Below, one piece after another: positions 1 through 64,000 of a DNA stretch of 64,000 nt; the stretch's first letter is position 1; every line of letters starts with the position of its first letter. Made by a program: the position numbers and the translations under genes. Under the pieces are notes generated by a model that saw only the letters and a program-made list of their open reading frames with translations, was not told the DNA's origin and ran no database searches. The stretch spans positions 4,389,659 to 4,453,658 of the forward strand of contig OZ316895.1 of the NCBI GenBank assembly GCA_973895155.1, read 5' to 3'. The DNA is from Marsupella aquatica. Lineage: Eukaryota; Plantae; Marchantiophyta.

Positions 1-872
1 ACTCACACTTTTTGGGCTGGGGGACCTTTCTGTGAGCTTCAGAGTAGGGAGTCTCAAACCTTCAGGTCTGCGGAAAAAAACCTGTCCCCAAACTACCAAT
101 TTTGGCTTGTGGTCACAAGTGTGCGGACAAGCATTTTCATGTCTTCCACTTTTTTTCTGGGAAAACGTCCTTGACCGTGGCCGGACACAAAACAAAGAAG
201 GGCGTTGCAAACCTTTAGGTCCCTTGAACAAAAACCTGCCCCAGTTGTGGCCTGCAGTCACGAGGGTGCGGGCAAGCAATTTCATGTCCACCATTTTTTT
301 CCTGAGACAACACCCTTGACCGCAACCGGAGGCTAAAAGAAGAAGATTGAGACACCCCTACTAGGATATCTCAAATACAATGAATTTTGGTGGGTGACCT
401 CATCTGGGAGTGATGTGACCGGAGGCAGCAGGAACGACTGGTCGGGCACTGAATGTGAGGCCCGACTAGTCACGCCTGGTAGTCATGACCAAAACTGAGG
501 GCCGACTAGTACAAGGAGAGGACTTGATTTCAGTGTGTTCATTAACTCACCTTGCGATTTTCACACACTGTCGCAACCCCTCTCAAATCTGAGAGCTCAA
601 AAATATCACTGTCAATTTCTAATTCACTCGTGTGCATTGCGGGATGCCTCTGCCAGTGAGGTGGGTTTTTTCCAATATTTGAGAAGCCCAACAACTGGAA
701 ATGAAGCCCAGATAAACCCCTAGGTTTGTCAAAATGCTCCCATGGATTTTTTCAACTCAGATTGACCACATTTTACTCACAATGTCACGGAGAACATTCC
801 CAATGCGTACATACTAATTTTATGGTTGCTGTCTATGGTCCATGGGAGCTTCATTTTCCAAACAACTGTGAA

Positions 873-2299
873 CAACAAAATACTTGATGGGGCCCTTCTA
901 GAGAAAGATATGCTTGACCAGCCCCTAACTTTTCAAATATACTTAATGGGGCCCCTTGTCCCTGTAACCCTTTCTCAGGACCTGTCATATTACTTTTTCC
1001 ATTTTTTAATTGTAACATGATTGTACAATTATCTAAGTCAGTCCATCAACTGTTTGGAATCAATTTGCAGTGTATAGTTCCCCTGGTTATCTTGGTAAAC
1101 TTCTCACACATATACCAAACTGTGACATTTTTATAAATACACGAAAAATAGTGACAGTATTGTGAATTAGAAAGTCTTTAGTGACAAAGTGATTAAAAGC
1201 TGTTCATTTTAAATTACTCCTACACAAAAAGTACCTGAAAATCCCCAAGGGCAATATCACTGCTGGAAAGGAATTGCCAATGACATTCCAAACCTGGGTG
1301 GAAATCGCAAGATGAAGGCAATTGGATAGTTTCAATTAAATGAATTATTTTCCAACAATAGTACAATAAATTGACTTCTTATACCTAATTGAATGTCTTT
1401 GTTCCCAATTTGCAGTGGAATCATCACGTATTAGACTTGGAGAAATGTTTAACAGTTTTGATGAGTTCAGTCGTTGCCTTCATTCTTGGAATGTCCTGCA
1501 TGGGAGGCTTCTGCCCGGTTGAAAACAAAATACATGTTTCATGTTCATGTTTGTTGTTTTGGAGCCACTGTCCGAAGGTCTTGTAGCAGGGTTAAGGCAG
1601 ACCACCCTGAGGGTTGCGAGGACCAATCAGATTGCAGAAGGGACTGTGGAGATGACAAAGGTGGCTATTGGGACCTAGATGATGATTACATGTACCTGAG
1701 AAATGAGCAGACAGAACCAGAGGAGAGTTGTATGAATAAATATGGCAATTCAGAATCTCACAAGGAAAATGCCCTACAATTCTTTACATTTGTACAGAAT
1801 GTCCATTCCTTGGGAGTCTCAACTCTGTCACAAGGGCATCAAGGAAATATCACAAAAATGACACCAAGTACAGGTAAGACTATGCTTTGGAGAAATACTT
1901 TCACTAATGAGTAATTCCAAAAAATTGAGAGAAAATAACTAAAGAGAGCAAAAATTAAGTACCTTAAATACTACTTCCCTTGTAGAAGTATTTGAAAACA
2001 TAAAACAAATAAATATGGGAGTGAAAAAGGCTAAATATTTCATATATAAGTTATGTACATATTTTGAAACAAGAGTACACTCAATTGCTTCTATACAGTA
2101 CATCTAGTGGACTCACTTATATAGTTGTACAATATGTTACAATTAAAAAATAGAAAGACTAATATGACAGGTACTGAGACAGGGGTTACGGGGACAAGGG
2201 GCCCATTAAGTATATTTGGGCCCATTATATATTTGAAAAGTTAGGGGCTGGTCAGGAATATCTTTAGCTAAAGGGGGCCATCAATCAAGTATTTTGCGG
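873..2299. mobile_element. Non-autonomous Mutator-like DNA transposon (long TIRs, 10-bp TSD)
   Basis: Imperfect inverted repeats of ~200 bp (873-~1080 vs ~2075-2299, e.g. GACCAGCCCCTAACTTTTCAAATATA vs TATATTTGAAAAGTTAGGGGCTGGTC). They are flanked by the exact direct repeat CAACTGTGAA (863-872 and 2300-2309). Long TIRs with a 9-11 bp TSD are typical of MULEs. No transposase ORF is present. Confidence 0.85.
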
Positions 2300-3324
2300 C
2301 AACTGTGAAGGATCATCCAGTTTCAAAGTTAACCGCTGTTCTCCCCCTCCCTCCTCTGCTGACAATGGTTGCAGAGTGAGGGCATGGCGGCAGTGTCCTG
2401 TACAGTCGTCACTCGTGACGCTCTCTCAACTCTCAAGAGCTCCGCCGAGTGCCGAGTGCCGACCGACCTCGAGGCTGATCACACATACACGCATCCAGTA
2501 GTGCAGTAATCACACACGACATTGAGATAAATCATCGTCAAATCACCGCCCCCTCTGATGCAAGCTACAGCTCAGCTCACTCAGCGCAGCTCCTTCCAAG
2601 CACAAGACAAATTGCTGAGCTCCTTCCAAGCGCAAGACAAATTGCTACTGTTTCTCTATTTCTCTTTGCCTTTCTTACTTTCTGGAGATGGGCCCGCAGG
2701 CGGCTGGAGGTGGGTGCCCAAGAACAGAGCAAAACCATAGCTGAAACGAAGAGCTCTTCTCTTGTATATCTTTCAACCTCTCTCGATCTTGCTGCCCGCG
2801 AGCAGAGTTCTGTAGCTCCTTCTCCTTGAGCAGCAGCAGGTGCAGCTGGCGTGGGACATTGCGAGCTAGAAATAGAGAACTGCAGGTGCAGCTGGTGTGG
2901 GACAGTGAGAGCGAGATACTGAGATGAGCAGGTGCAGCTGGCATGGATGCAGTGAGAGTGAGATAGGAGAGGGATGCGGTAGTCCTATTGTAATGCTTTC
3001 TTTCCAGGTTTACTGTCAGTGACTCCTGCTATTGTTCCCCTCAAAGCAGTGTGGGTCTTCTTCCTCAAGTCCACCGTCAGTGTCTTCCTGCTGTTATCCC
3101 CGCTAGCGGGGGTGTTCCCCCACGAGGGACGAGGATTGTGGACACTGGAGGGTTGCTTGAGGATTGCTGGAAGTGAGGATCTGGATTCGGAGGGAGGGTT
3201 TGGAGTAGAAGGGGTAAGAAGTTCGCCGTTCCTGGTGTCGCTGTGGTGGAGAGGGCAAAGCAGGAAGACAGAGGAGGCTGGAATTGGCCAAGGAAACGGT
3301 TCACGGGAGCGAGAGGAACGTGAA

Positions 3325-6300
3325 ATGAGGGGTCTTCGGGCGAGGCTGCTGCTGGGGATGTGTGTGGCAGTCACCCTAGTGATGTCTGCTCTGACGGGAG
3401 CTGATGCAAGGAGTATGTCGCCTGATGCAACAGGGTTCGTCAGAATACATCGGAAGCAGCAGACTTCGATGGCGTATGCGACTTTGTTATACGGGGATGA
3501 ATTTCTCTTGGGGGTGCGTGTTTTGGGGAAGTCTATAAGGAACACCGGGACGACTAAGGATATGGTGGCCTTGGTCTCGAAGGGTGTTACTCCAGAAGCT
3601 ATGGATCTCCTTGAGGTGCTGCCCTTGCTTGTGAAGGAGCTCCTGAATTTTCTCCGCCGTATTTTTCCCACACACCTGGAATTGAATAGTCTAGGTCAAT
3701 GCTCGTTTGCTACAAATTCAGGGATTTTCATATGCTCCATTTGGGACTTAAAAGTCAGTCGAATTTTTCTCTGAATGATGGCAGGCTGATGGATGGATTG
3801 TCACGCAAATCGAGCTTCTTGCAAATCCAAATTCGAAACGCCCGGCACGTTTCTGGGGTGTTTACACTAAACTCAAGATATTTAACATGACCAACTATGA
3901 GAAAGGTATTAAGTTGTATAGTCCCCTTAAGTTCTATACTCCATTTCGTTGGCAATAGTTTGACGTTACGTTATGACATCGGGGTTCGAATGATTTTGCC
4001 TCCGCATTCACTACAGGTTGCGTTCCCACGATTCTGATATCTTCAGGTTCTGAGCTGGCAGCTGGTGTTTATGTGGACTTGCAGTGGTGTTTTTGGATGC
4101 TGACACGATTGTGACTCAAAATATCGAGGATTTGTTTGAGTGCCAAAAGTTTTGTGCCAACCTGAAGCACTCCGAGCGACTTAACTCTGGTGTGATGGTG
4201 GTGGAGCCGTCTTCAGAGCTTTTTGAAGATATGTTGTCTAAAGTGGGCGTTCTACGATCATACACTGGAGGTACAGAACCCATCGGAAAATTCCCCATTC
4301 AATAAATGAGCTGGTTTTTAAAATTGATTAGAATCTCTGTCACAGTTGGATTCTTCTTCTTGCCTTCCAGGGAATGTTTGTCATTGTGCAACTCCCATCA
4401 TCTCAAAGTTGTAGTTAATCTAGCAGCAACTCGCCTAAGATTTATGATTTATTCTCAGGTGACCAGGGGTTTCTAAATTCCTATTATGAAGATTTCGCCA
4501 ATGCTCGGCTGTTCGATCCAAACATGTCACCAGAAGATAGGGAGATTTACTCCCCACGAATGGAACGGCTTTCGACTCTCTACAATGCGGACGTGGGCCT
4601 ATACGTGCTTGCAAACAAGGTACTCTAGTCTAATCATATCCGTACTTATATGTACGTAATTTCAAGTGTAGGCTTTCTCCAGCTATATCCGATCGCCGGT
4701 AAACCACCTATTGAGAGTTAATTCTAATCATGGTTTTTGTTTATTTAACTGCAGTGGATGGTTGACAACACATCGGAATTAAGAGTTGTCCATTACACTC
4801 TGGGACCTTTCAAACCTTGGGACTGGTGGACTCATTGGCTACTTAAGCCTGTGGACTATTGGCAGGTACTTGCTCGTTCCTTTTGGCCTTCTTTACAAGT
4901 GTGTATCTGTGGATTACAGCATCTCCTGTCAACTTATCTCATATTCGGCTTGGTTGTGTTTATATGATGTGCAGGATATCCGAGTTACATTACATGAGTC
5001 TCTTCCAGGGACTCGAGCTGGTCAGACTCCTCATACACGGCTGGTCGTCAGAGTCTTGCTTCTATTACCCTTGGTTGTGCTGGCCTTCTTCAATCGCCGC
5101 TTTTTATGTCAGGTTAGCTGCTTGGCCACGTTCGTTACTCCCCGTGTCATTTTGGTCGGAGATCTTTGATCATCTTTGTCCGATATTGCATTCACTTCAC
5201 TGGAAGGAACGGTAACTATATTTATGAAAAGCCTGAAGTGTAGTAGAATGTTTTTCATGAGAAAGGCAAAGTGAAATTGAATAATTCTCGTCACGACGAA
5301 AACTCAACTGATGTAGGCTAGGTGGCGAGGAAACTGGTTCCTCATCCCATGTTCCAGATTGACTTAATAATGAATGGGTATTGCAGATTCATCAGGATTT
5401 GTGTGGTCTTTTCTGCACGGGGTCCTTCTGTGGGTATGCTCGGAAATTGTGGTACAAGTACACCACTGGCAGTCCTTCGCCAATTTATTCGACTGTGTCT
5501 AGCAGCCCTCCACACAATATAGCACAGCAGGTTGTTTTCTAACCCTTTCATCCAAGAACTGTCAGTAGCTTTTGGGGGTGGAGAAGAATGTACTAATTTG
5601 GCTGCAATTTTATTGGTTGGATAATACAAGTGCTTCCCTTCGGAAACCTACTTTAGGCTGAATTTGTAGCTTGATTCCCGTGTTGACAGAATGGATCTGG
5701 AGGGGTCGGTGGTAATTCCAGATTGCCAACGTATCTGGGCAGCCTGTCGATCATTGTTTGTTTCATCTGTTTGCTTCTTCCGCTAGCGATTTCTGTGATA
5801 CTGATCCCTAGCCAGGTATTTGCTCTTCTCTCCTTGTTGGGCTCATGAGCCTGTTGCAGAAAGTTCAAGAATAAAAGGCTGATCCGCAGTTCTCTTGTTT
5901 TCTTAAGAAGTTTATAGATATCTTTGGGTTATCGTTCCTTTCGCTCACACTGACTCCGGATATGTCTCAGGTGATGCCGTGGACTGGGATGATCTTGGCA
6001 TACGAGTGGACCTTCTTTGGATTCATTGTCCTTTTTGGCAAATACTTGGATTTGGTTCAAAGTTATGGGCGAAAATCTGCTGTACCCATGAGTTCCACCA
6101 GCGAGGAATTTCCAGAATACCGCTCTGCAAAGGGTAACAACAATGCACTTCCATGTTTTACTCCATGGAGAAATGTCTAATGCGGCTGCAGAGCTTCATC
6201 CATGCCATGGTCGGAAGCTCTCACAATTGTCAGACTAAGATAAGATAAAAGTAATGTAGGTAGAGCCATGGTCAGTTGCATTGAAAGATCCTGTTCGAAG

Positions 6301-6926
6301 GGCTTGTTGGTGGAGCTAGCTAGCGTCTGTAAATCAAAGTTTTTAAACTATGGAAAGAAGAAGCTAGATGGTAATGCCGTGAATGCAGATGGTTCCTCTC
6401 AAGTCTTTGGTGACATTCTGAAGGCATTTGTAAATTTTTATCTTGTGAGGCCCGCCGATAGTGAAGCTGCAAGTCTTATACAGAGTTGTGTTTGTGCTTT
6501 CAGGACACGTTCGTCAATCAGTGTCCTGGGATGTGGAGACAGTACTCTATGGCTTTGGGATTCTTGGTCTTGCAATTGCTGTGCCTGCAGTATCATTTGT
6601 TCTTGGTGTCAGTGCTCTCTTTGGAAGGTTGGTTTTCCTAAGTTTGAATTGAATCCCTGCTAGCATTCATTGGATCGGTCTCTACAATGGATAGATTTTG
6701 GGTAGCTGTTGACTTCAAGGTTGCTTGCCCTCTTCTTCTGATGCCTAACAGTTTTGTTGCACTGCTTTGTGCGCTGCTTTAGGACGAGGTGACTGACCCA
6801 TTTTAAACTTCTGATCTGTTGCACAGGTTGGGTCTCACAGTAAGTGTTGGGATAATGTTTGCTGCGTTTTTGACACATTCCGCCGAGCACCTTGCCATCC
6901 GGTGGTATTTACGGGGTCGAGATTAG
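3325..6926 (+). CDS. IPUT1: GT8-family inositol phosphorylceramide glucuronosyltransferase (IPUT1/PGSIP6-like), ~11 exons
   Basis: Approximate exons: 3325-3615, 3785-3905, 4085-4270, 4459-4619, 4755-4865, 4975-5112, 5387-~5530, 5690-5815, 5971-6133, 6504-6627, 6827-6926. Motifs are an N-terminal signal anchor, AYATLLYGDEFLLGVRVLGKSIR, VFLDAD (DxD), HSERLNSGVMVVEPS, SYTGGDQGFLN, HYTLGPFKPWDWW, and a multi-TM C-terminus. Confidence 0.92.
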
Positions 6927-7342
6927 GGAAATCAACAGCGCTGAGTATTGGGTCATGTGTTTGTTAATACCCCAACGCACTTCTTAAGGGTTTCGGGGTG
7001 GATGCTAATTTGCACAATTTTAGCTTCTACAGAGATGTTAGGAGTTGGATAGGACAAGGGGGTTGTTTTTAGTTGACCATCTAGAGTAAATTCAAATTGT
7101 ACAGTTCGAGGTTTTTTTACCTTCAGTAGCGCAGGTTCACCATCTCCCTAAGGAAATAGGATTCACTGCTATCATTCTTTCAAGTCGTTTACCACCCTGG
7201 ATATTGTATATACATTCTCAACATACATACCGCAAGCCTGGGCCTCCAGAGGTGGCTGATCATGGAACTTCGTGTCTTTTTGATGATGCCACTGTAAAGG
7301 GTGCCTAATCTTTGGCATCCTACTGCAAGTGTACTGTCAAAA

Positions 7343-7498
7343 TATTTGGTAAAATGTAGGCATGCTTCAGCCTTTTCCGGAGCCGTGACTAAATTGTGGG
7401 AATCACTGAGCTTTTGGACATATTTGGTAAGATGTAGGCATGTTTCAGCCTTTCCCGTAGCCATGTGACTAAATTGTGGGAATCACTGAACTTTTGGA
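7343..7498. repeat. Tandem duplication, ~78-bp unit x2
   Basis: ATATTTGGTAARATGTAGGCATG...GTGACTAAATTGTGGGAATCACTGARCTTTTGGA occurs twice in tandem. Confidence 0.85.
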
Positions 7499-7725
7499 TC
7501 ACGAGATTTTACTCCGATTGATTACTGTTCTAATACTGAAAAGCCTTCTTCCAAGTAACAAATGTTGAAAATTAAACGTTTAGATGGCCTTTCTACAGAA
7601 TGTTCTACTCCAATATTGGCACTGTTACCCTTCTAACATGCCCCTCGTTGATAAGTCTTTTCTTTGTCTTCATCCCTTGGAAAGGGCATTTCAGTTTCCA
7701 ACCTGAAACCTCTTCGCATCTCGCC

Positions 7726-7995
7726 AAAGTGGGCCTTCATCACACTCATGGACTGGTGCAATTGACAGTGCATCTTTACTTAGAAAGTGTGGGCAAACAT
7801 GTTCTTTCTACTGCTATATACCCTATTCTGCCAAAAATGTTCCTTCTACAAAATTAGAACAAAGTGGGCCTTCATCACACTCATGGACTGGTGCAATTGA
7901 CACTGCATCTTACAAAGAAAGTGGATGGGCAAATATGTTGCATCTACTAGTTTGATACCCTATCTTGCCAAAGAAGTTTAGATTACAAAACTAGA
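7726..7995. repeat. Tandem duplication, ~135-bp unit x2
   Basis: AAAGTGGGCCTTCATCACACTCATGGACTGGTGCAATTGACA at 7726 and 7861, with continuing similarity downstream. Confidence 0.8.
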
Positions 7996-10381
7996 AAAAA
8001 GCAGGAACCAATCCTAGCTCTTCATCAGGAAATTGTTTTTTTGGCACATAGATACCCCTTTCAATCTCAATTGCCTATGTTCTCCAATTACCTCCTAGCA
8101 CTTCATCAGGAAATTTATTTATTTTTGGCAAGTCAGACCTATCCATACCCCCTTCAATCTCGATTGCCTTTGCCCCAGCCCCACACCCGAGATGAAAAGA
8201 CTAATTAAAAATTGAATATTAATTGAAAATTTTGTAAAAACTTAAGAATACAAATGAAATTTGATAAAATGAAGAAATATTCCCTCCTTTCATGCGGTTG
8301 TGTTTGGACTATGTGATGTGGTGCTTCCTTTTTTCACTTGCATTTCCTTGCCTCTCTTTAACATCTTTGACTTGGCATCTAAACTTGCCTCAATATTTTT
8401 CTTTGCTTTGACATTGTTTTCAGGTGGACATCTGTCTTACCTCCACATGATCTGTACAATACATGGCATTGGACTCTTTAGCCTGCCCACGTGGAAGAGA
8501 TAAGAACATAGTTTAAAAATTGGAAAAAATTGGAATTTATTTTGAATATAAATTAAATTAAGAAAATATTTTTTCTCTGAAAATTTAAAACTTTGAAAAA
8601 ATAGATATTTTCCTATCATTTGGTTGTCCTTGGACTCTATGATGCAGTGGTCACTATCTCACATTTTCATTTTCTATGACTGTGCAATGCATGGGTTATT
8701 GAACATAACCACAATAAGTGTATGGGCAAGATCACACATAATATGTCTCAACAACTCCATCGCAAAATTTACATGTTTTTTGCATTGACATTTTTCTAAT
8801 CGTTACATATTTATCTCTTCTCAACATCTTTACTTTGCCTTTAGATTTTTTTCTCATCTTGCCATTTTATTCTCACATTGACATTTTCATCTCACTAGAA
8901 CCTTTCTTTCTCACCCTTGACATAATTTCTCTCTCTCTCTCTCTCGATTTTTTCTCACCTGGCTTAACATCTTTTTCTCACCTTGACATATTTCATCACA
9001 ACATCTTTCACTCACCCTCAACATCTTTTCTCTCATTGACATATTGTCCTCATTTTCTCACCTGGTCATCTCTTTTCTCCTTGTCATTGGTATGTGATAA
9101 CTATGATGAGTCTCCTTTCTAGGTGCTTCTTGTTCATTAGCAGTGTGACTTATATGATGAAAATATATGCCCATGGTCCTGTCTACTGGTTAAGTGCTTT
9201 GGTTTTTGGGTTATTGGCAACATGATATAGATGATGATTATAGCTGTCTTTACCCATCCCATTACGTGCTTCTTGTTCAATAGCAGCACAATATGTGATG
9301 AAAAGCTGTCATTACCTATCAAAATTTTGAATCTATAAACAACTTTAAATTTCTTTGCCATGGTTTTTTTATAGGTAATGACAAAACCATGGCAAAATTT
9401 TGATATCATTTTGGTATCATTTTGATAAAAACCATGGCACATAATGGTTTTTTTTATAGGTAATAAAAAAACCATGGAAAAATGATGTTTTGATATGGTT
9501 TCAAATTGATAATATCATTTTGATAAAAACCATGGCCATTTGCATTTGTAAATATTTATATTCATCATTACCCATTTTTGATAGGTAATGATGATATTCT
9601 GATATAATTTGAAATTGATAATATTGCCATGGTTTTTGTTTTGTATTTACAAATATATCACAATTTCATATAAAGATGACAAGTTCAACAAAGTAACTAA
9701 GGTGGAAATGTATGGAAACGGTGACATATTTATATATGCAATAAAAATGATGACAGTATTGTAAATTAGAATATCTTGGTAATGTAGTTAAAAACTGATT
9801 CTATAAAACAATAATTGTTGGGCATGGGTGGCAGTCAGACTATTAAAAGCACTTGTATGAACATATCTTTATCTATCTTTACCTATCAACTGACCAATTG
9901 TAATAAAATTGTAATAAAAGAAGACAGCGCTAGTAGGATCCCAAAGAAATGCCTAATATGTATGCAATACACATCCATGGGTTGTATCTTCCATGTTGGG
10001 TTTAGTGGTTGTTACTATATTTTATGCGTAGCTCCATGGCTTATACATGTGGCATACTCAAATGGGGCTGCACTATTAGTGCTACCTAGTGTTACCAATT
10101 TCAGTGACCAAGGTGGTGTACAATAGGTGCCAATACACTCGTCCCCTTGAATTCTGATTTAGTGAAACTGGAGTACTCGTGAAAAGACCCTGACCCTTCT
10201 GGCCTGAAAAGGTAGTGTTTAACAATTGCAACACTACATGAGACTATAAAATGTTACTTACTCAATGACCCACCAAAACAGAAAGTCTTAAACAATATAG
10301 TATGCATGCCCAAGACAGCGTGGAAGATCAACCGGCCAATTTGATATTTAAGAAAAATAGAGATACAGAGAACCAACTGTG

Positions 10382-14496
<4,115 letters not shown>

Positions 14497-16220
14497 TGCT
14501 AGTCTTTCGTGTGACCGAGAGAAGAGCTCATTCACAGTCCAGAGAAACAGCCGACTTAAAATCTCTCTGTAACGATCCCTGCATGTCAAAGATCATCAGC
14601 GAAAGCTTCAACCACCACTAGCACCCAATTGAAAGCTCGCTCTAAGGAACCTCGAGGGCAAAGATCATCTGCGAGAGCTTAAACCATCACCGTGGAGCAG
14701 TCTGCCAGAGGAGTAACTGGAATGTGGAGAAAAGAGGAACACTTCTTCCTTATAAGCCAGTTCTATATCATGAAATGCAAATGCACAAAAAACGCCCAAC
14801 AGGACATGGTCCTAAAGGCAAATCAACCCAATAAAGGGAAAGGGGTTTAGGGTTTAAACCCCCACAACCAACCATAAGGGAACAACCAACCAAAGACTCC
14901 ACTAGGTGGCCAAGAAGATTAGGCCAAGAAGATTAACATCCTATTGGGCAGAGAACTGAAAAGCCTGGTAAAACTCCCGAGTAAATTATATGGGAGGGTC
15001 ATGAAATGGAATCTACAAACCACCACTCCCGAAGGATCTGGACCCACAAACAAACACCACTTGGGGAATGGGCCGGCAAAAGCAGGGTGCCCGGCCCCAA
15101 AACCCTAAACACACTCTGAACCCTATTGGCTCATATAGCACACCTAAGAAACCTCTATACTTGGATAGTATGACACACTTGAATAGCACTCATAATGATG
15201 TGACATTGAAAAGTGCAACATGCACATATGGAGAAGTGTGTAAATGACGCCCATGCATTTAAGACATAGTGCATAATGGATAAGTACATGGATAAGTGCA
15301 GATTTGGAGTGTTCCCGGGAGCCTGCACTTAGACACAATAGACTATATAGGGCTAGTTCCTTATTAATGACCCACATGTTACCCGGAGGCAGGAGCCCTC
15401 GTTTACCCGCTTGTTTAATGTGTTGTGGTTCAACAGAACATGAGGATCGTTGCTCCTCCTGCCCTTTAGCCGTCAGATTTCCACTCATACCCCAAAGAAT
15501 TCTTGACTGTCTCAAAACTAGATGTAGGCGAGACACACACTACATTTGGAAGAAGAGGACATCTAATTTGGTTTAATTTTTCTTGAGAAATATGCAAACG
15601 CTATCCTTGTGAATCATTGGAGGATAGAAGTTAAAAATTATCACGCAGCTTGGGCAGGCCATATGCAGCATATGGGGCAGCAGGTGGCATCATGGTGCAT
15701 GTACATGTGAGCTTATACTTAGGTACCTTTTGTCCTTGAGTTCACCATTCAAACTTGAGAGTAGCTCAATGGGGGCATCTTGTGGGTTCAAACCTCGCTT
15801 TAGAATTCTTTCAGGAACTCCACATTAGACCCATGAGGCGGTTGTGAAAAGCTAATCAGTACTTGTGGTTTGGCAAAGTAAGGTATGACCTAGGATCGCA
15901 AATTGGAAAAACATAACAGAATAAGAGCTCAACAATGGTGCAATTGGTGTGAGAGAAAAGGACAACGGTAGAGAAGGGCCAACTCCTCTCTTTGGAGTCT
16001 CATTGTTATCACAGCCTTTTTTAGAGAGCAAGTGTTAGTCGCTCCTCAACTGGCTCAGGCATTCACTATTCTTCATAGGGGTGAGGCAGTTGGTTTCAGG
16101 GCTTCTACTCAAGTTCCCTTGCTTGATCCTCCTATGTAGTTCACCCAAGAGCTCTACCAGGCTCTTCAGTTTGTAGTAGGGTAGGATTTTAGGTTCAATG
16201 GTTGCTTTGGTTCCATCTCC

Positions 16221-16357
16221 TTGGCTTTGCTTTTTGGGCCCTGGGTTTGGTTGATGTCCCTTGATTGGGTCTTTGCCTTTACAATGTGTTGGCTTTGCTT
16301 TTTGGGCCCTGGGTTTGGTTGATGTCCCTTGATTGGGTCTTTGCCTTTACAATGTGT
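16221..16357. repeat. Exact tandem duplication, 68-bp unit x2
   Basis: TTGGCTTTGCTTTTTGGGCCCTGGGTTTGGTTGATGTCCCTTGATTGGGTCTTTGCCTTTACAATGTG at 16221 and 16289. Confidence 0.9.
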
Positions 16358-19300
16358 CTCATGGTTGAGCACCTTTTGTACTTTGGCAGTCCGCAATGTA
16401 TTATTCTACTCTATGCTAGGTTTCAATTTTACTCATTTTGCCCCACACTTTTTTCCTCCTACTTTTGTTCCCATTGGGTGAGGCTTGGGTCTAGTCTCAA
16501 CTTTGACACCCCACAATGTCAGGGACAGAACCACCTGACATTCTGAGGCCTAAGCACATACATTGTGGGGATGGTCCTTGGAGACCCAAATACCCAAGTG
16601 AGTACATCGAGTACAAAAGGATTGGGAGACCACATGGCAAGCTCCCTGTCCTAGTCCCACTGAGATGATTGGGAGGAGCTCAAGGGTTTATTGGGGGATC
16701 ATGAGACCACCCATGCTGCAATCATTGCTTGTTTGCTCTACCAGGCTCACAAGATCAATAACCTCCATTTGCTACGGGCACTGGAGACAGCAATGGCTTC
16801 TGACTGTGAGAGGTGGTGTGCAAACATTTGATCTCATTGCAGATCCAAGTGCTATATGCAAGATACCATGGTATGAATCAACCCGGCTCCAGTCTGGGGC
16901 AATCAAGTTCAGTATCCTCGCACACTTTGACATATTATGCTATTTAATGCCTTGTATTTATATTCCAATGTAGACTAATCTGTATAAGTACTGCCCATCG
17001 CGATAATACAATACAATTCTAGTCGAACAGTAGTTTGCTTGTGGTCAAATACTTGTGTGGCAGGGGCAAAGGTAATTCTGAACAGACTGCCTCAACAAGA
17101 AGTGTAGTTGGCATTTAAGGAACTCCAAGGTTGGGTTGCAAACTAGTAAGGGACAAAGGTCCATAAAGACAAATCCTTGTGCATTCCTATTGAATCTGTA
17201 CAATGCCCTGCCATCTACGAAGGCTTTGAACATATGGTTCTTCACAGCACAGGAAGGAAGGCTTGCTTTTAATTAATGGCCCTCTTGACGGAGAAGGCTG
17301 AACAATTTGGACGTACACACTTGTGCGCTCTAAGAATCCTGACAACCCACGATCAACCAAACCAGCAAGAGACGAATTGATGGCACAGGAATTTTCCTTG
17401 AGATACTATCATGGAATTGTGACTCTGGATGAATGGGCCGAGATTGTTCTGTTCAAATTAGCTTACACTGCTGGCTGGTCATCATCCTAAATGGGAAACA
17501 CTGGATCTCAAACGAGTCTCAATCCCCAAATCAAACTAAAACTGACAACCTAATTACCCGGTCCCAGCAATTTAGGTGTATTAACAACCTCACCGACCGC
17601 CAACAGACACAAGAATCATCGAAGACCCTAATTTACAACCTCTGTATTCGTCGGTATGAAAAAATGGACATTCGAGACACAAAACTACAAAATTGAACAT
17701 TAGAGACAATTTGCAAAGCACCAGGATAGAATCATCAACAACGTAACGAAAATCATCCCCGGACCACCCGAGCCCAGCCCAACCTAACCCAAACAGGAAA
17801 AAAGACCCTGGCACGATAGCAGAATTCACAAACGTTTTCCAAGTTTGTCACTTCAGACAGCCAATGCCAACACTAGAACAGAGGATGCTCAAGACCATGA
17901 AAGATATTCCTTGATAGGGAACCTTGCGAACTAATAACTAGTGTGACTATCCTTCCCATCCAATCCTTAGACTGGACATCCAAAGGTCCGGAAGAGAGTC
18001 CATCTGGATAAAGCCTCTGGTTTCAGTAGGTGAAGAGACAATAGCCAGCACAAGTAATCAGAGGGAACTGCTTTGTCACCGTCTACAGCCCATAACTGAC
18101 ATTGTCAACGGAAAACAGGGACAGTTCTCTTGTTAGCCAGAATGCACTGCGGAAAGATCCTTCCGGTGTTTGATTTAGTGGTCAAAAGCCAATTTGATAT
18201 TACATAAATGAACGTCAATGCAGCTTAGAAAAACATCTAAATACACCTTAAAATAGGTCGAGAACAATAAGACGTAGGAAAGATCTTTAGACCAGATTCG
18301 GAACTACACAACTGTCGAAAAATATGCGTGCCAAAAACTAAACCTCTCAAGGAACGAGCTAAGAAATGACGTTGAAGGTCCACTTTTCAGACACTCAGCG
18401 GGGAATCATGCACAGACCTGGCTCATGGTAACGGTCGCCTCCCAGACTTTCCTAAGCCCCGGCATTTTTCGGAAAGTAGATAGCTACGGCACGGATGAAG
18501 TAGTACTTACAAAACACTCACCGAAACAAGGACACAAGGAGATAAGTACCTAACTACCTAAAATTCGGTATTCGTCGGACTGACAGCAAGCCAATAGCCA
18601 ATATCAAGGGAATTCATCAATCTTATTCGATCAGTTTTGAGCTAGTGAAAGGCACTCAGCTCAGTTGCAACAACCGTAAGTAGTGATGATACAGGAGATA
18701 ACCTCCAAGAACCAAATTGACTTGTGCCGTGCTGTTGACCACAGGATGAACCAAGAGTTCGTGGAAGTGAGACCAACTTGTCTAACCACCAGAATCGCAC
18801 GCCCCTCGGGGTCGACCACAAACAAAAGACAGGAACATCGGAAGAAACTAGAGAGGACATGGTCGTTCGCCTCAGTCGAAACCCGACATATCAAGCGAAT
18901 TGATGTACGTAGATCCAAAACTGCTGGGACTAGAGGTCACATCTGAAAACCAACGTATCATGTGCACTGAAGTAACTACTGATAACATAGATAGAATCAC
19001 CCGAGACCAATCACATCATGGGTGCCGAAGGTAGACCGATCAGCTGAGGAAAAACATGGTCCCACATTAGAACCAGCATACATATCCTCTCATTGGTAGT
19101 GCAGCAGTCAGAACTGGGAACCCAAAAAAATGGTCGCATCATAAATCATCAGCATTCCATGTCCACTACCGTTTGACCAGTGCTGATGGCATCAAAGACG
19201 GCCCCATTACAGGGCCAGAAATTTATGCTTACAGGAGTGTCAAAGGAACAAGATAGACGTTCGATTGCACCAAAAAGCGAGTATTTGAGACATCACATAT

Positions 19301-19362
19301 TACTGGAAAGCTGCGGCTGAAATAAAAAAATTGAGTTTTGAGGGCGCGTATCCATTGCGGCT

Positions 19363-19680
19363 TTACTTTTTCAGACTTCCCCTCACACCAGGTTTAGGTG
19401 CACTCGTAGAACCCATTGGGACATTGGCATGCAAGTTGACGAGGCTCTCCTCGACGTAGGGTAGCTTCGGATGTCGTGCTTCGTGGTGGATTTTCATGCT
19501 CTTACTGTCTGGTGCAGTCGCCCTACAGATGGGACAGGCCAGCTTCGCATGCCCTCCTTTATCTTTCGCCAGCCGGTCCTCCACCCCTGCTTTGCCTCCT
19601 CCTCTGTTGGTCGTGGCGGCATCAATCTTGGAGGCAATTTCCTTGGCTGTGTGCTTCTTCGGCTTCGCTTTCCCCGTCAT
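19363..19680 (-). CDS. MBS1: METHYLENE BLUE SENSITIVITY-type small C2H2 zinc-finger protein (ZNF706-like), intronless CDS, 105 aa
   Basis: MTGKAKPKKHTAKEIASKIDAATTNRGGGKAG...GGHAKLACPICRATAPDSKSMKIHHEARHP...KPGVRGSLKK matches the recalled MBS1/MBS2 family end to end. Confidence 0.9.
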   Translation of the reverse strand: MTGKAKPKKHTAKEIASKIDAATTNRGGGKAGVEDRLAKDKGGHAKLACPICRATAPDSKSMKIHHEARHPKLPYVEESLVNLHANVPMGSTSAPKPGVRGSLKK

Positions 19681-20506
19681 AGTGGCGGTGGTGCTCGCGC
19701 ATCACCCAACCAACCTTCTTCCCCTCCTCCTAGTCCTCTGTCCTGCTCCGACCTCCTAACCTCTCCAACTCCTCGTTCTCCTCGTGCCGCCGCAACAAGA
19801 AACACAACAACACGGCACAAACTCCAGTCTCGCCCCACTTACTACCATCTATGACTCCCACTCCTCCCTTCCCACACCCGCGAATTGATCTGCTGTCCTC
19901 CCTCCACCCCAAATCCTCACACACAAGAATCCAAACCCTAATGCACACGCGATAAGTTTCCACACTCCGCAAGCGTTGTTTAAATGGTAGGGGGAGATTT
20001 CTAACTCTCTCCGCACTAGAGTTCCTTCCTTCTCCCCTCTCCTCCTCTCCTCTCCTCTTCAACACCTCGCACACGGATTTCGCTCCTCAACACAGAACTC
20101 AACTCAACACCCCCTCCATCAACCAAACCTCGAATTAAATACACAACAGACTGATTCACTCCTGCGGAAAGGACGACCAACTAATGACGCTCGCAGCGGA
20201 GAAAGCTCCCTACCCTAATCTCAACAGTAAATTGTCCTATTGTCCTCTCCCCCCGGCCCAGTGCAGGAGGACTCGTTTGTTGGGAAGCGAGCAATGTGCG
20301 ATGAATGAGCGAGGCAAGCAAAAGCTGTGCAGGAGGAAGAAGCGAAGGGAAGCGAAGAGATTGGAGAGAGAGAGGTAGTAGACGACAGGGAATTTCGCTA
20401 CACCCTTTTGCTTCTCTTCACGAAGGAATATCAGTAGTAATCGAGTGGGCACGAAAGGAAGACGAACGAAGGAACGGGTGCGTCGTCGAAAGCGGCGGAG
20501 GCACGG

Positions 20507-21595
20507 CGCCGAGCAAAGCAGTTCGCAACTACACACAAACCTGCGTAAGTGCAGTGGACATAAGTGCAATAACTGGATAATTGCAAGGGAGGTGCGTTTC
20601 CCCTGTTTTCACCGAAATTTTGCACATTTTTGCGGTTTACATTTTAGTCTAGCGGATTCTGACCCCTAGTAAGCGTACCAGGTGTAAATGCAGTACCTGG
20701 ATAATTGCAAGGGAGTGGCTGCTCCCCTTTTTTCCAGCACTTTTTTGCAGTTCAATTTTTCCATCCTGATTGCAGCTTATTGCAGTTCAATGCTAGTAGC
20801 GGTTCTGGCCCCCTAAGTGCACCGCTGCCGAGCAAAGCAGTTCGCAGCTACACACAAACCTGCGTAAGTGCAATACTTGGATAATTGCCAGGGAGGTCGT
20901 TTCCCCTGTTTTCATCGAAATTTTGCACATTTTTGCAGTTTATATTTTAGTCTAGCGGGTTCTCACCCCTACTAAGTGTACCAGGCCTGGATAATTGCAA
21001 GGGAGTGGCTTCTCCCGTTTTTCCCATCCAAATTGCACTTTTTTGCAGGTTCACTTTTTCCATCCAGATTGCACTTTATTGCAATTCAATGCTAGCAGCG
21101 GTTCTGGCCCCCTGAGTGCACCGTGCATAAGTGCAGTACCTGGATAATTCCAAGGTATGAGTCCACTTTTTTTTCATTGAGAAAACTACTGTAGCACTTT
21201 TTTGGGGGGCTTACATGTTAGTCTTGGGGTGGAGTCCAGAATGAGTCCAGGAGGCAGCAGTAATGAAGTAGGTGCGCACCAAAGAGAAATGGATGGGTGT
21301 GTTATTGCAGTAATGAAGTAGGCACAAAAGAACTGTCTGTACACTCAAACCTGCCTATGTGCACCATGCAAAAGTGCAGTACCTGGATCGCAAGGGAGGC
21401 ACTTTTCCCCTTTTTTCATTGAAATTGCACTTTTTGCAGATTACAAGTTAGTCTTGGTGGTTCTGCCCCCCTAAGTGCACATGCATGAGGGCAATCACTG
21501 GACAACTGTAAGGGAAGGGCTTCTCTCCTTTTTTTTCATCAAAATTGCACATTTTTGCAGTTTATATGTTAGTGTAGAGGGTTATCCCCCTTCAT
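20507..21595. repeat. Degenerate tandem array (~115-145 bp monomer) with a higher-order ~320-bp duplication
   Basis: The core GTGCAGTACCTGGATAATTGCAAGGGAG recurs near 20565, 20689, 20868, 20986, 21131, 21374 and 21490. GCCGAGCAAAGCAGTTCGCARCTACACACAAACCTGCGTAAGTGCA occurs at ~20507 and ~20827. Confidence 0.85.
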
Positions 21596-24039
21596 GAAGA
21601 TGGAGTCCAAGAGGCACCAGTCAAGTAAGCACCAAAGAAAGATGAACCAATGGGTGTGTCATCACAGCACAGGAAGCAGAGGCACCACGCAACACAAAGT
21701 AGTTTGCATTTACTGCTTGTACACATGTTGCGCTAATAAATGCACAATCCATGTGTGCAAAATTTGGCCTTACTGCAAGGCATCCCCGTTCTTCCCTTTT
21801 CCCAACAGGCCAACAAAACTTTGGCTTACCCTCAACTACATAAGTGCAAACCCTTGGTAAGTGTACATGAACAGTTATTGGTAAGTGCACAAATTAATTG
21901 TCTTACACTCACAAATAAGCACATGGCATTTTTCTGTAGAGAAAAAATCAAGTTAAGGAAAGGGAAGTACAGTTTAAGGTGGGAGGCTTAAGAATGTTCA
22001 TTGATGAGATCTCAAAGTCCTGGCCGACGTATCTTAGGGAATTACAATCGGAGTCAGCAAATAAATTGGAGCAAGAGTAAACCAAAAAAATTAAGAGTGC
22101 TTGTGAAACTTCAAGATAGGTGTTCCTTGTCGTACACTGGAAACACTTCATCATCAGACTATAATGCCAAGATAGAAGTGACCATGGATGGTAAAAGCTC
22201 AGTCCTAGCTCTCTTTAGGGACCTCATGGGAAGTTCCTTCCAAAATCCCTGGCACCACGTTGAGCCACATGAGCAGGAATGGTCACAAACAAGAAAATCT
22301 AGATGTGAAAGAAGAACAAAACCTGATGGTTAGTGTTTGTGACAAGGCAATAAAAACTGTCAATCCCACTAAGTGTAAAAATGATAAACAAAACTGAAGA
22401 GTAAAGTTGAAACAAACAAAGAATGAGGTAACGAGTAATTGACATTTGGAAGTTCTAGAATTGATATATCAGTGTTTTGCATTGAATGTTAGATTTTTTT
22501 TAATTTCCAAAGATTTTTAAATAGACACAGCTAGAGGAAGTAGAAACAAACTATTGGGCTTCCAAGGTTTTGTAATAAGTATTTGATAAAGTAAAAACAA
22601 ACTGTTGGGTTTCCAAGTGGTAACCGCAGTTGTAGGTGGTATGTTTTAGATTTCTTGAGATGACAAAGGGAATGGCTTGATGACTTGAGATAACATGACA
22701 AAGCTAATGGCTACCCTTATACTCTTAGATCTGGCAATTTGCCCTCTCACCCAGGCCAGTTTTTGGTGAATTTAGTAGGAATATTAAATATCTCTCTTGT
22801 AAGTTACAAACAAATCCTGTGTACATTATTTGGCAATTCCTCCTACTAACAGATAGAGTAGGCAAATGTCTTGCAGGTCAGGAAACCCTTAAACCACAGC
22901 TGCAGGTATATATACCTGTAGCTCTCATTTCCACTTTGAATGAAGGGATGGCCAAGAGTGTTCTTACATTGATCCAATTTGTTGAATGTATTAAGGTTTA
23001 TCTATCTCAGGGGGTCCTCAAAGTAATTTATTTACTGACCCCCATGAGAGGTCCATTCCACACTTCCCTGGCACCAAAGAGTGTCACATGAACAACAACC
23101 GCAACAAACAAGACTTGCCAGTTTTGTGAATCGAACTTACAGTTTCATTAGTGTTTGTATCAATTTGGCTGTAAATTTTGGGACGCCATGCCATAAAAAG
23201 AAATGTAAAATTAGAAATGCAAATAACAAGATGGGTAAAACTGTCACTATGTAACCGATTTAGTTACTTATCCAATTTTAAAAATTAAATTCAAAGATTT
23301 AAAAAGTATTATTCATATAATAAACAATGGCTAAAGACTAACTAACTTGATAACTTCCTAGTTAAAGGATAACTAGCACATGGACTAAGATTTTTGGCCT
23401 TAATTTTGCAATTAAGGCAAACTGCCAGCTGTGGTTGGAACTTGAACTCAACATACTGATTCAATTCATTTGATCAGACATTGATCTGGTTTCAAATGTG
23501 CTTGCCGCGAAATGTATATTGACTCTCTTAGCTTAAGAATTTGGTTGCGTGTAACGAATAGGCCTGATTTTGAAAGAAAAAAAAAGACACATTAGCACCT
23601 TTGTGTCACAGCACTTGACTTGACTGTATTTTTCATGGGTCACTACCTTTGTGTTATAGAACTTGACTGAACTTTTCTTAGTTACTTACTATATGAGTTT
23701 TTTTGCATAATTATGCTCTATTTATATATATTATTTTATTCATTTATATTTCAATATAAGACAAAATATCAAGCATGTTACAAGATGAGCATGCTATATT
23801 ATATCACTCGTTGTATGTGGTGCTTTTGAAATCAAGCAACCAGCCATATTTAATAGATTTGTCATGGACCTGGTATAAATCGACAATTTTTACCTCAAAG
23901 TCCAGCAACTTACTGTAAGCACCCTTACATTACATGAACATGTAAGTGTAAGTGCAAGGGTAGTACAGTCGTTCCAGTCACGACGGTCGTCAAGAGGCCA
24001 CCACAGGTGCTCCGTCGCTCCGACGACGGTTGTCGAGTT

Positions 24040-24047
24040 TAGGGTTT
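24040..24047 (-). promoter_or_regulatory. Telo-box (AAACCCTA) upstream of RPL26
   Basis: TAGGGTTT on the + strand ~210 bp before the RPL26 ATG. Telo-boxes are established elements of plant ribosomal-protein promoters. Function here is inferred. Confidence 0.55.
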
Positions 24048-24252
24048 TAGGCACAGATTTGCAAAATGTTTGCTCTCTTCAGCTCTTTCTCGGCCGAGAC
24101 GTCGATCGACTGATCGTCTGTCCGCGCTCGCCATCGCCATCGCCCTCGTTGCTTCTTTCTCCACGAGCAAGAGCAAAGGTACTCTTCAATTTTCAGTCTG
24201 CAGCAGCAGCAGCAGCAGCAGCAGGAGGAGAGCAGAAGCGGCAGCGGCAGCC

Positions 24253-24696
24253 ATGAAGTACAATGCGAGGGTGAGTAGCTCGAGACGCAAGTCCCGCAAG
24301 GCACACTTCAGTGCTCCATCGAGCGTTCGGCGTATCCTCATGAGCGCTGCTCTCTCTTCGGACTTGAAGAACAAGTACAACGTTCGATCGGTCCCGATCC
24401 GCAAGGATGACGAAGTGCAGGTCGTGCGCGGAACGTTCAAGGGCCGGGAAGGCAAGGTCGTCACGGTCTACCGCAGGAAATGGGTGATCCATGTGGAGCG
24501 CATCACCCGGGAGAAGGTGAATGGAGCGACTGTGAATGTGGGGATTGACCCGTCGAAGGTCGTCATTACGAAGCTCAAGTTGGATAAGGATAGGAAGGCG
24601 CTCCTTGACAGGAAGGGTAAGGGTAGAGCCGCCGACAAGGGCAAGGGAAAGTTCTCCGAGGCAGATGTCGCTGCCCCTCTACAGGATGTGGATTAG
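24253..24696 (+). CDS. RPL26: 60S ribosomal protein L26 (uL24), intronless CDS
   Basis: [32 protein letters not shown]...[13 protein letters not shown]...[44 protein letters not shown]. Good Kozak context GCAGCCATGA. Confidence 0.98.
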
Positions 24697-25389
24697 AACC
24701 GGGAAGTATGCGTGGACTTTTTGTAATTTTTGTATGTCCTGCTATTTTGATATGCAAGGGCATGTGGAATTTCAGACGGCCGACATCTTGTGTCGTGCCA
24801 TTTAGTACACAGGCAGAAATTTTGAACGGAATTGAGTGTTTCTCTACGATTTTGTATCGATTAGCTCTCTTGGGTCGAGATTATTTTAACCCTAAACCCG
24901 GATCCTTGTTTACTCACTCCGGCGTCTGTGCGCATATTGCTTACGTTTATAAGCCCTTTCCTTTTGTTGTATGTTCTACGAGCTCTCTCAATCTATTTCT
25001 CTCCAGGGACGATTGAGAGCAATTAGTGTGATCGTCCTTTCAAGCTCGATGCTTCTGCTGTACTTTCGGAAATGAAGATTTGTGATGAAAGTATTAAATG
25101 GTTTAAATTTGGGGATGAAATGTTTCGTTCTGTCGAGAGGCAAAGAATCTGAAGATCGAATTGTGGTCATGTGAAGGGTTACTCGTCTCTCGTCGTTGTG
25201 TTTACATTGAAAGGAAGTCTGTCCGCCGATGATGCATCTTTCGTTACAAACTTGCTACATTTCATATGACAGCTAGAGGAGAGTTGCCAAGGCCGCTAAG
25301 ACCTGTTGTGGTTGGACGTTAGCTGCACGAAAGCTGTCCTCTTGCAAAATCTTGGAATGATTGCCGTGTTGCGAACAGTCAATGCCAGG

Positions 25390-25765
25390 CACGATGTTTC
25401 CAGTTTTCTTGGCTCCCTTGAGGTGCGAGAATCCACTTCTACTTTGCAGCAAGAATTTCAAGGACAATTTGGGCTTTTATGGCTTGTATGTACCGGGAGA
25501 CCTTCAAGAGGTATCTACGTCAAAATGGATGCGAAGCCCTCAATCTAAAGTTCCGTGGCCTGATTGATTCGATGACGGACATCGAAAACATGTTTCCAAT
25601 ATTCTTGGCTCCCTTGAGGTTCTATAATCCACTTCTACTTCGCAGCTAGAGTTTCCGATGAAACTTCGTCTTGTAGTTGGCAAGTATGTACTGTGAGACC
25701 TTCAAGAGTTATCGAGGGCCCTCATTATGAAGTTTCGTGGCTTGATGATACGACGACGGACGTAA
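25390..25765. repeat. Degenerate tandem duplication, ~197-bp unit x2
   Basis: ATGTTTCCA...TTCTTGGCTCCCTTGAGGT...AATCCACTTCTACTT...GAGACCTTCAAGAG occurs twice. Confidence 0.75.
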
Positions 25766-26543
25766 AAAACATCCATGTGCCCACTAACACTCCACAACTT
25801 CTTCGTGAAGTTAAGACAGCTACTTCCATCAAAGAATCGCTAGTTGGATAGTTAAGAGCAGTACTCTGATCCGCTCGGGGGGATAGGTAACAGCACTTGG
25901 GATGTAATCGTTGAGGCGGAAAAAACATATCAATGAGAGAAAAGATATCAAGGAGAGTACTTTACTTCCAAGTAAAGTCTCGCATATGAACCATTCCGTC
26001 CTGAACCTTTTCTCTGGGATGGCGTGATGCTGTGTAGATATACATATAGTTCAATTACTTCGCCTCACCAGTCTACCCTCATCCTTTCGTTTCTCTTTAC
26101 CACCACTTTCTGTTAGTCTACGAAGCACTCAACTTAGAAGTTCCTGCAAGCATAAAGTCTCTTCAAGGCATTGAAATTACAGGAAGTGTGATTTCTTTTC
26201 AGATGGTCCTTGGAGTTCAGACGTCCCTACGTGTTCAGGTGAACAGTTACTGTATGTTTCCGATCATGCACGGTGCAACGTAGGACAGTGCATGAGAACT
26301 GTGAGAAAACCTTCAAGGCGAAGGGTATAAAACACTGTAACATGTGCAGAGGTATATCTCAAATGTGGTCAACAGCGACCTGTTTTTCAATTGGAAGAGT
26401 TCAAAAATTTGTAACCACCACCTACTGGTAACATGGCCAGAGCATCTCATCTTCTAGCCCATAAATTGGGCCCAGATGTCTAAATAGCAAGAAGTGGCAC
26501 CCAGTTGGGGAAAAAAACTATCAACACTTCAAGACTATAATTA

Positions 26544-29500
26544 TTAAACTCTCACTATTGTGTGGTCTCCCAGTATTTCTTTCCGCCGCTGATGTTCCTC
26601 AACTTTGTAATCTATAACCTCTTTGAACAGTGTAGGGTTTAACACAAGATCCATTTTTCCATATACGGCCCCTTGAAGACTAGCCATTAATTTTGCGATT
26701 TCTCTTCCCGAAAAGCCGTTTGTCCTTCTAGCAGCTTCGGCTAAATGCTCATGAGTGATCCCTTCTACTGTGATTTTTCCTTGTTGTCCCCTGAGGAAAG
26801 ATCTCCAGCCTTTTAGGTCAGACCCTGCTTGGTATATATATTTAGCCAAGTAAAGTTCCATCAGTTTTGTTCGCTCTTCTAGTCCCGGGAGAGGAAACTC
26901 CAATAACTCGTCAACTCGATCAGTAATAGCCGCATCCAGGTCACTTGGCCGATTGGTGGCAAGCACCATAACAATATCACGAGAGAGCTCCCCAGTTCGG
27001 TAAAGGAGAGCATTCAGGGCACTTCGTTGAGCTTCACTCATGTGTGTACTATTTCTCCTGCAGATTAACCATGATGTGATTCCAACATGAGCACACCTCG
27101 TCGATCACGGAATGATAGACACGAAGGATATATAGCTAGCTTAAGAAAAGTTTAAAAGATCACTCTCGAAATCTGGCAAGCGAAGGACACAGTTATCTGT
27201 AATCGTCAGACAGCAAAATTTTCCTGCGAAATAAACTGAACTAAGGACTTACTGGCAAAGGAATGCATCTGCTTCGTCGATGAAGAGCAAAAGACCCTTC
27301 TTTGTCTTTCCAGCCCAATCGAACAACTCATGGATTTTGGTAACTGCTTGCGCCCCTAGAGGGGCAACATCACCACCTGTCATAATCGCATAATCCAATC
27401 CCTGTTGAAGAATAGATACAAGGGGAAAGGCATAGTAAGCGTGACGTGAATAGCAGGAAGTGCTATACGAGCAATAAGCACCGAGTACATGAAGTTGGCT
27501 TCACGGAATGAAACAAAGGGCCAAGTTTATGATCAAATACCAACCCAAAACAACGTGACAAAAAATGCAATAAAGGATTCAACTTTGCCTAGATAATTGT
27601 ACATTCGGTTCAATGGCTTACCGATTTCCTTGCAAGTTCCTTCGCAGCCATGGTTTTCCCAGTTCCGGCTGGACCATAAAAAAGCATATTTCGAAAGGGA
27701 GCCGCATATTTCTTAGCATTTGCAGTGGAAAAAGCCACCTGCTCAACTCTTCTGAGCAAAGGAGGATGGAGAATTATTTCTCCCAAACCCCTGACTTGGC
27801 TGTCTGCTTGCGATGGTCCACCTGGAGATGCCCCAGCAAAGCTCGGCACCTCACGTCGTGATAACACCTTCGACCATGGATATTTACCTCGAGATGTCTC
27901 ACGTAGGAGTGAGGGGCGTCCCAAGATGCGATCAACATATCCCCAAAGAACTCGGGCGCCTTCCCTGGTAAAGACAATAACTAACAAAGTGATTCAGGCC
28001 GCAAGACAATATAACTATAATTGTCTTTACAAAGTAGGCTGTTTTTTGCAGCCAAAGCTGCGGGTCATCAGTCACATGAAGCACTAGAGGAGAATTTGAA
28101 GACAATTAGCAAACCAGCCTGGTCAGAGAGTGAGCCTCCAAATGACAGCTAATGCCAAATCTTGGAACACAGAATGGGCCCTCAATAAGGATGGAAAAAA
28201 GGGTACCTGCTTGAGTAGACTCCAGCTGCTAGAACAGTCGCTCCGACAACAGCTACCGCAAGTTTATCCTTCTCAGTCAAAATATATTGAATTCCACCTA
28301 TTAACAAAGCAGTGGAGTTAAAATTAAGCAAGGACGTTTCGATTTCTTATCCTAGCATCGATTTTCTTAGGTCTGGGCCCAGTCTGCCTTGCATATGATG
28401 TTAGGGAAGTTTCAGACGAATTTACATCCGATAAGAAACGTGGAGGGGACAAGCGAATACAGGATATTCAACAGGCCGTCGCACGAAGGAGTGATGTTGT
28501 ATCTAACAACGTATCTGGTCTCTAGATAGCAATCGAACGAACGAAAGGATCGAAATTAAATCCGAAGGGATTCAGTCGGGCCAGGGGGTCCGAGAGCATC
28601 ATGTCCAGTGATAATCGGTAAATGCTTTCTCCAGTTCGCAGATCAAAATTACCTCCAACTTGTTTGAGAGATGAATTCACAATAGCGAGCCATTTCTCTG
28701 TCTCCACATTTACTCGCTCAACTAACAAGCGCCTATTCAAATCCTCAGTCATCTTCGCTTCAAGAGCTCGCCCTTCTGCTTCTGCCAACGCCTTCACTCG
28801 CAATGTCTCTCTTTCAGTCTCTGCCCTCTCCCTTTCTGTTTGACGTTTTTGTGCTTGAATGTTCTCTTCTGTGTTCCTTCGCAACTGCTCTTGTCGTGCA
28901 GCTGCCTCTTCTTGCAGCCTCACCAATTCCATATTACGAACCCTTTGTGCTTCATGTTCTGCCTATTCAGAATGCATACAGAAGGGAGGACACACCAACA
29001 AATCAATAGACAACCAAAATTAAATGGCAACAACTGACGACAGTATACAGCCTCATTACATTGCAAGCTCGGAGATGATGCATGTACACCAAACCTTTCA
29101 TGCGTATCTTAGGAAAAGTTTCACAAAGGCATGCACAAAGCTATTTCACAAATCTAACAATGCTAGCCTGCAATTTGAAAGCTTCCGGTTGTCCTGATCT
29201 TTGTCAGGCGAAGCTTAAATGGTTTGACGAAATTTGATAGTGTTATGTCCCCTGAGATTCGACCAATTTCCAAAAAAGAGCTTGATCGTTCTACGAAAGG
29301 GTAGAAACAACGAGAGACTAAACGCATTACCTGCATACGTTTCCGAGCGAGCTCATCTTCATAGCGCGCAAGCTGAGCTTTACTTTGGGCCTGCTTGTCC
29401 ACTAACTTTTTTTGCTCGTCATAGATGACTCGTTGCCTCTCCTGTAAACAGATCAAGTCAATGTTTGATTAGGACACGAACATCAAGTCGATTGACCTTG

Positions 29501-30539
29501 AGACGGAGAAAGCTTCAGCAGAAAATTCATGTCAGAACGAACTCATAAGCTTGCACCACATAATTAAATGCTTCTGAAAGGAAACGCCATAATTAGAGTC
29601 TCTAAAAAGAGGAGCATGTACGATCCCCAAAACGATCCACCTAAAGAGAAAGCATAAGCCCTACAGAGATTCTGCTGATCCTGAATTCACAACTCAGAAT
29701 TTGTGAAAGGCTACACATACTACGACTAAGACTTTCAAACAAGGATGCCCTGACCGATCCCCCCGAATGATCAGCGTTAGAAAAGTGTCAAGCTAGAAGG
29801 AGAACAAGGTAGCGTAAGTGAACGATAACCGAAGGCCAGTCTGCACAGTCGTATCTTACAGTTTCATGTTGGGCCTGCAAAGCTTGATATTCAGCTCTTC
29901 GAGCCTGCTCTTCTGTCTGCCGGGTCTCTTCTTGTTTCTTCATCAATTCAAAAACCTACACACCACAAAAAAATTACAGTGTAAAATTAAGGCCTGACAC
30001 CTCTTCATTTCTAATTGAAAAACCTGTTGGGCTTCCCGTTGACAGGGCAACAATTTCAATCTCACAATCAATCTATCCATGTTACGTAACAGGTATAGCG
30101 CTCCAAATCTATCACACTTCAAAGGGGAAACAAGTCTGAGAGCGAAAGCTTCACTGCCAACAATTCAAGCACCTCCCACAAGTGACAATTTTTCTTTCAT
30201 GGGTTTCCAAATCACACACAAACCAACCTTTTTAGCGTGAACAGACGAGTTGATCTCTCGCAATGCAGTCGCTCCTCTCTCTAAAGCCTCCGGGTCAAAC
30301 CCCGCGGCAGTAGTTCTGGGAGCATCCCCACCAGCCCTGGCACTAGTGACCTTCTCATTGACGGGCGGTCCGGGCACGCCGGCTCCTGTTCTCTGTCCTC
30401 CTCCTCCCTTCAAGGTGGCGATCAAGTCGGAAGTACTCATCGCATTCTCAGCAGCCGGATTCTGCACTGTGAATCGATCCATGAAGACAGGCCCCGGCCC
30501 GTCCATCCAAGAAGCCACCAAAGCAAGAATAGCTGCCAT
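26544..30539 (-). CDS. ATAD3: ATAD3-family mitochondrial AAA+ ATPase (DUF3523 + AAA), 8 exons
   Basis: Approximate exons: 30539-30228, 29955-29860, 29441-29331, 28962-28653, 28297-28207, 27964-27622, 27401-27253, 27057-26544. Motifs: [17 protein letters not shown], coiled coil [13 protein letters not shown], Walker [26 protein letters not shown], Walker [13 protein letters not shown], and [13 protein letters not shown]...ATNRPSDLD. The start was assigned to the first in-frame ATG after a stop at 30633. Confidence 0.95.
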
Positions 30540-31092
30540 TGCTCCCGCGATTTTCCTTCCCCTCTTTGCTACTGCGATCTCCAAATCTCTAGATGTCCCC
30601 ACCTTCCCCTGCTCTCGGATCGATCTCCTTCCCTACTTGCTAGTGCAACTCCCAGACTAAGGAAATTCGATAAGAAAGAGAACCACAGCATTTCCAACTC
30701 GCAATGTGCAATCAAGCAAGCTGATAGACGACCTCACGACCATGAAATCCCAAATCATGAACAAAGACCTGCGGTAGGGAATGCAATTCCGAATCGGTAA
30801 TGAAAATAGCTCTCATCTCCTTCTTCTCACGCTACCCTTCGACATCACAATGTCTGCTTCTTCCCAGGGCTTCACAGATTGCCAGAGGCTCGCCCCACTT
30901 TGCAAATTTGATTTCCTCGACCGCCACTTCGCTCCTCTCGATCGCACTGCCGTGTGATGAACATCACCATGTCCTTGCTAGACCATCGTCTCCGAAATCG
31001 TGCTCCCCGTCCTCAGGTCTCAATACCTCAATACCCTAAACCCTGAGGGCCTTCCTGACTTTGCGCCCACCTTCCCCTCGTCCAAAAAATCA

Positions 31093-31642
31093 CACATCCT
31101 CGTTAGAATTCGTTAAACCTTAGTGTATTAGTCTCAATTTCAAACCCTATTATTAAGGGTCTCAGAGCATTCACATCCTCGTTAGAATTCGTTAAACTTT
31201 AGTGTATTACTCTCAATTTCAAACCCTATTATTAAGGGTCTCAGAGCATTCGCATCCTCATTAGTATTCATTAAACCTTAGTGTATTACTCTCAATTGCA
31301 AACCCTATCATTAAGGGTCCCAGAGCATTCGCATCCTTGTTAGAATTCGTTAAACTTTAGTGTATTACTCTCAAATTCAAACTCTATTATTAAGGGTCTC
31401 AGAGCATTCACATCCTCATTAGAATTAGTTAAACCTTAGTGTAATACTCTCAATTTCAAACCCTATTATTAAGGGTCTCGGAGCATTCACATCCTGGTTA
31501 GAATTCGTTAAACCTTAGTGTATTACTCTCAATGTCAAACCCTATTATTAAGGGTCTCAGAGCATTCACATCCTGGTTAGAATTCGTTAAACCTTAGTGT
31601 ATTACTCTCAATTTCAAAGCCTGTTATTAAGGGTCTCGGAGC
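31093..31642. repeat. Tandem minisatellite, 79-bp unit x7
   Basis: Unit CACATCCTCGTTAGAATTCGTTAAACCTTAGTGTATTACTCTCAATTTCAAACCCTATTATTAAGGGTCTCAGAGCATT starts at 31093, 31172, 31251, 31330, 31409, 31488 and 31567, with only a few substitutions per copy. Confidence 0.97.
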
Positions 31643-32614
31643 TTCAAATTTGATGGATTTTTCACTTTAAAATTAAAGTTAAGAAGAGAAAAGGTTATGG
31701 ACTATCAAATTCACAATCCATAAAAGAAATTCCATAAAGATGAGTCATATGCCATGACCATAGGTCACAGCAGAAGCTAGTGCAAAAACAAAACTTTCAC
31801 ACAACCCTGTGAAAAAGTTATGGCCATTTGTTTATGGCCAAAAGTTTGAAACTCATGATTTATTCCACCTGTGATGATGATTTTCTAGGTGGGTTGGTTC
31901 TGGCTGGAATTAGAGCACCTCCAACTGTTTAGGACACAGTTTTGTTTTTAGTTCATTAAAAGGTCACACTGTGCCCAATGTATTCCAAATGGCTCAAGAC
32001 CAGCCAGGCATGAAGAAAACCAAATCCATTGGGCCAAAGCATAGGCCAACTGAAAGCTGCCCAAATGAACCCCAGGGTTACCGACTCACAGCCTTGGGCC
32101 GAGAATGGATCAGGGTTAGTCACACTGAACTGACATGAAACGAGTCCAGTACCTAATCCACAGACTGATAAACTGTCCCTGGGACTGCTAAATGTAAGGG
32201 GGAACTCCCACCGAAGGCTCCAGTCAGGGGGTACTCTAGCTAGTTAGCCTATGATGCCAGGAATAATTTGGACCATTGTGGCATTGTCAGTGGGAAAGAC
32301 GGGGTCAGTAGGCAGCAAACAGGGGTCGAACCTCCATACTTTTGGAGGTTATGGGGCTGTTAATAGAGTCTATTGACCAAAAATGGCCACTACTGGGGTA
32401 TTTGGCAAATGGGGTGATGAAAACACCCACCATTTGAGATGCTCTTCGGGCTTATCATCCTATTGCAGTGGCAGACATTTATATCTTATTTTTCCTCATT
32501 CAATCTTTTTGAAGATTTTCATTTGCCCTCTTCTTTTGAGTTTGTCCTGGCCTGGCGTGTTTAGTAAATTGGTCCTTTTCCCCTTTTCCCCTTTTCCCCT
32601 TTTGATCATTCGTT

Positions 32615-32940
32615 GGAGTTTACTTTCCATGTAAGTAAAGTACAGTCTACTCTTCCTCAGTAGAGACTCCCAGTAAGAAGCCAGGGCTATGCACTTGCAT
32701 GTGCTTTGCACTACATGATAAGTGCACATTTCAGGTTTTACACTCATAGACAACTACCATGATGATTTTTCTTGCCACTACGGATCTCGCCCCAGTTTCC
32801 CTTTCTGTAGTGGAGGTTACTTTCCATGTAAGTAAAGTATATGTCTACCCTCCATAAGTGCAAAATCCCAGTAAGAAGCAAGGGGCAAGTACATGTGGTT
32901 TGAACCAGAAATAAGTGCACATTTCCAGGCTTTGCATTTA
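32615..32940. repeat. Degenerate direct duplication, period ~197 bp
   Basis: TTACTTTCCATGTAAGTAAAGTA...TCCCAGTAAGAAGC...ATAAGTGCACATTTC occurs twice. Confidence 0.7.
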
Positions 32941-33786
32941 AAGATAAATTACACTTTAAGGATTCTTCTTGCTGCTATTGCCTCTACCTTGAGTCATTCC
33001 TCTTCCCTCTGTCCAGTGTCACGTTGCCCTCAGCAGTTGCCATCAGCATGACTGCACATCTCTATGGTAAATCTTTGTCAACTGTCACATAACTACCACA
33101 GTGACCCTATAAGATCAACCCCATTCTAAGCCTTGTCTATTTTAACTCTACATAAAAATGGTATCATTTCTCCCTACAATTTCACATAGGATTTTGTGCT
33201 GTTACCCATAACTTTACACCTTTAGCCCGCAACATAAAATAAGGAAGGGTCTGCAAGGTTACTTTTTATAATATGTGCTATGTGATGGTCAACATACAAA
33301 CATGATCCCACATTTGACCAGTTCCTGAGGTTGGAGGGTTCACTTAATGTATGTTTTGTGAATCATAATTTAAACACACTGTTTCTTAAAAAAAAAAAAT
33401 CTAGGAATATTCCTATTCTTTATGATAAATGATTTATTTTGGTTTAGAAATGGTATATATAAAAATATTTTTTAAATATGTATAGCGTTCAATTTGAGTT
33501 CCTATCCCTTAAAAAAAATTGTGACGACAATTTGTTTTATTAAAGATTCAAATGATTTTTTTTGTAATTGACTCCCCAAGAAGGCTACTTCTGTGTACAA
33601 GTCATCACATTTGTTAGCATAAGTTTTGGATCTTCTTCTCTTCCAACTGGTAAATTGGATTGTGAGAAGAGTTGGATTGTGAGAAGAGGGTAGAGGGAGC
33701 CCATGGGTAACCATTTGGGTGGAGACTCACAAAGGCTCATTCTATGAAATTGAGTCTTTTGGGCTACACTAATTATTATTTGTTAG

Positions 33787-33941
33787 TTTTTTTCTGACCC
33801 ATCCAACAGAAGATAGACAAACAACTCTGACTGGAGCATGCGCCTCTGTAAGGTAGTCACAAGGGGGTCATACCCAGGTATGGGTTGAACCAGAGCCCAA
33901 AGTGGACCAGCTAGGGGCTGAAGAAAAAGCAAGATTTCCAC

Positions 33942-33972
<31 letters not shown>

Positions 33973-34053
33973 CAACCCTTACATGTGTAGGGGGATTGAA
34001 CCTGGGACCTCTTGATCCTATGCTAATCCCCTAGCCAACTGACCAAAGCCAGT
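33787..34053 (-). mobile_element. tRNA-derived SINE with internal (GT)n, A-tail and degenerate TSD
   Basis: The minus-strand head TGGCTTTGGTCAGTTGG...GAGGTCCCAGGTTCAATCCCC has A- and B-box-like motifs. The body contains (GT)n and ends in an A7 tail. Flanks TAATTATTATTTGTTAGTT (33770) and TAGTTATTATGTGTTAGTT (34054) form a near-identical direct repeat. Confidence 0.75.
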
Positions 34054-35439
34054 TAGTTATTATGTGTTAGTTCTTGCAATCTATGTTTCCTTGTGTGTGA
34101 AGGTGGAGTTGACTTGACACTTGGAACCCTTTTCTGGAGTTTGCCAAACAGAAGTTAAATTTTGTAGCCCTGTGAACCTTTCCCTTCAAAGAAAGGAATA
34201 CGAAAAAGAGAAGACACGTGTCATCTTATCCAAACTTCAAAGAGTAGAATCAGATTCCAACTGACCTTGTAACTCTATGAAAAGAAGCTTAATGATTGAT
34301 GATAAAACTCTTCTGACTCATTGTTGGAGGTATTTTCTTGGTGGGTTCCTAAAATGAAAAGTGTTACTTGATCACACCCATGAGTGATCCAAACCATGGA
34401 TTGAATTTGAATCAATATACCCAAAACTTCAGGGGTCCTATTCATTAACACCTTTCATTTTGGGGTCCCATCAAGTAAAAACCCAATGCAACGAGTGTGT
34501 CAAGGGCCAATCAGTTGTTTTAACACGATGTAGAATGTACTTTTAAATGAGAAGATTGTACTATTTTAAGAACAAGCAGAAGACACTGTACACCAGGAAC
34601 CAAATTGGGGAACACAGCACCAATCCGTAAACTAGTACTGGTGCCAATGCGACAGCAATCTGGACGTTTTTTTTGGCCTTTAATTGTGGATATTTTTATA
34701 GGGAGAATTAAAAACGTGCCCTATTTCTGCCTTGCAGCAGAAGTAACTAAGGCCAAACTAAAATGGCTTAGAGAAAGAAAATTAATAAACGCTTTGCTCA
34801 GCCAATCGGCCCATGGAGGGGTCATCGTTGATAGGGCATCGAACGTCACTGTTGAGACAAAAAGGGAAAACAAATATAAGATGTGTAGTTGAAGACAACA
34901 AAAGGGAAGCCTGGATAGAGCACAACATTTAACAAATTACCTGGATGGAATCCATCTAAAAACAATTTAAACCTCAACCTGGGCCAAGCTCAAACTGGAT
35001 GGACCACATCACCTCATATAGACCATTTCTAATCATGATCAAGACCTCAAATAATATAATTTATGTAAAGATGACCCCGCTTTTGGGTCAGCCTGCTAAG
35101 TTTCTTCGAGTTCCTCAAAGAATAGAATTTATGTAAAGATGACCCCACTTTTGGGCCAGCCTGCTAGGTTTATTCGAGTTAGCGGGTCATGTGTTGCAGT
35201 CCATCCAAGTTATATGGTCAATTATGAGAATCAATGTTAGAAGAGAACCAACAACCAAACACAAAACACATTTTATTTTCTCCATAGGACCTCTTTTTCT
35301 TTGGACCACTTTTTCTTTCCTTTCATTGTACTTGTTTTCTCCTGGTATATAAACTTTGGTGTAACTTTTTGCTCTCCATAGGAAAACAAATGAGATTTTC
35401 ATGAATACCCCTTTTAAAACTTAGCCCACTGGCTCATGT

Positions 35440-36135
35440 TGCCCATTCGAGCATCAAATTTTTCTCTTTGAGTTTTATTTTTTAAATTGAAGGCTTGCTT
35501 GGACAATTGGCTCAGCTTGGTCCATCTATCTTGTCGCCCCCATCACACACACACATTGCACCCCAGTCCGCCAATGCGCTCACTACACTAGGTCTGGAGG
35601 GGCTATCCAAGTGATATGGTCAAATGGTTGCAATCCATCGGAGCATCAAATTTTTCTTTAGTGGAACAGAAACCAAAAAACAAATGAATGAATTGCTTGG
35701 ACAATTGGTTCTCCCCTTTTGTGCACAACGAATCGGCCAGGCTTGGCCCCCTTGCCTTCGGCCCTCCTGCTCTGGACTCAGGTCCCACTGATCGGCTCAG
35801 CTACAGTAGGTCTGGTGGGGTCTATCCAAGCTACACGGTAAAATATTGCGGTCCATCCGAGCATCAATTTGTTTCTTTTTGCCCAACAGAAACAAAACAA
35901 GAAAAAACAAATGAATGAATTTTTTACTTGGACAATCGCCTCAGCCCTTTGGCGCCCGACCAATCCTTCCGGCCCTCCTACTCCTAACCCGGGGTCGCCC
36001 TGATCGGCTTAGCCAGGGCTGGAGGGGTCTATCCAAGCTACACGGACAAACGATTCCGATCCATACGAGCATCAATATTCTCATTTCTCGGAACATAAAA
36101 ACTATTGAAAAATGAATTGCTTCCACAATCGGCTC
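35440..36135. repeat. Degenerate tandem array (~240-bp period) upstream of the HSF gene
   Basis: Recurring GAGCATCAAWTT, TTGGACAATYG and GGTCTGGWGGGGYTATCCAAG blocks, ~3-4 copies. Confidence 0.7.
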
Positions 36136-36818
36136 GGCTAGGCTCGGCCCTCGTGTCTGGCCCTCCTGGTCCGGGCCCCGGGCCCCGGGCCGCCCGGCTC
36201 GGCTCGGGCGCGAGCCCCGGTCCAGCGAGGGCTCGGCTCTGATTGGCCCCTGTCCTTCGTGCCCCCTTTTAGGGGTCCTCTTCGTCCTGTTCGCGGGCTC
36301 GTCCCGACGTCCCGTCCTTCGCGTATAAGTTGCTGGTAGTGTATGTGGTGTCGAGCTTTGCTGGAGATGTGGGCACGGGAGGACGAGGCGAGCGGAAGGG
36401 AGGAGGAGAAGTGGCTGCGAGGCGATTTTTGAGATTTATTATTATTGTCTGTTGGCTTGGGGTCGCGTCGTGGGACATAGTTATACAGACTGAAAGACTG
36501 TGGTGGCATTCCTGTCTTCTGCTGCTGATGCTGATGCTGCTGCTGAAGAAAACGATCGATTCGGTGGAGTTTCTTGTGTGAATTGAGTGCAGAAGAGAAA
36601 AGAGGCGGAGGCGGAGGCGGAGTTTGATGTTTGCGCGTTGTCGCGGCACTTCAATGGTTAGAGATAGCTGTCGATGGTCGGGAGTGAGGAAGGAGGAAGA
36701 AGAGGAGGGGACGAATAGAGGAGGAAGGGGGGAGGAAGAGGAGGAGGGGGAGGAATGGGTGGAGGGGGAGGAGGAGTAGATATATGCAATGTGACGATGA
36801 GGGCTATGCAGAACGAAT

Positions 36819-38862
36819 ATGGGATCTCTGCCTCTCCCGGCATCGTTGGTAACAACAGCATGGTGGCCTGGGGCTGGGGGTGGAGTGATTGAGACGAAGG
36901 AGGGAGTGGTTGCATCACAGGCTCCTCGAGCAGGCACCAATTCTGCTGCTGATGCTGCTCCTGCGGTGGTGTACGTTACTTCACAACCGATGATGGCAAC
37001 AGCTTTGTCTAACCCTCCTAGTCCTCCATCGCTGGTGGTTCCCATGGAGGGAGTAGTGCAGCAGAGATCTGGGACAATTGAGAACAATAGCGCACAAAGT
37101 AGTCGTTTGTCTACTAGTAACAATACCAGCAGCACTGTGGTTGGGGGTTCTGATCAGAAATCGACTGTGGCGCCCTCCGGTACCGCTCCTGCCGCTGCTT
37201 CTCCTCCGGCTGCGGCTCCACAAACCACCGGAATGGACGGATTGCAGAGCAGCGGGCCGCCTCCCTTTTTAAATAAGACTTACGACATGGTCGATGATAG
37301 CGCCACGGATGCTGTGGTGTCTTGGAGCAACACGAATAACAGCTTCATTGTGTGGAACCCTCCGGAATTTGCCCGTGATTTGCTTCCCAAGTACTTCAAG
37401 CACAACAACTTCTCGAGTTTCGTCCGGCAGCTGAACACATATGTGAGCCCCTACTACCACTACCTCTGTATGCATGCTTTCGTTTTCTCACTTTCGTCCT
37501 CTGAGAATGGTGAGAAGGAGGCCCTTTGAGTGATGAAATTTTTGTGAGCCCTAACACTATCTCTGTATGCATTATCATTGCCTTGTACTCTACGTTTTCG
37601 CATGTTTGTCTATTGAAATGGCGAGAGGGAGGCCCTGTCAGTGATGAAAATTTTAACAACTGGTTCTGGTGGCACAGGGATTCCGAAAAGTGGATCCGGA
37701 CCGGTGGGAGTTTGCCAATGAAGGGTTTCTCCGCGGGCAGAGGCATCTCCTCAAAAATATTCATCGGCGTAAGCCAGTATCGCACCACACACCACAGCAG
37801 CAGCAGCAGCAGCAAACACAAAGTTCTACCCTTGGGCCATGTGTAGAGGTTGGGAAGTTCGGACTCGAGGGGGAGGTTGAGAGATTGAAGAGGGACAAAA
37901 ATGTGCTAATGCTGGAGCTAGTCAGGTTAAGACAACAACAACAACAGACTGAGCAGGAGCTCCAATTGATGGGCCAACGGCTCCAAGTCACCGAGCAGCG
38001 TCAGCAACAAATGATGTCGTTCCTGGCGAAGGCAATGCAAAATCCCGGCTTCCTTGCACAGCTGGTCCAGCAAAATGAGAACAACAAACGCCTTGCCACG
38101 GATAGGAAGAGAAGACGCCTACCCAAACAGGAAATTGAGGGTGACTCCGGGGCTATTGAATTTGATGGCCAAATTGTCAAATATCATCCTGCTTCCACAG
38201 AAGCCACCAGACAAAAGCTGATGCAGTTTCTTAACGGTGCTGACCTCAATTCAATGATGGAAACCAGCGGTGGTACTCCCTTCGAGGCCCTTCTTGCGGA
38301 TCTTGGATCATCGTCTGTGGACCACGCTGAGGAGAGTGACCTCTCCAACCGGTATTCTGGGGTTACCCTAACCGAGATGCAGGTTTGTCCAACGGACTCT
38401 ACTACAGCCATGCCCATAGGGGAAATGTCAACAGCACTTAGACCTATTCTACCCTTGGCCGGAGAAGCCCCAAGGTTAGAAGTTCAGGGCCTTGACAGGA
38501 GCGACAGGGATTTAATGCTCGAGGGCCTAAATGCTGCGGAAAGCTCTCCAGATGTTTACTCTCCCGGCCCTGCGGGTCCTACTGCTGACAATGAAGGTTT
38601 AGTTGTCAGTGAGGTTGATCAGGGTACGGATCACAAGCCTGCAATGGTTAGTTCTGGGACAAATGACATTTTCTGGGAGCAATTTTTGACCGCCAATCCT
38701 GCATCACCAGCCTCGTCTTCAGAAGATGCTGAAACGGTCTCGAGTGCTGAGCAGACGGGGGAGACGGAGAGCATAAACTGGTGGAGTAGCAAGCCCAACA
38801 GCGTGGACCGTTTGGCGGAGCAGATGGGGCAGCTTGCCCCGGGGACAACAACAAATCCTTGA
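36819..38862 (+). CDS. HSFA1: Class A (A1-like) heat shock transcription factor, 2 exons
   Basis: Exons 36819-37442 and 37678-38862, with the canonical DBD intron (NTY/GFRK). [17 protein letters not shown]...[33 protein letters not shown], class A HR-A/B ([19 protein letters not shown]...[15 protein letters not shown]), NLS RKRRRL, AHA motif NDIFWEQFL and NES-like [11 protein letters not shown]. The start ATG is uncertain because several in-frame Mets exist. Confidence 0.93.
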
Positions 38863-40152
38863 TCTTGGGGGACAACAACAAATCCTTGATCTTGATTTAG
38901 TGTTCGATACTAGAGATGCATGGTCTGCCAGTTCTTAGAAGAAAAGACCAGGTCAAGGAAATGAAAGCGATCTTCCTGAATGTAATTAAGCTAAGAAAAA
39001 TAGTTGCAGGAAAGCTAGGGGTGAATTCTAGGGGAAGATGTGAAGTTGTGCCCAAACTTCCATTGAAAGGCAACACCGAAGACATAAATACTACCAAGAT
39101 CTTCGTATTGCGTTATAGCTACAATCTGATAATTCTCTGCAGCAAATAATCTCAATCAGAGGTTCTTGTGATCTTCTCATCCTCTTCCCTCTAAGGTTCC
39201 TAGCAAGTAGATTTTAGGATTGACTATCGACGAGTGACGGTGTTGACGTCCACAAGGGCCTTCTTGAGCTACCAGGTGCAATGACTGAGAATTTCTTGTA
39301 TTTTGTTGAACAGTTAGCCGTTGATAATTTAGGGGTTGACTTTCAGATCATCTAAATTTGAAAGTTTGACCATTAAGGTTTGTTTGTTTGCAAATACGAA
39401 GGACTGTAGTCCATTATGGGCACGGCCAGTTATCCTGTATGTTGATAGCAGGCTTACCGCAATTCGTTTCCTTTTCTTTCTCTTCTCATTCTTTCCTTTG
39501 TTTCAAAGCTAAACTTCAAAACAATTTTCTGCTAGGTAGATAGAGGCATGTTGTTCAGTCTTGAGTTATGATTACCCTGCCTTCCTACCTACAAGGAGAA
39601 AAGCTACTGGACTCGATCCATTGCTCCATTCCAAGATTAGAAGAACCAAAATTTCCTTTGAATGATGGATGGATGGCTTGTGCCGACTTTTAGGAGAGAT
39701 TTCGGCTGTCCTTGATTGCACTTTTTGGAGCAGTTTCATTCATTTTATGATATCGTTTAGAGTAATCTCCGTTGTATGACTCTGAATCCCAAAGTGATGT
39801 CATGCAAAGCAGTTCTACGGTATTTGTAGGATTTGGGATTGATTAAAAACATTTGCACCATGCTACGCGCGCCATGTAAAGCATTTGCAGTAGTGATGCA
39901 CAGAGATGTTGACATCACAAGTGGCCACAAAAGGGTTCTGTCTCTTTTTGTCGCTGTGCTATCATAATAGCTCCAAACTCCATTTTGTCACTTTGCCGTT
40001 GTCGTAACTCCAGCTGTTTCCTTATAAGCACAACCACCAATACGACACTCGAGTAGAGGGAGTTTGGTAATGAGAAAGTTAGAGAGGAACACAAAGAGAT
40101 GTCGAGAACGACTGTGGTGTCAGGACTCACTGAACTGGTGGGTGTCCTGCAG

Positions 40153-41215
40153 GTCTATGTAGGTAAACAGGGCTTATTAACTGCTGAGAAGCTTAGTGAA
40201 CTGGCTGGCCTATTAGTTAAGACCCGGTGGTTGTACCAGGACAAGTTGTCCCCATTTCTTATACAACGAAGATTACATTTCCTGAGAGCCGGCTCATCAG
40301 GTCTGGTCTGCCAGGAATACATTCAAGACCCGTATGGACCACTGAAGGTCTGTAACATTCTTTGTGAATATCCATAGCCGTATATGCGTTGTTGGTTTCG
40401 AAAGTTGATAACAGAGGAACAGATTCATGTATGCTGATCTTTATGTACGTTGTGAAGTGAAAGATGAAGCTTCGCAGTCTAGCCAGGCAGAAGGTTTGCA
40501 AAACATGGATCCTTATGCCTTGTCTGGGAATTAATGTTTCAAGTCATGCAGATATTAGAAGAGCAGAATCTCTTACTGCATAGAACTGGGTGAAGACTTG
40601 AATTGGCAAATCCTTGGTGAACCTCTAATACTGTTAGTTGGTGTCTCTCAGATTGGTAACGACAACGAGGGAGTGGGAAGGGTGTGGGAACTTGAAATGT
40701 AGAAAAACTGCATAGAATCCCTTCAGGATGCCTTATCTTCTGCAGATGGCGAAGTTTCAGCTGTATGCAAACCGAACGAGGTTGATCTAGACTGCTTTTC
40801 TTACCTATTAGCACTAGATACGTCCATTGAAGACTCTCAGCGCTGATACCGAACTGAAAGTCGAGAGTTGGAAACGGCAGCTGCAGGTAGCGTCCTGTAG
40901 TTCTTCCAGCGTTGGTAGTGGCATCTGACGAGGGACACTAGTGGCTTGGCATCTGGCGAGGTACACTAGATAGCTTGGCATCCACGAGAGCCGTCTGGCA
41001 CGTTTAAACAACAATTTCCTGGAGAAGCGAGAGGATCTATTGGTTTTGGGAAGATGTGTGGGTAAGAAATCTGTCGTTCTCATTGTCCAAAGTGATGAAG
41101 ATCTTGCGAGTAAAGATAAAGCTTTGCTTCGAGACAAACGTAAGCAAATAAAATACATAAATAAAATGTATGGTGCAGAAAGTACATCCTTATGTGAGGG
41201 ACGGGGCGAGTGGTG
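40153..41215 (+). pseudogene. Unidentified spliced gene fragment with in-frame stops
   Basis: An exon-like block 40153-40347 (CTGCAG| ... AAG|GT) encodes VYVGKQGLLTAEKLSELAG...IQDPYGPLK. A second block after CACTAG| at ~40818 encodes IRPLKTLSADTELKVESWKRQLQ... and continues protein-like through two stops. The family was not recognised. Confidence 0.35.
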
Positions 41216-41781
41216 ATCTGAAGTGAGAAATGCTTTTCTCTCCGCCTAGTAGGCTTTTAGTCTATTGGGCTCCTTAGTGGGTTTTTTGTTTTGTGTTCTT
41301 ATGTTGTTGGGGGCAATCATTGGTCTTCTTGGCGCCTTTTTCATAACCTCTTCCTTCCCTTTATTGGGTTGTTTTGTCTTTGGTATCTTGTCTTCCAGTT
41401 TTACATTTTTGTCTTTTGGCATTGCGATATATACAATATCTTTTCTCTCCCCAAAGTAGAGCTTTCTCTGCCATGAGTGAGGGCAGTGTTCTATGAGTCC
41501 CTGAAGAGGTTAGCCCTCAAGTCTCCCAAAATCATGGGCAAGATCTAAGTTGTTTCAGGGGACCCTCAATTTTTTTGGGAGTGCCCAGAGAGGTATGACT
41601 TTGTGATAGCTCATTGGAGTAAAGATTGATAGGTTTTGGGTTCAACTATTGTGGTTGACTCTTCCCTTTTTGTGGGGTTTCACAGATTTTTCCTTTAAAA
41701 AAATTTAAAAAATTAAAAAATTTGGGAGTGGATGGGCAACAGAGTCTTCCACTCTGCACTTTTGTGCCTTTTGTTCCTTAA

Positions 41782-42132
41782 TGTCCAAAATTATGGTTAG
41801 GTCTAGAGTTACAATTGTAACCTTAGTTAGGGCTGACTATAGTCACGGACAAGGTTAGGTTATTCATGTTGCACACTATATTCTCAAGGAGTGTTTGTTT
41901 GGATATATAAGAGAAACTCTTGTTCATTGTTATGGAACTAGTTGAGAGATAGGGAAAACTTGTATTGTGGAAATTTAGTATACATGGTCAACGTGCTTAG
42001 AGTGCAGTAAAGCTCTTGTGTATACCCGTGGACGTAATCTCAATTGAGATGAATCACATCTCTCTCTAGGTTGACTACTTGTTCGTTGAATGGTTATGGG
42101 CATGTCATTGTAAATGTCGTATTTGCTCAACA
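41782..42132 (+). mobile_element. Solo LTR (copia-like), 351 bp, 5-bp TSD
   Basis: Begins TG and ends CA, flanked by CTTAA at 41777-41781 and 42133-42137. Contains TATATAA and the copia-LTR-like CCCGTGGACGTA motif. Confidence 0.85.
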
Positions 42133-42189
42133 CTTAAGGGTTGATGAAAATATACTCTAGTGTCTAAAGGATGGTCCTAAAAGTGATTT

Positions 42190-42450
42190 CTTGAATTTTC
42201 TAGGGTAAAAATATAAATTCCAATAAGTTCTACTATTTTCCATAGTAAATAGTATGTTCTAGAATTCACCATGGTAAAAAGGTAAAATATAGTAACTTCT
42301 AGTATTCACCATAATAAATAATAATTTCTGGAATTTACCATGGTAAAAGATAATTCTAGTAACTTCTAGAATTTACCTAAATAAATTGTCATTTGTAGAA
42401 TCTACCATGGTAAAAGGAAAATTCTAGTTACCATGATTAAGCCTAGAAAA
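42190..42450. repeat. Degenerate palindrome-rich tandem array (TTCTAGAATTTACCATGGTAAA-like)
   Basis: About 7 degenerate copies built on the palindromes TTCTAGAA and TTTACCATGGTAAA. Confidence 0.7.
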
Positions 42451-43828
42451 CTCTTGTTAGTTTTAGTATCTTCTAGGATACTCTTGTAAAGAAACTAGTG
42501 TGCCTGGTTGCAATTGTAAATAAGAAGGAGGTTTGCCTTCTCAGGGAGTCAAATTTATAGTATTTCAAGTGTACGAGTGCACAAATAGAGTGAGTGTATG
42601 TGTGCATAGAACGCCTATTGTGTGCATTATGATTTGCATTGGATGAATCTTTGAACATTGATTCTAGACGTAACGGGTTGACTATGTTATTGGTTTCTAT
42701 GATAGAAGTATTCTCAAGGGAATTGGTTCTAAGCATGAGATGTCTTACAAAGTGGTAAATAAGAAAAAAGAACTAGGACATGCAACTAGACACCTGACAT
42801 TTTCTTGAGAACTTATTATTCCCAGGACAACGGACAATGAGATGTAATACTAGAGGGTGTTGAGCCTAGGGGGTTACAACCATTATCCCCAAGTTGGATT
42901 GAGTTACCGAACAAAAAGCCTGAGTGTATTTTTGAAGAATTCAATTCAGTTTTACACTGCAAAAGTTTCATCTATCATTGTTTACCCTTTGCACCTAAGT
43001 GTATTTCTCATTCAAATTTCAGAATCCCCAGGCCAAGGGTTGTGTGGCTTCCTCACAAGTAATGCCTCAGAACCATGTATATGCATACCCAAAAACAAAT
43101 GTAGAGTGGGTATTTCATGTAATTATAGGCATTTACTTTTGGGTATGCCTACACAATGGAAACTATTGACATGTATAGGTGTCTCTATAAATATATAGGC
43201 AAGTGCCTAAACCCTTTTGAGGCAGGAAAGTCTTGGTCAATCTCATAGTTACAACCTCATCACACATAAGGCTGATTATTTAAGGACCCTCACATGTGAT
43301 CATGCGGCCCTTTGTGCTCTCGATACTTTTGGGACAATGTAGCACTTTTATGATGAGATAATCAGACACAAATCTTGGTTTGTACTTCCCAACTAGGACA
43401 GAGTTTATGACAAGTGTATTAATTGTTTTTGGTTTTTTCAACAAGGCAAAGGTTGGGACCTGCAAGGGTCTGAAACTTTCCGGTCCTTGCCCTTGGCACC
43501 CCACAAAATGTGTCATAATGCATGGTGTATGAAGGGGTACAGTCAGAAAAGTCTTGTTCATTTACATCCTCACACTATTCAAGTTGAGGGCCGTTTTTTG
43601 AAGGACACTTCACATGTGAATTCGCCCTTACACTGCCTCTCATGGAACCGAGTCCTTAGGGTTTAGCAAACCCATAAATAGACAAATTGGTCTCTTCGTC
43701 GTCAAAGAATTAATTCAACAACATTGGATTTCAATGGCACTTATCGGGAATAAAAATCAGCAGATGTGGCGGAGATAAATAGTTTACATGGTGGGAGAGG
43801 AGAGAGCGAGAAGACCAATTCTGAATCA

Positions 43829-48186
<4,358 letters not shown>

Positions 48187-48786
48187 AGACGTGCATCAAG
48201 TCTTAATGTAACACTACTCTTGCCAGTGTTCTACAAGACACTGGTCTCTGAAGGATTTCTTGTCCCAGAATGTCCCTCTCATTTGGTGCCCAATACGATC
48301 TGGGATTGGCCCAAGTACATCCTGGCTAAATGTCTGTTTTTGAAAGTTTCTCAGTACACTAATCCTTCCTAGTGTCTTTCACTTTGGGGGCCCTAATGTA
48401 CTAGGAAAGTCTCAAAAACAGATTGTCGAAGATTGGAATTACACGAATGCAATAGTCGTTTGCTCTGTTATTATCACTGCTATCATCCCTAGAACTGGAT
48501 GGAGCCGGACAGTCTCGGGGGTTTGATACCAGGATTAAGTAGTACATTTTGTCGCACTTATGGGTTCTAGGTACCCTGGAGGTAAGCTGTGAAGACGGAA
48601 TTTCCAATTTAAGGAAAAATGTCAAGATTGTTATTTCACTCGTGTATGTCTTATTCCTCTGTTAGACTTTATTTAGATACTCTTTTGGTCTTCAAAGGAG
48701 TGTAATATTTCGATGTCAGAAATTACTTGGACAAGGTACCAGAGTGTTTCTGAGATTTCGACCGAACGAGTCCTTCTCAATATTGA

Positions 48787-48879
48787 ACAAAGATATAGAC
48801 CCAATTTAAGAGAAGTTTGTTGATTCCAGACAAACAAAGATATAGACCCAATTTAAGAGAAGTTTGTTGATTCCAGACA
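48787..48879. repeat. Exact tandem duplication, ~46-bp unit x2
   Basis: AACAAAGATATAGACCCAATTTAAGAGAAGTTTGTTGATTCCAGACA occurs twice. Confidence 0.9.
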
Positions 48880-51049
48880 TGTGTTGCCTTTTCCTTAGCT
48901 TAGTTGTTGCTCCTTCTGATTAGATCACGTGATAGTAGGGAGTTACGTACAATGTTTTTCATCCTTTGTAAGTTCTGATATAGATATAGAATGTTCATCC
49001 TGGATATAGATATATAGAATGTCCATCCTGGAACATGCCTTTTTTGTTTTGTCTTGTAGTGATATGTTTTTTATGAAACATGCCTCTTTTGTTTTGTCTT
49101 GTAATGATATGTTTTTTTATTTTATGATAAAAAAAAGTAGGAACATGTAAAGTATATGCCAATAAATTAATATCTCTTAATTAAGAGTGAATGACATAGT
49201 ACACATGCAAAGAAAAGCACATTATGACCAAAAAGTACAAAGGTATTATAGAGTTATGCACATATAGTATAGATTTTCACTTGCTTCTAGGTAGTGATAA
49301 TAAATTCAATTAAAATCATAAATTTTGTAAAAAGAACTTATTAAACCAAATGTGCACATTGTTTAAACTTATTTCTCTCACTCTCATGAGTAAAAAGATA
49401 ATTCATTGAGTGATTGAAAAGGAAAGATTAAACATTTATGAGGGGAGCCAAATATATTCAAATTACTCTAAGTTCACTAAATTAAAAGGGGTCCAAAAGT
49501 TAATTCAAAATCAAACTAATACAAATGATTCACCTAGTTCAGGCACATTAAAATAAAAATACTAAACAGAAAATTTGAATAAGACAAAATTTGAAAGATG
49601 GATTCACCATATAACAGCTTCATAATTGTCTGATATACATTCCAAAATCTTCCCCTCACTTAACTTGAAAGTGGACTGTACACAGCCCTCAAGCTATGGG
49701 CCCTTAGTTATTTTAAAAACTGTCAGAAACGAGTCATGAAAAGGCAGATTAATCTTGATGTTCCACAAGATCTGCTCCCTTTCCTATATGTGAACCCTGC
49801 AAGCATCTACATGTCCCTGTTTTGTCTGCTCCCTTGTTTTGTATGAACCCTTCAAGAGCATGTTTGTTTGTTTGTTTGTTTGTTTTCATTTCAAAGTGTG
49901 GACCTCAAGGGCTGGGAAGTATCATGACATCAAAATCTCACTGAATGGTATCATGACATGAGTCAGTTTGAGGGCTGCAAATTAACAAAGGGCCCATCAC
50001 ATGCGAGTTGGGCCTAAGGGCCACCCACATGTAAGTTGGCTCTAAACCCCACACCAGGATCACAAGAACAAATTTGACTAATGCCCTGAACCAACAACCT
50101 CAATTGCTTGGCCTGGTGCTGCAAATTGACATGTGTGATCACATCCGCCCTCTCCACCCCTCTTTCCACTCTTGTAGCAGAATCAATGGAAGAAGAGGTC
50201 GTCCAGACATGGAACGCCACATCCAAAACTTTACAATCATTGGCATAAGCACCATGGAAATAGCAATCCCGCAAAGTGTTCTCACGATTGTCCCCATAGA
50301 TATTTGGCTGTCAATGTTGCCCAAATGCTCTCGGATGTTGGCAGAAAAGGAAGTTAGGGTTACTACTAGGACCACAAAATGCAGTACAATGAACACGCCA
50401 TTTACTGTGTAAATTGCCGATCGCTGTGAGTCAGAGAGCTCTGGATATAAGAGCCCAGGGAGAATATCTCGCTGCCACTGTAGCCACCACCATATGCATG
50501 TTAACAAATTAGTCATGAGATCCTGATGCAGTCTAGCTAGCCTTTCATCGAAGTGCTACGTATTTACAACAACCATATCCTCTCAGTTTGTATATCGCAA
50601 CAAGGGTTGGCTTTTGTAAGCTATTCACCTTTCTAGAGGAAAGCAGCAACAAATTAGAATAAAGAGTTCATTGGTTTGACAGGGAAGAGACTGCTGATTG
50701 CAAGCTAAGCCAGGCTAACTCCTAGTGATTGTTCTTTCTAGGGCTAATTGTAGCATGCATGGTTGCCACAAATAGGAAATAATTGAAATAAGGTTCAAGG
50801 GGTGATGTAGCTACAAGTACCTTGCCCTCAACATGTTTAGCAAAAGTACGTAAATATTGGTAGGCAGCCAATGACCTGTCACTGGTTGGCACACGGTGAA
50901 ATGGTCAGCATCAGTCTGAGAACCTTGCACATCGAACCTCGCTGATGCTTCTGGGACTACAACACCCTTGAAATATTTCTGCGAGACATGCCATTGATAA
51001 CAAATCAGAACCTGTAACTAAGGTCAAAATGAAGCCTTAAGTCTCCAAT

Positions 51050-51432
51050 CATTAGTACTTTTAACAACATGGACCGGTTAGGAGTTGAACATAGGACCTC
51101 CTAGTGTGCTCTACCAGTGTCCTACAGGGCCCCCTTCATGCCTGCACCTTGTCTCTGGTTTAGGTGTGGTTTATTTTCAACACCCTCCCTTGAGCCACAC
51201 TTGCTTCAAGAGAGATTCCTTATATGCATAATTTCTTTGGCTCTGATACCATGTCGGAACTTTAAATAAAATGGACCAGCTAAAAATTGAACCCTAGAAC
51301 CTCCAGTGTACATCGTAATGCTCTACCACTGAGCTACAAGCCCTTTCATCCCTCCACCATCTCATCTCTGGTCTCTGGTTGAAGTGTGTTGCACCATCTC
51401 ATCCCTGGTTTAAGTGTGTTTTATTTCCAACA
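51050..51432 (-). mobile_element. Miniature LTR retroelement (TRIM) with a tRNA-like cassette in each LTR
   Basis: On the minus strand: 5' LTR 51432-51252 (TGTTGGAAATAAA...GTTCCGACA), PBS TGGTATCAGAGC (51251-51240), ~50 bp internal sequence, PPT AAGGGAGGG (51191-51183), and 3' LTR 51182-~51050 (TGTTGAAAATAAA...). No TSD is recognisable. Confidence 0.85.
51272..51343 (-). pseudogene. tRNA-like sequence inside the 5' LTR of the TRIM
   Basis: GGGCTTGTAGCTCAGTGGTAGAGCATTACGATGTACACTGGAGGTTCTAGGGTTCAATTTTTAGCTGGTCCA has a canonical A-box/D-arm, a GGTTCAA T-loop and a partly pairing acceptor stem, followed by TTTT. The anticodon arm is degenerate. A second, more decayed copy lies at ~51070-51132. 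Confidence 0.75.
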
Positions 51433-51842
51433 CTGACAAATCTCAGCAGTGCATTTAATGTTAATGAAACTCTGTATACTTGTTGCTAGGAAATCTACTG
51501 TAGTACCTTGAAAAAGTAATCACTTATGCAGGCAATTAAGTGCACATCAGTAAATATCAAATTGCTTGGGTCAGTCTGAATCAAAGTTCCTCTCCTTAAA
51601 AAATTGAGACAATTATTACAGTGGATCCAACACGCCATTGAAAAGTATCATAGTGTACAAAGATAAATCAATATCATCGCAAGGTTCCCAAAGAAACAAA
51701 AATGTACTTCTAAAGTCTAGACTTCACCAACACCTGGCTTTTTGTGGCTAGGCCATCAATTCATGACGAAAGACAAGATTGAGGCTCATAATGAGCCTCC
51801 CGTACCTTTTTGCCGCCCGCTGCCGGCACTTGCTGCCCTAAT

Positions 51843-52001
51843 TTTTTTCAAAGTCATATTTTTTCTAAGTGACTAGAGTGTGAATGATCCCCACTTTTGG
51901 GTGGGATGAATGACAAAACCATCTTTTGTTGCTCACCAGATTCAAACCTGAGACCTGTTGCATCCCAAAGGAGCTGCTCTACCATGATCCAACCTTGGGG
52001 C
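51843..52001 (-). mobile_element. tRNA(Pro)-like SINE with A-tail
   Basis: The minus-strand head GCCCCAAGGTTGGATCATGGTAGAGCAGCTCCTTTGGGATGCAACAGGTCTCAGGTTTGAATCTGG has A/B-box-like motifs and a TTTGGGA loop. It is followed by a short body and an oligo-A tail. Weakly similar flanks are CACTTGCTGCCC / CAATTGGTGTCC. Confidence 0.6.
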
Positions 52002-53498
52002 AATTGGTGTCCAGGCTGATTCGCTCTAGGTATTTAACCACATACTAATGTCAGAAATACTGGGCAACGGGCAGTCACGTACGGGGCTAATCAATGTTAA
52101 TCACATTGATTGGCCTCGATCTTGCCTTTCATTCTTAATATCTTGTGACCAAGCATTGATGATAGAATTATTGTGAACCATCATTACCAACAAGTGAAAA
52201 TGGGCAACAGATCTATGCTCTAGAGTGAATATTTTGAGATGTTCTCAACGTCACCAATTGTAAGATTCCATCGTCCGCACTCAATGAGCATCTCAGCATA
52301 TATTCTCCAAAGATTTAGGGAGAGGTGTAACGAAGAGGATGCTTACCAGATATACTTTGCGCCCTTCACAAAGTCCATATGTGGTCCACTGTCTTGACTT
52401 TCATAACAAAGAAAAGTGAAAGTTTCAAATAGCCAAGGCAACCAACATTGCTTTTGGCCACACGAGACCCATGTTTTGAGCATATGAGTCTTCTGGCTGG
52501 AATTGGAAGTGGACGATAGCTGCAGATTGTGGAAAAACACTAATTCCATTGCAGGAATTCGGTCAGGCAGTAGTTTTGAGACTCCTGGATTGCAAATTTT
52601 GTAAAGGGTGTCATTGATATCCACGTCCCATCCGGATATAAGTAGAAGACTATGGCCGCTTTCTAATAAATTGTCAAATGTTTCGCAAGATATAAGCTGG
52701 ATGGAGTTTGCATAGAATCATTCTAGCGGTACCTGTCAAACTAACTCGTCCATATAATTTCAAACTTTGACCAATTTCTAGATTGTCACTAGCTTTCAGT
52801 AGCACGCTAATCAAGGAAAAGAAATGGTCCTGAACATACCTTCCGTAGGTATTCTCCCTTGTTTCCTAGTACTACTTCACCAGAATCGTCATGCAGATAT
52901 TCCAGTTGGTAGGACTCCAGGAGCCCCCATACCCAAGTCAAACTATCCATCCTTTCTCTTGAACACCACCAGCCAAAAACAATACTGGACGACGAAATCA
53001 ATTTCAGTGAGCATAGTTATGATTGTAATGGTTGGCCGACTGTCACGGAAGGGCGCTATTTCGATCGTTGGCCGCGTGAGAACTGGACTTGAAGTCGGCT
53101 GCCTCCTGGTCCGAAGATTCCCAAAATTTTGTTAAATTTTGCAGGTGTATAAGGGAAATTCAATTCCAAACCGTGTACTCTTACTAGCCAAAACAGCCCT
53201 GAGCACACACGTGCTGAGATTTTTATCATTGATTGATTTCTTTTGTGTGCCTACTCAACAATCTGAAACAGATTCGCAAAGCTGATCGTCTTGCCCCATC
53301 TTCGTTGCAGTGTAGGCGGTAACCCTAAGAGACACATCCCCTAGAGAGGTTCTAAGCTATTATTCCCTAATTCAAGTTGGTGTGGGATTTTGCTCTGGCA
53401 GTGGTATTTAGGGGATCAACGACAAAGTCTAAGTGAAACAGCTGCCGAGGGAAGTTGCTTGGTTGGAATCCTCACCTCGAATTCCTGATTCGGTGGCC

Positions 53499-53742
53499 GG
53501 ACCAAACGTCGATGTGGAGGCAAATGAAGCTCTTTTGACATCCAAAGTTTGTTGCAAGACAAGGAGCAACAATTTAGCAGGTCGATCCTCTATCACTTAA
53601 TATTCCTCACCAGGAACTCCTATTTCTGTGGATGGACCAAATGTCGAGGAGGCAAATGAAGCTCTTTTGACATCCAAGGCTTTATTGCAAGCAAAGGAGC
53701 AACACATTTCAGCAGGTCAATCCTCTTTATCACTTAGTATTC
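53499..53742. repeat. Tandem duplication, ~135-bp period x2
   Basis: GGACCAAAYGTCGA...GAGGCAAATGAAGCTCTTTTGACATCCAA...AGCAGGTCRATCCTCT..ATCACTTA occurs twice. Confidence 0.85.
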
Positions 53743-55360
53743 TGCTGACGGCATTTGCCGTTGGCGTACACGGTAAACAACTATAAATTATAGTATCGCA
53801 AAATTAACTGTCCTGTGCACGCCTACTTCACCATCGCCAAGAATGAGTCTATTGGCCGGGAGCGCTACAACCTCATGTAGAAGTTGCTCCTCCTCTGCTG
53901 ACTGCCACCAGAGAGAGGAGGATTGATGTGGGGGCTTCTGGTTTTAGTGGAGAGGCTCCGCATCCCACTGTGACACAGGTACACATCTCTTCACTTTACA
54001 CCCAAAACATACATTGTAAGGACTCTTCATTTTTGAGAAAAACTTCCCGGAGTAGTTTCTAGTTTTTCCAAGTGTCTCAGCCAACTGTGAAATGCTAGTG
54101 TTTAGCAACTTGTGCATCTATTTAAACAACTTCTGGATCTATGTTCTATGTCCAATCTGTTACTTGACAAAGTTTCAATTTTTGTCTAAAACCATTTGGT
54201 CCATTGCAGATGAGTGCAAAGGTAGTCAAATATCATAAACTAACTGCCAACGGATGCTTCACTTTTGTGAAGAACACCCTTCGTACTTGGGCATGAGCAC
54301 CAACTTACCACTTTGAGAATGGACGCTTCACTTTTATGAAGGACTCCCTGAGTAGTTTGGGTGAGCGGCGACTTGCAGGTCACATATGAGTCAAAATTGT
54401 AAAGAGTGTTATCCGAGCAGATTGTGATGTTCTGAGTCAGTCCATCCCAACTTTGGAAATCCATGGGGGCTTCACAGCAAACCCCTGGGTCCATCCAGGC
54501 CTTACTTTCCAGTTAGATGAAGACAACACTAATTAAAAAAAAATTGAAAGTGAAATACATACCAAAAATAGGGATGGGGGCAAGGATAAAAGGGAAGATT
54601 GGTTTGCAAGATTTATTCTGTCTTATCTCTATTTATGTTCAAGGAAGGCATAATCAGGCTAGTAGAGATGAAATCAAAAATCCTTTCACATTGGTACACT
54701 TTATTCAAAGCAGCCTGGTTTACCAGTTCCTTCATTATAAATAGAAATGAAAACAAAACAACATGTCCTAGAAAAAGAAGTCATTGCTATTTTGGGTTCA
54801 TTTTTTGACCCCTCCCTGGTTGTCCACCCTCATTATCAGTTTTTTCCTGATATAAAGTAGGAGTCAATATTGTCCTTATTGAGACTTATGGAGTTTTGGT
54901 CTAGAATGCTTTGTCCTTATTGAGAGTTTGTCCACCCATATTATCACTTTTGTCTTTATATGCAGTAAGAGTCAGATAGAGTCAGCTTTGTCCTTATTTT
55001 GTACTTATTGAGATTTATGGTCTAGAAATTTTTGTCCTTATTGAGAGTTATGACCTACTAGCTTTGCAATGCGCTTTATTATTGAGATTGCCCATATAAG
55101 CCTTTTCCTTTTTTCTTGGTCCCCCTCACTTTTTCCTTATGATTCCCCTTGATGTCTTTGATCTGCTTTCATGAAAGTCATAAGAAACACTTGAGAGAAT
55201 CCTTTTTTTTCAAATTTATTGAACAAGTAGGTGCTCGGTAGCAGCGCATAAAATATCAATCCAAGTTGGATTGAAATGACATATTATGGCTAAAAACTCT
55301 TGTGATGCAATCTTAGAATGCTAACTACCCAGTAGCATAGAAATAATACCATGATGCCAT

Positions 55361-55964
55361 TAGAGTTTTCCGTAAAAGCAGCCCATGAAAAGACTGGCCA
55401 CTCACCCTGTAATTCTAAAAGGCTAGTTACCGTGAAAATAGAGCATGAACAAACTTTTTTGTCAAAACTCAAGGTGAAGTCCTACAGCTAATGATTTCTA
55501 GGGCAAGTCTCGACTCTTGTGAAGCATTTCTGACATCCCTCACACTTTCCACAGTGTGAGCATTTCTGACATTGTAAGCATGGTCCAGGCTGATGCTCTG
55601 TTGCACTCTTGCTTTGCTTTATGGTGGTTCACTACTGTAGCTCTTCCAAATATTCTTCGTGTTATTCTTCTTGTTGCTCTGCCAAATGTAAGATCCAATT
55701 GATGCTGCATGCTCGCTGCGCCTGCTTCACTGCTCGCTGCTGCTAGTTCCGCCCCTGCTCGCTGCTGCTAGTTGCTGCCCACATGAAGATTACAGGGTGA
55801 CTTAGGAATTGCCACCCCCGAAGATCACTTTCCCGTTTTCGCCCTGGATTTTACTCTGGTGTATTTGAGTACCGCTGCCAAACACTAACTCACCCTGTGT
55901 AAATCATAAACCTGCTTTTCACCTGTGAACTCACCCCGTAAGTGTGCTTTTACGGAAAACTCTA
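55361..55964. mobile_element. MITE (~600 bp) with 20-bp perfect inverted ends
   Basis: TAGAGTTTTCCGTAAAAGCA (55361-55380) vs TGCTTTTACGGAAAACTCTA (55945-55964), with internal ACTCACCCTGT motifs in both orientations. The TSD could be read as TA or ATT, so the superfamily is unresolved. Confidence 0.8.
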
Positions 55965-56124
55965 TTAGATCTCTTATTGTTATGATCTACTGCCGTCAGT
56001 GGTTTTGTCGACAAGTTACAGGTGCTTTGTGCATGGTGTTATACATGCTTTGTATAGAATAATAGTCAATAAGTTAGGTGTGCTTCTTGCACAGTGTTAT
56101 ACATGCTATGTGTAGGATAATGAC

Positions 56125-56520
56125 AGGCTGGGCAGGAGCTTACAGGTTTACTATGTTGTAACCCTCTAGCTAGAAAGTGAAGGAAAACTGACTGGGCAGG
56201 GGTTTATTGAAGAAAATTGTAACCCTCTAGCCAGAAAGTGAAGAAAAACTGCCTGAGAGGGGTTTATTGAAGAAAAACTGAGCAGGCAGGGGGTTTACTA
56301 GGTTTACTATATTGTAACCCTCTACCCAGAAAATAACAACTAGTAAACTTTTCTATTTTTTCTGAACATTCTGGGAGCAGGGTTCAGATTCCAATCCAGG
56401 CCCAAATCAAAAACATCTGAGCATTTTGGGAGCAGGGTTCAGGTTACAATCCTGGCCCACATTATAAATATCTGAGCAGTCTGGGAGCATGGTTCAGATT
56501 ACAACCCCAGCCCACATAGT
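56125..56520. repeat. Two adjacent degenerate tandem arrays
   Basis: TTGTAACCCTCTASCYAGAAA units x3 (56157-56332), then GGGAGCAKGGTTCAGRTT units x3 (56373-56500). Confidence 0.7.
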
Positions 56521-57738
56521 AAGTAGTACATAAACGTGATACAGAAAAAAGTTTGTGATCCCAAGTTTTTGGGCAATAGATTATGGATGGAAATAGGAAG
56601 GACCATCTCCAGAGATGTTACGCACCCGAAGACTTGTATTCCCCAGAGGTACGAGACATAACTGGGTGCCTCCGACTCAAGCAATTTTTGCCTAACTTGA
56701 ACCATAAAGAAACTCAAGAAAAGACGTGCATGGTGCAGGCTCCCGAGACTTGGATCGCGGCAAAATGGAAGCAAGGGCCGATCGCATCGTGCCCATGACC
56801 CGACATTATATGCTAGAAAGGGGGTGAAAAATGTAGCTACTACTTTACCATCATGTGAGAGGGCAGACCGCCCAAATACGTCAGAAGAGCTAGCTTCCTT
56901 CAATTCCGGAATTTCCTTACTTTACATGTAAGCGGACCTAGATAAAAGTTTTAGAAATCCATGTTCTCCGTGGTTTAGTTACTCTAGCGCAATACTTGGA
57001 ATCCAGGCCTATCACTATGAAAGCAAAGTTGCCATAAGAGAGTCTGATTGCTCTAATTCCTTTCACAAGCTAATGCAGACCAGTGTAGACCAGTTTGGGA
57101 CAGGGCTTGTTTGGCAAGGACTTTCAAAATCGAAGAAACAAGCTACCGTGATCATCATGCCACCCAGCATCAAGCCTCACATTCATTCATCATTTTTGTG
57201 AAAATGTGTATGCACAGACCCCTCCAACAGGGACACAGGGGTCCAAGGACGACTGTCAGGTCTCTTACTAGAGAAGAATGACAAGTTTTGTAAAATATGT
57301 CTCCAGCGCGAGGCTTTTGAATACAAACCTGCAATACAGAAATCCAATTCCAATTCAATACTTTGCAAAAGTGGGGCCCATACAAACCCTCTTGTAACCA
57401 AGGTGAAAATCACACTTCGGTCTAGCACACACAATTGCCTTTTGCAGTCAAATGAAATACTAAAAGTCCTAGGAGAATGCCGACAAATTTCATGCTACAT
57501 ATGGTTTGCCTTGGTCTTCAGGGTAAACTCTTCAGCGCAAAAATGGTATGTGCACATTAGTATAGAACCTCTACAAAACATCTCTCAAGAAGTGAACTGA
57601 GTTGTCACTTCAAAGGGAAACCGCGCACCTGCCAGATGATCAGCCGTTGATGCAAAAGGGGGACTTTACATGACAGGATGCTACGGCTGTTTGTTTCAAT
57701 TTTGATTGGCTCCACGAAGATTGCAAAGGCGTTGTTCA

Positions 57739-60732
57739 TCATCCATTAGAGCTTGCCTGATTGTCAACGCATGACCCAGACTCCCTAGATACCACCAACG
57801 CTTGACGACCTTCCAAATTTATAAGAGAGTGCGCCAAGCCAAGCTTAGATGCCGTTACTTTCACCAACTTCCTATCTTCCTCACTCAACCATGGTGAGAG
57901 TGTCAGACATGCTTGGTCTATTTGGTCTTTGCCGCAGGGTTCGAGGAAAGTCACAGAAGTATCTCCTTTCCTCAACTCGTTGACGCTAGAAATCTCTCGT
58001 CTGTCCATCGCATGTTTGGCAAACTCCGCCAAGATTTTGTCCATAGCTGAGCTCCAGATAGGCGTTGCAATCTTCAAAAACTCATGCACAGCCAAATGAG
58101 GAAGTGCAACACCTCCAAGGTCCGTCTCGTCAAAGGTACCCCTTGCATGGTAATCAGATCCCCCCAACTTCACAAGTCCGTATGCATCCGCAAGTGGACC
58201 CATTGCTGTAGCAGAACTGCCAGCAGTTAGGGATGGCCATTGTCTGAATATTTTGCACTTTAATAAAAAATTCGTCAAAAGAAATTTTCTAGAATGCCTT
58301 TAATGAAGCGATGAGCTTAGGTTTCCAGCCATGGCCATAAAGCAAAGAAACCCACCCGAGCATTTGCCGTCACTTCTGTAGACTTCCATAGCGTGCAATC
58401 CTACAGATTGTAGGCGTTCTATCAAAGGTACAGGGTTCTTCAAGACCCATGGGTGTGCCAAGACTGAGATTCCCCCAGTTTCCTCTATCAGACTGACAAC
58501 TTCTTCAACAGGAAGCTCTGCACCTCTGGTATTGGTGAGGAAACAAGTTAGCATTGAGTTGTGGGAGAGGTCTCTAGGCTCTTCTTTATGCTCAAAGAGA
58601 TTACAGCGAAGTGACGCACAAATCAAGGATACATCTCACGACACAACGGCCATCTAGACTGTACGAGCTTAGCAAAGAATCAAACCTTGCATATGCAGGA
58701 CCATCATTGTGAAGATATTTTTTGAAGGCCTCTCCAAAATCCTCTACATGACCTGCCTCAACTAATGCCTGAGCCAGATGTGGCCTTGCTGGTGCCACCC
58801 CTTCACCTGCTATGCGTAGAACATGCTCAAATGTGATAGGTTTGTGCAGCAACAGAAGCTTTTTCACCATCTCTTGGGCTCGTTGGTAGCGACCCTCCCG
58901 CACTTGAGCTAACCGTTCCTCCAGCAGTGCACAATTTGATGGACCACAACATCCATAATACGCCAAAATATGCACAGGTTCTTCCATTGTACTTTCTCCA
59001 ATATCAGGTGATCTGCAAAGACGAACCACATCTTCACACTAAATGTGTGTCTGACAACAATGGCGGCCCTGGCTGCCTGTGTACGTGGTGATAAGTTTTC
59101 ATGGACTCCTAACCACTAATACAGTCGCTCAAAGTCCTATGATTTTATGATGCCCTCTATTCCTGTTCACGTCGTTTAAACGCTTTAACCGGTTACAATT
59201 GCAGCTAGCAATTTGTCTGCTAAGTTCCAAAATTTCACCTGAAACAGAATGCATAAAATTCTACTCTGTAAAGAGCGAACTATCTTAGACTAACCTTGCC
59301 TAGCTATACATGCTCACAGTGCAGCTTGCTTGGAACGATTCGATTCATTGATACAATTCTTTGCCCACTCAAATGTTCTCGAGCCAACTGAACTGGTACC
59401 ATTAGACTTCATTTGCTCTTCACCTGACGCTATATCGCGTTCCAATCGATATGAACAAAGCAATTATGCCGTCATTGCAAAACTCCCTCTAGACAAGTCA
59501 ACAGTTTGCAACCAAAGAAGTCTCTCCATCTGAGTTGTCGCAGGGTCTTGTAAGGGAAAATACAAATTCCTCACGAACCTTGTTACGTATTTTGCACTGA
59601 TTTCAATGCCCGGTATCACTCGAATCCCATATTGTCGAGCAGCTTGCAGTGCAGCTGGCACACCCGCCATCGTATCATGGTCGGTCAGAGCTAAAACCCT
59701 CACCTGCTCCAAAATAGCAGCAACAGCATTTTTTCTCATCAACTACGCATAAGAAACCAACAATAGGCTACCCACATTTTGGAGCACTTTAAAATCGTCC
59801 TGACACCATTTACCCGAGAATGTTTTTCAAGGGCTGCGTGAGAAAAACTTGTGTGGCTAATCCACATTTCAACTTTTTCCGACAAACATTAAATCTTCCT
59901 CGAAATACGAACAGCCTACATCTTCAAGACGAACTCATCAATGACAAATTCTAGCTGCACTTCCGCCTAAAATCAGGTAGGAGGTTGGGAATCGTTTTGC
60001 TTCAACCATGACTAACGAATTGCCTACCACAGCTGCCGGCTGGTATTCCCCAGCATCTCAAGCAACTGCAGGAAAGACCTCATCATCTGAGGCATTCCAT
60101 TCCCAAAGAATTGTCCCCTCCAACTGCAACAAGCTGACTACTGCGGAAGACTAGGGAGGCCATCTGCTGCGTCGCTTATGGCAATTGAGGGAGAGACATT
60201 AACCAATAATTGAAGTACGACGACGATGAGCGAAAAGAGGGCCGCAAACCAATGCAGCACCTCATCGATGAACCTCCGAACAAGGGTGCTAATCATTGTA
60301 ATGGGGAGCAATTAATCTATAGGACAAAAACCCTATTTCTAACAGATTTCGACAAGAAAACATGAATTATGTATCTCACTCATACAACCAGTTATGTCTG
60401 GAAGAATTCATGAAGCAAATCAGGGAAATAATGGTCAATCGAAGGGAAGGAAGGAGGAAAGCAAGCCAGATACGCACCCCATTTCGATGCGCCCGAGCCA
60501 CGAGAAGCTCAGGAGAGAGGAGGCCATCGCTGAACGTGCTGTGAGAATGCAAATCAAACAACCCTGGAGAGAGACGCTCCACCCCCGCCCACTGCAGCAC
60601 TACCTCCTCAGCCACAGCTGCCCTATCCTTTTGCGATTTCCTCCTCTTCTTCTTTCCTCCATCACTCGCCTTCTGCTGCAGCTTCTTCTTCTTCTTAAGC
60701 TGCTGCTGCTTGCCTCCACCTCCGCCTCCCAT
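57739..60732 (-). CDS. PHP-domain metal-dependent phosphoesterase (TrpH/YciV-like), 5 exons
   Basis: Approximate exons: 60732-60478, 59703-59579, 59012-58686, 58525-58356, 58205-57739. PHP motifs: FDLHSHSTFSDGLLSP, LALTDHDTMAG, IPGIEIS, VHILAY, ARPHLAQALV, VLAHPW, GGSDYH. The N-terminus is Lys-rich and NLS-like. Confidence 0.93.
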
Positions 60733-62131
60733 GATTTCATCCACTTCATATCATGCACCTTCAAAGCCGGTAATTCCTTCCTTCACTGCAAAGAGAGGTC
60801 GAAGAAACTTCATCGCTGCACACTGCAAATGGTGTTTTGCTATAGCTCGAATGACCTGATAGCCCTCATCAATGTCTCATGTGTCAAAGACCTCAAATAG
60901 GGGGTCTGAAAGCTGGCAATTTGATGTACCTTCATCCCTAATTATGGGCACAATTATGGGCACAAAAAGGGATTTCATAGTTCACAATTTGATGTACCTT
61001 ATCTCACTATTTATTGACACTAAAATTTATGGAGTACAGAATTCATAGACCATAACTTTTCGCCATAAGAATGTGTCTTATACCATAACCATTAGTCACT
61101 GTGAAGGGTCTTATGCCATAACCATTAATCAGTCTGAAGACTGGTGAAAGACAAAACTCTTTTTGCCGTAAAGATAGTTTTTATACCATAAGCATTAGTC
61201 GCTGTAGAGGCTGGTGAAAGAAACAACTTTTACAGAGTATTGTGAAAACAATATGACCTATTCTTTATGGCCCAATGCTGTTTTTCAATAGAAATTGGGC
61301 TATATTGTGGTTGTTTAAGTATCTCAGTTGATGTAGCCCCACTATTTAATAAATACTGAGTAGCAGCATCAAGATCTGAACCAAATTGAGCAAAAGTGTC
61401 TACTTCACTATTTTGTGCCCATTCTGATTTGAGGCTACCACATACTTGTTTCATGGCTTTAACTGAGCTGCAGAACCAACATATCCATAATTTCCAATCT
61501 TTGAGACTCCCTACTTTGAGACTCCCTACTAGTGAAAATACCTTCTCTATACTTTGAATGAGTCATTTCTACTATAGTGAATCACTACATGCAGGTTTCC
61601 CAGCAAATTGCATATAAAACAATATGACAATATGGCTCTATGTACTCTGAATAAGTCATTTTTACCATAATCCCGACCATAATGAACCACTAGGTTTCCT
61701 GACAATATAAATATAAGGTGTACAATATCACTCTGTACACTGATAAACTTAATTATTCTGTTTAAATCACTAAGTATATACTACATATTATCATATTTTC
61801 TGTGCAATTACCAGGATGCTATGTACAGTACGGTCGATAAGTTGCAAAAACTTAATATGTTTATCTTTCAAATTATATCCTGATCCCATAGTTATGAATT
61901 TGAAACCCCATGGACCACAAGTTTGGTCTTGAAATCCCAGGGACCACATTATTGCCAGAATTTCAGTTAAATTGTGCCAACTTGATATTCACATATTAAA
62001 ATATGTTTTAAATTGTGGATATGCTAGAGGGGATGCTAGAGAAGCAGGTAAGCTACACTTCCATCAAAGTGACAGTGAATGACCGTTTCATCATACAATG
62101 GGGAGGGTAAATTGCATTATTTAGCTAAATT

Positions 62132-63360
62132 TGTTGAGGAATGATGCGGGAAATGATAATGAGATTCCTCTCTATAGAATGAATGGGTGCATCTCTATAT
62201 ATAGTCTCCGTCCGAGTTATCCTATACGGTAACTATGGTTAAGGTAACCATGGAGTCTAGTTAGGGTATAACACTCCCCCTTGGCTATATAGTGATAACT
62301 ATGTAGACAAAAAGTCTTCTAACTAGATTATCATGCTTATAAACATGGCATGATTTGAGTACAAATGAGGAAGGTACTGCCTCGTTAAAACCTTTAACAG
62401 CTCTAAAAAACTCTATGAGGGTAACAGAGAAAAATAAAATATCTCGGCTCTAAAGGAAAAAGAGTACAGCCCTGTCGGTCCTCAAGTGAATCCGGTGGTA
62501 TGTGGAGTTAACAGTAACAACTCCACTCCGTCAAAATGAACAAGTTGTCATTCGCTCAACGACTCAACAACAACGCGACATGTCTCCAAATCGCTCACCA
62601 TCGCGCATACATCCGCACATACATCCTCGCATCGAACACAAATTAAAACATATATGAAAAAAATGATTAGTAATTAAGTTATTATCATAAAATCACTTGT
62701 CCGTGGCTCATCTGCGCAAAGTGTAAAGTATAATAATAAATAATGTCATCTCGTGCAACTGAGTGCGTAAAGTATGGGATGTAAAAAGTCCGAAAAATAT
62801 GATCTCCCCCTCAAAACAAGGTTTCGAGGAATATATTATTCTCGTAAAACTCAAATATCGAAACTCTCCCTTAGAGTTCAAGGACTCCTAATTAGATTCT
62901 TAAATAGAGGGTTCTTGTGCAAAATGCACAATTCGCAAGCGTGTGTAGTCGACACACAAAGAAATCTCTCAATCTTAGATTTCAAAAACATGTAGTATCA
63001 AATAGTTTTTATATGAAAAATAATCTGCAGCACCAAAGGTGTGCATTCACAACACCAGCGGGTGTGTGTATAATATGGCACGTCTGCCCTGCACGTCTGC
63101 AGTTCTCATATTTTGACAAAAAGTGTTAAGTCAATATAACTTCACAAATAACCCTGTGGAATCCAAACATTCAGTCGAACGTCCATGTGTGTCATAGCAC
63201 AGAAAAATGCTAGCTCAAAATGATTCGCTATCTTGCGGAGGTAAAGTGATATTCATAAACGTCAAACAACTCCGCATAAAAATAGTTTAGAGCTAGTGAT
63301 AGTCAAAAGATCCCATTTAATGACCAAGTACCAAAATGTACTCGTAGTGGGTAAATCAAG
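62132..63360 (-). mobile_element. Decayed Ty1/copia (Bianca-like) retrotransposon 3' end
   Basis: An LTR-like segment 62132-62273 (TGTTG...TAACA) abuts a PPT (CTCCCCCTTG on +). It is followed by the motif GCCTCGTTAAAACCTT...GGAAAAAGAGTACA and a second CTCCCCCTCAA at ~62804, both as recalled for Bianca-lineage 3' regions. A heavily degraded RT-like residue lies at ~63000-63330. Confidence 0.6.
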
Positions 63361-63809
63361 TGTGATTGGGGTTTGAGAAAATAAACTTTCTCCCCCTAAA
63401 TATGCATTTTATGCATATATTATAGTTGGAAGCTAGAAGTAAGTTAGACAGGACAAAGTTATGGGGTTTGCCCATATTAACCCCTCATTACTCATTCTGA
63501 TTTGAGTTTACTTTGGGTTTCTAAATATTCGAAGTTAAACCCCTAAAGGGTTATTGATTATCCGCTTTTGGATATGGCCGGAAACTAAGGTTATGGAACT
63601 AACCTGAAGTACTGTACCTTAGATTATTCTGGATCTTTTGTGAGAAACATATCTGCCATCGATCACTGGATCTCAGAAAATCTATACCTTACCAAAATAC
63701 CTCAAAAACTAGGTCATAGAGCATGGTTAAAGGTATGGTATTAGTTCCATACTTAAAAACTATCATCCCACCGAACAATGGCTATAAAAGCTCTTGTTGG
63801 GGTTGTTTA

Positions 63810-63990
63810 TGGTGTAAAGACCATGAGGATAAGACCCTTAAGTAAGATATTGTCCTAATGTAGGGTGTAAATGGGTGTAAACCCATGTCAATTGGTGTAA
63901 AAGTTGTAAATGGTCAATTTACACACAAAAAGTGTATGGACCAAAGTTTACTCCCCCTGATGGTGTAAATTGGTGTAAACCAGTGTAAAT
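63810..63990. repeat. Cluster of TGGTGTAAA motifs (probable subterminal repeats of a DNA transposon running off the window)
   Basis: About 8 copies of (G)GTGTAAA between 63810 and 63990. Confidence 0.5.
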
Positions 63991-64000
63991 GCTATAAGCA

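What the first reader, a model, noticed from the sequence alone, without database searches (positions are those of the whole stretch)
51050..51432. Miniature LTR retroelement whose LTRs each embed a tRNA-like Pol III gene: a tRNA analogue of Cassandra
Seen directly: two related LTRs (181 bp and ~133 bp), both starting TGTTGRAAATAAA on the minus strand. A perfect tRNA-iMet PBS (TGGTATCAGAGC) follows the ...CA of the 5' LTR, a PPT (AAGGGAGGG) precedes the 3' LTR, and only 69 bp separate the LTRs. Each LTR contains a tRNA-shaped cassette in sense orientation (A-box TAGCTCAGTGGTAGAGC, GTTCAA B-box, acceptor-like ends ...GGTCCA). Established: Cassandra TRIMs carry 5S rRNA internal Pol III promoters in their LTRs. 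Inference: this is a TRIM family that captured a tRNA promoter instead, making it an LTR/SINE hybrid that may be transcribed by Pol III and mobilised by a copia partner. The cassette sits at the same position in both LTRs, so it predates the retrotransposition. I do not know of a described equivalent but could not search. This copy is old, with diverged LTRs, a decayed 3' terminus and no TSD.
Basis: partly seen in the sequence, partly recalled or inferred. Interest (0 to 1): 0.85.

Follow-up and report, generated by a model that had tools for sequence, protein, structure and literature searches.

The report
Helenus-type mini retrotransposon in a liverwort
This is an old, decayed copy of a tiny gene-less jumping element whose two end repeats each carry a tRNA look-alike, a design published in 2024 under the name Helenus, here in what is likely a leafy liverwort, a plant group for which we found no earlier record.

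Summary
The anatomy is real: minus-strand 5' LTR (181 bp), iMet-type PBS, 69-bp interior, PPT, 3' LTR (~133 bp), LTRs 80% alike, no TSD. Only the 5' LTR keeps intact A/B boxes and scores as tRNA (Rfam 28.9 bits, cut-off 29); the 3' cassette is decayed. It is a repeat family, not a local duplication: other, diverged contigs of the same organisms carry cassette-PBS-interior-PPT and PPT-LTR junctions. The host is likely a leafy liverwort (HSF 86% to Calypogeia). The design is not new: Kojima 2024 (PMC10886601) named TRIMs with tRNA-derived LTRs Helenus, listing one plant family, in Selaginella. This scan has also met Helenus-type elements on other DNA. New here: a liverwort host, and a by-eye resemblance to the Selaginella family that may mean an old land-plant lineage. 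Pol III transcription and the copia partner are inferred, untested. This copy has gained T-runs that would stop Pol III early. Verdict: new member of a known kind, modest interest.

The parts
51050..51432 (-). whole element, 383 bp, non-coding LTR-interior-LTR
51252..51432 (-). 5' LTR, 181 bp, TG...CA, 8-bp terminal inverted repeat with 1 mismatch
   Evidence: other contigs read the matching letter at 51255
51345..51420 (-). U3-like part of the 5' LTR with a ~37-bp local duplication that this copy's 3' LTR and other contigs lack
   Evidence: (D2, D9); short U3 in other contigs, tables 5c and 7
51272..51343 (-). tRNA-like cassette, 72 nt; box A 51336-51326, box B 51293-51284; D arm pairs, anticodon and T stems broken
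   Evidence: Rfam RF00005 28.9 bits, E 0.002, E 0.065 window-wide; ARAGORN negative
51268..51286 (-). two T-runs on the sense strand (T5 from 51286, T4 from 51271), likely acquired after insertion; would end a Pol III transcript early
   Evidence: other contigs and the 3' LTR read other letters at 51284, 51283, 51270
51240..51251 (-). primer-binding site TGGTATCAGAGC, directly after the LTR's CA
   Evidence: same 12-mer given as the Cassandra PBS in PMC7215508; iMet assignment is established knowledge, recalled
51183..51251 (-). interior, 69 bp (about 57 bp in another copy)
   Evidence: table 8, X1 record 4 and X2 record 11 (12 gap letters)
51183..51191 (-). polypurine tract AAGGGAGGG abutting the 3' LTR
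51050..51182 (-). 3' LTR, ~133 bp; last 8 bp match the 5' LTR at 3 of 8, so the end is decayed or lost
51070..51131 (-). decayed tRNA-like cassette of the 3' LTR, 62 nt, boxes A and B mutated
   Evidence: no Rfam match

Best explanation
This is an old, decayed copy of a multi-copy, non-coding miniature LTR retrotransposon (TRIM) whose LTRs carry a tRNA-derived sequence, that is a Helenus-type element, in what is likely a leafy liverwort. Shown: two related LTRs, PBS, PPT, tRNA-like cassette at the same place in both LTRs, and further diverged copies with the same parts. Inferred: in active copies RNA polymerase III would start at the 5' end of the cassette, run through the LTR tail, PBS, interior, PPT and 3' LTR, and stop at the first T-run in the flank; an autonomous LTR retrotransposon, likely a copia, would package the RNA; initiator tRNA-Met would prime at the PBS, the cassette-plus-tail would serve as the repeat (R) for strand transfer, the PPT would prime the second strand, and integrase would use the TG...CA ends. 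This copy is likely dead: its 5' cassette has gained T5 and T4 runs, its 3' boxes are mutated and its 3' end is lost.
For: Structure. tRNA likeness. Family: on the 441 bp laid, 125 contigs of run X1 and 193 of X2 fit, only 12 and 16 of them at 99% or more; summed depth is about 19 in the flank of X1 against 2321 at the PPT/LTR junction and 3692 at box A (a rough sign of many copies, not a copy number). Of the 8 X1 pieces listed, 5 are diverged from the window: record 5 (84% alike) runs from the cassette start through PBS and interior to the PPT (also seen in X2 and X3), record 4 has PBS, a shorter interior and PPT, records 2 and 3 put the PPT-LTR junction in other contigs of 5066 and 1858 nt, record 7 covers the cassette. 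At 7 of 11 places where other contigs differ from the 5' LTR, the 3' LTR carries their letter, as expected if both LTRs decayed from one family sequence. Definition and precedent: PMC10886601. Host: HSF exon 86% to Calypogeia fissa, 61% Marchantia, 49% Sphagnum.
Against: No TSD and no intact 3' end in this copy, so a single clean insertion is not proven. The 3' cassette fails the box A and box B motifs and Rfam. The 5' cassette is 0.1 bit under Rfam's gathering score and has E 0.065 window-wide. The depth peak at box A may include true tRNA genes and SINEs, and the end of the interior resembles box A so that some contigs are laid at the wrong place (joints going back from ~51200). No contig with two complete LTRs was among the 16 listed pieces (365 not shown). 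The PBS type does not by itself tell copia from gypsy partners. The host rests on one gene.
Confidence: 0.88

Rival explanations
1. Same family, but this locus is a chimera or remnant of a tandem array: the two LTRs come from two different copies joined by recombination, which would explain the missing TSD and the 20% LTR difference without great age.
For: No TSD; LTRs differ by several indels. Tandem arrays are described for Cassandra (PMC7215508, passages) and for the Helenus family LTR-11_DR (PMC10886601).
Against: The 5' LTR's differences from other contigs are mostly private (7 of 11 shared by the 3' LTR and other contigs); the lost 3' terminus alone explains the missing TSD; both junctions are shared by runs of organism labels A and B.
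Confidence: 0.2
2. An ordinary Pol II-driven TRIM that carries a passive, fossil tRNA or SINE piece in its LTR; the cassette plays no part in transcription.
For: No transcript data; Kojima states that Pol III function of Helenus is not validated. The 3' LTR's boxes are mutated.
Against: The cassette fills about half of a ~130-bp LTR and leaves ~55 bp upstream; box A is the part that most other contigs share (table 2), while the anticodon arm varies in length; other contigs lack the T-runs of this copy at 51284, 51283 and 51270.
Confidence: 0.15
3. A single-locus accident: local duplication of a tRNA pseudogene or SINE with chance PBS and PPT look-alikes.
For: Single copy inside the window; no TSD.
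Against: Diverged contigs carry cassette-PBS-interior-PPT in the same order; a 12-nt exact PBS directly after CA and an 8-bp terminal inverted repeat are not expected from a duplication.
Confidence: 0.02

Closest known systems
Helenus (TRIMp3), Kojima 2024, Biology 13:119, PMC10886601 (whole main text read; supplement searched for terms)
   Same: Non-coding TRIM under 1 kb, tRNA-derived sequence with boxes A (TRGCY..YGG) and B (GGTTC) in the LTRs, PBS and PPT between them; length 383 bp within the stated 311-1263 bp; cassette unlikely to be a working tRNA.
   Different: Host: the paper lists no bryophyte; its only plant is Selaginella moellendorffii. No TSD could be shown here. Three short motifs of this element and its exact PBS have 0 matches in the supplement's sequences (line breaks can hide matches), so it is not one of the listed families.
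Helenus-1_SMo (Selaginella moellendorffii; LTR 120 bp, interior 85 bp, TSD 5 bp)
   Same: Compared by eye only: similar LTR size, TGTT start and TTCCAACA-type end, a 72-nt cassette at the same place with an identical 18-nt box A stretch and about 44 of 55 letters alike outside the anticodon arm, 3'-end iMet-type PBS (1 letter different), GTGTGGC shortly before the PPT. The 11-mer TAGGAGGTCCT of the 3' LTR occurs once in the supplement, in this family.
   Different: Anticodon arm, U3 and most of the interior are unlike by eye; a separate family. tRNA conservation alone could give much of the likeness.
Cassandra TRIMs (PMC7215508, passages; as described in PMC10886601)
   Same: TRIM with a Pol III-type internal promoter in each LTR; the same PBS 12-mer.
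   Different: Carries 5S rRNA (boxes A and C), not tRNA; no 5S match here; 565-860 bp; reported from vascular plants; transcription by Pol III shown for Cassandra, not here.
tRNA-derived SINEs (SINE2)
   Same: tRNA-like head with boxes A and B; proposed source of the cassette (PMC10886601).
   Different: SINEs have no LTRs, PBS or PPT and move by target-primed reverse transcription; no tail follows the cassette here.

Membership tests
Helenus (TRIMp3) | TRIM: two LTRs, under 1000 bp, no coding capacity | tested here: met
   383 bp, LTRs 80% alike; no stop-to-stop frame of 60 aa or more overlaps the element
Helenus (TRIMp3) | tRNA-derived sequence in the LTRs with box A (TRGCY, YGG) and box B (GGTTC) | tested here: met
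   5' LTR has both boxes and an Rfam tRNA match of 28.9 bits; the 3' LTR holds the homologous but decayed cassette; other contigs share it
Helenus (TRIMp3) | PBS after the 5' LTR and PPT before the 3' LTR | tested here: met
   also in diverged contigs (table 8)
Helenus (TRIMp3) | Repeated, dispersed family | tested here: met
   125 and 193 contigs laid on 441 bp, 97 and 150 of them under 95% alike; junction pieces in other long contigs
Helenus (TRIMp3) | 5-bp TSD (plant and fungal families) | tested here: inconclusive
   None at this copy, whose 3' end is decayed; flanks of other copies could not be paired, no genome held
Helenus (TRIMp3) | Transcription by RNA polymerase III (proposed, not validated, in the paper) | not testable with these tools
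   needs RNA 5' ends or Pol III occupancy
Helenus-1_SMo (same family) | Sequence likeness over LTR and interior (the paper clusters at 75% identity and coverage) | tested here: inconclusive
   by eye only: cassette alike, U3 and interior unlike; no alignment was run; treated as a separate family
Cassandra | 5S rRNA-derived sequence in the LTRs | tested here: not met
   no 5S match among Rfam hits
functional tRNA gene | complete cloverleaf with anticodon and T stems | tested here: not met
   ARAGORN 0 genes; Rfam alignment skips the anticodon arm; fold is not a cloverleaf
SINE2 | tRNA head followed by body and tail, without LTR, PBS, PPT | tested here: not met
   cassette lies inside TG...CA repeats with PBS and PPT

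The most novel reading that the evidence does not exclude
The liverwort family and the Selaginella Helenus descend from one capture of a tRNA promoter in an early land plant: a Pol III-driven TRIM lineage more than 400 million years old, older than Cassandra, kept in seed-free plants and so far unseen in seed plants.
Probability: 0.25. Interest if true: 0.5.

Novelty: new member of a known kind. Interest (0 to 1): 0.27.

Why it matters
It extends Helenus from one lycophyte to a second, deeply separated plant lineage, and gives a multi-copy plant family on which the open point of the Helenus paper (is it really made by Pol III, and by which partner is it moved) could be tested. Such elements also inflate tRNA gene counts in genome annotation, as shown for rust fungi in PMC10886601. 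It does not add a new kind of element.

Tried and rejected
No whole genome held, so no copy count, TSD survey or partner search. Pattern scans: cassette-plus-PBS pattern, 0 hits in viral and metagenome contigs; LTR-start-plus-box-A pattern, 0 in viral, 16 in metagenome contigs, all 16 ordinary tRNA genes without PBS or second LTR: chance. No RNA holder listed; no evidence either way on expression. Parent tRNA: blastn against phages gave weak matches to tRNAs of many isotypes, none covering 80%; undetermined. The acceptor stem's G3-U70 and A73 would recall tRNA-Ala (recalled, untested). Pfam found no retroelement domain in 37 of the 45 long frames of the window and 34 of the 57 shorter frames of 44-58.5 kb that were submitted, so no partner or host element was seen nearby. 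RPL26 exact look-up empty. Gao et al. preprint 10.1101/010850: term search found none of six terms. Scan notes by sequence and by place: nothing. No age in years is given, for want of a liverwort rate from a call. The likeness to Helenus-1_SMo was not aligned or scored, so common descent stays open.

Full report
Observation. On the minus strand the element reads 5' LTR 51432-51252 (181 bp, TG...CA), PBS 51251-51240, a 69-bp interior ending in the PPT 51191-51183, and a 3' LTR from 51182 to about 51050. The LTR start motif occurs twice and the PBS once in the whole window. The LTRs align with score 94 against a maximum of 33 for 500 random stretches; 104 of 130 aligned columns are identical, K2P 0.24, or 0.20 without the last 8 columns, which match at only 3 of 8. 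No TSD was found for any 3' end between 51075 and 50991. The 5' LTR's extra length comes mainly from a local duplication of about 37 bp.

The cassette. Rfam matches 51343-51272 to the tRNA model end to end at 28.9 bits (gathering 29; E 0.002 for 2 kb, 0.065 for the window). D arm and box A are intact, the anticodon arm is not aligned and the T stem is broken. ARAGORN finds nothing. The 3' LTR holds the homologous cassette with both boxes mutated and 10 nt missing; it gives no Rfam match. So 'each LTR has the A box' is too strong, but the cassette is at the same place in both.

Family. No genome is held. Four contig sets of two studies and two organism labels hold the stretch (one may be the window's source). 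On 441 bp, 125 contigs of X1 and 193 of X2 were laid, 12 and 16 of them at 99% or more. Summed depth in X1 is about 19 in the flank, 2321 at the PPT/LTR junction, 3692 at box A and 326 at the PBS; the tool warns that this is no copy number, and tRNA genes or mis-laid pieces may add to it. The listed pieces (16 of 381) are more telling: a contig 84% alike spans cassette, LTR end, PBS, interior and PPT (X1, X2; X3); another has PBS, an interior 12 bp shorter and PPT; two X1 contigs of 5066 and 1858 nt carry the PPT-LTR junction elsewhere. Joints and loose ends show LTR starts about 25-30 letters from the cassette, so the usual LTR is near 130 bp. At 7 of 11 places where other contigs differ from the 5' LTR, the 3' LTR has their letter; one of these makes the 8-bp terminal inverted repeat perfect. 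The insertion is shared by both organism labels. No listed contig shows two whole LTRs or a TSD.

Host. The window holds HSF, RPL26, ATAD3 and RIO genes. The large HSF exon is 86% identical to a Calypogeia fissa protein, 61% to Marchantia, 54% to Riccia, 49% to Sphagnum, which points to a leafy liverwort. This rests on one gene.

Mechanism. Shown: the parts and their repetition. Inferred from the LTR cycle and from Cassandra: Pol III would start at the cassette in the 5' LTR and must read to the 3' LTR without meeting a T-run; since any terminator inside the LTR would be met in the 5' copy first, the likely stop is in the flank (here T4 from 51029). Cassette and tail would then form the repeat for strand transfer; initiator tRNA-Met would prime at the PBS. 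This predicts no T-runs in active copies. This copy has T5 from 51286 and T4 from 51271, but the 3' LTR and many other contigs read other letters there (51283: depth 49 of 90 in X1, 152 of 271 in X2; 51284: 29 of 90 and 154 of 271; 51270: 73 of 116 and 480 of 667; totals include the locus itself). The runs are thus likely later damage and the copy likely dead. A copia partner is likely (Kojima ties fungal Helenus with 5-bp TSDs to Copia) but is not shown.

Known kind. Kojima 2024 (PMC10886601; whole main text read; supplement searched by terms) defines Helenus as TRIMs with tRNA-derived sequence in their LTRs, in fungi, animals and one plant, Selaginella moellendorffii (LTR 120, interior 85, TSD 5). 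The element meets that definition; the TSD test is inconclusive and Pol III transcription is unvalidated for Helenus as well. By eye the Selaginella family is the nearest: similar size, ends, cassette (about 44 of 55 letters outside the anticodon arm) and PBS; an 11-mer of the 3' cassette occurs once in the supplement, in that family. U3, anticodon arm and interior differ, and a wasp family shows nearly the same box A, so common descent is open. Cassandra has the same PBS 12-mer but 5S sequence (PMC7215508, passages).

Not in print as far as searched. Six searches (listings only, first 20 rows where more) gave no Helenus in a bryophyte; the later papers that name Helenus only cite it (PMC13570524 and PMC12859917, passages; PMC10946416 seen in listings only). 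Repbase and Dfam could not be searched. Earlier notes of this scan report Helenus-type elements in fungi, a diatom and animals; they are unchecked and were seen after my reading was set.

Verdict. Real feature, right idea, known kind. New host lineage; interest 0.27.

Noticed in passing
window 51759-52139: A second high-copy repeat next to the element, with 27-bp terminal inverted repeats (78% complementary) and many diverged contigs laid on it: likely a MITE of about 380 bp. Inside, 51993-51925 on the minus strand is a weak, decayed tRNA-like stretch (box A- and box B-like; alignment score 36 to the cassette; no Rfam match); several other contigs skip parts of it.
   Followed up: partly
contigs laid at window 51220 (table 7): 8-9 contigs per run continue from the interior into a PBS-like stretch that differs from the window's PBS at one or two letters (consensus agreement only 0.61-0.64): perhaps a subfamily with a variant PBS and a shorter interior.
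   Followed up: no
window 51416-51737: A low-copy repeat in the upstream flank (several contigs about 85-90% alike); the TRIM may have inserted at or near the edge of an older repeat.
   Followed up: no
window 47549-47794 (+): Weak Pfam match to Methyltransf_4 (tRNA m7G46 methyltransferase type; E 0.0003, below cut-off), likely an exon of a host gene 3 kb from the element.
   Followed up: no
window 49650-50560: Stop-free frames of 98-138 aa and a purine-rich stretch on the minus strand that look like the remains of a larger retroelement by eye; no Pfam match.
   Followed up: partly
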